Shown here: piece by piece, positions 1 through 64,000 of the stretch
Position numbering within the stretch: position 1 is the stretch's first letter
Layout of the letters: the number at the start of each line of letters is the position of its first letter
Origin: Candidatus Aminicenantes bacterium
GTDB taxonomy: Bacteria; Acidobacteriota; Aminicenantia; Aminicenantales; UBA4085
Assembly: GCA_026393895.1 (NCBI GenBank)
Contig: JAPKZG010000092.1
Coordinates: 6,246 to 70,245, forward strand
DNA length: 64,000 bases
Reading direction: 5' to 3'
Position numbers and translations under genes: made by a program
The notes under the pieces: model-generated
What the model saw: the letters and a program-made list of their open reading frames with translations, nothing else
Told to the model about the DNA's origin: nothing
The model's database searches: none

Positions 1-1379
1 ACCAGGGTTCCGAAACCGCGCGGCCGTCCATTTTTCCCGGCCCGGAGGATCGGTAAAAGAAAAACGGCCGGGAGAACGACCCAGGCCGATCCGTGAAATA
101 AACCGGCAACCGCCGCCCAGACGGCCGCGAGTACGAGATCGCGGTTCCGTCCTCCCTCCGGGCTGAGAAAGCGTCGTGCCGAAATCGCCGCGGCCAGGAG
201 AAACGGGAGCGGAAAATAAGCGAATTCAGGATACCCGATCAAGAAGGCCTGGAACCCGAACGTCGAGGCGAGGATCAGGAACAATGCTTTTTTTTCGCGG
301 GAAAAGCGCGTTTCTCCGGAAATGAAAACCGTCAGGGCGATCAGGGTCAGAATTCCCATGAGCTTCGCCGTCAGGACTTGGGCAAAGGAGGATGTAACGG
401 ACGGAACGAAAACCCGGCAAAGATGCAAGATCGCTTTTGTCAGAGGAAAGCTTAAGAATTCGGCGCCGAATAAAAGCCTCGACTTTAAGTTCAGAATACT
501 CATCCATTGAGACGAGTCGCCGCAAATCGGAACTCGATAATCGGGATAAATCAATAATCCCAAAGCCGAGAGAAGAAGGGGCCAGATATAAAGACGAAGA
601 CGGTATTTGCGAAAAATCAAATAGACGAGGGTGAGCCCGGCGCCCAAGGCCGCGTTGAAGGCCAGAATCCGGGGCAGGCGGGCGCCGAGCCCTCCGGCGA
701 ATCCAAAAAATGAGCCCGGGTGAAAAACGATCTCGAGAACGGCCGCGGCCGCCGTTCCCAGGAACCCCGTCGCGATCAGGCGGACGAGCCCGTCGTCGGC
801 CGAGGTCTTCCCCCAGAGCATTCTAAGGATCCAAACCGCCGCCGTTAAAAACAACAGGGATATGAAGAAAACGAATAAAACCTTGACGAAAAACACCGAA
901 GGACGAAACACCGGTCGGAAAATCACCTCGACTTTCATGGTCCTGACGCCCGCCCGGGCGGGCGTCAGGCGGATCGTCCAGTCGGTCAAATCCTCCGCGG
1001 CGGGAACCGCGTATCGTTTCGGAGAAATCATCCGAAACCGGGATTTCCGAGGTCCGACGGAATTCGACGTCGTGGGGACGAGAACTTCGATCCCGGCCAG
1101 ACGTTCCGACGCGACGAGATGAACGTCGCCTTCGCGGACGACGTTCGGATAAAATATACTCGCGAGGGGAAGGGAAAAACGGCCGTCTTTAGAACTGGAT
1201 ATGCGTTGCGTTTTTGAATACGAGCGATGGAAAAGGAACCACTCATCAGCGGCCAGAAAAAGACAGGCCAGGACGGCGGCCGAGACGAGAACGCGCTCTT
1301 TCAGCGACGGAAGGAAATTTCCTTTTTCCCTCGGCGCAGGAATGACTGCTCCGGCCGATGAGCCTCCGCGATTTAACAC
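1..1379 (-). CDS. Polytopic membrane protein, possibly GT-C-like (partial, runs off the left edge)
   Basis: Not in the ORF track because it has no stop in the window. My translation from GTG 1379 is open to base 1 (..LKERVLVSAAVLACLFLAADEWF..GYPEFAYFPLPFLLAAA..AGLFHGSAWVVLP) with many hydrophobic segments. Start uncertain. Confidence 0.7.
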   Translation of the reverse strand, partial: MLNRGGSSAGAVIPAPREKGNFLPSLKERVLVSAAVLACLFLAADEWFLFHRSYSKTQRISSSKDGRFSLPLASIFYPNVVREGDVHLVASERLAGIEVLVPTTSNSVGPRKSRFRMISPKRYAVPAAEDLTDWTIRLTPARAGVRTMKVEVIFRPVFRPSVFFVKVLFVFFISLLFLTAAVWILRMLWGKTSADDGLVRLIATGFLGTAAAAVLEIVFHPGSFFGFAGGLGARLPRILAFNAALGAGLTLVYLIFRKYRLRLYIWPLLLSALGLLIYPDYRVPICGDSSQWMSILNLKSRLLFGAEFLSFPLTKAILHLCRVFVPSVTSSFAQVLTAKLMGILTLIALTVFISGETRFSREKKALFLILASTFGFQAFLIGYPEFAYFPLPFLLAAAISARRFLSPEGGRNRDLVLAAVWAAVAGLFHGSAWVVLPAVFLLPILRAGKNGRPRGFGTL

Positions 1380-1427
1380 GCCGGGAGTGTACTTCCAGTC
1401 GCTCGGGGATGTCAATTTCAGCGGAAA
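1362..1427 (-). repeat. Copy 1 of a ~66-bp dispersed repeat containing a sigma70 promoter (TTGACA-N18-TACACT)
   Basis: Near-identical to 10525-10590 with only a few differences; same orientation. Confidence 0.85.
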
Positions 1428-1848
1428 CCGGGAAAGCGGTCTTGACCTGCCGTCACTTAGAGTACCGCCTTTTCAGGCAGAGGAACCCACTTAAAGCCCA
1501 TCAGGCGATGCTTCTTGCTGCCTCAATCAAATGTTATCCGAATATTCGGGATTTAAACAGAGGAGCCGTCTCGCCATCACGATGCCCTTAATGGCTCCCC
1601 GAGTCCTGATGGTTGCTTCCCTACGAACGTTGGATGGAAAATCGACATTGCGATCGACGATCGTCTTGCGCTCGCCAATCGGAGGGGCTCCATACCTTTT
1701 CTTTCTCTCCAGGAAGTAATATTATTGCCTGTCGGCATTCAAGGCATCACATGGCGGCAAAGGCGGTCATATGATCGGTTAACAATGCCTTGCCGCGGGA
1801 GATGATGGCCGGGACAACCCGCTCCGAGCCGCCGGCGCGCCGCAGACT

Positions 1849-2826
1849 TTACTTCTTGATCGCGTTGAGAATGTTCTTGGCCAGGGCCGCCCGTTCGCCT
1901 TCGGGCTCGAGCGTCAGGAACTTTTCGAACATTTTTGCGGCACTGTCGTTATCGGCCTTGTTGAGATACACGTAGCCCATCTTGAGGTACGGGTCGGGCC
2001 ACTCCGGCTTGATCTGAGTCGCCAGCTCGAAATACTTCTGAGCCTCCTCGAGATTCTGGTTGGAGAAATAGATTTCGCCGACGTTGTAGGCCAGGATTTC
2101 ATCCTTGGGCGAGCGTTCGATCGATTGCCGGAAATATTCCTGGGCTTCGGCGAGCTTGTTCTGCTTGAGATAGATGTCGCCGATGCCGGCCAGGGCTTTG
2201 CCCGACACGTCCTTGCCCAAGGTCGGGTCGCACGACGAGAGCTCGATGATCTTATTGTAGAGTTCCGTCGCTTTATCGAACTCTCCCTTCTCCCGGTAGG
2301 CATCGGCTATGTTGAGCTGGACCTGGTAAGCCCGGGGGTTCATCTCCAGGAATAGCTCGTACTGGGCGATGGCCTCATCGTATTTCCCGTCCTTGTAGAG
2401 CTGGTTCCCTAACTCGAGAAAGATGAACGACGATTCGTCCTGGATGATTGCTCCGCTCGTGTTGTCCGCGCTGACTTTCTTTATCTTGACCCAAACCTTG
2501 GGGTTGCGAGCGAGCTGGGTTACCGAGACCGTTTGGGTGTATGGTTCATAGCCCTTCATGACAACCGCGAGCTCCCATTGACCCGTTCCCAGGCCCAGGA
2601 ACGACCACTCGCCTTTCTCGTCGGTTTTAGTCTCGTGCTTGACCCCGCCGGCGTCCTGCGTGTAAGACAGAGTGACCTGGACGCCTTCGAGGGGCTCGCC
2701 ATTTTGGTCTGTGACGACGCCGTAGAGGTGGGCGGTGCCGCGTCCCGCTTGGGCAAAAACAAGGCCGGCGGCAATAAATATGACCATGAGACCGAGCAAA
2801 AATGCTCGAGGGGTTTTGGTGTTCAT
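1849..2826 (-). CDS. Secreted carboxypeptidase-regulatory-like domain + TPR protein
   Basis: Signal peptide; GVVTDQNGEPLEGVQV..TDEKGEWSFLGL..G pattern; C-terminal TPRs. Start moved to ATG 2826 (GGAGG RBS) because the track start lies inside a sigma54 motif. Confidence 0.85.
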   Translation of the reverse strand: MNTKTPRAFLLGLMVIFIAAGLVFAQAGRGTAHLYGVVTDQNGEPLEGVQVTLSYTQDAGGVKHETKTDEKGEWSFLGLGTGQWELAVVMKGYEPYTQTVSVTQLARNPKVWVKIKKVSADNTSGAIIQDESSFIFLELGNQLYKDGKYDEAIAQYELFLEMNPRAYQVQLNIADAYREKGEFDKATELYNKIIELSSCDPTLGKDVSGKALAGIGDIYLKQNKLAEAQEYFRQSIERSPKDEILAYNVGEIYFSNQNLEEAQKYFELATQIKPEWPDPYLKMGYVYLNKADNDSAAKMFEKFLTLEPEGERAALAKNILNAIKK

Positions 2827-2854
2827 TCGTAACCTCCATCCATAATAATATGAG

Positions 2855-2870
2855 AGCAAATATCGTGCCA
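2855..2870 (-). promoter_or_regulatory. sigma54 (RpoN) -24/-12 promoter
   Basis: Minus strand TGGCACGATATTTGCT matches the TGGCACG-N4-TTGCW consensus, ~30 nt upstream of ATG 2826. Confidence 0.8.
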
Positions 2871-3058
2871 TCCTTGTCTTTGGGTCCGTCCAGGAGAGAG
2901 AAGCCCCTCTCTATGTTCGGCTCTCTCCTTCAGTTGTCCGGTTCATTGACCTCAACAGGGGACATTATATCATTTTTCCGGGATCGAAGGAATAACGCCC
3001 GAGCTTAGGCTATCCGATTAAATGAGTTGACAAGTGCTCGCCCCGACAGGGGAAGCGT

Positions 3059-3967
3059 TTAGATTGAGAGTTTGATCCGCCTGTAGGCTTTGCTTCCGTC
3101 ATTGGCGTTCTCAAGGGTCAGCCTTAGCCAATAATCGCCCTCTCGCGCCTCGACCGGAACCTCGATGACATGATTCTTATCCTGGGATTCCCGGAGCTTG
3201 TCTTCCGTTATTTCGAGCGGATATTCGGTACGGGATTGACGGATCTCCTTCCCGTCCGTCTCCATGAGATCGAGGGTCAGGATGAATGTCGCCCGCAGGG
3301 TTTTATCCTTGACATCGAACCGGATCGCCCGGAAGGGGATGGCGACCTCGACCAAAGCCCGGCCGGGTTTGGTTTCCTTAACCTTGACACTGAAGTCGAT
3401 TTGCTCCTTCTCGGCCGCGATCTGGGGCTGCCATTCCATCTGGGCCCGGTTGAGGATCGAGAGCTGTTCGACGCTCACCGGGTCGAGTTTGTAGTTGCCG
3501 TTCCACCACTCGTCGGTGAAAACGATCGGGAAGAACCCGTAGTACCAGATCTCGGTCGGCACGCCGTAGAAGGTGATCCCTCGGGGGTAGGTGATCCGGT
3601 TCGTGGGCGGGCCGAGCAGGATATAGACCCGGCCGCGGTCCTGGAGCCAGCCGGGCTCGGCGGCTTCGGTGAACAGATGGTTCGCTTCGGCGATGCGGGC
3701 GAAGTACTGGTCCTTGAATTCGTTGGCGCCGGTTTCCGGCCGGGGGGCACGCTTTTCCCAGAACTCATCCACAAACGCTTTCCTGTCTCCGGCCGGGATG
3801 GCCAGGAAGCGTTCCCGTTCCTGCTTCGTAATGATGTAACGGACCTTGGAAAGGAAATCCCGGCTCTCATCGTCCAAGCTCTTGACGGCCTGGGACGTGG
3901 CGCAGGCGGCAGCCAAGGCGGCCATCGCCAGGACTAAAACGCCGAGATGCCTTCCCGAAGCTTTCAT
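3059..3967 (-). CDS. GWxTD-domain lipoprotein
   Basis: Lipobox LAAAC; FWEKR..R..AN..F..PGWLQDRGRVYILLGPP motif. Confidence 0.85.
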   Translation of the reverse strand: MKASGRHLGVLVLAMAALAAACATSQAVKSLDDESRDFLSKVRYIITKQERERFLAIPAGDRKAFVDEFWEKRAPRPETGANEFKDQYFARIAEANHLFTEAAEPGWLQDRGRVYILLGPPTNRITYPRGITFYGVPTEIWYYGFFPIVFTDEWWNGNYKLDPVSVEQLSILNRAQMEWQPQIAAEKEQIDFSVKVKETKPGRALVEVAIPFRAIRFDVKDKTLRATFILTLDLMETDGKEIRQSRTEYPLEITEDKLRESQDKNHVIEVPVEAREGDYWLRLTLENANDGSKAYRRIKLSI

Positions 3968-6057
3968 TTTTTTTGCTTGAGCTCTTGGACCCTCTCCTTG
4001 AGTTTCGGTTGATTCGGTTCGATCCGAAGCGAGTGCTCCCAGGCGGCGAGAGCTTCCGCGATATTCCCCACCTGGCTATAGCACTCCCCGACGGCATTGA
4101 GGACATTCAGGTTGGCCCCGAAATGGGCCAGGTAATCCTTGTAATAAGCAATCGCCTCCGCGTGCTCGCCAAGGGCCTGACAAGCCCGGCCCGCGGGTTC
4201 TAGGAATTCCCACTTCCGGTCGTCGGCGAGGAAGGGCTGGGCGGCGGCCTTCACTCCCGCATACTCCTTGAGTTCGAGAAGGAGCCGGGCGTAATCGAGG
4301 GCGAAGGAGGCCGAGTTCGGGTCGCGCCGGACGGCCGCTTCAAGAAGGGGCCGCGACTCGGCGAGGTCCTTCTTATTCATGTACTGAAGCCCGACGATGT
4401 TGGAAAACTGAGGCGCGTTCGACGGCGGCAGCGGGATGGACAGGACCCAAGGCCGCATCAGGCTCGGAAGGGCCGTGATCAGGAAATGCTCTTCTACGGC
4501 GATACGCTGGGCACGGGCGGCGTTCTGGACGGAGATGCGGAGGATATAATAGGCGGGCGACCAGTTCGCCAGGGAGAATTTCTCGAATATATTCGTCCGG
4601 TCCGGGTATTCGGCGAGGGTTTTCGTGACGGTTTGAACAGTCTCCGGCCCCTTTTCAGTTTCCTTAAGGATTGTATACTCGACGACGCCGCCGTTCCGGA
4701 CATCCTCGGGCGCGTTCTGGAGCTGGAAAAACGTGTAGAGAGTTTCACCGGGGAGGAAGTCGTTGCGCGGCGATGGGGTCAGCTGAAGGTCACCGAAAAG
4801 GAAGGGCTTGGTCTGCCCGCGGTACCGGGAGGCCGTGTCGACCCTATTCGCGAGAGCGGGCGCGTAAAGAGTGAACGCTCCGGGCGCCGGGATGATAAGG
4901 CTGGCCTCGGCGGATGTGAACTCCCGAGAAACGCGGTTTTTGAGAAGGATGTTGATTTTGTAGGAGCCGGGGATGAGCGGGAAGACGTCCTGGAAACTAA
5001 AGAGCTTGCCGCGGATGGCCGCAAGCTGCGACTCCGTCATATCGAAGGGGACGGACCGGTTGAACTGGTAGACGACGACGCCCTGCGGGTCGGTCACGGA
5101 GACGTCCGCCTCGAGGTCAGCGTGATAGCGGTCCTCGACGGGCTCGAACGTCAGGCGCTTGGGCTCGATGAGGTAATGGACGAAGGCGAACCCTCCTGGG
5201 TCCTGATAAACCCGAATGAGGGCATCGCTGTCGATGTAGTTGGCCGTATAATCGACTTCGATGATGTCCTTGTAGCGCAGGAGCTTTTCGGCGTACTCGT
5301 CTTTGACCTTCTCGAACGGGGCGGACGGGATGCGGGTTCCGAGAAGAATCTCCGAGGACATCGTCGGCCGGGGCGAGAGCAAACTTTCGCCGGGGATGAG
5401 GGATAGCGAGACGCTGGCAATCGCCGGCTCGATGTCCATCATCTGGAGGTAGGCGCTCTCATAATCTATCGGGTCACCCATGTAGTTATTGAGGAGCTTC
5501 TGCGGCCCGTCCTTCATCGGGCTGTAAAGGACGTAGTTGCCGGTCCCCTCCGCCTTGAAAAAGACGACGTTGAAGCTGTTGGGAAGGCCGAGAGAAGCCA
5601 TTCCGTCATAAAACCAGATGATTGTCGGGAAGACCTGGGTCAGGTTCTCAAAACGGTCGATCGTCTTGGGTTCTCCGAGGAGGATGTAGATGCGGCCCAT
5701 GTCGGTCCGCCATCCCGGACCGGGGAAGCCCCTTCCTAACCATTGGTTGGCGAAAGCGATACGCCGAGAGTGTTCCTCCCGGTACTCGTTCTTGTCCGTA
5801 TCGGGCGTGGGATCGCGCTGCTTCCAGAACGCCTTGATGAAGACCTCGCGCTCGCGGTCGCTATCGAGCTGGAGGAAAACGTCGCGTTCCTTCGGGGTGA
5901 TGATGTAGACGACTTCCTCCTCGAGCCACTTGCGGTACTGTGCCGGAAGATCCTTGGACGATTTCTTCTGGGCTTGGGCCGAGGCCGGTCCCGACAGGAA
6001 GAGGGCAAGGGATAAAACGAGCAAAAGCCCAATGACGAGAATAATCAGACGCTTCAT
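3964..6057 (-). CDS. GWxTD-domain protein with C-terminal TPRs
   Basis: Signal peptide; WLEEEVVYIIT..FWKQRDP..GWRTDMGRIYILLGEP; TPR-like C-terminus; ATGA overlap with the next gene. Confidence 0.88.
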   Translation of the reverse strand: MKRLIILVIGLLLVLSLALFLSGPASAQAQKKSSKDLPAQYRKWLEEEVVYIITPKERDVFLQLDSDREREVFIKAFWKQRDPTPDTDKNEYREEHSRRIAFANQWLGRGFPGPGWRTDMGRIYILLGEPKTIDRFENLTQVFPTIIWFYDGMASLGLPNSFNVVFFKAEGTGNYVLYSPMKDGPQKLLNNYMGDPIDYESAYLQMMDIEPAIASVSLSLIPGESLLSPRPTMSSEILLGTRIPSAPFEKVKDEYAEKLLRYKDIIEVDYTANYIDSDALIRVYQDPGGFAFVHYLIEPKRLTFEPVEDRYHADLEADVSVTDPQGVVVYQFNRSVPFDMTESQLAAIRGKLFSFQDVFPLIPGSYKINILLKNRVSREFTSAEASLIIPAPGAFTLYAPALANRVDTASRYRGQTKPFLFGDLQLTPSPRNDFLPGETLYTFFQLQNAPEDVRNGGVVEYTILKETEKGPETVQTVTKTLAEYPDRTNIFEKFSLANWSPAYYILRISVQNAARAQRIAVEEHFLITALPSLMRPWVLSIPLPPSNAPQFSNIVGLQYMNKKDLAESRPLLEAAVRRDPNSASFALDYARLLLELKEYAGVKAAAQPFLADDRKWEFLEPAGRACQALGEHAEAIAYYKDYLAHFGANLNVLNAVGECYSQVGNIAEALAAWEHSLRIEPNQPKLKERVQELKQKK

Positions 6058-6326
6058 GATGTTCTCATTTTATCATATCCGAAGGCATCCCGGTATCAAC
6101 TCTTAATTTCATTAACGCACTTCGCCCCCCGCTCGTTGCAGGGTAAGAGTGGTCGCTTTCTGCGGCGCCTTAATCCAAATTAATGGATTTGAATACAAAA
6201 GAATGGATAAGGCGTAACTTTACAGTCTGAAAAAAATGACCTCCGGAGGCGGATTTATTTAACTTATTCCCTGTTGATAAGGCAGGAACCTCTGGAATCT
6301 CCTCTCCCCCTGAGGATCTCATTAAT

Positions 6327-6342
6327 TGGCACGTTTATTGCT
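6327..6342 (+). promoter_or_regulatory. sigma54 (RpoN) -24/-12 promoter upstream of the TBDR
   Basis: TGGCACGTTTATTGCT, a perfect consensus, in an AT-rich intergenic region 180 nt upstream of ATG 6522. Confidence 0.8.
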
Positions 6343-6521
6343 CAATAAACAAATATGAAATTTGAAAGGAGGAGACTGAATGACTTGATGGATAAGTGTC
6401 GGCTATTGGGTGAGAGAACGCGCCTATCCCGTTGCCCGGGAACGGTTTGTGAGCTCTCAAGGGAGTATATAGGGATCGTATCATCCTCGGAGAGAAGGAT
6501 GAACAAAAAAGGAGAGAATTA

Positions 6522-9500
6522 ATGAAAAAGTTGCGAATCGTTTTCCTGCTGGCCATAAGCGCGCTGCTTCTCGCCGGCACGCTTTCGGCCCAGCGATCTA
6601 CTGGACAAATCTTCGGCAAAGTTGCGGACGATCAGGGGGTGCCTCTTCCCGGCGTCTCCATCACGGCGCAAGGGCCGCGCCTGGTCGGCCAGGCCACCGA
6701 TATAACAAACGCCCTGGGCGGCTACCGGCTGCTCGCCCTTCCGCCAGGGACCTATACTATTGAGTACACCTTGGCCGGGTTCACGCCGCTCGCCCGGAAA
6801 GACGTCGTCGTCGGGGCTGAAATGACCGTAACCCTCGACATCACCTTGACGGCGAGCACGATCGAGGAGCAGATTACGGTAGTCGGGCAATCCCCGCTCA
6901 TCGACGTCAAAAGCACGACCCGGGGCGCGGCGATGAACAGGCAAGTGTTCACCCTGCTGCCCAAGGGACGGAACTTTGACTCGCTTCTGGTCACCGTGCC
7001 CGGTGTGACCTACGAGCCCATGCTCGGCGGGACATCCGTCGACGGCGCCTCCGGTGCCGAGAACATGTGGTATGTCGACGGCATCAGTACTTCCAACCTG
7101 ATCAACGGCACGAGCGGCCAGGGGGTCAATTTCGATTTCGTCGAGGAAGTCAACTTCAAGTCATCGGGCTACAACGCCGAATACGGCGGCTCCCTCGGCG
7201 GCGTCGTCAGCGTCCTGACCAGGTCGGGTGGGAACGAGTTTCACGGAGAGGTCCTGGGCTATTACACCGGCGAAGATCTGACGGCCCGCCGCCGTGATAT
7301 CCTCGAATACAATATGTTCGACGGCTCGCGCGATCAGTCGGCCATGTACTACTCCTGGGAAGAATACGTGGGCAAGCAGAAGTGGTCCAACATCGAGGGC
7401 GGACTGAACCTGGGCGGCTACATCATCAAGGACCGGCTCTGGTTCTTCGCTTCGGCCATTCCCAACTACAACAATTTCACCCGGACACTTGACTACAGCA
7501 TCCAGGGCCTCACAGATCCCTCGAGGGATATCAACCAAAAGCAGCTGGACTGGAACGCCCAGGTCAAGATCTCGGCCCAGCCGTTCAAGAACCTTCGCGT
7601 CAGCGCCGGCTTCATCAATAACATGTCGACGGTGCGCGGTAGCGCCTCCGGTTTTCCCAGCTCCTACACAGCGAGCACAACCGTCGACTACGACGCCTAC
7701 GATTTCGACTACCCGAACATGAGCGCCAGCGCCACCGCCGACTGGATCGTCTCCAGCAACTTCATGGTCAGCGCCCGCGGCGGCTTCTTCAGGACGGACC
7801 AGAACAACCAGCAACCCTGGCCGCCAACCACGAGTCCGTACTACGGTTTCCGTATGGAACAGCCGTACCAGTATGCCTCGAGCAACAACCTGATGTTCCC
7901 GGAGATCCCCGCCGAACTACGGCACGTCCCGGGCTGGCAGAACTTTCCCCGCGCTAACGTCTTGGGCGTCCTCAAGACTGTCCGTCAGAAGATTAACGCC
8001 AACCTCGACCTGTCATACTTCGCAAGCCTCGGAGGCGAACACGCCATCAAGATCGGTGGCCAGTTTATCCGGCAGGGCGAGAACGTCGATCAGGGTGGTC
8101 AACAGCCGGTTGTCTACCTCGCTTGGAACCAAAATCTGACCATGTACGGGGTGGACTACGCCCGGGGCTACTACGGTTGGTACGCCGTCCGCGGGAACAC
8201 GGATTCCGGCCCCTACGGCTCGGTTTACAATGCGTTCAGTAATCAGTGGGCCTTTTACGCCCAGGACAGTTGGACCATCGGCCAGAGGCTCACGATCAAT
8301 GCCGGCGTCCGGGCCGAGTCCGAGTACATCCCGAGCTACAGCCAGGATCCGCTCTACGCCAGTGTGAAAGCCATCTCATTCCCCTTCGACAAGAAGATTT
8401 CGCCGCGGTTCGGCGTCATCTATGATGTCTTCGGCGACTCGAGCCTGAAGGCCTATGGCTCGTTTGCCATCTACCAGGACGTCATGAAGCTCGACGTAGC
8501 GGCCAACGCCTTCGGCGGATTCAAGTGGAAGAGCGCTTACTACACCCTGGACGATTGGGACTACACAAAGATCGGGGTCAACGGCAACTACCCGGGAACG
8601 TTATTGGAGGTTCTGGATTTTCGGGCTCCCTCCTTTGGCCAGGTCGACCCCGACATAAGACCCTTCACCCAGCGGGAAATCGCCGTCGGCGTGGATAAGA
8701 AGCTCACTGAGGATTTCTCGGCCTCCCTTCGCGTCGTGAACAAGTCGGTCCTCTACGCCGTCGATGACATGGCCATTGTCATTCCGGGCGTCGGTGAATC
8801 ATACTTTTACAGCTGGATCGGCTCTCCCTTCATGGCCAAAAAATATGCCGAGGCCAAGGCGTTGGGCACGATGCCCGAGGGCGTGCCGAATATGCCGAAG
8901 GCCAAACGCGAGTACTGGGGCGTGAACCTCAGCTTGGACAAGCGGCTGAGCAACAACTGGCTCATGGGCATTTCGGGGACATGGAGCAGCCTGAGGGGCA
9001 ACTATTCCGGGTTGGCCAATTCCGACGAAAACGGCCGCAATAACCCCAACGGCGAGCGCTCGTTCGACCTGTGGTATTTCCAGCAAGACTATAACATGAA
9101 CCCGATCGACGGCCCGCTCGCCACCGACCGGCCGCTCGTCTTCAAGGCGTACGGCAGCTACGTCTTCCCCATGGGTTTGACGGTCGGCGCGGTCATGCAG
9201 GCTATGTCCGGCACGCCGCTGACCACGTCCTGGAACTTCGACGGCCCGGGGTATTACCCGTACAACCGCGGCGACCTCGGCCGGACTCCTATGCTTTACT
9301 ACGCGGATGCCTATATCGAGTACAACTTGCGCCTGGCCGAACGGTACGGTCTCCAGTTCAGCGTCAACTTGAGCAACGTCTTCAACGTCGAAACTCCTAC
9401 CTACATCAACACCCTTGTGTACAGGGACAACGTGTCGCACGACGACGCCGCTATCTTGACCAAAACATGGGTGCCTGATCCGGAAGCCGCGAAGGACGGC

Positions 9501-9569
9501 TTTTTCGGCAAAGCCAGCACTTTCTTCGCCCCGTTCCAAGCTCGCCTCGGAGTGAAATTCAGCTTCTAA
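6522..9569 (+). CDS. TonB-dependent receptor, Oar-like, with N-terminal carboxypeptidase-regulatory-like domain
   Basis: Signal peptide; LPKGRNF and GYNAEYGGSLGGVV..TRSGGNEFHG plug motifs; YAQDSW barrel strand; C-terminal RLGVKFSF beta-signal. Confidence 0.92.
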   Translation: MKKLRIVFLLAISALLLAGTLSAQRSTGQIFGKVADDQGVPLPGVSITAQGPRLVGQATDITNALGGYRLLALPPGTYTIEYTLAGFTPLARKDVVVGAEMTVTLDITLTASTIEEQITVVGQSPLIDVKSTTRGAAMNRQVFTLLPKGRNFDSLLVTVPGVTYEPMLGGTSVDGASGAENMWYVDGISTSNLINGTSGQGVNFDFVEEVNFKSSGYNAEYGGSLGGVVSVLTRSGGNEFHGEVLGYYTGEDLTARRRDILEYNMFDGSRDQSAMYYSWEEYVGKQKWSNIEGGLNLGGYIIKDRLWFFASAIPNYNNFTRTLDYSIQGLTDPSRDINQKQLDWNAQVKISAQPFKNLRVSAGFINNMSTVRGSASGFPSSYTASTTVDYDAYDFDYPNMSASATADWIVSSNFMVSARGGFFRTDQNNQQPWPPTTSPYYGFRMEQPYQYASSNNLMFPEIPAELRHVPGWQNFPRANVLGVLKTVRQKINANLDLSYFASLGGEHAIKIGGQFIRQGENVDQGGQQPVVYLAWNQNLTMYGVDYARGYYGWYAVRGNTDSGPYGSVYNAFSNQWAFYAQDSWTIGQRLTINAGVRAESEYIPSYSQDPLYASVKAISFPFDKKISPRFGVIYDVFGDSSLKAYGSFAIYQDVMKLDVAANAFGGFKWKSAYYTLDDWDYTKIGVNGNYPGTLLEVLDFRAPSFGQVDPDIRPFTQREIAVGVDKKLTEDFSASLRVVNKSVLYAVDDMAIVIPGVGESYFYSWIGSPFMAKKYAEAKALGTMPEGVPNMPKAKREYWGVNLSLDKRLSNNWLMGISGTWSSLRGNYSGLANSDENGRNNPNGERSFDLWYFQQDYNMNPIDGPLATDRPLVFKAYGSYVFPMGLTVGAVMQAMSGTPLTTSWNFDGPGYYPYNRGDLGRTPMLYYADAYIEYNLRLAERYGLQFSVNLSNVFNVETPTYINTLVYRDNVSHDDAAILTKTWVPDPEAAKDGFFGKASTFFAPFQARLGVKFSF

Positions 9570-9594
9570 CCTGATCAAGCTCCAACTACAACTC

Positions 9595-9633
9595 AAACCC
9601 GCCCCGGCTCCGGCCGGGGCGGGTTTTCTTTTT
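9595..9633 (+). terminator. Rho-independent terminator
   Basis: AAACCCGCCCCGGC-TCCG-GCCGGGGCGGGTTT followed by TCTTTTT. Confidence 0.88.
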
Positions 9634-9781
9634 CCATCTCTTTGACTTCCTGCATCTCCCTATCCGGCCAGACCTCGCCCCCGTTTATCCTGCCTTGACT
9701 CTAACTACGGACGGGAAAGACGGAGAGACAGTCCTCCGCCCGATGGTTGGATAGAGATTGCCCCTCTTTTATGAACGCTTC

Positions 9782-10438
9782 TTATTTCTTTTTTTCGAGG
9801 GCTTCCAGGGCCTCTTTATACGTTTCCGGGTTGAGGGTGCCGAAGGTTACCATTTTATTGTAATTTTCGAGCGCGCCGATGTACTGATTGCCTTTGACGG
9901 CGGCGGGCGACATCTTCCATTCGTTGGGCGCGATAAAAGCAAAGACATACTTGACGTACTGTTTTTGGACAGAATACGTCCAGACCTCGGCCCGATAGGC
10001 CTGGACGTCTTCATTGCTGCGATCGACCCCACCAGTGGCAGGTTGGCCGAGTTGCATGCCCCAGTCCGAGTTCTGATCGATGTCGATGGATGCCGGGGGC
10101 CCGTTGAGAATGTAAATCCTGGCCCGGTCGGTGTTCCAAGGCTGGCGGGAATTCTCTCTCTTGAAGGCGTTCATGATGTAGCTCAGCCTTTCCTGGAATA
10201 TCGTCCTGGACGCGGGATCTCTGGCGGCCCAGAAGAGATCCTGGAAATCTTTTTTCCCAGTCTCGGACAGCGTCCGATAGATGGTCTTCTCAAAATCCTG
10301 CATGATGGAATAGTGCTGGGTATACCAGACGTCTTTGGTCGGCATCATGTTGAGCCCGCACGAAGCCAGCAAAACAAGAGCAAGCAATACACCCGCCGCT
10401 CCCCGAAGGGATTTTAAAGCGACTCTTAATTGAGTCAT
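9782..10438 (-). CDS. Divergent GWxTD-like lipoprotein
   Basis: Lipobox LLASC; FWAARDP..PWNTDRARIYILNGPP..EVWTY. Confidence 0.78.
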   Translation of the reverse strand: MTQLRVALKSLRGAAGVLLALVLLASCGLNMMPTKDVWYTQHYSIMQDFEKTIYRTLSETGKKDFQDLFWAARDPASRTIFQERLSYIMNAFKRENSRQPWNTDRARIYILNGPPASIDIDQNSDWGMQLGQPATGGVDRSNEDVQAYRAEVWTYSVQKQYVKYVFAFIAPNEWKMSPAAVKGNQYIGALENYNKMVTFGTLNPETYKEALEALEKKK

Positions 10439-10524
10439 GCCTCATCTCCTTTTCTTCTCATTGTCCTGATAGGTAACAGAATGATGTGATATCCCCTGAC
10501 AGACTCCCGGTAGGAAGCCGCTAG

Positions 10525-10590
10525 GCCTCCGCGATTTTCCACGCCGGTAATGTACTTCCAGTTGCTCGGCGATGTCAATTTCAGCGAAAC
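10525..10590 (-). repeat. Copy 2 of the ~66-bp promoter-containing repeat (TTGACA-N18-TACATT)
   Basis: Matches 1362-1427. Confidence 0.85.
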
Positions 10591-10604
10591 TCGCCGTCCC
10601 CGAA

Positions 10605-12362
10605 TTACTTCAGCTTCAGCCCCAGCTCGGTCAACTGGCGTTCGTCGACTTCCGAAGGTGAGTTCGTCATCAAATCCAGGGCGCTTGTCGTTTTCGGGAA
10701 GGGAATGACCTCGCGGATGGACTCCTCCCCGGCCAGAATCATGACCAGCCGGTCGAAACCGAAGGCAATCCCGCCGTGCGGCGGGGCGCCGAAACTCAGG
10801 GCTTCGAGGAAGTAGCCGAATTTCTCTTCGGTTTCCTTGTCCGACAAGCCCAGCGCCTTGAAGATCCGGCGCTGGAGGTCCATGTCATGGATACGGATCG
10901 AACCGCCGCCGACTTCGACGCCGTTGAGAATGAGGTCGTAGGCCTTGGCCCGGACGGCCGCCGGCTCGGTTTCTAAAAGCGGAACATCCTCATCAACGGG
11001 AGAAGTGAACGGATGATGCATGGAGACGTGCCGGCGTTCCTCCTCGCTCCATTCGAACAATGGAAAGTCCGTCACCCAGGCGAATTTGAGCATTTTCTTT
11101 TTAGCCGCTTCGTCCATCGGCCAGGTCCGGCGGATCTCGCCAAGCACTTTAAGGGCCGCGGCCTTTTTATCGGCCACGAACAAGGCGAGGTCGCCGTCGT
11201 CGCCGCCGAGTGAAGCCCAGAGCTTGAGGAAATCGGGCTCGGCCAGTTTCAAGGACGACTTCCAGCCGTCCTGCTTCTTGATCCAGAACAGACCCTTGGC
11301 CCCGAGCGACTTGGCCTTGTCATTCAATTTATCCAGCTGGCTGCGAGAATAATTTGCGGCCCCCGGGATGAGCAGGCCTTTCAGCTCCGCGCCCGCGCCC
11401 AACGCTCCCCGGATGAGGTCGGAAGCGATGTCGCGCCCCACCGCCGTCAGGTCCTTCATCTCCAACGGGACCCGGAGGTCGGGCTTGTCCGTTCCATATT
11501 TTTCCATCGCTTCGGCATAGGACAGACGCGGAAAGGGGCGGGAGATTTTTTGGCCGGAAAGGGCGAAAATCGCCTCCATCAATCCTTCGTTGAGCCCGAA
11601 AAATTCCTCGCGGTCGATGAAGCTCATCTCGATGTCGATCTGGGTGAATTCGGGCTGGCGATCGGCCCGGAGATCCTCGTCGCGGAAACAGCGGACGATC
11701 TGGAAATAACGGTCGAACCCCGAGATCATCAGCGTCTGCTTGAACTGCTGGGGCGATTGGGGAAGCGCGTAAAAACGTCCCTTGTACACCCGGCTCGGGA
11801 CGAGATAATCGCGAGCGCCCTCGGGCGTGGGGTTGGCCAGAATCGGGGTTTCGATTTCGAGGAACCCGTTTCGGCTCATATAATTGCGGACGGCCAGGGC
11901 GGCGTCGTGTCGGAGACGGATCTGGCGCTGCATCTTCGGCCGGCGCAGGTCGAGATACCGGTACTTGAACCGCAACTCCTCCGACGCCTGCGGCGGATCG
12001 GTAATCTGAAACGGCGGGAGCTTGGAAACGGCAAACACGCGAAGGCCGAGGGCTGCGACCTCGACGTCCCCCGTCGGCATTTCCGGGTTGACGGCCGAGC
12101 GGCGCCGGACGCGGCCGCGGACGCCGACGACCGATTCGTTCCGGAGTTTCTTGGCCTCCTCCATCAATTCGGGTTTATCCGATTGAAAGACGACCTGGGC
12201 CAGGCCTTCGCGGTCGCGGATATCGACAAAGACCAGGTGGCCCATGTCCCGGGTTTTCTGAACCCAGCCGCAAAGGACGACGTCCCGGCCCTCGTCGGCG
12301 GGCCGCAGGGCGCCGGCATAATCAGTCCGTTTCCAGGTCGCGCGTTCGGTTTCATCGCTCAT
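10605..12362 (-). CDS. aspS: Aspartate--tRNA ligase
   Basis: OB-fold N-terminus; YRYLDLRR, LPQSPQ, CFRDEDLRADRQPEFTQ, PPHGGIAFGFDR. Confidence 0.97.
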   Translation of the reverse strand: MSDETERATWKRTDYAGALRPADEGRDVVLCGWVQKTRDMGHLVFVDIRDREGLAQVVFQSDKPELMEEAKKLRNESVVGVRGRVRRRSAVNPEMPTGDVEVAALGLRVFAVSKLPPFQITDPPQASEELRFKYRYLDLRRPKMQRQIRLRHDAALAVRNYMSRNGFLEIETPILANPTPEGARDYLVPSRVYKGRFYALPQSPQQFKQTLMISGFDRYFQIVRCFRDEDLRADRQPEFTQIDIEMSFIDREEFFGLNEGLMEAIFALSGQKISRPFPRLSYAEAMEKYGTDKPDLRVPLEMKDLTAVGRDIASDLIRGALGAGAELKGLLIPGAANYSRSQLDKLNDKAKSLGAKGLFWIKKQDGWKSSLKLAEPDFLKLWASLGGDDGDLALFVADKKAAALKVLGEIRRTWPMDEAAKKKMLKFAWVTDFPLFEWSEEERRHVSMHHPFTSPVDEDVPLLETEPAAVRAKAYDLILNGVEVGGGSIRIHDMDLQRRIFKALGLSDKETEEKFGYFLEALSFGAPPHGGIAFGFDRLVMILAGEESIREVIPFPKTTSALDLMTNSPSEVDERQLTELGLKLK

Positions 12363-12456
12363 CGGAATCTCGCTTTTTAGAGGAGTCTGGCCGTTATTCT
12401 AGAGGATTTCGAACGGGTTGTCCAAAAGGAGAACAAAAAAGAATCGGCGGCCCGCG

Positions 12457-13728
12457 TTATCCGACCCGGCCTTGAAGGGCGGCCAGGAGGACCCGGGGCG
12501 ATCCGGACGTTTGCGTTCCCGTGGCCATGTCCTTGAGAAGAAATTCGCCCTTGGCCAGCTCATCCTCGCCGATGATCAGGACCCAGGACGCCCCGAGCTT
12601 GTCGGCCCGGCCGAATTGGCTTTTAAAACCCCGTCCGGCAAACTCGACGAGGGTCTCGACCCCGCCGACGCGGAACAGGCGGGCCAGCTCGACGGCCTTG
12701 GCTTTCGCCGCATCCCCGGCATGGACGACATAGACGAACTTCCGCGGCTCGGGTTTGAAGGAAAGCATGGCGATCAGCCGCTCGACGCCGCAGGCGAATC
12801 CGATGCCGCAGATGTCCGGCCCGCCGAAGTCCTTCATCATGTCGTCGTAGCGGCCGCCGCCCAAAACGGCGTTCTGCTGGCCGCCGCCCCGGTTGATCAC
12901 TTCGAAGGCGGTCTTCGTGTAGTAATCGAGGCCGCGGACGAGGTTCGGCTCGACGCGGTGAGGAATCCCGGCGAGACCGAGATATTTCCGGACTTCGGCG
13001 AAATGATCCCGGCATTCGGAACATAGAAATTCCATGATTTGAGGAAATTCCTTGGCCAGCGCCCGGCACAACTCGACCTTGCAGTCGAAGATCCGGAGGG
13101 GGTTGATGTCGATTTTCCGCCGGCAGTCCTCGCACAGGCCGCCGCGAACTTTTTCGGCCTGGGCTCGAAGCGCCCGGGAATACCCGGGCCGGCAGGCTTT
13201 GCACCCCACGGAATTGACGAGGATTTCGGTTTCGGCGACGCCCAGAACGCGCAAAAGCGTGTCGGCCATTTCGATGATTTCGGCGTCGACAGCCGGGTCC
13301 TTTTCGGCGAATACTTCGACGTCGATCTGATGAAACTGCCGGTAGCGTCCCTTCTGGGGCTTGTCGTAGTGGAACATCGGGCCGATGTAGTAATACCGCA
13401 TCGGCGTTCCCAGCAGGTCGAGCCGGTGTTCGACGATGGCCCGGGCCACCGACGGCGTGTATTCCGGCCGGAGGGTGATCGACCGGCCGCCCTTGTCGAC
13501 GAAGGTGTACATTTCCTTCGTGACGACGTCGGTCGTCCGGCCCGTTCCCTTCTCGAAGAGTTCGGTATGTTCGATGATCGGCGCCCGCAATTCGCGGTAG
13601 CCGTAGCTTTCAAACAGCCGGGTCGCCGTCGTCTCGACTTTTTGCCAGATTTCCACTTCGCCCGGAAGGATGTCGTGGGTGCCTTTGACGGCAGCGAGTT
13701 CCTTTTTCGGAGCTTGGTCTGAACTCAC
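12457..13728 (-). CDS. hisS: Histidine--tRNA ligase (motif-2 Arg appears as His)
   Basis: KGTHD, KEMYTF, LRPEYT, PQKGRYRQFHQ, LVRGLDYY, GGGRYD. Confidence 0.95.
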   Translation of the reverse strand: MSSDQAPKKELAAVKGTHDILPGEVEIWQKVETTATRLFESYGYRELRAPIIEHTELFEKGTGRTTDVVTKEMYTFVDKGGRSITLRPEYTPSVARAIVEHRLDLLGTPMRYYYIGPMFHYDKPQKGRYRQFHQIDVEVFAEKDPAVDAEIIEMADTLLRVLGVAETEILVNSVGCKACRPGYSRALRAQAEKVRGGLCEDCRRKIDINPLRIFDCKVELCRALAKEFPQIMEFLCSECRDHFAEVRKYLGLAGIPHRVEPNLVRGLDYYTKTAFEVINRGGGQQNAVLGGGRYDDMMKDFGGPDICGIGFACGVERLIAMLSFKPEPRKFVYVVHAGDAAKAKAVELARLFRVGGVETLVEFAGRGFKSQFGRADKLGASWVLIIGEDELAKGEFLLKDMATGTQTSGSPRVLLAALQGRVG

Positions 13729-14696
13729 GAGACGACGTAGACCCCCATCTTGCGGAACTTGGCATAGCGCTCGTCGACGAGATCGTCGGCCGTTTTGGCT
13801 TTGAGCTTGGTCAGCGTCTGGTGGACGATTTTATCCGTGTTTTTAAAGGTCGTTTCGGGATCGATATGCGCGCCGCCCGGCGGCTCGGGGATGATCTTAT
13901 CGATGACCCCGAGCTTCAGCAAGTCGGCGGCCCGTATATGCAGGTTCTCGGCGGCTTGCTGGACGGCCGACTGGTCTTTCCAGAGGATGGCCGCGCAGCC
14001 TTCGGGAGAGATGACCGAATAATAGGCGTTCTCGAGCATGAGGATCTGGTCCCCGACGCCGATCCCCAGCGCGCCGCCGCTTCCGCCTTCACCGATGATG
14101 ACGCAGACGATCGGGACGCGGAGGCCGGACATGACCTTCAGGTTGAAGGCGATCGCTTCGGCCTGGCCCCGCTCTTCGGCCCCGATGCCCGGGTACGCGC
14201 CTTGCGTGTCGATGAAGGTAATGACCGGGAATCCGAATTTTTCCGCTTCCCGGAAGACGCGGTAGGCCTTGCGGTACCCTTCGGGGTTCATCTGGCCGAA
14301 GTTACGGTCGATGCGTTCGCGGGTCGTCCGGCCTTTCTGATGGCCCATCACGGCGACGGTCTGGCCTTTATAGAACGCCAGGCCGGCGACCAGCGCCGGG
14401 TCGTCGCCGAACCGGCGGTCGCCGTGCATTTCCATGAAATCGGTCATCAGCGCGTTGATGTATTCGAGGGTCAGCGGCCGCTTGGGATGACGGGCGACCT
14501 GGACGATCTGGCTCGGGATCAGCCGGGGCTGGAGTTTCTGCCATTCGGTTTCGATTTCGAGACGGAGGGCGGCGACTTTTTCCTTGAATCCGGGCTCGCC
14601 GGCCAGAAGAAGGGCGTCGATCTGCTCCTTCAGGGCGGCGATCGGCTTTTCGAGCGCGTAAAAATCCTCAGGTTTTGTCATCGAACTCTCTGCCAT
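13725..14696 (-). CDS. accA: Acetyl-CoA carboxylase carboxyltransferase alpha subunit
   Basis: ARHPKRP, HGDRRFGDD, PEGYRKA, AEERGQ, GEGGSGGALG. Confidence 0.96.
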   Translation of the reverse strand: MAESSMTKPEDFYALEKPIAALKEQIDALLLAGEPGFKEKVAALRLEIETEWQKLQPRLIPSQIVQVARHPKRPLTLEYINALMTDFMEMHGDRRFGDDPALVAGLAFYKGQTVAVMGHQKGRTTRERIDRNFGQMNPEGYRKAYRVFREAEKFGFPVITFIDTQGAYPGIGAEERGQAEAIAFNLKVMSGLRVPIVCVIIGEGGSGGALGIGVGDQILMLENAYYSVISPEGCAAILWKDQSAVQQAAENLHIRAADLLKLGVIDKIIPEPPGGAHIDPETTFKNTDKIVHQTLTKLKAKTADDLVDERYAKFRKMGVYVVS

Positions 14697-14714
14697 GTGG
14701 AATGATACCCTGAT

Positions 14715-14744
14715 ATTCTATAGGCCGTCCCGAAGTCCTGTCAA
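14715..14744 (-). promoter_or_regulatory. sigma70-type promoter for accA-hisS
   Basis: TTGACA-N18-TAGAAT. Confidence 0.65.
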
Positions 14745-14966
14745 GGGAAGGACGAGGATCCCACTCCGCTCCGGCCCTCATCTCCCTCTCCTCTTTCCCA
14801 ACAGGCACAAAGGATCTGGGGGAAGGCGCCGCGCTATTGGTTATCGAGCCGGGAGAAATGATTTAAGAGGAAATCGACCGAAGTAAAAAAGACATTCGTC
14901 TAAACATCAAGACAGCACTTCGGAGCAAAGGCGGGAAGGATTCGGCTCAAACGCAAAGAAAGCGGA

Positions 14967-15182
14967 TCAGGCGGCTGGTTTCGTCTTTTTTTTCGTCGAA
15001 ATCCGGAACGGCACGTAAAGCGGACAGAACCCGATAAGACTCGTCACGATGAAGACGATCGCCAGGACACCCAAAACGATCGCGAGAGTTCCGTTGATCT
15101 GTTTGGTTAGGTAGAGGACCGCGATCACGGCGGCGACAATGAGCCGGATGACCCGGTCGACCGGACCCATGTTGGTTTTCAT
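14967..15182 (-). CDS. DUF2892/YgaP-like small membrane protein
   Basis: NMG.VDR.IR..two TM segments..GFCPLY; start at ATG 15182 after AGGAG. Confidence 0.85.
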   Translation of the reverse strand: MKTNMGPVDRVIRLIVAAVIAVLYLTKQINGTLAIVLGVLAIVFIVTSLIGFCPLYVPFRISTKKKTKPAA

Positions 15183-15338
15183 CACTTTTTCTCCTTTCCG
15201 ACGGGCAAACGCCTTGTCTTTGCCTAATAAGTAGTTCTTTAGAGGAAAAACGTCAAGATGCGGACTTCGTGATGCGGGTCGGATACTCCCCGGATCCCGG
15301 GGCAATTCGGGGACAGGTGACTCAAATCCCGAATTCTC

Positions 15339-15830
15339 TCAGGCCAGACGCCGGGCGAAATCGCGGACGGCCGCTTCGTCAAACTTCGAGACCGAGGCGG
15401 AGACCTTCGCGACCTTCCGGACGATGGTCCGTTCGAGGAAGTTCATTTTGTCAAAATCGAAGGCGCCCCCGAAATGGGCGACCGCGGCGGCGCCTGAAAT
15501 CAGGTCGGCCGGAAAAGCCTTTTCGAGCTGCTGGCGGGCTTTTTCGCCCTCCTCCATGCAACTGACGAACAGCCCCAGTTTCTTTTGACGCAGGACGTCG
15601 CGGTTTTTTTCGCAGAACACTCGGACGGATTTCTGGATCATTCCGGCGTGGATGGACCCGCCGACGACGACCGTGTCGTAGGCGTCCAGGCCCGGGGACG
15701 GGTCCGTCTTCAACTCGGAAAGGATGGCGCCGGGAAGAAGCGAGGCCAGGATCTCGGCGTATTTGCGGGTGCAGCCGTGTGTGGTGGCGTAAACGATCAA
15801 CGTTTTCACGCGAACCTCCTCGATCTTCAT
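15339..15830 (-). CDS. Flavodoxin-domain protein (HemG/Flavodoxin_5-like)
   Basis: LIVYATTHGCTRKYA; YDTVVVGGSIHAG; FGGAFD. Confidence 0.85.
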   Translation of the reverse strand: MKIEEVRVKTLIVYATTHGCTRKYAEILASLLPGAILSELKTDPSPGLDAYDTVVVGGSIHAGMIQKSVRVFCEKNRDVLRQKKLGLFVSCMEEGEKARQQLEKAFPADLISGAAAVAHFGGAFDFDKMNFLERTIVRKVAKVSASVSKFDEAAVRDFARRLA

Positions 15831-15891
15831 CCGAAATCTTATACGGCAACGAAGAAAATTGGTTTTCCCGTACTATTCCCCGTTTCGATAT

Positions 15892-16623
15892 TCAGCGGCG
15901 GGAAGCGGCCGCCCGTTGCCGGACAACTTCAAAGAAAAAAATCGAAGCGGCCGAGGCGACGTTAAGGGAATTGACCTTGCCCCGCATGGGGATGGAGAGG
16001 ACCCGGTCGCATTTCTTCCGGATCAGCGGGCGAAGGCCGCTTCCTTCCGAGCCGAGGACGACAGCCACAGGCTCGGTGTAATCGAACTCAAAGAACAACC
16101 CGTCGCCGCCGCTTTCCGCCCCGACGAGCCAAAATCCGCGTTTTTTCAGTAATTCCATAGTCTGGGCGAGATTGGGGACGCGGGCGATCCGGAGATGTTC
16201 GAGGGCCCCGGCGGAAACCTCGAAGACGGTCTCCGTCAGGCCGGCCGAACGGCGTTCGGGAAGCACCACCCCGTCCGCCCCGGCGCCTTCGGCGCTCCGG
16301 AGGATGGCTCCCAGGTTCTGGGGGTCTTCGATCTCGTCAAGAAGGACGAGGAAGGGGGCGGGGCCGGCGGTAGCGAGAATTTCCTCGAGCGTGACATATT
16401 CCTTGGGCGAGAGAAGCGCGACGACGCCCTGGTGGTGGGGCGACATCTTGTCGAGGGCCTGTTTTGGCAGGAACAGGTAGGGAATATGGTTCGTCTTGGC
16501 CAGGCCGATGATCGTCCCGAGCGGCCGATGGCCTTCCTCTTTCTGGAGAAAGAGCTTGTTGACCCGCTTGGGCGAGGCCTTGAGGATTTCGACGACGGGA
16601 TTGATGCGGTTGATTTGATCCAT
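15892..16623 (-). CDS. rlmB: 23S rRNA (Gm2251) 2'-O-methyltransferase, TrmH/SpoU family
   Basis: HQGVVA, DPQNLGAILRSA, GSEGSG, IPM.G.VNSLNVA. Confidence 0.92.
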   Translation of the reverse strand: MDQINRINPVVEILKASPKRVNKLFLQKEEGHRPLGTIIGLAKTNHIPYLFLPKQALDKMSPHHQGVVALLSPKEYVTLEEILATAGPAPFLVLLDEIEDPQNLGAILRSAEGAGADGVVLPERRSAGLTETVFEVSAGALEHLRIARVPNLAQTMELLKKRGFWLVGAESGGDGLFFEFDYTEPVAVVLGSEGSGLRPLIRKKCDRVLSIPMRGKVNSLNVASAASIFFFEVVRQRAAASRR

Positions 16624-16725
16624 GATCGCTCCCCGCGATTATACGCCGTTTCCTCCCCTTCAAAAATAGTTGTTGAGCGGGACGGCGCTGAATTGTATAA
16701 TACCGCGAACTTTCGGAGCCCTCCC

Positions 16726-17802
16726 ATGAAAGCGGTCCTCGTTCTTGAAGACGGCAGCGTCTGGCCGGGCGAAGGTTTCGGATCCTTCGCCAAGGTCTCG
16801 GGGGAAGTTGTTTTCAATACCGGGATGGTCGGCTACCCCGAATCCATCACGGACCCGTCCTATCACGGCCAGATTCTTTGCCAGACTTATCCCCTGATAG
16901 GGAATTACGGCGTTTCCTCTAAATCCTTTGAATCCGACAAGCCCAAGATCCAGGGATATGTCGTCAGCGAACACTGCGAAGCCCCGTCCCACGCCTCATC
17001 GGAAAAGAGCCTTGACGTCTGGTTCAAGGAAAACAGTATCCCCGGGATCGCCGGCCTCGATACCCGGGCCTTGACCAAGAAGCTCCGCCTCCACGGCGTC
17101 ATGCTCGGAATCCTCGAGACGTATTACACCAAGGTCGACCTGGCCGCCCTGCGCCGCGAAGCCCGCTTGATCCCGGACCCGAACAAACGCCACCTCGTCG
17201 GAGAAATGACGGTCAAAAAAATCAAAGTCTACAACCGCGACGGGGCCAAAACCGTCGTCTTGATCGATTGCGGGGCGAAGCTCAATATCCTCCAAAGCCT
17301 CCTCCGCCGCGGGTTGAAGGTCGTCCGGGTGCCGGACGACACGCCGGCCGCCAAAATCCTCGAATATGCTCCCGACGGCCTCTTCATCTCGAACGGGCCC
17401 GGCGATCCAAAAAAATGCGCGGCGACGATCGAAACCCTCCGCTTTTTCCTGCAGGGCCGGATTCCGATCTTCGGCATCTGTCTCGGCCACCAGTTGCTCT
17501 CACTCGCGGCGGGCGCCGACACCTACAAGCTCAAGTTCGGCCACCGGAGCCAGAACCAGCCTTGTCTCGAAGAAGGAACGAAGCGCTGCTACATCACCAG
17601 CCAGAACCACGGGTATGCGGTGGATGTCCGCGCCCTCCCCAAGGATTGGCATCCCTGGTTCACCAACGCCAACGACGACACGAACGAGGGCGTCCGCCAC
17701 ATCTCCAAACCGTTTTTCAGCGTTCAATTTCACCCGGAAGCCGCGCCCGGGCCGACCGACACGGATTTCCTGTTCGACCGTTTTTGCGGGATGCTCGGAT
17801 GA
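16726..17802 (+). CDS. carA: Carbamoyl-phosphate synthase small subunit
   Basis: GEVVFNTGMVGY, SNGPGDP, GICLGHQ, SVQFHPEA; start at ATG 16726. Confidence 0.96.
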   Translation: MKAVLVLEDGSVWPGEGFGSFAKVSGEVVFNTGMVGYPESITDPSYHGQILCQTYPLIGNYGVSSKSFESDKPKIQGYVVSEHCEAPSHASSEKSLDVWFKENSIPGIAGLDTRALTKKLRLHGVMLGILETYYTKVDLAALRREARLIPDPNKRHLVGEMTVKKIKVYNRDGAKTVVLIDCGAKLNILQSLLRRGLKVVRVPDDTPAAKILEYAPDGLFISNGPGDPKKCAATIETLRFFLQGRIPIFGICLGHQLLSLAAGADTYKLKFGHRSQNQPCLEEGTKRCYITSQNHGYAVDVRALPKDWHPWFTNANDDTNEGVRHISKPFFSVQFHPEAAPGPTDTDFLFDRFCGMLG

Positions 17803-20800
17803 AAAAAACAAAAGTCCTGATTTTGGGAAGCGGCGCCCTCAAAATCGGCGAGGCGGGCGAATTCGATTATTCCGGGAGCCAGGCCATCAAGGCCCTCAAG
17901 GAAGAAGGCCTCGAAGTCGTCCTGATTAATCCCAACATCGCCACCATTCAAACTTCGGAATTCCTGGCTGACAAAATCTACTTCCTGCCCGTGACCCCGG
18001 CCTTTGCCGAGAAAGTCATCATCCGCGAGAAGCCGGACGGCATCCTCCTCTCGTTCGGCGGCCAGACCGCCCTCAACTGCGGCGTCGCCCTGGCCAAATC
18101 GGGTGTGCTCGCCCGCCACGGCGTCGAAGTACTCGGAACCCCGGTCCAATCGATCGAAGACACTGAGGACCGGGAGCGTTTCAACGTCCGCCTGGCCGAA
18201 ATCGGCCTGAAATCCCCCAAGGGAGTCGCCGCCTCGACGATCGAGGAAGGTCTCCAAATCGCCCGACGGATCGGATACCCGGTCATGGCCCGCGTCGCCT
18301 ACGCCCTCGGCGGGCGCGGCAGCGGCCTGTCGCAAAACGAGACCGAACTCCGGGAAACCTTGAAAAAGGCCTTCGCCGCCGCCCCCCAGGTCCTGATCGA
18401 GGAATACCTCGAAGGATGGAAAGAGGTCGAATACGAGGTCGTCCGGGACAGGGACGACAATTGTGTCGCCGTCTGCAACATGGAAAATTTCGACCCCATG
18501 GGAATCCATACGGGCGAGAGCATCGTCATCGCCCCTTCGCAGACGCTGACCAACACCGAATACCATATGCTCAGGGAGATCGCCCTCAAGGCCGTCCGTC
18601 ACCTGAAAATCGTCGGCGAATGCAACATCCAGTACGCCCTCCACCCGAAAAACGGCGATTACCGGATCATCGAGGTCAACGCCCGGTTGTCGCGGAGTTC
18701 TGCCCTCGCCTCGAAGGCCACCGGATATCCGCTGGCGTCCGTCGCGGCCAAGCTCGCCCTCGGCCGGTCCCTCCTTTCCCTCCCGAATTCCATCACCCGG
18801 AAAACTTCGGCCTGCTTCGAACCCGCCCTGGACTATCTCGTGGTCAAGATCCCGCGCTGGGACCTCAAGAAGTTCCGCCGTGTCTCTAAAAAGATCGGAT
18901 CAGAAATGAAATCGGTCGGGGAAGTAATGGCCATCGGCCGGTCGTTCGAGGAAGCCCTCCAGAAGGCGACCCGGATGCTCCAAATCGGGGTCTACGGCGT
19001 CGTCGGCAACGACAGTTATTCGTTCGACGACCTTGAACTCGAACTCCGGCAGCCGACCGACGAGCGTCTGTTCGGTCTGGCCGAGGCCCTCAAAAAGGGC
19101 TGGGACGTCGACCGCATCCATCAACTGACGAAGATCGACCGCTGGTTCATCACGAAGATCAAGAACATCGTCGGGGTCGAAGCGCGTCTGCGCGAGCTCG
19201 AAAAGGGAGCCGTTCTGCCGAAGGATCTCCTCGGCGAGGCCAAGAAGCGCGGTTTTTCGGACAAACAGATCGCCATCCTTACCGGGTCCAAAGAAAGCGC
19301 CGTCCGGGCGCGACGGGAACGCCTGCGGATCCGCCCGGTCGTCAAACAAATCGATACCTTGGCGGCCGAATATCCGGCCAAAACAAATTATTTGTACGAA
19401 ACGTACCATGGGACCGAAGACGACGTCGCTTTCGTCCGGAAGAACAACAAGAAGGTGATGGTCCTCGGCTCGGGCTCCTACAGCATAGGCTCGTCCGTGG
19501 AGTTTGACTGGTGCTGCGTGTCGGCGGTCCGGGCGCTGAAAAGACTCGGCTACGAAACGCTGATGATCAATTACAATCCGGAGACGGTTTCGACGGATTA
19601 CGACATCTGCGACCGCCTCTACTTCGAGGAACTCAGCTTCGAACGCGTCCTGGACATCTACCGGAGGGAAAATCCCCGCGGGGTCATTCTCTCCATGGGC
19701 GGGCAGATTCCTAACAACATCGCCATGAAATGCCACCGGGCCGGCCTGCGCATCCTCGGCACCTCGCCCGAGTCCATCGATACGGCCGAAAATCGGTTCA
19801 AGTTTTCCAAACTGCTGGACGATCTCGGCATCGACCAGCCCGCCTGGCGGGAGCTTCGGAGCGTGCCGGAGGCCAAGGCCTTCGCCCGGAAGGCCGGGTA
19901 TCCCGTATTAGTCCGGCCGTCCTACGTCCTGAGCGGGGCGGCCATGAGCGTCGTTTTCGACGAGAACGACCTTCAGGTCTATCTCCAGAAGGCCTCCCGG
20001 GTTTCGCCCGCCTACCCGGTTGTGATCAGCAAGTTCATCCTCAAGGCCAAGGAGATCGAATTCGACGCGGTGGCCTGCGACGGAAGGATCGTCGCTTCGG
20101 CCGTGATCGAACACGTCGAAAACGCGGGCGTCCATTCGGGCGACGCAACGATGGTCCTGCCCCCGCAAAAGACGTACATCGCTACCATGCGGAAAGTCCG
20201 CGACACCGGCCGCCGGATCGCCGAAGCCCTTAAAATCACCGGACCGTTCAACATCCAGTTCCTCGCCAAGGATAACGCCATCAAGGTCATCGAATGCAAC
20301 CTCCGGGCGTCGCGTTCGTTCCCCTTCGTTTCCAAGGTGGCCAAGGTGAATTTCGTCGACCTGGCGGTCGAAGCGATGATGGGCCGGAATCCTAAAAATA
20401 AAACGTCCACCCTCGATCTGAATTACGTCGGAGTGAAAGCGCCGCAGTTTTCCTTCTCCCGGTTGAAGGGCGCCGATCCGACCTCGGGCGTGGAAATGGC
20501 CTCGACCGGGGAAGTCGCCTGCCTCGGCGAAGACGTCCAGGAAGCGTTCCTCAAATCGCTGCTCTCGGCCGGATATTCCCTCCCGAAAAGGGGGATTTTG
20601 ATCAGCATCGGGAGCCGGGCAGACAAGTTGAGGTTTCTCGAGTCCGCCCGGACGCTCCAGGGAATGAGCCTCCCGATTTTCGCGACCGAACAGACCTCGC
20701 GATTATTGGCGGACAACGGGATTCCCAACCTTCTTCTCCACAAGGTTCACGAGAAAAAACGCCCCAACATCCGGGATTTCATCGCCGAACGGAAAATCGA

Positions 20801-20990
20801 TTTCGTCATCTCGATCCCCGACCCGGAGCGAAAGGCCGCTTTCGACAGCGATTACGAATTGAGGCGGATGGCCGTGGATTTTTCCATTCCCCTTTTGACG
20901 AATCTCCAGGTGTCGGAACTGTTCGTCCAGTCCCTTGCGGTAAAAAATCCCGAAGACCTCCTCATCAAACACTGGGCGGAATACGAATAA
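17799..20990 (+). CDS. carB: Carbamoyl-phosphate synthase large subunit
   Basis: GSG..KIGEAGEFDYSG, HTGES, two ATP-grasp halves and an MGS domain; ATGA overlap with carA. Confidence 0.97.
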   Translation: MKKTKVLILGSGALKIGEAGEFDYSGSQAIKALKEEGLEVVLINPNIATIQTSEFLADKIYFLPVTPAFAEKVIIREKPDGILLSFGGQTALNCGVALAKSGVLARHGVEVLGTPVQSIEDTEDRERFNVRLAEIGLKSPKGVAASTIEEGLQIARRIGYPVMARVAYALGGRGSGLSQNETELRETLKKAFAAAPQVLIEEYLEGWKEVEYEVVRDRDDNCVAVCNMENFDPMGIHTGESIVIAPSQTLTNTEYHMLREIALKAVRHLKIVGECNIQYALHPKNGDYRIIEVNARLSRSSALASKATGYPLASVAAKLALGRSLLSLPNSITRKTSACFEPALDYLVVKIPRWDLKKFRRVSKKIGSEMKSVGEVMAIGRSFEEALQKATRMLQIGVYGVVGNDSYSFDDLELELRQPTDERLFGLAEALKKGWDVDRIHQLTKIDRWFITKIKNIVGVEARLRELEKGAVLPKDLLGEAKKRGFSDKQIAILTGSKESAVRARRERLRIRPVVKQIDTLAAEYPAKTNYLYETYHGTEDDVAFVRKNNKKVMVLGSGSYSIGSSVEFDWCCVSAVRALKRLGYETLMINYNPETVSTDYDICDRLYFEELSFERVLDIYRRENPRGVILSMGGQIPNNIAMKCHRAGLRILGTSPESIDTAENRFKFSKLLDDLGIDQPAWRELRSVPEAKAFARKAGYPVLVRPSYVLSGAAMSVVFDENDLQVYLQKASRVSPAYPVVISKFILKAKEIEFDAVACDGRIVASAVIEHVENAGVHSGDATMVLPPQKTYIATMRKVRDTGRRIAEALKITGPFNIQFLAKDNAIKVIECNLRASRSFPFVSKVAKVNFVDLAVEAMMGRNPKNKTSTLDLNYVGVKAPQFSFSRLKGADPTSGVEMASTGEVACLGEDVQEAFLKSLLSAGYSLPKRGILISIGSRADKLRFLESARTLQGMSLPIFATEQTSRLLADNGIPNLLLHKVHEKKRPNIRDFIAERKIDFVISIPDPERKAAFDSDYELRRMAVDFSIPLLTNLQVSELFVQSLAVKNPEDLLIKHWAEYE

Positions 20991-21026
20991 AAAAAAGCGC
21001 CGGGCCTCCCGGCCCGGCGCGTATTT
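20989..21026. terminator. Terminator hairpin between convergent genes
   Basis: A-run then GCGCCGGGCC-TCCC-GGCCCGGCGC; the U-tract is on the minus strand. Confidence 0.75.
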
Positions 21027-21056
21027 ATAATATCGAAGTAAAAAAGGACGGCCTCT

Positions 21057-21788
21057 TTATCTCTTCTGCAAATCCCCCATGCCGAGCGTGGCTTTCTTCG
21101 TGAAACCGGCGGGAACCGCGTAGGTTCCAGCCGGGGCGTCTTTTTGGGAAATCTCCACGACTTCGGTCGTCGAGTGAATCTTGGCGCCCATCATCTCGGC
21201 GTTCACTTCCGAGGAGATCTGATATCCCTTGATTTTCTTCATCTCTTCGACTGAGGCGTCATTCAGGCGCATCATCCCCTTGGTCATGGCCGGCATGAAT
21301 TTTTCGGAGAATTTCACCGTGTCAAAAGGGACTTCGGTCGACGCCCAGATCTTGGTTTTCATGGGCATGCCCATGACCGTCATCGACATGTCGTAGCCCT
21401 GACAGTTCCACTGCCCGATTTTTTTCGTTTCACCGGTCGGAGATACAGTGGCCGACATCACGATCATTCCGGCCATCGCCGCCATCTCGGGAGGCAGGAG
21501 CTTGGCAAAATCGACCGGAAGAGGCGTTTCGACATAGGACTTATTTTCGAAGCTGATCATGCTGAACAAATTCTTGGACAAGTCGATGATGGTGCTGCTG
21601 TCCTTGCCGACCATGGCCATCGCGTTGTCGCTGATCCAGAGCTCGGAGATGGAGTCCGTGGCGGGCGTATTCTGCCCCATCATCGACATGGCGTCCGTAT
21701 GCGCCTTGCTCTTGATGTAGACGTCCGCGCTCAGGAAGAGAGCGGATGTCGCAACGATCATCAATCCCACAAAAAATTTCCTCATCAT
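21057..21788 (-). CDS. Secreted DUF4412-like protein
   Basis: Signal peptide; TGETKKIGQWNC.GY; F/Y.VPAGF near the C-terminus; Met-rich. Confidence 0.7.
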   Translation of the reverse strand: MMRKFFVGLMIVATSALFLSADVYIKSKAHTDAMSMMGQNTPATDSISELWISDNAMAMVGKDSSTIIDLSKNLFSMISFENKSYVETPLPVDFAKLLPPEMAAMAGMIVMSATVSPTGETKKIGQWNCQGYDMSMTVMGMPMKTKIWASTEVPFDTVKFSEKFMPAMTKGMMRLNDASVEEMKKIKGYQISSEVNAEMMGAKIHSTTEVVEISQKDAPAGTYAVPAGFTKKATLGMGDLQKR

Positions 21789-21859
21789 GTTTTCCTTTCC
21801 GGCCCGGTCTCGGGCCCGTTTGAAATCGCTTTATTCCTGAAAATATCCGGTCGGTCGGA

Positions 21860-22387
21860 TTACTTGCTCAGAACGAAGGTCACGCCGATCGCCCCACCGA
21901 ATCCTGTGTAGCTGCCAACGAGATAACCGTAGAGTTTTAGGCTGGCGGCGATTTTCGGAGAAAACCAATAACGACCTCCAACAAGCGGATAAAGACTAAG
22001 TCCCGAAGCCGCTGCGCTCCCCGATGAATAACCGGTATTGTAGCTTACGGAAACGACAGAATACCCGAGCCCCGCTCCGGCATAAAGGTCGACTTTATCC
22101 GCGTCAAGTTTAGTGAAGTGATAATTTGCTTCCGCCGCGATCGTGATTAAGCTCACTTTCCAAAATTCTTCACTCCAAAATTGGCCCATGACAGATCCGC
22201 CGACGCCTATATTTTCTGTTACGCCATATTCTCCACTGACACCAAGGGGGAGGCTGCCGCCCCAAGATGAAAACCCGATTTGCGGGGTCACGTAGATGCC
22301 GCCCTTCCAGAATTCCTTCGTGCCGGCTGCGGCCGTCCCGGCCAAAACCGCCAGCGCTAAAACCGTCACTAACACTATGCGTTTCAT
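21860..22387 (-). CDS. Small outer-membrane beta-barrel protein
   Basis: Signal peptide; ANYHF, DLYAGAGLGY, GGRYWF strands; start ATG 22387 with GGAGG. Confidence 0.8.
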   Translation of the reverse strand: MKRIVLVTVLALAVLAGTAAAGTKEFWKGGIYVTPQIGFSSWGGSLPLGVSGEYGVTENIGVGGSVMGQFWSEEFWKVSLITIAAEANYHFTKLDADKVDLYAGAGLGYSVVSVSYNTGYSSGSAAASGLSLYPLVGGRYWFSPKIAASLKLYGYLVGSYTGFGGAIGVTFVLSK

Positions 22388-22418
22388 ATTTCCTCCTCTC
22401 CGTTTTGGATTGAATTTA

Positions 22419-22447
22419 ATTATACGGGATGCGATCGGAATTGTCAA
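22419..22447 (-). promoter_or_regulatory. Consensus sigma70 promoter
   Basis: TTGACA-N17-TATAAT. Confidence 0.75.
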
Positions 22448-22522
22448 GGAAATATTTATATTATTCCTATGGTTTTAGTGTGTATACGCCTTCCGTTCCA
22501 AGGCCCGAGGGGGCGGGAATCA

Positions 22523-22894
22523 CTAGGGACGGCGCAATGCCCTTTTCAGGGCCAGGCGTACCCGGTCCCGCGTGAATCCTCCCTGGGCATAATCGAATAA
22601 AGCATCCACAATTTTCCGCCCGAAAAAATAAGCCCTGTAGAACCGGCTCTTATCCTGTTTGAACTCGCCGAAGTACGGACAAATCTGGCATTGAAAGGGG
22701 ATCCCGCCCCGGGCGATCGTCCTTCGGATGCGGCGGGCTTTCCGGCTGTCCCATATGTCCTCGAGGCCTTTTCTGGTCAGGTTTCCTATCTTCCCCCCCG
22801 GCCGGATGATGAAACAGCAGAAGTAGCAGTCCCCGTTGGCTTCCACGAGGAAGTTTTCCCAGGGTTTGCGGCATATCTGCCCGGCGGGTTTCAT
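22523..22894 (-). CDS. Stand-alone SPASM/twitch-domain protein
   Basis: C..PW....V..NGD.Y.CC...IGNL....LEDIW...CQIC. Confidence 0.8.
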   Translation of the reverse strand: MKPAGQICRKPWENFLVEANGDCYFCCFIIRPGGKIGNLTRKGLEDIWDSRKARRIRRTIARGGIPFQCQICPYFGEFKQDKSRFYRAYFFGRKIVDALFDYAQGGFTRDRVRLALKRALRRP

Positions 22895-23673
22895 GTGTAG
22901 TATCCCGAAAACTCAGTGACGAGCTCGATGCCGTAGCTTTGAGCCTTGGCTCGCGCCTCATTGACGGCCGCCCGGAACCCGGGCAACTTCACATCGACCA
23001 TCTGGTCGTGATAATTGAAAACAAATTCCCCGTTCCGGACCTCGTAGTTCTCCGTCGGGTTCAGTAAACCCAGGTGAATGATTCCCGCCCCGAGCTCTCT
23101 GGCAAGATCGACGAACGCGCCGGTCTCGGACTCGTTTTCTTTCATCAAAGTCATGTTGACCTTGATGACCGGGCGGTCGACCTCCAGCTCTTGTTTGATC
23201 CGGGTCAAGCGCTTGATGTTGCCGACGACTAGGTCGAAATTCGACCTCCTGATCTTTCGGTACGTTTCGCGTGTCGCCGCATCAAGGGAGAAGTCGATCA
23301 TGCTGAGCTTCTTCGAAATGAAGGCCCGGCTCATCTCCTCCGTCAGGAGCAGGCCGTTTGAATTGAACTGGACCCAGGTTTTCTCCCGGTCAATGTTGTC
23401 GAGGAGGGCCATAAGCTTCCCCCCGAGCAGCGGTTCGCCGACGCCGTGGAGGGATATGGTCTTGAATCCCCGCAGGAAGGGGACAAGTCTTTCAAAGGCA
23501 CTGTCGCTGATGTCGTAGCTGATATGTCTTTTATCGAAGATCCGGGGATAGCACATGACGCAGGGCGGATGGATGTTGCACCGGGTGGAGGACTCGATCT
23601 CCAGAATGGAAGGGAGCGATCCCGCCCAGCCGCGGGCGGCCGATCGATTTCCCCGGTGTTTTTTCATGAACAT
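22891..23673 (-). CDS. Radical SAM core enzyme with CX5CX2C motif
   Basis: CNIHPPCVMC, HGVGEPLL, NSNGLLL, FSLDAA. Confidence 0.85.
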   Translation of the reverse strand: MFMKKHRGNRSAARGWAGSLPSILEIESSTRCNIHPPCVMCYPRIFDKRHISYDISDSAFERLVPFLRGFKTISLHGVGEPLLGGKLMALLDNIDREKTWVQFNSNGLLLTEEMSRAFISKKLSMIDFSLDAATRETYRKIRRSNFDLVVGNIKRLTRIKQELEVDRPVIKVNMTLMKENESETGAFVDLARELGAGIIHLGLLNPTENYEVRNGEFVFNYHDQMVDVKLPGFRAAVNEARAKAQSYGIELVTEFSGYYT

Positions 23674-23811
23674 TCAACCCTGATTTTAGGCCAATATCTT
23701 ATTCCAGGCCACCGGAAGATTCAATCCGGAGCCTTCGGGTCCCGGACATTAGAATCATTAAGACTATCCCTCCCCCTTCCGTTCGTCCTCCCCTTATGGT
23801 AGAAAGAGGCG

Positions 23812-24753
23812 ATGCGCCGGAAGACCCTCTTTTTCCTCCTCCGCCTGGTCCTCGGCCTGGGCGGCCTGGTCGCCGTTTTCGTCTTTTCCCGAGCGAAGTT
23901 TCCCGAAATCGGCCGGGCGCTCCAAGGCGCAAACTGGGCCCTGCTGGTTCTCTCGTTCTCCCTCCACGCTTTCGGCCTGTTTGCCAGCGCCTACCGCTGG
24001 CAAATTCTGGCCAAGGCCCAGGGCGACCGCATCCCGCTCGGCTTTCTGACTAAATCTTACCTCATCGGAAAATTTTTCAACACCTTCCTTCCGACCAGTT
24101 TCGGGGGCGACGTCGTCCGTATTTGGGACGGGTCGAAATTCTCCTCTTCGATCGTCAAATCGTCGGCCATCGTCGTCGTCGAGCGGATGACGGGCGTCAT
24201 CGTCCTTTTCCTCTTCGCCCTCGTCGCCTCGCTCGGCCGTTTGGAAATGGCCGGCCGGGTGCCGTTCATCGGGGCGGCCATGGCCCTGGGGTTCGTCGGC
24301 CTGGCCGGGACCGTCGCGTTTCTCCTGCCGGCCGCCGGCCGGGCGCTTCGCCGGGGCCCCACCCGCGGATTCATCCGGAAAACCCTCGACAAGATGCTTC
24401 TGTTCCGGGAAGCCGTCGTCGCCTACCGGCGTTATCCGAAGCCGTTTTTCCGGGCGATGCTTTGGGCCGTTCTTCTTCAGCTCAACGTGATTCTCTACTT
24501 CATCTTGATCGGAAAAGCCCTCGGTCTTCCGATTCCCGCCTTCGATTATTTCATTTTCATCCCGCTGGTCCTTCTCGTTCAAATGCTCCCGGTCACCATC
24601 AACGGCCTCGGGGTTCGGGAAGGCGCCTACGTGGCGATTTTCGCCTACTACGGGCTGTCCTCGTCCGCCGCCCTGTCCTATTCGTTCATCGACCTGGCCT
24701 ACAGCCTGATCATCGGCGCGGTCGGAGCGTTGCTCTATCTGACGCGAAAATGA
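23812..24753 (+). CDS. Lysylphosphatidylglycerol synthase TM / flippase-like (UPF0104) protein
   Basis: RW..L, FFNTFLPTSFGGDVVR, ERMTG, GLGVREG. Confidence 0.88.
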   Translation: MRRKTLFFLLRLVLGLGGLVAVFVFSRAKFPEIGRALQGANWALLVLSFSLHAFGLFASAYRWQILAKAQGDRIPLGFLTKSYLIGKFFNTFLPTSFGGDVVRIWDGSKFSSSIVKSSAIVVVERMTGVIVLFLFALVASLGRLEMAGRVPFIGAAMALGFVGLAGTVAFLLPAAGRALRRGPTRGFIRKTLDKMLLFREAVVAYRRYPKPFFRAMLWAVLLQLNVILYFILIGKALGLPIPAFDYFIFIPLVLLVQMLPVTINGLGVREGAYVAIFAYYGLSSSAALSYSFIDLAYSLIIGAVGALLYLTRK

Positions 24754-25940
24754 ACCGACGAAGGATCGCCGCGGCCTTGATCGGGGGATGGCTTGTCGTC
24801 GCCGCCGGCCCCGTCCGGCCGCTGCGCGGTCAGGCGAAACAGCCGGCCGCCTCCTCCGGTCAGGCCGCCGAATACGAAAAACGCCTGTCGGAGATCCGGT
24901 TCGACATCAACCGGCTCCGGTCGAAACTCGGCGAGGAGGAAAACCGGGAAAAGTCCGTGCTTTCCCAATTGGACCGGATCGCCGTGAAAAAACGGCTTCT
25001 GCGGAGCGAATGGAACCTCCTCCAGGTTCAATTGGCCCAAACCCGGGCCGACCGGGACGCCGTCGGAAAAAGCATTCCGGAGATGGAAAGCGCCCTGGCC
25101 GCCGACCGGGCCCGTCTCGCCCGCGTTCTCGCCGCCCTCTATAAACACGGCCGCTTCGGCATCGTCCGCTACGCCCTGGAAGCGCGCGACCTGCGGACCT
25201 TCGTCGACCAGGTCCGCGCGCTCGAAATCATCGCCGGCTCCCAGGACCGCCTAATCACCGATTTTTCAACCCGGTTGACCGAGTTGGGACGGGCCGACCG
25301 GGAGCTCCGCGAAAAAGAAGCCGAGATCGCGGCCCTGACGGAACAATCGGCCGCCAAACGAACGGAGCTCGAGGCCGAGGAACGGAAAGACAAGACCCTC
25401 GTCGCCCAGATCAAAACGAACCAGAAAACCTACGAGCAGACGATCAGCGAGCTCAACCTACGCGCCCAGGAGCTCGAAAAACTCCTCCGGAAACTGGAAT
25501 CCCAGCCACACGCGACGGCGTTCCCCGGCCTCCCGTTCGCCGAAACGAAAGGCCGGCTCGACTGGCCCGTCAACGGGCGGGTCATTCAGGGCTACGGCCT
25601 CCAACGGGGCAGTTTCAACACGAAAACCGAAAACAACGGGATCGAGATCGCCCCGCCGTCGAACGACCTGACGATCCGGGCAATCCACGCCGGGAAAGTG
25701 GTTTACGCCGACTTCTTCCCGAGCTACGGCAACCTCCTCATCCTCGAGCACGGTGGGGGCTACCACTCGCTCTACGGCCACTGCGCCGAGTTTCTCGTCC
25801 GCAACGGCGACATTATCGGACCCGGAACGCCCGTGGCCGTCGTCGGCGACACCGCCTCCCTTTCGGGCGTTTCGCTCTATTTCGAGATCCGTTACCAGAC
25901 CAAACCCGTCGACCCCTTGCTTTGGCTTCGGCGAAGGTGA
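24750..25940 (+). CDS. EnvC-like murein hydrolase activator (coiled coil + degenerate M23)
   Basis: Long coiled coil; KGRLDWPV, NNGIEI, SLYGH, LYFEIR; start ATG 24750. Confidence 0.88.
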   Translation: MNRRRIAAALIGGWLVVAAGPVRPLRGQAKQPAASSGQAAEYEKRLSEIRFDINRLRSKLGEEENREKSVLSQLDRIAVKKRLLRSEWNLLQVQLAQTRADRDAVGKSIPEMESALAADRARLARVLAALYKHGRFGIVRYALEARDLRTFVDQVRALEIIAGSQDRLITDFSTRLTELGRADRELREKEAEIAALTEQSAAKRTELEAEERKDKTLVAQIKTNQKTYEQTISELNLRAQELEKLLRKLESQPHATAFPGLPFAETKGRLDWPVNGRVIQGYGLQRGSFNTKTENNGIEIAPPSNDLTIRAIHAGKVVYADFFPSYGNLLILEHGGGYHSLYGHCAEFLVRNGDIIGPGTPVAVVGDTASLSGVSLYFEIRYQTKPVDPLLWLRRR

Positions 25941-25972
25941 TAGGATTCTTTTTTACGGAGCCAGAGACCCCG

Positions 25973-27112
25973 ATGAAATCTCCCCGTCCCCGGATCATCA
26001 TCCCCTATGCCCTGGCGGTTGCGGCCGTCTTCCTGTTCCTGTGGACGCGCCCCCCTCTTCAGTCCTCTAAATTCCCTCCGGCCGAGGATTCCGACATCCT
26101 GGAAAGGGCCGTTCAACACATCCGCGACGATTATGTCGACGAAGCGGACCCGCGCCGGACGATGGAAGGCGCCTTCCAGGGGCTCATCGGATCACTCGAT
26201 CCGATGTCGTCCTACTTGAACCACGACCTGATGGCCCGGGCGTCTTCCCCCCGCGTCGATCAGCTCTATGACGTCGGTTTGGCCGCCTATAAAAGGCCCG
26301 GAGCTTTCCCCGTCGTAGTCGGGATCGCCGAGGGGTCGCCGGCCGAAAAAGCCGGGATTCAAACAGGCGACGCGATCAGCGCGGTCGACGATCGTTCCAC
26401 CCTCGTCTGGAGCCACAACGAATTCCGATTCGCTCTGAAAGACACGGAAGCGAAACCGGTCAAACTCCGCCTGATCCACGAAAACGCGACATCCGAAAAA
26501 ACGGTCGACCGGGTCGCGCCGTATCCGATCTCCCTCGCCTGGACCGAGGAAAAAGGAACGTCGGGCATCGTCCGGATTTTTCATCTTTTTTCCGGAACCG
26601 GGGCCGAGTTCAAATCCTCCGTCCTCCCGAAAGTCGCGGGGAGGAAAGAAACTCTCATCCTCGACCTTCGCGGCTGCCGCGAGGGAGAGATCGAGGAAGC
26701 AAGAATCCTGGTCAATCTCTTCGTGAAAAACCTTCAGGCCGGGACGATCGAGAAAAAGGGCGGGGTTAAAACCGCCTGGGCCTGCCCCGCCGAACCCGTT
26801 CTCCCCGACGTGCCCCTTGTGGTCTGGGTGGATCCGGCGACGATGGGCCCGTCGGAAATCGTCGCCGCGGTCCTGCGCGACCTCAAAAGGGCCGCGGTCG
26901 TCGGCACGACGACGGCCGGTTTCACGGCCGAGCAAAAGCTTTTTCCGCTCAAGACGGGTGATGGGCTGCTCCTGACCGTCGGCGAATTCGTCCTTGCCTC
27001 GGGAGAGAAGATTTTTGAAAAAGGCGTCACGCCGGACGTCAAAATCGAGCCCGACAAGAGATCCCGGCAGGACTATTTTGAGAAGACGAAGGGTTTGCTC
27101 CGTGGCCGCTGA
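25973..27112 (+). CDS. S41/CtpA-family PDZ protein, catalytic residues degenerate
   Basis: LDPMS.Y, GSPAEKAGI, ILDLRG, GV.PD; the SASASE motif reads TMGPSE and TFGKG reads TAGFT. Confidence 0.85.
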   Translation: MKSPRPRIIIPYALAVAAVFLFLWTRPPLQSSKFPPAEDSDILERAVQHIRDDYVDEADPRRTMEGAFQGLIGSLDPMSSYLNHDLMARASSPRVDQLYDVGLAAYKRPGAFPVVVGIAEGSPAEKAGIQTGDAISAVDDRSTLVWSHNEFRFALKDTEAKPVKLRLIHENATSEKTVDRVAPYPISLAWTEEKGTSGIVRIFHLFSGTGAEFKSSVLPKVAGRKETLILDLRGCREGEIEEARILVNLFVKNLQAGTIEKKGGVKTAWACPAEPVLPDVPLVVWVDPATMGPSEIVAAVLRDLKRAAVVGTTTAGFTAEQKLFPLKTGDGLLLTVGEFVLASGEKIFEKGVTPDVKIEPDKRSRQDYFEKTKGLLRGR

Positions 27113-27115
27113 ACC

Positions 27116-27967
27116 ATGAAACGAAAGCGCAAGCCGCTTTCCTGGCTCATCCCGCCGGCCGTGGCGATTCTCGCTCTCGTCTTTATCATCATCCTGAGCA
27201 AACGGCCGGCCAAAACCGGGGCGAAATCCGGCTCCGCCGACGTCCGGCCTTCCTCGTCCGCCCCCGGGAAAACGGACGCACGTTCGGTCCCCGCCGCCCC
27301 GCCGCCCCGGGCAGCGATCATCATCGACGACATCGGTTACAGTTTGGAAGCGATCGAAAATGTCTACGCCGTCGGCCGGCCGCTTACCGTCTCCATCCTG
27401 CCGTACGCGAACCTGACGGAGGAATCCGCCCGCCTTGCGGCCGCCTGCAACCTGGAAATCATGCTCCATCTGCCCCTCGAATCCAACGCGGGCAAAAACG
27501 GGACGAAGGACGTCGAAGGGACTATTTCGGCGGGGAAAACCGACAGGGAAGTCCGGACCGGCGTCGAAAAATGCCTCGCCCGGGTTCCGAACGCCCGCGG
27601 CGTCAACAACCATGCGGGGTCGGCGACGACGGAAGAGGCGAAGTTGATGCGGCCGATTCTCGAAGTCCTCAAGGAGCGCGGGCTGTACTTCATCGACAGC
27701 CGGACGACTTCCGCGTCCGTCGCCCGTGAAGAAGCCGCGAAAATGGGCGTCCGGGCGGCGGCCCGGCAGGTTTTCATCGACGCGGAACCCGGCGAGAAGG
27801 CCATCACCGAAAAGCTCCGGGAACTCTTCCGTCTGGCGAAAAAAAACGGCCGGGCCGTCGGGATCTGCCACCCGAAACGCGAGTCTCTCGCCGCCCTGGC
27901 CCGCCACGCCGGCCTGGCCGACGCTTACGGCGTCACTCTCGTCTTCGCCTCCGCCATCGTCGAGTGA
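27116..27967 (+). CDS. Divergent polysaccharide deacetylase (YibQ-like)
   Basis: AIIIDDIG, LHLPLE, GVNNHAGS, FIDSRT, AVGICHP. Confidence 0.92.
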   Translation: MKRKRKPLSWLIPPAVAILALVFIIILSKRPAKTGAKSGSADVRPSSSAPGKTDARSVPAAPPPRAAIIIDDIGYSLEAIENVYAVGRPLTVSILPYANLTEESARLAAACNLEIMLHLPLESNAGKNGTKDVEGTISAGKTDREVRTGVEKCLARVPNARGVNNHAGSATTEEAKLMRPILEVLKERGLYFIDSRTTSASVAREEAAKMGVRAAARQVFIDAEPGEKAITEKLRELFRLAKKNGRAVGICHPKRESLAALARHAGLADAYGVTLVFASAIVE

Positions 27968-28079
27968 GGGAGTCCCTCCGGAAATGTTTCGCCCTCCGCC
28001 GCAGGCAGACCCCGAAAGGTTCGATTCGCCCGGCGGCTAAAATTTAAAAAGATATCGGGTCGAAACAATCCGGTTGATT

Positions 28080-28703
28080 CTAAAACCCAATCCCGGCCAG
28101 AAACATGATCGCGCTGTTTTTGATTTTGCTATCGTCGCCGTCTGCCGCCTTCCAACAGTTGCCCAGACCGAACGTATAACGGATGTCGAAGGTGAGGACG
28201 TTTTTGCCGAACGGCATCTCCAAGCCCCCCCCGAAAGCCAGGCCGAAATCCATCCCTTTGATATAATCCAGATCTTCCGAATCGGATTCGTCCCCATACT
28301 CCCCATAGACGGTCGCCCTGATTTTGAAGGCAAGGGCGGGCCCGGCGAAAACAAACACGTTCATGTTCGTGCCCGCGGCGAATGAATATTTGGCCAGAAT
28401 CGGAATTTCCAGATAGGTCAGCCGAAAACCTTGGGTCCCGCCGCCTTCCGACCATTTCGTTCCTTTTTGGACGAGCAACAGTTCCGGCTGAATTGAAAAA
28501 TCATTCGAGATGTTTAAGGTCAGGTATCCGCCCAGGGCGAAACCGATCTTGGCGTCGTTTTTTTCGATATCATCGCCGGTCATGGTCGCAATCACGAGGC
28601 CGCCCTTGACCCCTTTGGCGGTGATTTGAACCGCCTGGGCAGGCGAAACGGTCAGCGCCAGGACAAAGAACAACAGGCCGCACACGATCAGACTTTTTTT
28701 CAT
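28080..28703 (-). CDS. PorT/OMP_b-brl_2-like outer-membrane protein
   Basis: Signal peptide; GVKGG, SIQPEL..QKG, YLEIP, DIRYTFGL; terminal Phe. Confidence 0.85.
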   Translation of the reverse strand: MKKSLIVCGLLFFVLALTVSPAQAVQITAKGVKGGLVIATMTGDDIEKNDAKIGFALGGYLTLNISNDFSIQPELLLVQKGTKWSEGGGTQGFRLTYLEIPILAKYSFAAGTNMNVFVFAGPALAFKIRATVYGEYGDESDSEDLDYIKGMDFGLAFGGGLEMPFGKNVLTFDIRYTFGLGNCWKAADGDDSKIKNSAIMFLAGIGF

Positions 28704-28821
28704 TTAACAAATCTCCATTAATAATCGAGTAGCCGATGACTATATCAATCGGATTATGGATTGTCAACGAAAACGCCCGGAACACGGGGTGAATCGGGGG
28801 ATTCTAAGAAATCGGCCGCCC

Positions 28822-30588
28822 CTAGTCCCTCCGGACTTCAAAGAGGACGGTATTTTCGGCGATCTCCTTCAAACTCCGGCCGGCCGTTCCGCGCGGCAGG
28901 ATCCAGCAATGGGCTTTTTTCCCCTGGAAATAATCCATGGCGTGGGTGATGACCCGGTGCAAGGGAACGCTCTCGCGGACGACCAGGTTGGCGACGATCA
29001 TCAGCCAATTGATCGAATAATGGCTGATGTTCGACCCGCCGCGGAGGAGCTGGGTCACGGACGGTCCGGCGGTTTTCTTCTTGGCGTGGCCGAAGTCAGG
29101 GGCCTCGGGTTTCCCGACTGTCTTGAGTCCGGCCGACCGGGCTGATGCCTTCGCCCAGGCCGCCACCGCCCCGCAGGACGAGATGCGGTCGAAATCGCAA
29201 TCGAAAATATCCATGACCAGCTCGAAGGCCGGTGAAAAACCCGTCTCGACCGGGAGCCGGAACGACGGCTTGAAAACTTCCGACGCTTCGGCCAGGCGGG
29301 GACGGAGAACGGCCGAAGCGGGGGCGTCCGCCGCCGCGGCGGCCTCATAAATCCGGGTGTCGCGGCGCACGTTCCTGATGTCCGAAAAAACCCCCCGCGG
29401 CAGATGCCAGCAGACGGCCTTGTCGACGCCGAAATATCCGATCGTGAAGGCCGCCGCCTTCTCCCGCGGCAGCCGGGCGCAGGTGAAGCAATTGGCCGCG
29501 GCCACGTTCCCGAACCGGCGGTAATTGATGGCGCTCGTTTCGATGTACTGGACGAGCGTATCGCCGTCGCCCATTTCGGGATTCGAAACCATCGGTTCGC
29601 CGAAGGGAATCATATCGATCGCCTTGCAGAGATCGCGGCTCCATTTGCCGACCTGTTTGAGGGAAGGTTTCTTTTTTTCGGGGAGGACGAAGTCCAGGGC
29701 GATTTCCTCGCCGTATTTGTCGATCTCGAGCCGCCGTTGAAACTCCGGGTACGGAACGGCTGAAATATCGGGCGAATACCAGCTGGTTTTGATCCCAGCG
29801 GCCTTGAAATTGCGCCGGGCGTTACGCTCGGCGAACCTGAACGTGCGCCTCCCACGCGATCCCGCGGTCAGGCTGAACGGCCCGCCCATGTAGCTGACGT
29901 TGGTGAATTGGACGACCCGGACATCGTCAAAAATGCACTCCATCTGCCGCCAGCTCCCCGGGGCCTCGAAGGGCTGAAGGAGAAGGGCGCCGGTCTGGTG
30001 GATGGTGATGCCGCCTTCGCGGAGGGCGGCGTAGACGCTCTCGTAAAAACTGGTGTCGAACAGGCTCCGGGCCGGGCCGATGGGATCGGTCGAGTCGATG
30101 ATAATCACGTCGCATTGGCCCTTCATCTTCCGGATAACCTCGGCTCCGTCGCCGATGATCAGATGAAAACGGGAGTCGTTCCAGATCCCCCCGGAAATCG
30201 CCGGCAGGTGCTCGCGGCAGGTGTCGACGACGACCTGATCGATCTCGGCCATCGTCACGCTCTTGACACCGGGATGGCGGAGAACCTCCCGGGCCACGCC
30301 GCCGTCGCCACCGCCGATAATCAGGACGTTTTCCGGCGTTTTTTCCCGGGCGAACAACGGCCAGAGGCCGATCCACTCGTGATAAATGCCCTCGTCCTCC
30401 TCGGTCAGCTGGACGATCCCGTCCAGAACGAGGACGCGCCCGAACCTCTCGGTATCGAGAATCATCAGCTTCTGAAAACCCGTCGGTTTTTCGGGAACGA
30501 CGACCCGCTTGACCTTGAACCCGTAGGTCACGTCCGTATAGAGGTCTTCGTAGAACCAGAGTTCCTTGCCGCGTTTCACCAGGCCCAT
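28822..30588 (-). CDS. speE: Spermidine synthase (aminopropyltransferase) fused to two tandem SpeD/AdoMetDC-like domains
   Basis: LDGIVQ..DE.IYHE, VLIIGGGDGG, EID, IIDSTDP; then two ~110-aa repeats ending CWxLPRG, with QYIETS/FTC and GPS/ISHY motifs. Start ATG 30588 after AAGGA. Confidence 0.88.
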   Translation of the reverse strand: MGLVKRGKELWFYEDLYTDVTYGFKVKRVVVPEKPTGFQKLMILDTERFGRVLVLDGIVQLTEEDEGIYHEWIGLWPLFAREKTPENVLIIGGGDGGVAREVLRHPGVKSVTMAEIDQVVVDTCREHLPAISGGIWNDSRFHLIIGDGAEVIRKMKGQCDVIIIDSTDPIGPARSLFDTSFYESVYAALREGGITIHQTGALLLQPFEAPGSWRQMECIFDDVRVVQFTNVSYMGGPFSLTAGSRGRRTFRFAERNARRNFKAAGIKTSWYSPDISAVPYPEFQRRLEIDKYGEEIALDFVLPEKKKPSLKQVGKWSRDLCKAIDMIPFGEPMVSNPEMGDGDTLVQYIETSAINYRRFGNVAAANCFTCARLPREKAAAFTIGYFGVDKAVCWHLPRGVFSDIRNVRRDTRIYEAAAAADAPASAVLRPRLAEASEVFKPSFRLPVETGFSPAFELVMDIFDCDFDRISSCGAVAAWAKASARSAGLKTVGKPEAPDFGHAKKKTAGPSVTQLLRGGSNISHYSINWLMIVANLVVRESVPLHRVITHAMDYFQGKKAHCWILPRGTAGRSLKEIAENTVLFEVRRD

Positions 30589-30846
30589 GGCCGTTGTCCT
30601 TTCCTTGAAATCCGATGGAGCCACATTATAGCGAAACCCCGCCGGCGCGCAATGCCCCCACAATTGCCGATAGCGGATATTTCCCCCGGAGATATTCCCG
30701 AACGGGATGCAAATCGGAATTCCAGGGACATGAACGAAATCTCTTGATTTCGTATCGTGTCCCGGAATTCCTCAACCTGGGCTTTCCCGTCCTTGCTTTC
30801 CCGCACTGGTCGCGTTATGATTTTACCGTCCGACAGGAGAAAACCG

Positions 30847-31404
30847 ATGAAACGCATCTCCTTTGCTTCCGGGGCCGCTTTTGCGGCGGGCGTGGTCCTG
30901 ATTTGTCTGGGACAAACGGGCTGCAAGTCCTACAATGACCAGCAAATCAAAGCGTCCCTCGAAATCGTCGACGTGAACACCAGCTGGACGATGAAGGAAT
31001 ACCGGCAGTGGCCGAATCCCAAACTGACCCTGGTCCCGACCGTGACCTTCCGGCTCAAGAACAACTCGGCCGAAATCCTCCGCTTCATCAACGTCAACGC
31101 CATTTTCAAAGAGTTGAATGCCGTCGAGAATTTGGGCGATTGTTTCAGGGCCGCCATCCGGAGCGAAGGCCTTGCCCCGGGCGCGACCAGCCCGCTGATC
31201 ACCTTGAAATCCAATTTCGGAATCGCCGGGACGAACCTCGAATCCTTTAAAATCAACCCCCAATGGCGGACGTATTACGTTAAGCTCTTCATCCAGATGG
31301 GAGGCCCGCGTCACGTTCCCATGGGCGAATTCCGCGTCTCCCGGCAGATCGATTTTCAGGAAGACAAGGCCGTCTACCAGGAGAAGAAACCCGCCGGGAA
31401 ATGA
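30847..31404 (+). CDS. Hypothetical exported protein, possible lipoprotein
   Basis: Signal-like N-terminus with ..TGC; host codon usage. Confidence 0.7.
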   Translation: MKRISFASGAAFAAGVVLICLGQTGCKSYNDQQIKASLEIVDVNTSWTMKEYRQWPNPKLTLVPTVTFRLKNNSAEILRFINVNAIFKELNAVENLGDCFRAAIRSEGLAPGATSPLITLKSNFGIAGTNLESFKINPQWRTYYVKLFIQMGGPRHVPMGEFRVSRQIDFQEDKAVYQEKKPAGK

Positions 31405-31419
31405 CGGCCGGACCGGCGG

Positions 31420-32400
31420 TCAGCTTTTGTCTTCGAACGGGTTGGGTTTGAGAATCTTGATGTAATTCTTCGTTTTGATTTCGGCCAGGAACTTCTGGAC
31501 TTCCACGTTCTGTTTTTCTATACCGATTTTTTCGGTGATCGAACCCCGGGCTTCATCGAACGGCAGAACGCGACTGTCCTTCCGGTCCTCCACCTGAAGC
31601 AAGTACCATCCGTTCTTGTTCTGGACCCAGGACGTCACCTCGCCCTTTTTCAGCGGTTTGACGGCCGCGAGCAAGGTCTTGTCGAGTTCGTTTTCTTTGA
31701 ACGTTCCCAGACTGCCCTTGGCCTCCTTGAGGGGTTCGTCGGAATCGGTTTCCGCAACCGTTTCGAACGGCGTTCCGGACTTGACCTTCGCCTCGATCTC
31801 GGCTTTCCGCGCTTCCAGGGCGGCGGCTTCCTTGTTCTCAATCGTCAAATAGACCGCCCGCAGTTGATATTCGTCCGGAACGACGAATTCGTCCTGGTGT
31901 TTCTTGTAATAATCCACGATTTCCGCGTCGTCGATCACGACCTTCCGGCCGACCTCGTTGCGGAGGACCGCCTCCCGCATGATCCGCTTCTCCATCGTCC
32001 CGATCCAATCGTCGTAATTGTAGCCTTGCTGAGACAGGGCTCGTTTGAATTCGTCGTCGCTTTCGATCTCGTTGGTCTTCTTGATGTTCTCGACGATCAT
32101 TTTCAACTGGTCCGTAACGTTGATGTTCATCGTTTTGGCCATCTGGAGGAGCAGAACGTCCGTGATCATTTCGTCGAGGATGTGGGTCTTGACGAATTCG
32201 ATCGCCTTGTCCAGGGCTTCTCCCTTGTACTGCGCCTGGGCCGCCTGGAGGCGTTCATCGTATTCGCGCTTGAACTCCGAAAGGGTGATGGCTTCGTCGT
32301 TGACGATCGCGACGATTTCCTCGACGACCTGCTGGGCCGAGCCGAAAACGGCCGCGCCGAGAAGAAGGATTCCGGCCAGGATGGTTTTACGCTGCAACAT
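31420..32400 (-). CDS. SurA-like peptidyl-prolyl isomerase/chaperone
   Basis: IVAIVNDEAITLSE, F..VA..DSD, GSLG.F; start ATG 32400. Confidence 0.88.
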   Translation of the reverse strand: MLQRKTILAGILLLGAAVFGSAQQVVEEIVAIVNDEAITLSEFKREYDERLQAAQAQYKGEALDKAIEFVKTHILDEMITDVLLLQMAKTMNINVTDQLKMIVENIKKTNEIESDDEFKRALSQQGYNYDDWIGTMEKRIMREAVLRNEVGRKVVIDDAEIVDYYKKHQDEFVVPDEYQLRAVYLTIENKEAAALEARKAEIEAKVKSGTPFETVAETDSDEPLKEAKGSLGTFKENELDKTLLAAVKPLKKGEVTSWVQNKNGWYLLQVEDRKDSRVLPFDEARGSITEKIGIEKQNVEVQKFLAEIKTKNYIKILKPNPFEDKS

Positions 32401-32410
32401 GATGCCTTCC

Positions 32411-33388
32411 TTATCTGTTTCTTGAGTATACGAACGGAAGATTCTCCGCGGTAACCTTCCATAACATCGTTTCTTTAAGGGAAACGATATGGGCGTCGAT
32501 CGCCGTTTGGTTTCTTTGTTCGATGAGTTTGGCCTCGATGAGAGGGGCGGCCTCGTCCGGAGGCCTGAGCCGCGGTTCGAATTTTCGGTCAAGCCGGAAA
32601 ATATGGAACCCGTAAGGCGATTGGACCACCTGGCTGATTTGGCCTTCCTTCAGGGCGAAAATGACTTTTTCCAGTTCCAGGGGGAGCTGGCCGAGACTGA
32701 AGACGCCCATCAAACCGCCGCTTGCCGCCTCGGGGCCCTCCGATTCGGCCCGGGCGACCTGCCGGAACTCTTCTTCGCCGGCGGACCGGAGTTTTTCAAT
32801 GACCACGCTCGCTTTGCCTTCCGCCGACAGGAGGATTTGACTGACCTGGAGGCGCTCCGGTTGAAGGAATTCGTTCTTGTGGGCTTCATAATAAGATGCG
32901 ACTTCATCCTCGGCGACGACAATGCCCCTGACCTGCAACGTCAGGTATTTTTCGACAAGCACGCCTTCCAAAAAATCCTCCGGGTTGGCATCGGTCGCGG
33001 GGGCGTTCTCCCCGCCCCGATTCAATCGGAAAGCGTCCAGGGATTTTGATTTTTCTTCCCCGCTCAAGTCGATCCCCCGGGAAGCGGCCCGGCGGACGAT
33101 CAGCTTCCGGTCGATAAAATCATCAAACAGCCGGCCGGCCGCCTCGGCCGTCAGGGCGACCTCGGAGTCGCCGACCGTTAAATAAGCGAACCGGGCGAAA
33201 TCGGCGTTGGAATAGGAGACGTCTTCAATCGTCAGGACCGGGAGCGCGGCCTTTTTCGGATCATCCAGGCGGAATCCCTCCGCCAGGGGCGGAGAAACGG
33301 CTTTTTCCCCGCAGGCGCCCGTTCCCAGGCAGCAAACGGCCGCCGACGTTAAAACGAGCGCGGACAGGACGTTCCGGTGTTTGTTCAT
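32411..33388 (-). CDS. PpiC/PrsA-type peptidyl-prolyl isomerase
   Basis: SQIL, F..VAR..SE.P....GG.MG, SPYGFHIF. Confidence 0.85.
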   Translation of the reverse strand: MNKHRNVLSALVLTSAAVCCLGTGACGEKAVSPPLAEGFRLDDPKKAALPVLTIEDVSYSNADFARFAYLTVGDSEVALTAEAAGRLFDDFIDRKLIVRRAASRGIDLSGEEKSKSLDAFRLNRGGENAPATDANPEDFLEGVLVEKYLTLQVRGIVVAEDEVASYYEAHKNEFLQPERLQVSQILLSAEGKASVVIEKLRSAGEEEFRQVARAESEGPEAASGGLMGVFSLGQLPLELEKVIFALKEGQISQVVQSPYGFHIFRLDRKFEPRLRPPDEAAPLIEAKLIEQRNQTAIDAHIVSLKETMLWKVTAENLPFVYSRNR

Positions 33389-33408
33389 CTGACTCGTAAT
33401 TTTATATT

Positions 33409-36400
33409 CTATCCCATCCCTATCAACTCCAGCAAGAGCCGGGCGGTTTCACGGAGGATTTCGGCGTCCTTGGGAGACCGCAACGGCAGGCTCATGACGC
33501 CCTGCGGGGTCATCGATCCCCGGGTTTTGTTCAGAACGGCCGAAATCCGGGCCGGGTCGACATCCGTCGAAGGCTGGAACCTCAAAATGAGCCGGTGGTC
33601 GATTCGGTCGACGGCCGCGAGTTTCAGACGCTGGGCCAAGTGCTTGATCCGGCCGTAATGAAGGAGATGGTCGACGCTTTGCGGCGGAGGGCCGAAACGG
33701 TCCCGGATTTCCTCCTCGAGCGCCCGCACCTCGTCCAGGTCGGCGGCTGAGGAAATCCGCTTGTACAGGTTGAGCCGGACGTTCATGGCCGGTATATAGG
33801 CCTCGGGGATACGGACTTCGACCCGGAGGTTGATTTCGCACCGGGCGTCCTCGACCGCTTCGCCCTTGAGTTCCTTGATCGCCTGTCCGAGAAGATGGAT
33901 GAAATAATCATACCCCACGGCCTCCATCGTCCCGTGTTGCTGTTCGCCGAACAGATGCCCGGCCCCCCGGATTTCCAGGTCCTTCATCGCCAGGCGGAAC
34001 CCGGACCCCAGTTCGCTGAATTCCTTGATGGCCTCAAGCCGCTTCCGGGCGATCGGAGTGAGTTCCGAAAAGGGAGGCACGAGAAAGTAGGCGAATGCCT
34101 GGCGGGAGGAACGGCCGACCCGGCCGCGCAATTGATAGAGCTGGGCCAGGCCGAAATGATCGGCCCGGTGGACGAGAAGCGTGTTGACCAGGGGGATGTC
34201 TATCCCGTTTTCGATGATCGTCGTCGAAATGAGGACGTCGTGCTTCTGATTAATGAAATCGATCATCCTCTTCTCGAGTTCGGCCGGGGCCATCTGCCCG
34301 TGAACCGTCACAAGGCGCGCCTCCGGGACCCATTCGCGGATTTTCGCCGCCAGCGTGTCCATCTCCTCGATTTTGTTGAGAATGTAATAGACCTGGCCGC
34401 CGCGCGCGAGTTCCTGCTTGATCGCCCCCGTGATCAGCCGCGGGGAGAACGTCGTCACGACGGTATGGACGGCCAGGCGGTCCTTGGGCGGCGTTTCGAT
34501 CAGGCTGATGTCGCGGAGGCCGGTCAACGAAAGGTTGAGGGTCCGGGGAATGGGCGTGGCCGTCAGCGTCAGGACGTCGACGCTGGCCGTCAAGTGCTTG
34601 ATTTTTTCCTTGTGGGAGACGCCGAAGCGTTGTTCCTCATCGACGATGAGCAGGCCGAGGTCGCGGAAAGCGACGTCGGCCGAAAGGAGACGATGCGTTC
34701 CGACGACGACGTCGACCCGGCTGTTCTTCAGCTCGTCCAAGATTTTTCGCTGCTCGGCCTTGGACTGGAACCGGGTCAGGGCCGCGATGCGGACGGGAAA
34801 CAGGACCATCCGCCCGGAAAACGTCTTGAAATGCTGGCTGGCCAGAACGGTCGTCGGGCAAAGAACGGCGACTTGCTTTCCGTCCATGACCGCTTTGAAC
34901 GCGGCCCGGATCGCGACCTCGGTTTTGCCGTAGCCGACGTCGCCACAGAGAAGCCGGTCCATGGGGACGTCGGTTTCCATATCCGTCTTGATATCCCCGA
35001 TCGAACGGAGCTGGTCCTCGGTTTCCTCGAATTCAAACGTCTTTTCGAATTCCTCCTGCCAGCTCCCCTCCGGGCTGAAGGCGAATCCCTTGATGGATTT
35101 GCGCTGGGCGTAAAGTTCCAGAAGCTCATGGGCCAGTTTTTGAACGGCCTTTTTCGTCCGTTCCTTGGTTTTCTGCCAGTTGCCGGTGCCGAGTTTGTCG
35201 AGGAGGGGAAGCCCGGTTCCGACGGGCGTGTATTTCTGGACGAGGTTTAAATCCTCGACGGGAACGAACAGGGTGTCGTCGTCCCGGTAGCCGAGTTCCA
35301 TGAATTCGGCCGGGCGGCCTTCCACGTCCATTTTGACCAACCCCCGGAAAACGCCCACGCCGTAATCGGCATGGACGATGTAATCGCCGGCCTTGAGGTC
35401 CTGGAATTGGGTGATGGTCGGCCGGGCCGCGGGCCGGGCGGCGATGATCCGTTCCTCGGTGAGGATGTCCTCCTCGGCGTAGAAATACACCTTTTCCCGC
35501 GGATAGCCGAACCCGCGCTCGAGATCGCCCAGGCAGAGGCAGATCTCGCCGCTTGAGGCGGCCACCAGAGGCGAATCCGCCTCGAGCGAGGGAATTTCGC
35601 GCGTCGCGAGCAAGGCGCCGATTTTCTTCCGGATCTGGGCGGTGGACAGAAAAATCACGCAGCGGTCGCGTTCCTCGTGAACCCGCCGCATCGTCTCGAG
35701 AAAGAAAAAGATCTTGTTATCGAACCGCGGCACGGGTTGGAAACCGAAGGCGAACTCCCGGCGGTTGTCGGCGGATTCGAGCTCCCCGCAGAAAACGGCT
35801 TCGGCCCGGAGCCGCGCGTAGAGAGCGGTTGGATAAATCGCCTCGAGCGGAGGCGCGTCCGTCCTCGTTTTTCTAACGGCCGTCTCCTGGGCCCGAAGGT
35901 CGGTCATCACCTCGTCCCATTCCTTTTCGATTTCCTCCGGATGATCGAAGACGAAAACCGCGTCCGAAAGATATCGGGAAAACGGGACGGACGATGGGTC
36001 CGGGCCTACCGGCGCTTCCGCAAGCGAGGGAACGAGCGTGCTGTCCGTCTGGTGGACGGCCCGTTGGGTGGAAGGGTCGAACTCGCGGAGCGAAACGATC
36101 CGGTCGCCGCCGAATTCAACCCGAACCGGATTTTTTTGCCAGGGGGAAAAGACGTCGACGATTCCGCCCCGGAAGGCGTATTCGCCCCGGAACGAGATCA
36201 AATCCTCCCGGGCATAGCCGAAAACCGCCAGGCGTTCGATCAAACGGTCCCGGTCAAAGTCGGCGTTCTTGTTCAAGCGGAGGAAAAGATCCGGCAGGCG
36301 CTCCGGGCCCGGAAACGGCCGAAGGAGCCCGAAGAGACTCGTCACGGTCAGGACCGGCGGGCGGCTCAACAGGTCGAAAAAATACCTCATCCGGGAAGCG

Positions 36401-36750
36401 ACCGCGTCCAGCGACGGGGCGGCGCCCTGGTAGGGATTTTCAGACAAGGCCGGCAGGTTCCGGACGATTTTTGTCGAGCCGAGCTGACGGATGAAAAAGC
36501 GGGCCCGGTCCTCAAATTCGGCCAAGGGCCGGGAGGCCGGACGGACGAACACGACCCGTTTCGGGCCGGAAAGAGCGAGCTGGACGAAAAGATACGGAAC
36601 GGCCGCCTCCGTCAGTCCGGAAATCGAGAGGCGCGGCCGGTCCTCCGCCGCAAACAGCGAGGCCTGCCCGTCCGGGCTTTTCGGAAGAGACGACACCGCC
36701 CGGACGAGGTCCTTGAATTCGGCCGTCTCCTTCAGGAAATCTAAACTCAT
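33409..36750 (-). CDS. mfd: Transcription-repair coupling factor
   Basis: RGGIVDVF, CGDVGYGKTEVA, DEEQRFG, TATPIPRTL, QLRGRVGR, TRCF C-terminal domain. Confidence 0.97.
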   Translation of the reverse strand: MSLDFLKETAEFKDLVRAVSSLPKSPDGQASLFAAEDRPRLSISGLTEAAVPYLFVQLALSGPKRVVFVRPASRPLAEFEDRARFFIRQLGSTKIVRNLPALSENPYQGAAPSLDAVASRMRYFFDLLSRPPVLTVTSLFGLLRPFPGPERLPDLFLRLNKNADFDRDRLIERLAVFGYAREDLISFRGEYAFRGGIVDVFSPWQKNPVRVEFGGDRIVSLREFDPSTQRAVHQTDSTLVPSLAEAPVGPDPSSVPFSRYLSDAVFVFDHPEEIEKEWDEVMTDLRAQETAVRKTRTDAPPLEAIYPTALYARLRAEAVFCGELESADNRREFAFGFQPVPRFDNKIFFFLETMRRVHEERDRCVIFLSTAQIRKKIGALLATREIPSLEADSPLVAASSGEICLCLGDLERGFGYPREKVYFYAEEDILTEERIIAARPAARPTITQFQDLKAGDYIVHADYGVGVFRGLVKMDVEGRPAEFMELGYRDDDTLFVPVEDLNLVQKYTPVGTGLPLLDKLGTGNWQKTKERTKKAVQKLAHELLELYAQRKSIKGFAFSPEGSWQEEFEKTFEFEETEDQLRSIGDIKTDMETDVPMDRLLCGDVGYGKTEVAIRAAFKAVMDGKQVAVLCPTTVLASQHFKTFSGRMVLFPVRIAALTRFQSKAEQRKILDELKNSRVDVVVGTHRLLSADVAFRDLGLLIVDEEQRFGVSHKEKIKHLTASVDVLTLTATPIPRTLNLSLTGLRDISLIETPPKDRLAVHTVVTTFSPRLITGAIKQELARGGQVYYILNKIEEMDTLAAKIREWVPEARLVTVHGQMAPAELEKRMIDFINQKHDVLISTTIIENGIDIPLVNTLLVHRADHFGLAQLYQLRGRVGRSSRQAFAYFLVPPFSELTPIARKRLEAIKEFSELGSGFRLAMKDLEIRGAGHLFGEQQHGTMEAVGYDYFIHLLGQAIKELKGEAVEDARCEINLRVEVRIPEAYIPAMNVRLNLYKRISSAADLDEVRALEEEIRDRFGPPPQSVDHLLHYGRIKHLAQRLKLAAVDRIDHRLILRFQPSTDVDPARISAVLNKTRGSMTPQGVMSLPLRSPKDAEILRETARLLLELIGMG

Positions 36751-36769
36751 GGGAGCGAACGGACATTAT

Positions 36770-36828
36770 ACGTACGGAGACAGCCAGGAACAACCGCGGC
36801 GCGGTTGTTACTGGCTGTCTCCGTACGT
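36770..36828. repeat. Near-perfect 59-bp palindrome (28-bp stem, 1 mismatch, 3-nt loop)
   Basis: ACGTACGGAGACAGCCAGGAACAACCGC-GGC-GCGGTTGTTACTGGCTGTCTCCGTACGT. Confidence 0.9.
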
Positions 36829-36942
36829 CCTCTATTGTGCCTTGACAATCAGGACGAGGGGCGAAGGTGCATGACAATGATAAATTCGGGGCCGCATCAC
36901 TATGTTCCAAGTAAAAGTAGTTAACTGCCGTGAGGCTCGCCG

Positions 36943-37003
36943 CTATAACGTAGCGTTTCAGCGGTACCCGCTCGCGGGCGTTCCCTGCAAGCGCTTGTTA
37001 GTC
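36943..37003 (-). mobile_element. attC site (distal cassette)
   Basis: GACTAAC-AAGCG-CTTGCAG...GCTGAAA-CGCTAC-GTTATAG. Confidence 0.85.
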
Positions 37004-38178
37004 AGCATGCCATCGATGTACGATCCTTCGCGTGTTATACCGTTTGAAAGTATCTCATCCAAGTCCTCAGGCCAAAGCATCGCTGGTCGTCCATCGGATC
37101 CACGGAAATTAGAACCAAGAGCGAAACCGTACCCAAGAACATTGTAGAGCTTGATGGCTTGTGCGAGCGTAGTCGGTTCGGAGATGTGGAGGATTGAGTA
37201 GTAGAGCGCCATCTTGACTGAGTTTTGGCCTGCTTCGGCAGGGCTCATGTCTAGCCAAGGCGACGGCCGATTGCGGTAGACTTCTTCTCCAAGGCGTCCG
37301 AGACACCATAGGAAGATCTCGAATGCAGCATCGGCCAGGGCTTCGTGAGACCACCGCAGCACGATCTTCCACGCATCGGGCCCATTCTCAATAGCGATCG
37401 CTGAGGCGGCTGGTCTTGGCGGATTTACAATTAAGACGCGGCGATTTCCTCCTGCTCGAAAGCGGAAATGTCGCGATAACCGCCAAGACGATGGGATAAC
37501 GGAGATCTTCAGCGGCTTATCCACCATCCGAACTGAATAACGCACATGCTTTCCATCGGAAGACTGTGTCACTATAGTACGAGATACTCGAGATATGTGG
37601 TTACCGAGTTGCTTAGTTACTTTCTTCTGTGAGCAAAGGTACGATTTCACCTCTGCTATGCCAACAAGAATTGCGCGCTCCCGTGTGGAGGAGGTCACCA
37701 GCAAATGTACGTCAGCGGCTTTCGCCAGAGTTGTACCGCTCGACTTCGGTGCCATGATAGAGTCGCCGACCCAGATCTGTGTAGCTCCAGGTATCCTCCG
37801 AGCCGTCTTGAGCTCCCCTGCAAGTTGCACAATCGGTCCCATTGCGAGCAACTCAGCGAGTGAACCCTGAATCGCAGTAACTACACGCGATACGGCGAAC
37901 CGAATTGCCCAATAGTAATCCTCGGCACGTGCTGTTCCGGAATATTCTGAATCCGGGGCATCACAGTCCTTAAGCAAGTTTTTCATTCTCTCCGCATGTT
38001 TTCCGATTGCTTCAGACAAAGTACTGCGGAAAATCTCTAGCGGAGTCATTCGACATGGAAATACAGCATCAGCCTCAACCGCCTTACCGAGAGCTTGAAG
38101 AAGGTCTTTTCGCAAGTGCGGTTCCAGCATACGCATCGTTAATGCGCTTGAGAAATCTATTCTCTTTGGCGATCTCAT
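36958..38178 (-). CDS. Cassette ORF, putative PD-(D/E)XK nuclease-fold protein
   Basis: KAADVHLL..LVGIAEVKSY motif; the ORF reads into its attC (..LTNKRLQ..); RBS AAGGAG. Confidence 0.6.
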   Translation of the reverse strand: MRSPKRIDFSSALTMRMLEPHLRKDLLQALGKAVEADAVFPCRMTPLEIFRSTLSEAIGKHAERMKNLLKDCDAPDSEYSGTARAEDYYWAIRFAVSRVVTAIQGSLAELLAMGPIVQLAGELKTARRIPGATQIWVGDSIMAPKSSGTTLAKAADVHLLVTSSTRERAILVGIAEVKSYLCSQKKVTKQLGNHISRVSRTIVTQSSDGKHVRYSVRMVDKPLKISVIPSSWRLSRHFRFRAGGNRRVLIVNPPRPAASAIAIENGPDAWKIVLRWSHEALADAAFEIFLWCLGRLGEEVYRNRPSPWLDMSPAEAGQNSVKMALYYSILHISEPTTLAQAIKLYNVLGYGFALGSNFRGSDGRPAMLWPEDLDEILSNGITREGSYIDGMLTNKRLQGTPASGYR

Positions 38179-38206
38179 CTAGTCAAACCTGTCTCTCCTT
38201 AGATCC

Positions 38207-38281
38207 GACTAACGCCATACACAATCAGCTGACAATAAAGCGCGGCGCAATTGCCAGTCCGAGTCAATGCGGTTGTTATAC
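38207..38281 (-). mobile_element. attC site (partly degenerate)
   Basis: GTATAAC-AACCG-CATTGAC..CTGGCAAT/ATTGTCAG..GTTAGTC. Confidence 0.75.
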
Positions 38282-38287
38282 GAGCTC

Positions 38288-39154
38288 CTATGCTTTTCCC
38301 GAAGCAATATCATAAACAAGCGACGCATAACCTACTAAGTATCTCGTTAGCTCGTCAAACGGGTCAAGCTGGATATCCAATGGAATCTCCGGATGTATTC
38401 TTATCTCCAATATTGAAATAACATTTTCATATTCACCCGTACCAAAAAACCTGTAGATAAAAGCCTCATAGTCCTCGTGATATTTTCCATTATTCCAGAA
38501 ACCGCACTTTTTTAAAACGCTTTCCAGAAAGGCATCTCGACTGGTTACCAAGCCGCCTCTATGAACAATGTAATGGCGCAAATGAGCAATCAACTCAATT
38601 GCCAGCTTCAAATTTACATCCAATCTGTTTTTTATCTCAAGATCCACGAGCTGCGGATAGAGCTCACGTAGGCGAGTGAGAATTGATTGCGGAGTGTCTC
38701 GTTTGTTCTTGGCTCGATCCAGATACCAAGCGTAGTCCTTACCAACGAGGTCTGCAATAGAAATATTTCCGAAATCGCTCATTATCCATGACGAAATGTC
38801 TTTGTATCCAAGATGCGCGTAGGTAGCTTCTAAATAATCCTCGAATTCTTCATATGCTTCAGCTAATAGCCAGCAATATTGCTTGTTCTTCTGAAAAACA
38901 ACTAGCTTCTCTCGGTCTTCAAGTGAAGACTCACGGAATCCATATTTTTCCCAAGAACCGGTTTTGGGATCTATATAGTACATCGCATCCAACGATGAAC
39001 TTGATTCTTTTGGTGCAGGATTTTCTTTCAGCTTTTCAGCGTATTGATTGAGCTGGAGGAGTTCTTTCTTTGCAGTGGCTTTGGCAGCTCGCTTGTATAG
39101 AACAATATCCGCAACTCGCTCACTGAAGATCAAAAAGATTTCTTTAAGTGTCAT
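38288..39154 (-). CDS. Cassette ORF, putative HEPN-domain RNase
   Basis: AYEEFEDYL helix and RHYIVH (R-X4-H) motif. Confidence 0.6.
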   Translation of the reverse strand: MTLKEIFLIFSERVADIVLYKRAAKATAKKELLQLNQYAEKLKENPAPKESSSSLDAMYYIDPKTGSWEKYGFRESSLEDREKLVVFQKNKQYCWLLAEAYEEFEDYLEATYAHLGYKDISSWIMSDFGNISIADLVGKDYAWYLDRAKNKRDTPQSILTRLRELYPQLVDLEIKNRLDVNLKLAIELIAHLRHYIVHRGGLVTSRDAFLESVLKKCGFWNNGKYHEDYEAFIYRFFGTGEYENVISILEIRIHPEIPLDIQLDPFDELTRYLVGYASLVYDIASGKA

Positions 39155-39180
39155 TGTTCATTACCTGCGAAGGGCCATTC

Positions 39181-39238
39181 GTATAACGCCCGGCTTCAGC
39201 GGGAGCCCCCGGCGATCTAATGCATGCCGTCGTTATCC
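39181..39238 (-). mobile_element. attC site
   Basis: GGATAAC-GACGG-CATGCAT...GCTGAAG-CCGGGC-GTTATAC. Confidence 0.75.
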
Positions 39239-39250
39239 CTCATTATATCT

Positions 39251-40150
39251 CTATGAGAAGATGGCGATTGGCAGTACCTGAAAGACCGGACCCTTCGCCT
39301 CGAGTTCCATGGAGGGGATCTTGAAGCCTTGAGTCTTTAATTGTTCAGACAATCCTGCGAGAGCATTATTCAGTATTTTCTCCGGCATAGCGCTAAGTGC
39401 GGTCTTTCTTATCAGATTGATCGAATCTTTATCGTCATTAATCACGCTTATTATTTTACCGAGCACATTAAAGTGGCCATCTACAAGATCAGACATAGTT
39501 GGGTCATTGAGAAACTCTCGTTCCAACGTTATCACCGCTCTATAACCGCAGGTCAATATGTCCGTAATAATATCTACGGTGTCGCCCGCCTTCAGGCTTT
39601 CCAAGAATTGTTCCATCTGCGTTTTAATTGCTTTGTTTTTGTCTGGAGTCTGGAATTTTTGAATCTTATTCTGTTGCTGAGGAGGGCCTTGAGAAAAAAG
39701 AATGGCCATATTCATGATCCCAATAAACGTATCCATGGTCTGGATTAATGGGTTCTTTCTCAATGGCGCCGTAAATTCTACGATCTGTCGTATCTCTGGT
39801 TTGTTATTGTCATCTATGAAACTCAACTTATTATCGGCAACAAGAATCTTTCGAAGCATTTGAAACATTGATGCCGGCGTGTGAACCTTTTCTTCGTTTA
39901 TTTGAGTTCCCGAAGAACCATCTTTTTGTTTCTCCCTGTTTCCTGAAACATCTATTCGCAGAAGGGCAGACAGGGCTTTATTAAGGCCAAAAGTCGCTCC
40001 GTACTGCTGCTTGTCACTGGCCGAAGACGATTCCATGGATGTAACCCTGGTGACTGTAGCAATCCCGCCTTGAAGCATGGCGATCATATCGAATACTATA
40101 CGTTGGTTGAGATAGACGGGAATGATCAACTCGTTTTCAATGCTAGACAT
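39251..40150 (-). CDS. Cassette ORF, DUF6414-like protein
   Basis: IPVYLNQRIVFD N-terminus, HTPAS.F, VLGKI, V.PIAIF C-terminus (family recalled from memory). Confidence 0.6.
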   Translation of the reverse strand: MSSIENELIIPVYLNQRIVFDMIAMLQGGIATVTRVTSMESSSASDKQQYGATFGLNKALSALLRIDVSGNREKQKDGSSGTQINEEKVHTPASMFQMLRKILVADNKLSFIDDNNKPEIRQIVEFTAPLRKNPLIQTMDTFIGIMNMAILFSQGPPQQQNKIQKFQTPDKNKAIKTQMEQFLESLKAGDTVDIITDILTCGYRAVITLEREFLNDPTMSDLVDGHFNVLGKIISVINDDKDSINLIRKTALSAMPEKILNNALAGLSEQLKTQGFKIPSMELEAKGPVFQVLPIAIFS

Positions 40151-40177
40151 CTGAAAGACCTCCCTTCTTTATCGCGG

Positions 40178-40248
40178 GGCTAACGTTCGAGCTAAGCGGC
40201 CATTTTGAGCGAAAGCGAAAAATGGTCCGCTTGAGCGAATGGTTAGGC
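40178..40248 (-). mobile_element. attC site (canonical)
   Basis: GCCTAAC-CATTC-GCTCAAGCGGACCATTTT...AAAATGGCCGCTTAGC-TCGAAC-GTTAGCC. Confidence 0.92.
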
Positions 40249-40337
40249 GCCAGGCATACAACTTTCGAGATGCATAAGACATATTTTCACAATAGTATCT
40301 TGGCAGACAGCGTTAAGCACACCATGAAGATCTACAA

Positions 40338-40832
40338 TCATATAATCACGATAAGACGTGTAACCACCACAACAAGAAGACAAGACCAAACAAACATAAA
40401 CAAATAGAAAACTGACAACAGGCCTTTACGGCTAGAATAGTACTTAAGAGGAGGCTTGTGATTTCTCAATATTTCTAGGAGAGCTTTGTTATGAGCAGAA
40501 GGATGATTCCTGAAAATCCATACATCTGGAAGAGCCTTTTCCTCGAATTCAGCTAATCTATACTCCCAATAACTTACCCAAAAGTACGCGCCCTTCACTA
40601 CTCGAAGGGAGAAGACTGACAATAACATTCCTGTAACTGCAAGAGCGAGAGTCATCATTGTCTCGTGAAGAGATGCACCACGAGCTACTCCAAGAAAAGC
40701 TTGCGTTGAAAAAGCTAGCAGCGCACCTTGAACAAGTACACATATATTGGATCGAGAGACAAAATGGTTCAACTCCAGTTCTCGACATTTTTGCAGAATC
40801 TCGAAAGCCTTATTAACGCTGTCATCATCCAT
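40338..40832 (-). CDS. Cassette ORF, small multi-TM membrane protein (RipA/8xMP-like)
   Basis: R..E...F..RSN....Q.AL, W...WE....E; about 3 hydrophobic segments; ATG 40832 after GGAGG. Confidence 0.6.
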   Translation of the reverse strand: MDDDSVNKAFEILQKCRELELNHFVSRSNICVLVQGALLAFSTQAFLGVARGASLHETMMTLALAVTGMLLSVFSLRVVKGAYFWVSYWEYRLAEFEEKALPDVWIFRNHPSAHNKALLEILRNHKPPLKYYSSRKGLLSVFYLFMFVWSCLLVVVVTRLIVII

Positions 40833-40850
40833 AATGCCCTCCTTCCTGGC

Positions 40851-40870
40851 GCCTAACATCGTTTACATAG
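40851..40870 (-). mobile_element. attI-like recombination junction
   Basis: TATGTAA-ACGAT-GTTAGGC: a core GTTRRRY with no upstream attC hairpin. Confidence 0.6.
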
Positions 40871-41112
40871 ATCCATATAAAAACCGAATACCTCATTAAG
40901 TGCCGTAAAAGACGCCTGTGAAAGGAGTATCAGACAGGTCATAACCAATGAAATATCAGCCGGTTGCGTCATAATGCGATTTTTATCAAGATGATTGATC
41001 CGAAATCGACGCGGACGGGACACCAAACAACGGCCGAAATAAACGGATTTTTCCGCTGCGACAAAACCGACTTCTAGCATTGTCCGCAACCAATTCCCTT
41101 GAATATAAATTG

Positions 41113-41142
41113 AGATTAACACCCTAATTTAAACGATGTCAA
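41113..41142 (-). promoter_or_regulatory. Candidate Pc-like promoter facing the cassette array
   Basis: TTGACA-N18-TAATCT with a TGn extension. Confidence 0.55.
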
Positions 41143-41220
41143 ATAGATTGCGTAGAGCGCCGTCATCCCGATATAATGAACCGGTTATTTCCGATGTCCG
41201 CCGGCCGCAAGGAGAATCAC

Positions 41221-42381
41221 ATGTCCCTCCGCTTTTCGCCGTCCTCGGCGCTTCCCGTGCTCGTTCTAATCGCCCTGGCCGTTTTCGGACGGGCGGCCGG
41301 AGCCCAATCCCCGGAGCGTTTTTTCGACACGGCGTCCGTCGCTCACGACACGGTCCGCCTGACGGTCTTTTACCCCTCCGTCAAAACCCTCAAGAACATC
41401 TTCGCCCTCAAGGCCCAAGGTTTCATTCCCTACAAAAACCTCGAGATCATCGGCGTTTATCACGTGAAGGAAAAAACGGACTACCGGGAATCGGTCCGGT
41501 ATCTTCAGGACGAAAAAATCGAAGGCGTCCGTTTTCACGCGGTTGCCGCGGATTTGAGCGTCGAAACGCTGTATGGGCCGAACGCGGCCTCGGACGAGTT
41601 CCGGAAAATTTTCGACCTCTCCGACGGGATGATCTTCTTCGGCGGCCCCGACATGCCCCCGGCCGCCTATGGTGAAAAAACGGACTTCCGGACCGTCATC
41701 GAGGATCCGTACCGCCATTACCTCGAGTTGTCCATGATCTTCCATCTCCTGGGAGGCGGGCAAAACGAGGGCTTCAAGGGATTCCTTGAAAACCGGCCCG
41801 ACTTTCCGATCCTCGGAATCTGCCTCGGGATGCAGAGCCTCAACGTCGGCGCCGGCGGAACGATGGTCCAGGACCTTTGGAGCGAGATTTACGGCAAAAC
41901 CACCGTCGAGGAAGCCGTCGCTCTGGACCGGGAGCAATGGCACAAGAACCCTTATGCCATGATCCCGCCGCTCGACCGGGATCTCGGCCCTTACATGCTC
42001 CATCCGATCAAGCTTTCGGCCGAAGGCCGCACCTGGAAAGCCATGGGGATGACCGCTGCTGACCGGCCGTATGTCGCGAGTTCCCATCATCAAAGCCTCG
42101 AAAAAATCGGGAAAGGCTTCACGGTCGTCGCGACCTCAACGGACGACCGGATCATCGAGGCGATCGAACACGAAAAATTCCGAAACGTCCTGGGCGTCCA
42201 GTTTCATCCGGAGTTCCGGAAGCTCTGGGACGCGACGCCCGAATATAAAACCACGCCGGACGACCGCGATCTGTTCGGTTACCGGACGCAGCTCGAGGCC
42301 CATCCGCCGAGCTATGAATTTCACAAGCGGCTCTGGATCTGGTTTTTCACCCGGATGAAAGCCCCGGGCCGGACGACCTGA
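41221..42381 (+). CDS. Peptidase C26 / gamma-glutamyl hydrolase family, with signal peptide
   Basis: GGPDM.P..YG, PILGICLGMQ, SHHQ, GVQFHPE. Confidence 0.88.
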   Translation: MSLRFSPSSALPVLVLIALAVFGRAAGAQSPERFFDTASVAHDTVRLTVFYPSVKTLKNIFALKAQGFIPYKNLEIIGVYHVKEKTDYRESVRYLQDEKIEGVRFHAVAADLSVETLYGPNAASDEFRKIFDLSDGMIFFGGPDMPPAAYGEKTDFRTVIEDPYRHYLELSMIFHLLGGGQNEGFKGFLENRPDFPILGICLGMQSLNVGAGGTMVQDLWSEIYGKTTVEEAVALDREQWHKNPYAMIPPLDRDLGPYMLHPIKLSAEGRTWKAMGMTAADRPYVASSHHQSLEKIGKGFTVVATSTDDRIIEAIEHEKFRNVLGVQFHPEFRKLWDATPEYKTTPDDRDLFGYRTQLEAHPPSYEFHKRLWIWFFTRMKAPGRTT

Positions 42382-42413
42382 GCGCTTTTTTCCCGGGGGC
42401 CGCCCCGGGGCGT

Positions 42414-42896
42414 TCAACCGCGGGCAAAATTCTTTCGAATTTTCTCGATGATGTTCGTGCTGGAATGTCCGCGGCGATAGGGGACGCGGTAAACCCGGCC
42501 CCCGGCGTATTCGACCTCCGCAGCTCCGACGATTTCGCCCGTGCCCCAATCACCGCCCTTGACCAAGACGTCGGGAAGCAGCGCGGCGATGATTTTTTGG
42601 GGGGTGTCTTCCTCAAACCAGGTGACGTAATCGATATCCGCCAGGGCGGCCAGGACTTCCATCCGTTCGGCCAGGGGAAAGACGGGCCGGGCGGGGCCTT
42701 TCAGCCGCCGGATCGAAGCGTCGGAGTTTACCGCCACGATCAAGATGTCGCCCTGGGCCTTCGCCTGCCGGAACAGGTGAATATGCCCGCCGTGGATCAG
42801 GTCGAAACACCCGTTGGTGAAGACCACATGCAGGCCTTCGCGGCGCAGCCGGGCCCGGACGCGTTTCAACCTTTCGAGGGACCGGATTTTATTCAT
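42414..42896 (-). CDS. rfaE2: D-glycero-beta-D-manno-heptose 1-phosphate adenylyltransferase (RfaE domain II)
   Basis: [36 protein letters not shown]. Confidence 0.92.
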
Positions 42897-44331
42897 GTGA
42901 TTTCGACGGCAGTTTGACCGTAATTTCCGGCGAGAACTCCCAGGCGTGGGCGAGCCGGGCCACGCCCTCGTCCCGGATCATCGAGGAAACGAGGAACGAA
43001 TACATGTTCCGGTGGTAATCGTAAGGGTAACCGTCGCGCTTGTGGACGGCGAGGTCGAGATAGTAGGTCCCGTTGATCAGGGGAAGCGATTCGATCCGGC
43101 AGACGACCCGGCCCTCCCCCGAAAGAGCGACGGATTCATATTCCTCCAGGTTCGTGTTCGTCCCGTAACACATCACGCCCATGGAATTGGAAATGGCAAT
43201 ACCGAAAACGAAATCCTTAACCGGTTCCTTGGCCGCGATGTCCAACTCGATCACCAGGCTGTCTCCGGGATGGAAAACGTGTTTTTCCTCGCCCTTGGCG
43301 TTCCGGAGAACGACCCGCCGGATCTCGACTTCCCGCTTGCCCCACCGCTGTTCCCGGCGGCCTTCGTCGGATACGGCCGTCGTTTCGGCCGCGGCGGCGG
43401 GTGTTTCGACCGGACCGGCGGTTTCCACCGGCGCCGCAACAACGGGTTTATCCATCGCCGGCTTGACGTCCGCCGGCAAAGAAACAGGAGCGTTTTCGAT
43501 CGCCGGGGGAACGGCCGGGGCGGCCGCAGCGACCTCGACGGCCGCCGCCGCTTCTTCCTTCCGTTCCCGGAATTCGGTCTCTTGTTCCTCGGTGACGTCC
43601 TGCATGTAGGCGTCGACGACCCGCTTGGGTTCTCCCAGCATCCGGATTTTCCCGTCCTTCATCCAGGCGACCTTGTTGCATATTTTAGCCACCGTGGCCA
43701 GGTCGTGGCTGACGAAGAGGATGGTCTTTTTCCGCCGGCGGAAATCGTCGATCCGGTCGAGGCACTTCGGGACGAAGGCCGCGTCTCCGACCGCGAGGAC
43801 CTCGTCGATGAGCAGAACCTCGGGGTTGACGTTAATGGCGATGGAGAACCCGAGCCGCATGTACATGCCCGAGGAATACGTCTTGACCGGCGCTTCGATG
43901 AACTCCTCGAGTTCGGCGAACCGGACGATTTCGTCGAATTTGCGGGTGATCTCCTTTTTGGAGAGCCCCAGCATGATGCCGTTGATAAAGACGTTTTCCC
44001 GTCCGGAAATCTCCGGATGGAATCCCGCCCCCAGTTCGATCAGGGCGGAGACCTTGCCCGTCACCGAAATCCGCCCGGAGGTTGGCTTGGCGATCCCGGC
44101 GACCAATTTGAGGATGGTGCTTTTGCCGGAGCCGTTTTCCCCGATCAGGCCGAATGTCTGCCCTTTTTCGACATGCAAACTGATGTCGTCGACGGCCTTA
44201 ACGAGTTCGTCCGGCCTGAGCGATCCGAAGAGATCCCCTTTGACGATGGCGCTCTTGAACGTTTGAAACCGGTGCCGGGACGAGTATTTCTGATAGATCC
44301 GGGTGACGTGATCGAGTTCGATGACGGCCAT
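42889..44331 (-). CDS. wzt: Polysaccharide ABC exporter ATPase with C-terminal Wzt_C domain
   Basis: [37 protein letters not shown]; A/P/E-rich linker. Confidence 0.93.
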
Positions 44332-45140
44332 CAGACTTCCTCCGGGAACGAATCGCGGAGACGGTCGAATACCGCGTACCCGATCAGGAAAAGGACGACC
44401 GAAACAGCCAGAGTAACCCCAAGCTTTGTCCAGTCCGGCATCCGGCCGAAGAAGAGACAGTCATGATATCCCGCGATGATGTGGGTCATGGGGTTGAAAT
44501 TTAGGACTTTCCGCAGCATCGACGACTCCGGCAGCGCCCCGAGCGAATAAACGATGGGTGTGGAGAAAAACCAGAACGTCAGCAGGTTGCCGAGAATATC
44601 CTTGATGTCCCGGAAGTGAACGGTCAGGGCGGATAGCAAAAGGGCGAAGCCCAGGGTGAAGAGATATTGAACGAGCATGACGACGGGCAGCAAGAGAGCG
44701 TAAACCGTCGGCGGTTTTCCGAAAACAATCAGGAAAATCAGGAGGATCGGCAGGCCGAAGAGAAAATTGACGAAATTCGAGGACACCGAGACGATCGGCA
44801 GAATTTCGGCTGGAAAAATGATTTTTTTGATGAGGTTGCCGTTGATCATCAAGACGTTGGCCGAGTCGTTCGAAGACGACGAAAACCACGTCCAGGGCAG
44901 GATCCCGGCAAAGAGGTACAGGGCGTACATCCAGGGTCCCTCCCCGAGGGAGGGATCGCGCGGCTTGAGAATGAACCCGAAGACGACGGTGTAAACGATC
45001 ATCAGGAGGAGCGGGTTGAAAAACGACCAGAAAAAGCCCAAGACCGTCCCCCGGTACCGGGCTTTCAGTTCCCGTCCGACCAGGGTACGGATGAGGAGCC
45101 GGTGTTTATAGACTTCCCGTAAATTAGCGGCGAGTTTCAT
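44331..45140 (-). CDS. wzm: Polysaccharide ABC exporter permease
   Basis: ELKARYRGT.LG.FW, KKI.FP.EILP, FRDI, NPM. Confidence 0.93.
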   Translation of the reverse strand: MKLAANLREVYKHRLLIRTLVGRELKARYRGTVLGFFWSFFNPLLLMIVYTVVFGFILKPRDPSLGEGPWMYALYLFAGILPWTWFSSSSNDSANVLMINGNLIKKIIFPAEILPIVSVSSNFVNFLFGLPILLIFLIVFGKPPTVYALLLPVVMLVQYLFTLGFALLLSALTVHFRDIKDILGNLLTFWFFSTPIVYSLGALPESSMLRKVLNFNPMTHIIAGYHDCLFFGRMPDWTKLGVTLAVSVVLFLIGYAVFDRLRDSFPEEV

Positions 45141-45879
45141 TCGACGGTCCTTCGAGCATCGCCGATACCTCCGGCGTGAATCCTCCGCCGCTTTCCGGAT
45201 GAAGGATGAGCGGCGGAAGCACGGTTTCCTCTCCCGGAAAAGCGGCGGCGAACCGGAGTTCAGCCAAAAATAGATTCGGCCCTTCGTTTTCGCGCGGATG
45301 GATCCGCCGGACGACGGCCGGCCTCAAGCCCCGGCCTTCCGCGGCGCCGCGGAATTCCCCTTCCCGGGCGGCCGGATAGACGAAAAAAGCCCGGCCGTCA
45401 CCTTTCAAGAGTTCGGAAACGGTTCGCATAAGCTCCATAATATCGCACGTTATTTCGTGTTTTGCAATCGCCTTCTCCCTGTCCGGGCAGGGGGATCCGG
45501 CTTTTTTCTCATGGTAAGGCGGGTTGGAAAGCACGACATCGAACCGCCGCCCGGGCCGGTAGCTCCGCAGGTCGACCTCGACGATCTCGACCCGGCCGGC
45601 CAGGCCGTTTCCGGCAACGTTCCGGCGGGCCATGTCGGCCAGTCGCGGCTGGATTTCCACCGCGGTCAGGCGGCGGAACGGCCGGAAACCCAGCAGGACC
45701 GCCACCACCCCGTTTCCCGTCCCCAGCTCGCAGACGTCGTCGCCCGGGCGGATCTCGACGAACGCCGCAAGCAACGGCGCGTCCGTGGCGAAGCGATATC
45801 CTTTTTTCGGCTGGATCAGGCGGACGCGCCCCCGGTAGAAATCATCCAGGGTTTCACCGGACCGGAGGGTGTCGTCCAT
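45124..45879 (-). CDS. tRNA1(Val) A37 N6-methyltransferase-like (YfiC/TrmN6)
   Basis: Q...GYRF.TD..LLA, ELGTGNG, SNPPY, IAKHE. Confidence 0.85.
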   Translation of the reverse strand: MDDTLRSGETLDDFYRGRVRLIQPKKGYRFATDAPLLAAFVEIRPGDDVCELGTGNGVVAVLLGFRPFRRLTAVEIQPRLADMARRNVAGNGLAGRVEIVEVDLRSYRPGRRFDVVLSNPPYHEKKAGSPCPDREKAIAKHEITCDIMELMRTVSELLKGDGRAFFVYPAAREGEFRGAAEGRGLRPAVVRRIHPRENEGPNLFLAELRFAAAFPGEETVLPPLILHPESGGGFTPEVSAMLEGPSNETRR

Positions 45880-45891
45880 CGTCCTGTTTCA

Positions 45892-47229
45892 TCATCCGGG
45901 AATCGAGGTTTCCGGGGAAACAAGCAGGTTCAGAACTTCCCCGAAAATCGACCGGGCCGTCGTCTCGAAATTCGACCGGGAAAACAGGCGCGATTTTTTC
46001 CACGCCGCCCGCCCCAGCGCTTCGGTTTTCGCCGGGTCTCCGATCAAGGCCAGAGTACGCTCGAGCAGTTCGGCCGTGGAGCCGACCAGGAAACCGTTGA
46101 CCCCGTGATCGACGATCTCGGGGAGTCCTCCGCCGTCATAAACGAGCGGGACCACGGCGTTTTGCATGGCTTCGACCGTGGTCATGCCGAAATGTTCTGT
46201 TTCGCCGGGGTCCTCCCGCTTCACCCCGCACATGTGCCAGAACAGGGCGGCTTCCCGGTAAAGGGATTTTAATTCGGCGGCCGTGACATTGACTTTCAGT
46301 TCGACGCAGCCGCCGGCCTCGCCGGCGATCATGTCCTTCAATCCGGCCAGATACGGATTTCCGGGCTGGCTTCCGCCGGCCAGAATGAATTTCCAGCCGC
46401 CCACGGCCTCCGGCCGTTGCCGGCAAAGTTTCAGGAATGCTCCGATCATTTCCCGTTGTCTCTTGAATCCCTCCGGCTCGAACCTGGTCGCGGAAAGAAT
46501 GATTTTTTTCTTGGGAACGTCGATCCCGCCAGCCTCCATGTCGACGGGCGGATAGAGCAGCCGGTGAGGGGCGAACCCCCATTTTTTCCCGATCCATTCG
46601 GCCGTATAGCGGCTGTTGCAGACCACCCGGGTGTATTGATCGGCGTAAAAATAGCTTCGCGGCCGACGTTCGGGAAAATGGCAGATTAAAACGGAAACGC
46701 AGGCCAGGGGAAAGACCATCTCATTCATGCTGTTGTTGACGAACACGTCATAGCGGCCGCTTTCCCGGCTGATCCGATGAAACGGATTTTCGATGTCGCG
46801 GGAAACCAGGGCCGGGTCGAGGTTGACCGCCTTCCGTTCATCGAAATACGGCAGCGGGATGACCTTGACCGGAATGGAGGACAGGTCCAGGTCGTACCAC
46901 TCCCGGAACTTCCCATACCCGATGTCCCTGTTGGCCAGGATCGTGATGTCGAACAGGTCCTTCAAGGCCGAAATCATGGTCAGCCCGTATTTCTGAGCGC
47001 CGCCGATGAAATGAAACGCGTGGTCGTAGACGGCCAGGGTCGGTTTCCGAAGGCCGAGGGCCACCTCCCTTTTCATCAACTCATTGACGGCGGCCTGGAT
47101 CCCCTTGCGACGCAAAATCTCCCCGACGGCCTCGGCCAACCCGGCGCCGGTCATCAGAGAGCCGTTTTTCATCTTCATCAAGCGGTCGGCTGATCCTTCT
47201 CGACCTCGACGGTCATCGGGGCGGTTCAT
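45892..47229 (-). CDS. GT4 glycosyltransferase
   Basis: NS.YT..W, LYPPVD, EHFGMTTVEAM, GG..EIV.HG.NG. Confidence 0.88.
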   Translation of the reverse strand: MNRPDDRRGREGSADRLMKMKNGSLMTGAGLAEAVGEILRRKGIQAAVNELMKREVALGLRKPTLAVYDHAFHFIGGAQKYGLTMISALKDLFDITILANRDIGYGKFREWYDLDLSSIPVKVIPLPYFDERKAVNLDPALVSRDIENPFHRISRESGRYDVFVNNSMNEMVFPLACVSVLICHFPERRPRSYFYADQYTRVVCNSRYTAEWIGKKWGFAPHRLLYPPVDMEAGGIDVPKKKIILSATRFEPEGFKRQREMIGAFLKLCRQRPEAVGGWKFILAGGSQPGNPYLAGLKDMIAGEAGGCVELKVNVTAAELKSLYREAALFWHMCGVKREDPGETEHFGMTTVEAMQNAVVPLVYDGGGLPEIVDHGVNGFLVGSTAELLERTLALIGDPAKTEALGRAAWKKSRLFSRSNFETTARSIFGEVLNLLVSPETSIPG

Positions 47230-47749
47230 CCGCGGATCCGCCCCGGAGCCGGGCGGCGGCGTTCAGGCCCTCGAGTTTGTTCCGGAGAAGGGCGAGGTCT
47301 TCTTCGTACCCGGCAACCTTCTCCTCAAGCGCTTTCAGGCGTTCGGCCCGGCGGCCGTCCCGGACATGCAGGGTCCGGAACAGGGCCGCGACCTGACGGT
47401 TGAACCGGCTCTGGTCCCGGTTGAACCGGTTCTGGAGGTCCAGAGACGCGTTGAGCTGGGTGAACGTCGTTTTCAACAAGGCCCGTTTTAAGAACACGAC
47501 CGGTCTGCCGAGCGTTTTCCGGTGTGACGTAATCGCCCGGATATCGGGCTTGGTTTCGACGAAGCCGTTGATCAACGGGATCGTATCCCGGAGATAATCG
47601 GCCAACTCCTTGTCCGACAATTCCTCCACCGGCGGGGCGAATTCCCGGTCGATTTCCCGTCCCAGGAGCTTCCTCAAGTCGGAAATCTCCTCCTTTTTCC
47701 GGTCCAGTTCTTCCTTCAAATACCGGATTTCCGCTTCAAGTTCATTCAT
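47213..47749 (-). CDS. Coiled-coil hypothetical protein in the polysaccharide locus
   Basis: Heptad-rich; SHRK.LG....FLKR..Q..FN motif. Confidence 0.7.
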   Translation of the reverse strand: MNELEAEIRYLKEELDRKKEEISDLRKLLGREIDREFAPPVEELSDKELADYLRDTIPLINGFVETKPDIRAITSHRKTLGRPVVFLKRALLKTTFTQLNASLDLQNRFNRDQSRFNRQVAALFRTLHVRDGRRAERLKALEEKVAGYEEDLALLRNKLEGLNAAARLRGGSADEPPR

Positions 47750-47762
47750 CGGCAATCCACCT

Positions 47763-50348
47763 TTATAAAGGGAATTGAGGCCCGAGCATTTTTTGAAAAG
47801 CGTCTTTGACCTGCTCCACGGCGATCCCCCGGATGCAGCGCGCCTCGGAAAACTGGCAATTGATCGGGCACGGGGCGCACCTCAGGCCCAACTGGACGAC
47901 CGAGTGGGTTGGTCCCCAGGGTTTGAAACGGTTGTATTCTCCTGCCCCGAACAAGCCGACCACGGGGACGCCGACGGCGACGGCGACATGCATGGGGCCG
48001 GAGTCGATGCCGACAAAGTACCGGCAGGATTTAAGGACGGAGGCCATTTCCCGAATCGTGGTTTGCCCGGCGAGATTTACGGTCCGGTCGGAAGGCAGCG
48101 CCCGTTCGATTTCCTCCGCCAGCGCCCTTTCGGCTTTCCCGGCCAGGATCAGGATCTTAGCGTCATAAGTATCCTGGAGCCACCGGGCCAATTCAACGAA
48201 ACGGTCCGCCGGCCACCGGCGGAATTCCCAACGCGCACCGGGGGCGAGGGCGATCAGAAGCTCCCCGGCCGCGATCCGGTGCTTGTCCAGAAGGTCCCGG
48301 GCCGTCCGATCGTCTTCGGCCGTCGTCCAGACCTCCAGGGACGTGTCTTCAGCCCGTCCTCCGAGAAAGCGGAGGAGATCCATTTGGTATTCGACCTCGT
48401 GCTTCACGGCGCCCCGCTCCAAGCCGTTGGTGATCAAGCGGTTCACGCCGTCCCGGCCGAGGGAACGATAAACGTTCGGGGAATTGATGTAAGCCACGCG
48501 CCGGGGGGCCCCGCTGGCGGCCATCAGGATGAGGGAAGCCGCTTGCGGGGCGTCATCGTTCCAGCGGAGGGAAACGGCCAGGTCGAAACGGTGTTTCGAA
48601 AAAACCCGGACCGCCAGAGTGAGCCCTTTCAGCCACCAGCGGATGCTTCCGTAAAAGGCGTTTTCCCAGCCTGCGATGCTTCGATAATTAAAGGGAACGA
48701 ATTCATCGACATAGGGACATTTTTCGATGACGTTCATCAGGCCGGGCTGGACGGCCAGGACGATTTTGGACCGGGGCATGAACATCCGCAAGTTCCGAAG
48801 GAACGGCCCGGATAAAACGACGTCGCCGAGGTCGGCCGGTTGGACGACCAGGATTTCCCGCGGTTGGGCCGATTGGGGAACGGATCGGTCGCGGCCGAGG
48901 ACCTTGTGAATCGACTTCAGAACCGGCGGAAAGAATAAAAGCGACAGCCGGCAGGAGATGACCCTCATCCCCGATTTCAACTTGGCGAACAACGATTTCG
49001 GCTTGAACAGGTGCCGTATCCGGATGAGAAAACCGCTCCACCGGAGCCATCGATCCGCGTTAGGGAGAATCCGCGTCGGGCGGCCCAGCCCGTCCCTCCC
49101 CGGCGTGGCGGGAAGGTTCGCGAAAACCCGGGCGGTTTGATCGGCCGGGGCATGTCCGGCGATTTCCGTCAATACGTTTTCGATCGCGTCAACGCTTTGA
49201 TCGAGCCGGAATCTCTCCATGATCGTGCGCCGGGCTCCGGCGCGGAGCATTTTCTCAAGTGCCGGATCATTCAAGAACCGACGGAGGTCTTGGGCGCAAA
49301 GTTCCGGATTTTCGGGGGGAATCACCAGGGCGTTGACTCCATCCTCGAGGACTTCGGCGTTCCCGCCGATCGCCGTGGAGATGACGCCCAGGCCGCAGGC
49401 CATGGCTTCGAGCAGGGACGGAGTCAGGGATTCCACGCGAGCGGCGGGATAAACGAAAACATCATGGGCGAGATAAAAATCCGGCGAGGACCGGTCCGGG
49501 GAATAATCCACGAACGAAACGTCCCGGAGGACGCCGGCGGAAGCGGCCCGGTTTTGATAAGAGGCGACGATCTCGGGCAAACCGGGAAAGGGCCCGGCGA
49601 TCGTCAAGGTCGCGCCGCCGTAACGCGCGTCCTGTTTTAAAATTCCCAAGGCTTGAATCGCCGTTTCTATTCCGCCTTGCGGCCCGAACGGCCCGAGATA
49701 AAGCAGGCGGGCCGGCTCAAACCGGGCCTCTTTCTTGAAGGGGAAACGGCGGATGTCGACCCCCGGGAAGATGACGGCCGGCTGCGGCGAAGATTTGCTA
49801 GCTCGCCCGGTCGCCTCCCGGATGTAACGGCTGGTGAAGATCACCGGCAAGTCGTAGAGCGGCCGGGGAAAGGCCGCCAAGCCGAATCGGCGCCTCAAAT
49901 AGCGAAGGGCCCGACGGCCTCTCGCGCCCCGGGGCTGTTCCCGGTACCAGCGGTCCATTTCCCAGGTGGCCAGCCAATCGCTCCCGACATGCAGGCAGGC
50001 GGGAATTCCCAGGTCCCCGGCCAGGAGCGGAAGCGAGGCCGAGACCCGTGACAAATCGAAGAAGAGCGCGACCTCCGGCTGAAATTCCCGGGCTAAATCG
50101 TGGAGAGCGATTTGATTGACGACTTCTTTTCGGAAAACGTCCTGCCAGTTGGAGATGTCGTACCGGTCGCGGATCAGCCGGCGATGGATCAGCCCGGTTT
50201 CCGGGGCTTTGCTTTGCCCCGATCCGCCGGTCAGAACCTGGACCCGGTGTCCCCGCTCGATCAGCCCTTCCACGATATCGCGGCAGCCGAGATCCGCGGC
50301 CGCCCGGTCCGCGGGAGGATAGCCGTCGGTCACGACGAGTATGCGCAT
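47763..50348 (-). CDS. GT4 + GT9 (heptosyltransferase-like) fusion glycosyltransferase
   Basis: N-half: YPP, LLEAMACG..GGN.E. C-half: LGDVVL, PGA....RRWP, GIDSGPMHVA. Confidence 0.88.
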   Translation of the reverse strand: MRILVVTDGYPPADRAAADLGCRDIVEGLIERGHRVQVLTGGSGQSKAPETGLIHRRLIRDRYDISNWQDVFRKEVVNQIALHDLAREFQPEVALFFDLSRVSASLPLLAGDLGIPACLHVGSDWLATWEMDRWYREQPRGARGRRALRYLRRRFGLAAFPRPLYDLPVIFTSRYIREATGRASKSSPQPAVIFPGVDIRRFPFKKEARFEPARLLYLGPFGPQGGIETAIQALGILKQDARYGGATLTIAGPFPGLPEIVASYQNRAASAGVLRDVSFVDYSPDRSSPDFYLAHDVFVYPAARVESLTPSLLEAMACGLGVISTAIGGNAEVLEDGVNALVIPPENPELCAQDLRRFLNDPALEKMLRAGARRTIMERFRLDQSVDAIENVLTEIAGHAPADQTARVFANLPATPGRDGLGRPTRILPNADRWLRWSGFLIRIRHLFKPKSLFAKLKSGMRVISCRLSLLFFPPVLKSIHKVLGRDRSVPQSAQPREILVVQPADLGDVVLSGPFLRNLRMFMPRSKIVLAVQPGLMNVIEKCPYVDEFVPFNYRSIAGWENAFYGSIRWWLKGLTLAVRVFSKHRFDLAVSLRWNDDAPQAASLILMAASGAPRRVAYINSPNVYRSLGRDGVNRLITNGLERGAVKHEVEYQMDLLRFLGGRAEDTSLEVWTTAEDDRTARDLLDKHRIAAGELLIALAPGARWEFRRWPADRFVELARWLQDTYDAKILILAGKAERALAEEIERALPSDRTVNLAGQTTIREMASVLKSCRYFVGIDSGPMHVAVAVGVPVVGLFGAGEYNRFKPWGPTHSVVQLGLRCAPCPINCQFSEARCIRGIAVEQVKDAFQKMLGPQFPL

Positions 50349-50389
50349 GAATGCCTGGCTTTATTCCGAAATATATACCATCATTAAAT

Positions 50390-50469
50390 TAGGTGACACA
50401 ATACCTATTACCTTATTTCCTGAAATATCAAGGTCCATCGAATTAGGGTAATAGGTATTGTGTCCCCTA
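50390..50469. repeat. AT-rich 80-bp inverted-repeat element (REPIN/MITE-like)
   Basis: TAGGTGACACAATACCTATTACCTTATTT ... AATTAGGGTAATAGGTATTGTGTCCCCTA (29-bp arms, 3 mismatches). Confidence 0.85.
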
Positions 50470-50471
50470 TT

Positions 50472-53057
<2,586 letters not shown>

Positions 53058-53058
<1 letters not shown>

Positions 53059-54575
53059 CAGACCGACTCCTCGCGGAAGCGCCGGCTGAATTCGGTCAGG
53101 GCCGCGGCGATCGCCTGGTCCAGGTTTTTATCGAGCGCTTTCTTTTCTGCGATCTCGAGAAAAATGTTGGGGTGTTCCCGCTCGATGAAGGCGTACATTT
53201 TCTTCTCGTAATCGCGGATTTTGGGGACGGGGATCTCGTCCAAGTAGCCGCGGTTTCCCGCATAGATGATCAAAACCTGCTTCTCGATCGGGAGGGGTTC
53301 GAACTGGTTTTGCTTGAGGATTTCGGTCAACCGGACGCCCCGGTCCAATTGGGCTTGGGAAATGCGATCGAGTTCCGTCCCGAACTGGGCGAATGTCAGA
53401 AGTTCGCGGTATTGTTGGAGGTCGCCGCGAAGTTTACCGGCAACCTGCTTCATGGCTTTGGTCTGGGCGTTGGCGCCGACGCGGGACACCGAAATGCCGA
53501 CGTTGATCCCCGGCCGGATGCCGGAGTTGAACAGCTCCGATTCGAGGTAAATCTGGCCGTCGGTGATCGAGATCACGTTCGTCGGGATGTACCCGGACAC
53601 GTCGCCCGCCTGGGTTTCGATGATCGGGAGGGCCGTCAACGATCCTTCGCCGAACGCCTCGTTCATCTTGGCCGCCCGTTCGAGCAACCGGGAATGGAGA
53701 TAAAACACATCCCCAGGATAGGCTTCGCGGCCCGGCGGGCGGCGGAGGAGGAGCGATATTTCCCGGTAGGCCGCGGCGTGTTTGGAGAGGTCGTCGTAGA
53801 TGCAGAGCGCGTGCCGGCCGTTGTCCCGGAACCACTCGCCGATGGCGCACCCGCTGTATGGGGCCAAATACTGAAGAGGCGACGGGTCGGAAGCCGAGGC
53901 CACGACGACCGCGGAATACGCCATCGCCCCGTAATCCTCGAGCGTTTTGACGAAATGAGCGACGGTCGAATTCTTCTGGCCGATGGCGACGTAAATACAG
54001 ATGACGCCGGTGTCTTTCTGGTTGATGATCGTATCGAGAACGATCGCGGATTTCCCGGTCTGCCGGTCGCCGATGATCAGCTCGCGTTGGCCTCGTCCGA
54101 TCGGAATCATGGAGTCGATCGCCTTGATCCCGGTCTGGAGAGGTTCACGGACGGGAAGCCGGTCGACCACACCCGGCGCCATCCGTTCGACCGGAAGAAA
54201 AATATCGCTCTTAATCGGGCCTTTGCCGTCGAGCGGCCGGCCAAGAGGGTCGACGACCCGGCCGACAAGGGAAGGACCACAAGGCACGGAAATGATTCGA
54301 TGCGTTCGCTTGACGAGATCGCCTTCGACGATCATGTGGCTCTCGCTCAGGAGAACCACGCCGACACTGTCTTCTTCGAGGTTCAAGGCGAGGCCCGAGA
54401 CGTCGTGCGGAAATTCCAAAAGTTCGTTGGACATGACCCGGTCCAGGCCGTGAACCCGGGCGATGCCGTCGCCAACGGTGATGACCGTCCCGACTTCGCG
54501 GATATCGACCGTTTCCTCGAATCCTTCGATCTGGCGCTGGATGATCTTGCTGATCTCGTCCGCTTTAATGGCCAT
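53058..54575 (-). CDS. atpA: ATP synthase alpha subunit
   Basis: [35 protein letters not shown]; start ATG 54575. Confidence 0.97.
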
Positions 54576-55122
54576 GAGGCACCCTTTCGCCGATGATGTC
54601 TTTGAGCCGCTCGATCTCGCCCTTGAGCGACGCGTCGTAGACCCGATTTCCTTTTCGGATGAAAAGCCCGCCGACGAGAGCGGGATCCAGGCTGTAGGAG
54701 CAGGACACCGGCGCGTTTTCCAAGCGGGAAAGCTCCGCTTCAAGCCGGCCCTTCTGCGTTCCGGACATCGGGACGACCGACCGGACCTCGAACGTCCGGA
54801 TTCCGTGCCGTTCCTTCCATCGCGCGGGAAGATCCCGGACCACATCCGGCAGAATTTCCAGGCGCCGGTGCCGAACCAGAAGGAGGAGGAACCGTTTCGT
54901 TTTTTCCCGGTACGTCTCCCGATCCAGGATTTCGCCGATGATCGCCGCTTTTTTTGAGGAGGACACAAACGGACGGAGAAGGACGGCTTGAAGGCGGGAA
55001 TGGTTTAGGAGCAAATCCGCAAACCCGGAAAGCTCCCGATAGACGGACTGGAATTCGCCTTCGTCCGGCAGGGCGCCGGCAAGGCCTTCGGTGTATCGTT
55101 TAGCGAGCAGCTGATTCTTCAT
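54565..55122 (-). CDS. atpH: ATP synthase delta subunit
   Basis: AKRY..L, DP.L.GG....G....DAS. Confidence 0.92.
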
Positions 55123-55687
55123 GGATCGACTTCATTCTTTCGATGGACCGATCGATCAGTTCGACCTGATCGGCGCCGGTCAGACGGCTTTTCATCCGGG
55201 TCTCGGCGATATCGGCGGCCAGTTCCGCCGTATATTCCTTGAGCTCCCGGATCCCGGCTTGAAGCCGGACGGCCACTTCCTGGGCCGCCAGCGTCCGGAT
55301 CCGTTCCGCTTCCTTCGCGGCCAGTTCCTTGATTTTTTCCGTTTCGGCAAGGCCGTCGGCGGCGGCCCGGGCTTTCAGACGGGCGGCTTCGTTCTCGAGC
55401 GCCGCGGCCTGTATCCGGGCCTCGGCCAGCTTGGCTTCCGCCGTCAGCCGCTCCCGGCGGGCAACGTCGAGAAGATCACGGATCATTTCCGTTTTTTTCG
55501 TCAACATCGCCGTGACGGGTTTCCGCAAAAAAAAGATCATCGCGCCGAATAAAATGACGAAATTGATGACTTGCCAAATGAACCCGGACCCGCCGGATTC
55601 GCGAGATTCGGCGGTTTTCTCGTCGACGGATGCGAACACCAGGAAAGGAACAAGAAGAAGCACGGCGAGGGCTCGTTTCACGCTCAT
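55100..55687 (-). CDS. atpF: ATP synthase subunit b
   Basis: WQVINF.IL...F..KP TM segment followed by a coiled coil; internal ATG 55687. Confidence 0.85.
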   Translation of the reverse strand: MSVKRALAVLLLVPFLVFASVDEKTAESRESGGSGFIWQVINFVILFGAMIFFLRKPVTAMLTKKTEMIRDLLDVARRERLTAEAKLAEARIQAAALENEAARLKARAAADGLAETEKIKELAAKEAERIRTLAAQEVAVRLQAGIRELKEYTAELAADIAETRMKSRLTGADQVELIDRSIERMKSIHEESAAR

Positions 55688-55996
55688 GACCGGCTCATCA
55701 GCTTTTCTTCGATTTTCCGTGATCATCCGGTTCTTTTCCTTGAGGGCCGCAAGCTCGATCCGGCCGCGGGTTTCCTCGGCTTCCAGGCGGGCCGCCTTGA
55801 GTCCGGCCTCGACGTCCCTCAACCGGCGGGCCGATTCGTCCAGGTTCGATTGGGCCGCGGTCATGTCGTCCTGCAGACGTTTTTCCCGCTCGTCCATCAC
55901 CTTCCGGAGAGGCTTGAAAAAGACGCGGTTCAGGACAAAAACAAGGATCCAGACCAGGGCAAAAGTAACGATGACGGTCGCGTCGATTTCAAGCAT
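55684..55996 (-). pseudogene. ATP synthase subunit b', internally deleted and frameshifted so that it reads into atpF
   Basis: The b' N-terminus (FFKPL.KVMDER) covers only ~95 aa; a plausible original tail KIEEKLMSRS* lies in the +1 frame with an ATGA overlap on atpF. Confidence 0.7.
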
Positions 55997-56082
55997 GAGG
56001 CTTCAGTCCGGCTGTTTTTCTGAAACCAAGAGTTTATCATACCGATTCGTCAAAAACCAAACAAGAGAAGCCCCGGGCCGGT

Positions 56083-57414
56083 TCAGGCGGACGGCCGGAT
56101 TTTCTTGACTTCGCCGACCAGGAAGAGGCTCCCGGTGACGACGACCGTTCCGGCCGGGCCGGCGATACGGCGGGCCAGGGAAAGAGCCCGCCGAAGGTCG
56201 GGTTCGAGGATGATTTTCGCGGCAAACTCCGGCGCTTTCGCCCGGATTTCAGCGGGCGCGGCCGCCCGCTTATAAGGGATCGTCGTCAGGATGATCTTGC
56301 GGACCCGGGGAAAGAGGATTCGGGCGACGCGGCCGACGGCTTTGTCCTTCATGATCGCGAAAACGAGAACGGGCGGCCGGGGACACGTCTTTTCGATGAA
56401 CGCGGCCACGGCCGCGGCCCCGGCTTCGTTATGGGCGCCGTCGAGATAAACGCGGGGCCGCCGCCCGATTCGCTCGAGCCGGCCTTCCCATCGCGTCGTT
56501 CGAATGCCGTCCTCGATCGCCTTGGCTCCCACCGGGCGCCAAGACCGGTCGAGAACCCGCGCGGCCGCCGCGGCCACGGCCGCGTTCCGGCCCTGGTGCT
56601 CTCCCGGAAGACCGGGAGAAAGATGATAGACATCGTCTCCGGTCCGGTAATCGAAGGAAGGCCGTCGGCCTTGGCGTCGCGGTTCAAACGAAGCACCGCG
56701 GCCGAAAACTTCGATCAAGGGCGCTTTTTCCTCCCGCGCCCGGCGCCGGATCACGGCCAGAGCCGGGCCGCGGGAAACGCCGCAAACGACCGGAATTCCG
56801 GGTTTGATGATCCCGGCTTTCTCGAAAGCGATCTTCGCCAGGGAATTTCCCAGATATTCCATATGGTCTTTGGACACGGTCGTGATGACCGAAACAAGGG
56901 GAATCACCACATTGGTGGCGTCGAATCTTCCCCCCATTCCGACCTCGAGGACCGCGCAATCGACGTGTTTTTCGCAAAAATGGAGCATGGCCGCGGCGGT
57001 CAGGACTTCAAAAAAGGTCGGGGAGGCCTCGAGCGTTTTCGCGGTCCGGAGTTTCTCGATCTTCGATTTGAGCGTCCCGATATGACGGCGAAGGTCCCGT
57101 TCGGGGATCAACCGCCCGTCGACGCGGATCCGCTCTTCGAGGCGGACAAGGTGAGGCGACGTGTAAAGCCCGACCCGGAGGCCGGCCCGCGACAGAATCT
57201 CGGCCAGCATCGCGCAGACCGACCCCTTGCCGTTCGTCCCGGCGACATGAATCGTGGAAAAGGCCAAGTGCGGATCGCCCAGCGTATCAAGCAGGATCCG
57301 CATGTTGCCCAGACCGAGCTTGATGCCGAACCGTTGAAGATCGTGCAAATACGCGCGCCAGGCGGCGGAGGTCGGTATTCTCGCCTGCGGCGCGGCGTTC
57401 CGCGGCGTGTTCAC
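56083..57414 (-). CDS. folC: Folylpolyglutamate synthase / dihydrofolate synthase
   Basis: HVAGTNGKGS, YTSPHL, EVGMGGRFDATN, DGAHN; GTG start overlapping the accD stop. Confidence 0.94.
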   Translation of the reverse strand: MNTPRNAAPQARIPTSAAWRAYLHDLQRFGIKLGLGNMRILLDTLGDPHLAFSTIHVAGTNGKGSVCAMLAEILSRAGLRVGLYTSPHLVRLEERIRVDGRLIPERDLRRHIGTLKSKIEKLRTAKTLEASPTFFEVLTAAAMLHFCEKHVDCAVLEVGMGGRFDATNVVIPLVSVITTVSKDHMEYLGNSLAKIAFEKAGIIKPGIPVVCGVSRGPALAVIRRRAREEKAPLIEVFGRGASFEPRRQGRRPSFDYRTGDDVYHLSPGLPGEHQGRNAAVAAAAARVLDRSWRPVGAKAIEDGIRTTRWEGRLERIGRRPRVYLDGAHNEAGAAAVAAFIEKTCPRPPVLVFAIMKDKAVGRVARILFPRVRKIILTTIPYKRAAAPAEIRAKAPEFAAKIILEPDLRRALSLARRIAGPAGTVVVTGSLFLVGEVKKIRPSA

Positions 57415-58202
57415 GCGGATTTGTTCAGAAAGAGCCGGAGCGCGCGGACCAGATACGGCCGGAGGTTTTTCCTCGGGACGACCTCGTCGATCATCCCATG
57501 GCTCAGGAGAAATTCGGACCGCTGGAACCCTTTCGGGAGCTTTTCCTTGATGGTCTGCTCGATCACCCGCGGGCCGGCGAAACCGATGAGGGCGTTCGGT
57601 TCGGCGATGTTCAAGTTGCCCAACATGGCAAAACTGGCGGTGACTCCGCCCGTGGTGGGATCGGCCAGGACGGAAAAGAACGGCAACCCGGCCTTTTCCA
57701 GCCGGCCCAGGGCGGCGCTCGTCTTGACCATCTGCATAAGACTGAGGGCGCCTTCCTGCATCCGGGCGCCGCCGGAGCACGAGACGATGATGAAGGGGAT
57801 TTTTTCGGCCAGCGCGCGTTCCGCGGCCCGGGTGATCTTTTCCCCCACGACCGACCCCATGCTTCCGCCCATGAAGGCGAAGTCCAGGGCGGAAACGGCC
57901 ACTCGCATTCCCCCGATCGTTCCCAGGCCGTTGACGACGGCTTCGGGCAGGGAGGTCTTCCTTTGGTTGTCCGCCAGACGCTTGTGATAAGGCTGGCTGT
58001 CGACGAAGTTCAGGGGGTCCTGGGGTTTGATTTCATGGTCGCAAACATCAAATTGGCCGTCGTCGTAAAGCATGGCCAGCCATTCCGAGGCGGAAAGCCG
58101 GAAATGAAAGGCGCACTCCGGACAAACGGAGTGATTATCCAGGATATCCTCCTTGTAAAGGATTCGCTGGCAATTGTTGCATCGGGTCCATAAACTGCTC
58201 AT
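57411..58202 (-). CDS. accD: Acetyl-CoA carboxylase carboxyltransferase beta subunit
   Basis: Zinc finger CNNC..CPEC; GGSMG, SGGARMQEG, PTTGGV.ASFA. Confidence 0.96.
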   Translation of the reverse strand: MSSLWTRCNNCQRILYKEDILDNHSVCPECAFHFRLSASEWLAMLYDDGQFDVCDHEIKPQDPLNFVDSQPYHKRLADNQRKTSLPEAVVNGLGTIGGMRVAVSALDFAFMGGSMGSVVGEKITRAAERALAEKIPFIIVSCSGGARMQEGALSLMQMVKTSAALGRLEKAGLPFFSVLADPTTGGVTASFAMLGNLNIAEPNALIGFAGPRVIEQTIKEKLPKGFQRSEFLLSHGMIDEVVPRKNLRPYLVRALRLFLNKSA

Positions 58203-58239
58203 GATGGTTCAAGAGTCTATCAGCATGCCCGAACGGCTG

Positions 58240-58713
58240 TCAACCTTGGGCGGCCGACGCCGAGGCACCTGATTTGAGCCGGTCGGCGAGAAAACGAACG
58301 ACCTCGGCCGCGGACGGGAGATCCACCCCGAAATCCGACTTCTCCTTGAGAAGGTCGAGGGCCGTTTGGAGCAAATGGTCGTTATTGTAGGGTTTTTCGA
58401 AGTACGCGGCCGCGCCGAAGGAGGTCAACGCTTCGTGTTTATACTGCGGTCCCCGGTAGAGCCCGGTGACAATGATCACGGAGGTGCGCCCCTTGGATTC
58501 CTGGGTGATTCGCTTGGTCAGGTCGAAGCCGTGGAGCTTGGGGAGAATGGCCTCGAGAATCACCAGGTCGGGCTTTTCGATTTTGAAGGATTCGTAGGCC
58601 GTCGTCCCGTCGGCGGCCAGGAGAATCTGAAAACGGAACGGCGCAAAAAGGGCGGCCAATGCGTCCCGATTCTTCGTGTCGTAATCGACCAGGAGGATTT
58701 TCTTTTCGGCCAT
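58240..58713 (-). CDS. Stand-alone response-regulator receiver protein (phospho-Asp position appears as Glu)
   Basis: KILLVD, PDLVILE..LP...GF, KP. Confidence 0.85.
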   Translation of the reverse strand: MAEKKILLVDYDTKNRDALAALFAPFRFQILLAADGTTAYESFKIEKPDLVILEAILPKLHGFDLTKRITQESKGRTSVIIVTGLYRGPQYKHEALTSFGAAAYFEKPYNNDHLLQTALDLLKEKSDFGVDLPSAAEVVRFLADRLKSGASASAAQG

Positions 58714-58811
58714 GTTCGCCGGACCCTCCGCGCCGGGGCGGTTCCATTATGGCCGAACCGGGGGAAAAATTCAATTCTCGGCCGGATTGTGCTATAGTTG
58801 CGGGGATTTCC

Positions 58812-59786
58812 ATGACACGCGGCCTCGATCTTTCCATCATCGTTCCCGTTTATAACGAGGAAAAAAACCTCCGGCAACTCTATGAGGAAATCACGGCCGC
58901 CGGTAAAAAATTGAACCGGACGTATGAAATCATCCTGGTTGACGACGGCAGCCGGGACGGATCTCTGGCGGTTTTGCGGGCCATCCAGGCCTCCGACGCC
59001 CGGGTCCGAATCTTCCGGCTGCGCAAGAATTTCGGTCAGACGGCCGCCCTTTCGGCCGGTTTCGACAACGCCCGGGGCGAAATCATCGTCACCCTGGACT
59101 CCGACCTGGAAAACGACCCCAACGATATCGGCCTTCTCGTCCAGAAAATCGAAGAAGGATACGACCTCGTCAGCGGCTGGCGAAAAAAACGCTGGAAACG
59201 CCATTTTTTCACCCGGCGGTTGCCCTCGCTCACGGCCAATTGGCTGATTTCCCGCATCACCAAGGTCCACCTCCGGGATTACGGCTGCACGCTGAAAGCT
59301 TTTCGCCGTGAAGTCATCAAAAACATCCACCTCTATGGGGAAATGCACCGGTTCATCCCGGCCATTGCCGCGACGATCGGGGTTTCCATTGCCGAGGTTC
59401 CGGTGAATTTCAGGCCGCGCATCCACGGCAAGTCCAAATACGGCTTTTCCCGGTCCATCCGGGTATTTCTCGACCTTCTGACCGTGAAATTTCTCCTCAA
59501 TTACGCCACCCGCCCCCTCCAGATCTTCGGGTTGATGGGCCTCATATCGGGCGCGGCCGGCCTGGTCATAGGCCTGATCCTGTCCTACCAACGGCTGGTG
59601 CTCAAGGTGGGAATCGGCAACCGGCCGCTCCTGCTGCTTGCCATCCTGCTCCTGGTCGTCGGATTCCAATTCGTGACGATGGGTCTTTTGGGCGAAATCA
59701 TGGTCCGGACCTATCACGAAGCGGTCGAAAAGCACATCTACGTCGTCCGCGAGGTTATCGAATCTCCATCCTCCGAAACCGAGTGA
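58812..59786 (+). CDS. GT2 glycosyltransferase (ArnC/DPM-like) with C-terminal TM segments
   Basis: VPVYNEE, VDDGS.D, NFGQTAA, D.DLENDP, GEMHRFIP. Confidence 0.92.
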   Translation: MTRGLDLSIIVPVYNEEKNLRQLYEEITAAGKKLNRTYEIILVDDGSRDGSLAVLRAIQASDARVRIFRLRKNFGQTAALSAGFDNARGEIIVTLDSDLENDPNDIGLLVQKIEEGYDLVSGWRKKRWKRHFFTRRLPSLTANWLISRITKVHLRDYGCTLKAFRREVIKNIHLYGEMHRFIPAIAATIGVSIAEVPVNFRPRIHGKSKYGFSRSIRVFLDLLTVKFLLNYATRPLQIFGLMGLISGAAGLVIGLILSYQRLVLKVGIGNRPLLLLAILLLVVGFQFVTMGLLGEIMVRTYHEAVEKHIYVVREVIESPSSETE

Positions 59787-59796
59787 GCCCGTCGCG

Positions 59797-60963
59797 ATGA
59801 AAATCCTGATGCTCGCCCCGGAGCCTTTCTTTCAACCCCGGGGCACGCCGATCAGCGTTTATTTCCGGCTGAAAGCTCTATCCGACTTGGGCCATTCCGT
59901 CGACCTGGTCACGTATCCGCGCGGTGCGGACGTCCCCTTCCCAGGCCTGACGATCAAGCGCGTTCCCAACCTGCCCGGGATCAACCCGAGTAAAATCGGC
60001 CCCTCTTTCGTCAAGCTTCCTCTGGACGCGCAGATATTTTTCTCGGCCTTCGGAAAGCTTGTCCGGAACCGCTATGATCTCATCTTTTCCCATGAGGAGG
60101 CGGCGTTCCTCGGCGTTCTTCTCGGAAAGATGTTTCGCACGCCGCATCTTTACGACATGCATTCGAGCCTCCCTCAACAGCTCGACAACTTCAATTTCTC
60201 GCGTTCATCGCTTCTCAAGTCCGCGTTTCTCCGGATGGAGCGGAGGATCCTCAAGGGATCGCGCTCCGTCATCGTCATCTGCCGCGACCTGCTCGATTAC
60301 GTCCGCGGGCTGGGTTTCGGCGAAAAAGCCGTTTTTCTCGAAAACATCCTGGATTTCAACGATTTCGACCCGGCGCCTCCGGGTCCGGAAGCGATCGCGT
60401 CCGCCCGCCGCGAAATTTCGGCATACGGCGAAAAAATCGTCCTGTACACGGGAAACTTCGAATCCTACCAAGGCGTGCCGCTTCTCATCGAATCCTTCGG
60501 CCGGATGAAGGAACGGGCGATTCTCCTGATTGTCGGAGGATCGAAGACGGACCACGATCCCGCCCGAAAGCGGGCGGCCGAACTCGGCTTCGCCGACCGG
60601 ATCGTCCTCGTGGAAAAAGTTCCGCCCCAGCGGGTGCCGGTCTACATCGGCCTCAGCGACGTTCTCGTTTCGCCCCGCGTTTCAGGGACGAACACGCCGC
60701 TCAAGATCTACGCCTATTTGAAATCGGGGAAGCCCATCGTGGCTACCGACCTCTGGACGAATTCCCAGGTCCTGACCGAAGAAATCGCGGTGCTCGCGCC
60801 GCCGGAACCGGAAAAATTCGGCGCCGCCCTGGATTTCGCCCTGATATCCGAGGAGGCCCGCCGCCGCGCCCGCGCCGGGGCGGAGATGGCCGCCCGGGAA
60901 TACACCTACCCGCGCTACCAGGAAAAAATCACCGAAGCGATCGAAAGGGCCGCCCGGCGATGA
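59797..60963 (+). CDS. GT4 glycosyltransferase
   Basis: YTGNF..YQG, SPR..GTNTPLKIY.Y..SGKP. Confidence 0.9.
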   Translation: MKILMLAPEPFFQPRGTPISVYFRLKALSDLGHSVDLVTYPRGADVPFPGLTIKRVPNLPGINPSKIGPSFVKLPLDAQIFFSAFGKLVRNRYDLIFSHEEAAFLGVLLGKMFRTPHLYDMHSSLPQQLDNFNFSRSSLLKSAFLRMERRILKGSRSVIVICRDLLDYVRGLGFGEKAVFLENILDFNDFDPAPPGPEAIASARREISAYGEKIVLYTGNFESYQGVPLLIESFGRMKERAILLIVGGSKTDHDPARKRAAELGFADRIVLVEKVPPQRVPVYIGLSDVLVSPRVSGTNTPLKIYAYLKSGKPIVATDLWTNSQVLTEEIAVLAPPEPEKFGAALDFALISEEARRRARAGAEMAAREYTYPRYQEKITEAIERAARR

Positions 60964-61929
60964 ACGCGTTTGTCACCGGGGGATCAGGATTCGTCGGAAG
61001 CCGTCTTTGCGGCGCATTGGCGGCCGCGGGTTGGAAAGTCAAAGCGTTCGACCTCCGGCCGCGAAGCGACGTTTCCGCCGGCATCGAATTTTATTTCCGG
61101 CGACATCTGCGACGCCGCGCTCCTTGAAAAAGCCGTGGCCGGAACCGATGTGGTTTTCCACCTGGCCGCGGCTCTCGGCGCGTCCCGCCTCAGTCCCGAA
61201 GAGTTCATGGCCGTCAACGCCGGCGGAACCCGGGTGATCATGGAAGCCGCCCGGAAAAACAGCGTCCGCCGGGTCGTGCATTTCAGCTCGGCCGGCGTTC
61301 TGGGGCACGTCAAGCCCGGAGACGTCGCCGACGAACGGTATCCTCTCGATCCCCGCGACGTCTACGACAAAACCAAGCTCGCCGGCGAACGGGCCGCTCT
61401 GGAATTCGCCGCCGCGGGCCTGGACGTCGTGGTTATCCGGCCGGGTTGGGTTTACGGGCCGGGAGACCGCCGGACTCTCAAGCTCGTCCGGTCGATCGCC
61501 CGCGGACGGTTCCTGTTTCCCGGCAAGGGCGGAACACTCCAGTCCCCGACGTTCATCGACGACCTGGTCTCAGGAACCGTGCTTTGCGCGGACCGCGGCC
61601 GGGCGGGCGAAATCTACAATATCGCCGGAAAAGAAGCCCTGACCGTGCGGCAAATGGCCGAAACGATCGCCGCGGCCGTGGAAAAAAAGTTGCCCCGTTT
61701 CCACCTGCCGATGGGTCCCACCCGGGCGGCGGCCTGGACGATGGGAAAGGCGTTCGGGCTGGTGGGCCGGGAAGCTCCTCTCAATCCCTCCCGGCTCGCG
61801 TTTTTCGTCCATCCGAAAGCGCTCAAAATCAACAAGGCCCAAGTGGAACTCGGGTTCGTCCCGGGCGTCGATTTCGTCGAGGGAATGGCCCGGACGGTCG
61901 CCTGGTATCGGGCCGCCGGATGGATATAA
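60960..61929 (+). pseudogene. NAD-dependent epimerase/dehydratase with a +1 frameshift near 61089-61092
   Basis: MNAFVTGGSGFVG starts at 60960 (ATGA overlap), but FHLAA/YDKTK/RPGWVYGPGD lie in the next frame; there is an extra T in GAATTTTATT. Confidence 0.8.
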
Positions 61930-61955
61930 GGCGTTTCAGCCCCGCTCCGCGGCAT

Positions 61956-62131
61956 TTAAAAGACGCAATAAATGCACCGCTTCGGGGACGTACGCCCGAT
62001 TTCCGCTTGCCTGAGAGCAAAGGCGATCTGCTCTTCCGTGAACTTCGACGTCTTCATTAACAAAACCTCCTTTCAGAGATTTTGCCAGAAAACTCACATT
62101 ATGTCTGGACCGTTTTTATGGGATGAGGTCC
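61956..62131 (-). mobile_element. IS3-family (IS407-group-like) left-end remnant
   Basis: IRL-like GACCTCATCCCATAAAAACGGTCCAG, AGGAGG RBS, then MKTSKFTEEQIAFALRQAE.G (OrfA start) truncated after ~21 codons. Confidence 0.8.
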
Positions 62132-62235
62132 TAACCAGTCTCTCGGTTACCTGACGCCTCATGAGTTTTACCAGAACTGGTTAAACCAGAATCATCAATC
62201 AAGGAGTCACTAATCCACTGGACGAGTTCATGGAC

Positions 62236-62265
62236 TTGACATCGATCTTGGCCTTAATTTATGAT
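62236..62265 (+). promoter_or_regulatory. sigma70-type promoter of the low-GC operon
   Basis: TTGACA-N18-TATGAT. Confidence 0.6.
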
Positions 62266-62374
62266 ATCAGCAAAAGACGGGATGGGTGACTAGCGAAATG
62301 ACCACGGAGAGAGATACCATCACGGTTTATCAACGAAATGCCGTCGCACGAGATGTCTGCCCGAGGAAGACCGC

Positions 62375-62995
62375 ATGAAACTCATAGAAGATCTTAAAAC
62401 GATTAATAACCTTGATGATGATCAATTTGCGGCTTTCCTTACGAACATCAATAGCAACGAACTTTTGTCATTTAAGGGTTTGTCTGATTTTGAGGCATTT
62501 TGTACTTTAAAAAATATAAAGTTTGATGATGCCAAAACAATTGTCAGAGTTCTGAATTTCGTTTTTGATTTAGTAATCCAAAAAAGAGATGTCTCCACGG
62601 CCCTAATATATTTTGAAAATACCTTTATTGAACCAGCAAAGAAGGACTTAGATGTATTACGCGCCTGGACACGAATTAAGGATAACATAAACAATCTACC
62701 TTCTTTTTACTTGTTTAGAAAAAGATATAAGCTACGCAATATATTACCTGGTCTCGGAGAGTTTAACGTTATCTGTGATGCCCGCCCAATATATGACTCA
62801 GCAAAAACAATTATAGATTACCTTTTTCCAATGATTCTTAAAATTAAAACCGATGACGACGAGGATTTAATTTGTGAAATCGACGAAGAAGACTTATCTG
62901 CAATAGAAACTGAAATAGCATATGCGAAGCTTAAACTCTCAAACTTAAGATCAACGCTTAAAGGCAATTCGCAGAAAGGTAATCCCAACGGATAG
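62375..62995 (+). CDS. Low-GC hypothetical protein, candidate prokaryotic COMMD-like
   Basis: 206 aa; helical N-terminal half; C-terminal LPGL..F....D.RP....P.ILKI......L..E.....L..I...I pattern resembling a COMM domain. Confidence 0.55.
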   Translation: MKLIEDLKTINNLDDDQFAAFLTNINSNELLSFKGLSDFEAFCTLKNIKFDDAKTIVRVLNFVFDLVIQKRDVSTALIYFENTFIEPAKKDLDVLRAWTRIKDNINNLPSFYLFRKRYKLRNILPGLGEFNVICDARPIYDSAKTIIDYLFPMILKIKTDDDEDLICEIDEEDLSAIETEIAYAKLKLSNLRSTLKGNSQKGNPNG

Positions 62996-62999
62996 TACC

Positions 63000-63287
63000 A
63001 TGGTATCGGGACTCACCAAACTGTTTGAAGCGATCCAAGCTTTGTTCATTTTAATATCTAAAGACAAGAATCTTGTTAATATATTCCAGTTATTGATTGT
63101 ACTGTTTTTTCTCTGGTTGGTTTTTATAATTGGCTATAAGGTTTTTTCTGTTATAATGAAACGGAAAGATAGATTTATGTGCAGATCTTGTTTTACGGAT
63201 TCACAAAAGCGCTTTTCGGACTTAGCTGAAGTATTGAAGAAAAATACTAGCGCGATTGAACAAATCAACAGGCAAAGAGGATTATAA
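63000..63287 (+). CDS. Low-GC small membrane protein (one TM segment + CxxC)
   Basis: Hydrophobic segment, CRSC, helical tail; starts 4 nt after the previous stop. Confidence 0.65.
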   Translation: MVSGLTKLFEAIQALFILISKDKNLVNIFQLLIVLFFLWLVFIIGYKVFSVIMKRKDRFMCRSCFTDSQKRFSDLAEVLKKNTSAIEQINRQRGL

Positions 63288-63288
63288 T

Positions 63289-63663
63289 ATGTATATTCTA
63301 ATCGGTTTTGGGGTCATTATTGCCCTTGCCTCGTCGCTATTAAAAGTTAAACATGAGATTAAGAAATCTCGTGAGATGTACAAAGAGTTTGATGAGGCAA
63401 TGGAGCAAAATACGAGGGCTTTTAGTCAACTTAATGAGACTCAATTAGTTCAAATTCAAGAGGGTACCATATCCCGCTCAGATGCACGATTGATTGAACT
63501 CTATTTAGAAAGGCATTATCGGCCACTTCCAATTCTTGAGCGTAGTCGTACTGAGTTACGCCATATGTCTTATTGGGAATCACTGGAACCAAGATATGAG
63601 CGAACCCCTCACGAGTCACTCTTTAATAACAAACTAGAGTACTGCGAATCAATGGCCAGCTAG
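63289..63663 (+). CDS. Low-GC small N-anchored membrane protein with coiled coil
   Basis: MYILIGFGVIIALASSLL N-terminal TM segment; RBS AGAGGA; starts 1 nt after the previous stop. Confidence 0.65.
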   Translation: MYILIGFGVIIALASSLLKVKHEIKKSREMYKEFDEAMEQNTRAFSQLNETQLVQIQEGTISRSDARLIELYLERHYRPLPILERSRTELRHMSYWESLEPRYERTPHESLFNNKLEYCESMAS

Positions 63664-63699
63664 GTGTTATTCTTCCGATACTGAGAAAGACTTCCCTTC

Positions 63700-64000
63700 T
63701 CAGCCGTCTATCTCTACGAAGCGCGTCATCCGCCTTCGCCGGATAATCATGTCGGGCATAGTTTCAGTCAGGACTCGCTTTTAACAAACCGCAACACGCA
63801 CGTCAGGCAATCGGAGTCTTCGTATTCGATGCCGAGCTTCCAGCCGGCGGCCGCGGCCCTATCCTTCCAGATGATCTCGAATATCCGGCGGTAATCCTCG
63901 AACGGGATCTGTCCCTTTAGATGCCCCGACTGTTTGTAGAGAGCGAAAAACTGCGCTTTGAGCCGGACGACGGCCTCGCGGTCCGTCAGGCTTTCAAGAG
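63700..64000 (-). CDS. Hypothetical protein, 3' end (partial)
   Basis: Open frame LESLTDREAVVRL..IFEIIWKDRAAAAGW.. to TGA at 63700; host-like GC. Confidence 0.6.

Follow-up and report, generated by a model that had tools for sequence, protein, structure and literature searches.

In class 1 integrons with a truncated intI1, the cassette array can still be used by IntI1 supplied in trans. These integrons are clinical and mobile, their intI1 is divergent and contains the promoter Pc, and their truncations are usually caused by IS elements. The chromosomal integrons of Xanthomonas, which are said to occupy a single conserved locus in the genus, reportedly also retain their arrays after the integrase gene has decayed. 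Integron surveys find many arrays of the integrase-less kind, CALINs, but usually cannot tell where they originated or whether they are active, because attI is known only in a few clinical classes and intI pseudogenes are rarely recognizable. As presented by Cury et al. (2016; PMC4889954), CALINs comprise at least two clustered attC sites with no integron-integrase nearby and are proposed to arise possibly by integrase loss; recognizable intI pseudogenes lay near only 15 of 279 of them, and attI was not searchable outside classes 1–3. One described remnant, in Treponema phagedenis, keeps attC sites and cassettes without intI and is called static in the account of Wu et al. (2013; PMC3607928). 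Our search of the literature by title and abstract start returned nothing on integrons of Aminicenantes.

Here, we analyzed a stretch of 64,000 nucleotides (the window) from an uncultured sediment bacterium of the Aminicenantales. Its region 36943–41144 is the remnant of an integron that has lost its recombinase gene by deletion but kept its docking site, four captured genes and an old promoter. Since it is a cassette array without a neighboring integrase, it is a CALIN by definition, as the earlier note had held, and no IntI homology is present in its contig (C15). It represents a decayed integron of a kind already known, and its close relatives still seem to swap genes. We interpret the locus as a delta-intI chromosomal integron that has most likely become static and is in slow decay, and assign this explanation as a whole a probability of roughly 0.6. 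That it is a delta-intI integron is highly probable. That the window copy has become static and is no longer being served in trans is probable, which we infer from the lack of an integrase gene in the assembled genome. As far as the window is concerned, the outcome is modest, a decayed integron with four cassettes. Its features are listed below in the order in which they are met on the minus strand; bit scores and E-values of attC sites refer to the covariance model R1, which is described further down.

41176–42381, plus strand: Peptidase_C26/class-I glutamine amidotransferase gene, flanking core gene (Pfam E 2.6e-30)
41142–41115, minus strand: apparent former intI promoter (PintI-derived); -35 TTGACA at 41142–41137, 16-nt spacer, -10 GTTAAT at 41120–41115
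41114–40999, minus strand: scar of the deleted intI, a mutated start region followed by decayed remnants (alignments to G015, C83 and metagenome deletion classes)
40998–40881, minus strand: leader, homologous to the intI–attI spacer of intact integrons (alignments to C50 and G015)
40880–40851, minus strand: apparent attI, an imperfect 16-bp palindrome and the simple site ...TAAACGATG/TTAGGC (slash, crossover)
40856–40184, minus strand: cassette A, 673 bp; ORF 40832–40338, 164 aa, Pfam 8xMP membrane protein, E 2.3e-13
40248–40178, minus strand: attC A, 49.7 bits, E 3.8e-10
40183–39187, minus strand: cassette B, 997 bp; ORF 40150–39251, 299 aa, DUF6414, Pfam E 1.7e-32
39238–39181, minus strand: attC B, 17.0 bits, E 0.059
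39186–38213, minus strand: cassette C, 974 bp; ORF 39154–38288, 288 aa, no family
38281–38207, minus strand: attC C, 15.0 bits, E 0.19
38212–36949, minus strand: cassette D, 1264 bp; ORF 38178–36958, 406 aa, no family, GC 0.52
37003–36943, minus strand: attC D, distal end of the array, 13.9 bits, E 0.36
36750–33409, minus strand: mfd, transcription-repair coupling factor, flanking core gene (Pfam domains TRCF, CarD_TRCF_RID and UvrB_inter)

The region 36943–41144 is an insertion that separates mfd from the C26 peptidase gene. Its GC content of 0.41–0.52 is low compared with 0.60–0.62 in the flanks and is back at the host level within ~200 nt beyond attC D. The mfd gene has 83–86% amino acid identity in congeners and the C26 peptidase gene is present in 22 of 27 family genomes; in one congener (G003), the two are adjacent with a gap of ~530 bp, and the array is absent. 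Homology of the flanks stops at ~36772 and picks up again at ~41145, where the match to the region upstream of the C26 gene in a relative (G002) begins. Within the insertion, all four minus-strand ORFs are intact. Where the five platforms of this genome end distally, we found no common sequence, nor does the genome contain a second copy of the distal 210 nt. The only Rfam matches, two sub-threshold ones to microRNA families, fall on a perfect hairpin at 36766–36832 and were rejected as chance matches to a hairpin.

The intI of this clade has the same orientation as the cassettes and is placed after the promoter and ahead of attI. In the related Aminicenantales genome G015, a single strand carries an intact intI (344 aa) together with attI and two cassette ORFs, and among the attC matches at related IntI genes (33 loci), 62 of 79 lie downstream of intI and in its orientation. 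The same holds for the window, where the minus strand bears the promoter, the scar, attI and the cassettes. On our reading, the integron was laid out as promoter, intI, a spacer of ~155 nt, attI and cassettes on one strand and has lost intI through deletion and decay, which left the promoter (41142–41115), a scar of ~115 nt, the spacer, attI (40880–40851) and the four cassettes. Only this scar stands where a complete integron has its adjacent integrase gene, which encodes a tyrosine recombinase with an IntI-specific extra domain. The earlier note, which described an integrase-less platform with a divergent C26 gene rather than intI, needs correcting on two points: the C26 gene does not occupy the place of intI, which in the clade is upstream of attI, and the platform did not lack an integrase from the outset, as the decayed scar persists between promoter and attI.

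Within the scar, 41036–41010 aligns to the last codons of the G015 intI (17/23 nt). This alignment is short, ~74% identical and weak if taken alone. A sister platform on contig C83 of the same genome retains a 43-codon in-frame ORF made of the ATG, IntI residues about 90–118 and then C-terminal codons. We also considered whether the shared 5' stretch downstream of the promoter might be a homolog of the region following the intI stop codon and not of the intI 5' end, and rejected this, as C83 and the class II metagenome loci have both segments, separated by in-frame IntI fragments.

The promoter-like element lies ~258 nt upstream of the attI crossover, where the earlier note had placed a Pc-like promoter (~260 nt). 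While the element is present, it appears to be the former intI promoter and not a classical Pc: an equivalent promoter is found 6–8 nt before the intI ATG in C83 and in the intact integron of G015. The -10 is degenerate in the window copy, GTTAAT as against GATAAT or GATAAA in the sister platforms C50, C93 and C83. A generic promoter scan did not flag the element at 41115–41142 and detected no other minus-strand promoter-like site in 40857–41142; the former PintI is the only conserved promoter-like element, and it is aimed toward the cassettes. Expression of the cassette ORFs, if any, would come from this weakened promoter or from read-through.

The attI-like core proposed in the earlier note was borne out, as 40851–40880 aligns with a site ~155 nt downstream of the intact intI in G015 and in the metagenome locus L182. 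Furthermore, 25 of its 30 core positions are identical, by hand count, to the site directly after an IntI C-terminal fragment on contig C45 of the same genome; a global MAFFT alignment of the two attI regions misaligned these sites. The leader is 79% identical over 149 nt to C50 and 79% over 73 nt to the sequence downstream of intI in G015, and a contig of run X2 has 40901–40970 in common with the window. The crossover lies between 40857 and 40856 (G/TT), and in related platform pairs cassette polymorphism begins right after the GTT of attI. Judged by these alignments, the site is a true attI homolog; it shows decay at two palindrome positions, and its variant is mostly inside natural variation.

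The window platform differs from class 1 integrons in its chromosomal location, its co-orientation and a deletion that moves the intI promoter toward the array. The single conserved locus reported for Xanthomonas also has no parallel here, where the distribution is patchy: the attI motif has 12 copies in six of 27 family genomes, only one of them beside a full-length intI, and none in six congeners. With CALINs as described by Cury et al. (2016; PMC4889954), the window array shares a set of two or more attC sites with cassettes and the absence of a nearby intI; the difference is that the origin of the window array can be traced, as attI, the former intI promoter and the intI scar persist, the last falling below the pseudogene criterion given there (>50% profile coverage). 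Because attI, the intI promoter and graded intI scars are recognizable, the origin of a CALIN by integrase loss becomes directly visible. With the Treponema-type co-oriented ('inverted integrase') integrons described by Wu et al. (2013; PMC3607928), the clade shares an intI that is transcribed toward attI. Unlike these, as they are presented there, the Aminicenantales platforms belong to another phylum, occur as several small platforms per genome and not as one long array, have heterogeneous attC sites, and show many independent intI deletions, often with promoter and attI kept, as well as population evidence of continuing cassette change.

The genome itself contains at least five platforms of this design (C15, C45, C50, C83 and C93). 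A search for intI elsewhere in the genome, which the earlier note had proposed, yielded only fragments and no intact gene: TIGR02249 gave nothing above its cut-off of 265 bits (best match 80.2 bits, none in C15), and tblastn with the IntI of G015 found the fragments on C45 (IntI residues 258–343, 66% identity) and C83 and Xer-like recombinases, again with none in C15. As the assembly is only 93.2% complete and in 106 contigs, its missing part could still contain an intact intI. Because no intact intI was found, service in trans by a distant integrase, as the earlier note had suggested, is left without a candidate in the assembled genome; in favor of the suggestion, related integrase-less platforms in metagenomes have identical deletion junctions and yet different first cassettes, which begin exactly at the attI crossover.

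This leads to the strongest competing explanation, the same delta-intI structure in a live state, with cassettes inserted, excised and replaced by an integrase acting in trans, which could derive from an unassembled copy in the genome or arrive transiently on mobile DNA. We regard it as possible, if somewhat doubtful. Integrase-less attI loci far outnumber intact ones in metagenomes: among 43 distinct loci with at least 1300 nt of upstream sequence, 32 show no IntI homology, eight hold fragments and three have full homology, with an uninterrupted open frame in L182 only. Loci L136 and L141 are ~93–96% identical across flank, promoter, the same intI-deletion junction, leader and attI, and L129 and L118 are ~92–94% identical across the same elements. 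In both pairs, the similarity stops exactly after ...AAACATTGTT, and the 800 nt downstream are without a BLAST match; attC sites follow downstream in L136, L141 and L118. Moreover, a DUF6414 cassette similar to cassette B (50% identical) stands first after attI in another platform, L188. In the window, all four ORFs are intact, the proximal cassette A has a pristine attC and complete end complementarity (13/13), and attC A and attI look usable. Against a live platform stand the failure to find any intact intI in the assembly and the decay of the -10, of attC sites B–D and of two attI palindrome positions. Likewise, no other arrangement of the mfd–C26 locus was found in the single run that contains the stretch, where contigs only were available and rare variants are invisible; no RNA run is listed as containing it. 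The shared deletion junctions might also be recurrent or have spread by homologous recombination, and different cassettes would therefore not prove capture after the deletion; the class I deletion junction is seen with two diverged leader types.

For the window copy, we retain the static delta-intI integron, inferred from the absence of an integrase gene in the assembled genome. Being static is nonetheless not a property of the platform type, because sister integrase-less platforms show cassette replacement at attI, and service in trans is plausible for the family. We tentatively propose, with less than even confidence, that in Aminicenantales and neighboring sediment lineages the normal state is a 'distributed integron', in which many small chromosomal platforms that have shed intI still exchange cassettes precisely at attI and are served by a few intact integrases of the community. 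Repeated intI deletions would often leave the intI promoter, strong and leaderless, pointing at the cassettes, and the window locus would belong to the platform population as a somewhat worn member. If this is true, most CALINs of such a kind would not be fossils but would still serve for docking and expression, and the loss of intI would be favored by selection rather than accidental. Platform pairs that differ only past the attI crossover make the question of service in trans testable by recombination assays.

A further alternative, a generic horizontally acquired island whose palindromes and GTT/AAC motifs mimic attC by chance, is very improbable. The attC sites were recognized as imperfect palindromes (R''-L''...L'-R') that have RYYYAAC and GTTRRRY boxes and carry one additional base in L''. 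A first home-made scan was too strict and missed the sites of the window, and a second, folding-based one gave 931 mostly spurious matches genome-wide; they were replaced by a canonical-geometry scan and a covariance model. The geometry scan of the metagenome loci found 38 sites on the plus and one on the minus strand downstream, and eight and four upstream. From 26 attC sites chosen in this way, none from the genome studied here, we built R1, on which our attC calls rest and which is not the attC model of IntegronFinder. Its training alignment shows 88.0% paired covariation compared with 67.9% in shuffles, none of 500 shuffles being as high. Over the whole window, unfiltered and on both strands, R1 gave 13 matches at E<=10, the best four of which are the four attC sites claimed in the earlier note, all on the minus strand, 0.9–1.3 kb apart and each directly after an ORF.

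One of the four is strong and three are marginal. As the earlier note had also noticed, the proximal cassette has the cleanest site, attC A, at 49.7 bits against 13.9–17 for the others; in this site (GCCTAAC...GTTAGCC), all helices pair, the L'' bulge is at the model position, and the DNA fold has z-scores of -2.95 and -3.91. attC B and attC D have canonical geometry with mismatches, while the 3' arm of attC C is degenerate and largely unpaired, with many broken pairs in the R1 alignment. What favors chance mimicry is that three of the four sites have E-values of 0.06–0.36, above 0.05 although below the default keep threshold of IntegronFinder (E<1, as given in Cury et al., 2016; PMC4889954), and that attC C and attC D fold no better than shuffles. 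It is, however, contradicted by the ranking, shared strand and placement of the sites, the E-value of attC A, the homology of attI and leader to the intact integron in G015, and the intI fragments in sister platforms of the same genome. It also does not explain that, with 150 of 1536 first-look candidates scored genome-wide, all six R1 matches at E<=1 are oriented like the arrays and come from the five contigs that bear platforms. The strongest attC sites of four of these platforms, one in each, score 39–50 bits, that of C50 26.8 bits. Signs of decay in the window comprise the weakness of three of four attC sites, the lost 3' arm pairing of attC C and the loss of a conserved A in the -10.

The cassette-specific end complementarity described in the earlier note was confirmed: the cassette starts match their own R'' box in 13/13 (A), 6/7 (B), 8/8 (C) and 7/7 (D) positions, compared with 6/7, 6/7, 5/7 and 4/7 for the array-adjacent R' box. 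The cassettes entered singly at the G/TT of attI via an integron integrase, as shown by the cassette-specific R''/R' complementarity and by the fact that the only pristine attC is found in the proximal cassette, which is the newest.

The remaining alternative, a chimeric contig that joins foreign low-GC cassettes to an Aminicenantales chromosome, is highly improbable: the genome is a metagenome-assembled one and attC repeats break assemblies, short contigs terminating inside attC C and attC B, but a 7027-nt Logan contig of run X1 (depth 9.87, with 9.41 for the adjoining mfd contig) bridges 36701–41600 without differences, although X1 is possibly the source of the assembly and its contig therefore not independent support, and four other contigs of the same genome bear platforms of the same design.

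Beyond the Pfam assignments of cassettes A and B, the cassette products offer few leads. The proteins of cassettes C and D matched no Pfam, NCBIfam or PADLOC family, and PADLOC and NCBIfam gave nothing usable on all four proteins (PDC-M37A at E 0.0056, without a passing stretch). For the cassette D protein, an Atlas search at 0.90 returned nothing but clusters that are unnamed and have low recognition, and the literature on DUF6414 and 8xMP yielded nothing informative. The four cassettes are possibly defence-like. The nearest named Atlas clusters of the cassette C protein are HEPN RiboL-PSP at 0.89, so that it could be HEPN-like, which we offer as a lead only. The 5' half of cassette C is found again in other contigs of runs X1–X3 and in the metagenome locus L155.

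The locus in the window is a ΔintI integron and, by definition, a CALIN, that is, an attC cluster without an integron integrase; it belongs to the co-oriented, Treponema-like integrons. CALINs (PMC4889954) as well as integron remnants (PMC3607928) have been described before, so the locus adds to the known kinds rather than constituting a new one. It occupies a low-GC block (36943–41144, GC 0.41–0.52) within surrounding DNA of GC ~0.60–0.62, and each of its four open reading frames (ORFs), which belong to cassettes A to D counted outward from attI, is followed by an imperfect palindrome with xxxTAAC and GTTAxxx ends.

Genes of the array and its flanks
33409–36750, minus strand: mfd, flank of the array
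38178–36958, minus strand: cassette D ORF, no family match
39154–38288, minus strand: cassette C ORF, no family match
40150–39251, minus strand: cassette B ORF, Pfam DUF6414 (E 1.7e-32)
40832–40338, minus strand: cassette A ORF, Pfam 8xMP (E 2.3e-13)
41176–42381, plus strand: Peptidase_C26/GATase gene, other flank of the array

An RHYIVH (Rx4H) motif is present in the cassette C protein (38288–39154). The named Atlas clusters closest to the protein are HEPN RiboL-PSP (0.89), and its close unnamed relatives are mostly from Pseudomonadota; with the Atlas match taken as a lead only, it may represent a HEPN-type toxin or defence cassette. A DUF6414 protein 50% identical to that of cassette B is the first cassette of a metagenome locus, L188. 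Between the end of the array and mfd, 18 nt ahead of the mfd start, sits a near-perfect palindrome of ~62 nt (36768–36829; 59 nt at 95% self-complementarity), which could be a terminator or insulator separating the two; it has no second copy in its own genome and is not found upstream of mfd in the congener G003. Its two Rfam matches, to microRNA families, were judged to be due to chance.

G003 has mfd next to the C26 gene, the two being divergent and ~530 bp apart with no array; in the related genome G001 a gene of native GC encoding 899 aa lies between them. Homology of the window to its relatives stops at ~36772 and restarts at ~41145, just ahead of the −35 hexamer. The attI motif, at up to two mismatches, occurs at 12 sites in 6 of 27 genomes of the family, and in none of the six congeners, with no match in the control. 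This patchy distribution, the heterogeneous attCs and the GC content of cassettes A–D (0.42–0.52) together speak against an old sedentary integron and for acquisition specific to this lineage. The related genome G014, which contains only short IntI fragments, has two perfect attI motifs, separated by 5.6 kb and on one strand (contig C18, 21066–21090 and 26723–26747); these may be tandem platforms, as we call the units of promoter, intI remnant, attI and cassettes. The genome of the window itself holds at least five platforms, each with a different deletion and at least one attC supported by our covariance model (R1).

Platforms in the own genome, by contig
C15: the window
C45, 29500–32300 (L220): intI fragment kept
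C50, 15900–17000 (L217): no intI left
C83, 55200–56800 (L219): 43-codon in-frame mini-ORF of IntI pieces
C93, 9300–10100 (L218): promoter, then ATG TAA

The latter four are likewise integrase-less, with one or two model-supported attCs apiece. Contig C83, of GC 0.6, also contains a ~29 kb stretch of GC 0.31–0.51 (~12–41 kb).

R1 was seeded by a canonical-geometry scan (R''(7), 4–6 nt, L''(8, one bulge), variable centre, L'(7), 5–7 nt, R') of the surroundings of 80 attI loci from metagenomes. Downstream of attI, the scan gave 38 matches on the array strand against a single one on the other strand; upstream, the counts for the two strands were 8 and 4. The alignment behind R1 comprises 26 of these matches, namely all of at most 100 nt minus those with atypical boxes. 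Pairing holds in 88.0% of its cells, against 67.9 ± 1.3% after shuffling (0 of 500 shuffles as high), and 15 of 20 pairs show two-sided changes; seven of the L-stem pairs were selected by the scan itself and the remaining pairs were not. R1 was also applied to the DNA near related IntI genes at 80 loci from many phyla, and its 79 matches there at E ≤ 0.01 validate it on independent data. An unfiltered search of all 64 kb of the window, on both strands, returned 13 matches at E ≤ 10, and the best four, all on the minus strand, are precisely the attCs that the earlier note had proposed from sequence alone (49.7 bits, E 3.8e-10; 17.0, 0.059; 15.0, 0.19; 13.9, 0.36). In the own genome, at least six matches were found at E ≤ 1 (150 of 1536 first-look candidates scored), all in the five platform contigs.

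The four sites differ in their state of preservation. While attC A is canonical throughout, with the extra base of L'' in place, and folds far better than its shuffles (z −2.95 and −3.91), attC B and attC D keep the geometry with mismatches, and attC C no longer pairs in its 3' arm, though its 5' arm belongs to a recognisable community type. This 5'-arm type is also present in locus L155 and in short contigs of the sequencing runs X1–X3 that break at 38278. Halves of attC C (38239–38278) and attC B (39184–39229) recur with 2–4 mismatches in short contigs from three runs of one study, at depths of 33.5, 14.9 and 41.8x for attC C and 4 and 5.8x for attC B. These contigs diverge within the TAAC box, and both attC types are thus joined to other cassettes in the community.

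The cassette-specific end complementarity noticed earlier was borne out as well. On the minus strand, the start of cassette A is complementary to its own attC R'' over 13/13 nt (GTTAGGCGCCAGG, 40857–40845, vs CCTGGCGCCTAAC, 40254–40242), with 6/7 for cassette B, 8/8 for C and 7/7 for D; the match to the array-adjacent R' box (A 6/7, B 6/7, C 5/7, D 4/7) is poorer or equal. Such a pattern is the classical footprint of one-by-one insertion of cassettes cut at G|TT.

A search for intI elsewhere in the genome, suggested in the earlier note, found no integron integrase above the TIGR02249 cut-off (best 80.2 vs 265 bits). The best match is the C-terminal IntI fragment in C45, which ends in …YTHVLNRGPAGVRSPMNGR* and is directly followed by a 30-nt site identical to window 40880–40851 at 25/30 positions. 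Full-length IntI above the cut-off is encoded in 3 of 61 related genomes, among them G015 from the same family, where a single strand carries intI (344 aa), then a spacer of 155 nt, an attI of the same motif and two cassette ORFs with an attC of 44.3 bits between them. Window 40998–40851 aligns with this spacer and attI, and 41036–41010 with the last intI codons (17/23 nt); what had been termed an attI-like core corresponds to a site downstream of an intact intI. The attI consists of a 16-bp palindrome (consensus TATATGGATCCATATA; the window copy deviates from it at two positions of the right arm) and a simple site, ATAAAC-AWT-G|TTRRRY, an arrangement that the core layout of attI1 resembles. 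Between the intI stop and attI (e.g. window 40881–40998, L182) lie conserved leader motifs, TTATGCCGATCCKTATAAG right after the stop and GGCGTCTTATACGGCA ~45 nt before attI, which include inverted GTATAAG/CTTATAC repeats and may be accessory sites for integrase or regulator binding.

The supposed Pc-like promoter is indeed a conserved promoter element (41142–41115), shared by four own-genome platforms and many metagenome loci, but its identity is a different one. The intI ATG of G015 lies 6 nt past the end of a TTGACA-17-TAGACT promoter. C83 has 8 nt between the end of the conserved promoter and the ATG of the 43-codon frame, which joins IntI residues ~90–118 and C-terminal codons in frame, and in L125, L171 and L172, the same promoter and first codons are fused to IntI residues 289–317. 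Because of this promoter–ATG linkage, the element is the former intI promoter, apparently leaderless, and not a classical Pc. Co-orientation of intI with the cassettes in this clade is supported by the 79 attC matches near related IntI genes: 62 of them, from 33 loci, share the strand of intI and are downstream of it, 14, from 9 more distant loci, are upstream on the opposite strand, and 3 are upstream on the intI strand. Given this orientation, the intI promoter aims into the array once intI is lost. In the window, the −10 hexamer is GTTAAT vs GATAAT, the conserved A at position 2 being lost, and a generic promoter scan of the minus strand (40857–41142) called neither this element nor any other.

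Intact intI is the exception among the attI loci of metagenomes. A search of metagenome contigs for the attI pattern yielded 108 stretches, of which 80 were taken, collapsing to 68 distinct loci, a sample biased by the derivation of the pattern from the Aminicenantales lineage. The state of intI was counted in those 43 loci whose upstream DNA extends for at least 1300 nt from attI, the other 25 reaching less far. IntI homology of at least 300 aa is found in three of them, and only L182 has an uninterrupted frame (341 aa); L128 and L185 are interrupted, with open frames of 226 and 151 aa, and in L128 the conserved IRTVQELLGH stretch is broken by an in-frame TAG, so that truly intact copies are even rarer. 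Eight loci keep IntI fragments of 29–65 aa, and 32 show no IntI homology, with the promoter motif kept in 8 and gone in 24. Among the several deletion classes, one junction, in which about ten first intI codons are joined to ~15 nt past the stop, recurs in L109, L122, L130, L136, L141 and L170. It occurs with two diverged leader types (~60% alike by eye), and reflects either spread by recombination or repeated deletion at one spot flanked by GGAT(A)TTT microhomology.

We favour, with a probability of about 0.6, that the window locus is a static, decaying copy, since the 93%-complete assembly holds no integrase, the promoter is worn and so are three of the attCs. The locus was found in one run only, possibly the source, and there as contigs, where one contig at a depth of 9.87 spans the array (neighbour 9.41) and no joints were seen. 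The observations of the earlier note stand, and its interpretation is right in part. Its proposal that the locus is still served in trans is a less probable reading than static decay; it draws on the platform family, which as a whole looks active and is the more interesting lead. In two pairs of platforms, L136/L141 (upstream flank 96% over 600 nt, platform 93%, same junction) and L129/L118 (flank 92%, platform 94%, with a different common junction), the alignment is near-identical through …AAACATTGTT and random beyond, and BLAST of the next 800 nt found no match between the members of either pair. Downstream attCs are present in L136, L141 and L118, L129 having just 598 nt there. The simplest reading of these sequences is cassette replacement at attI after the loss of intI, that is, by an integrase acting in trans; the alternatives are homologous exchange of arrays or recurrent identical deletions.
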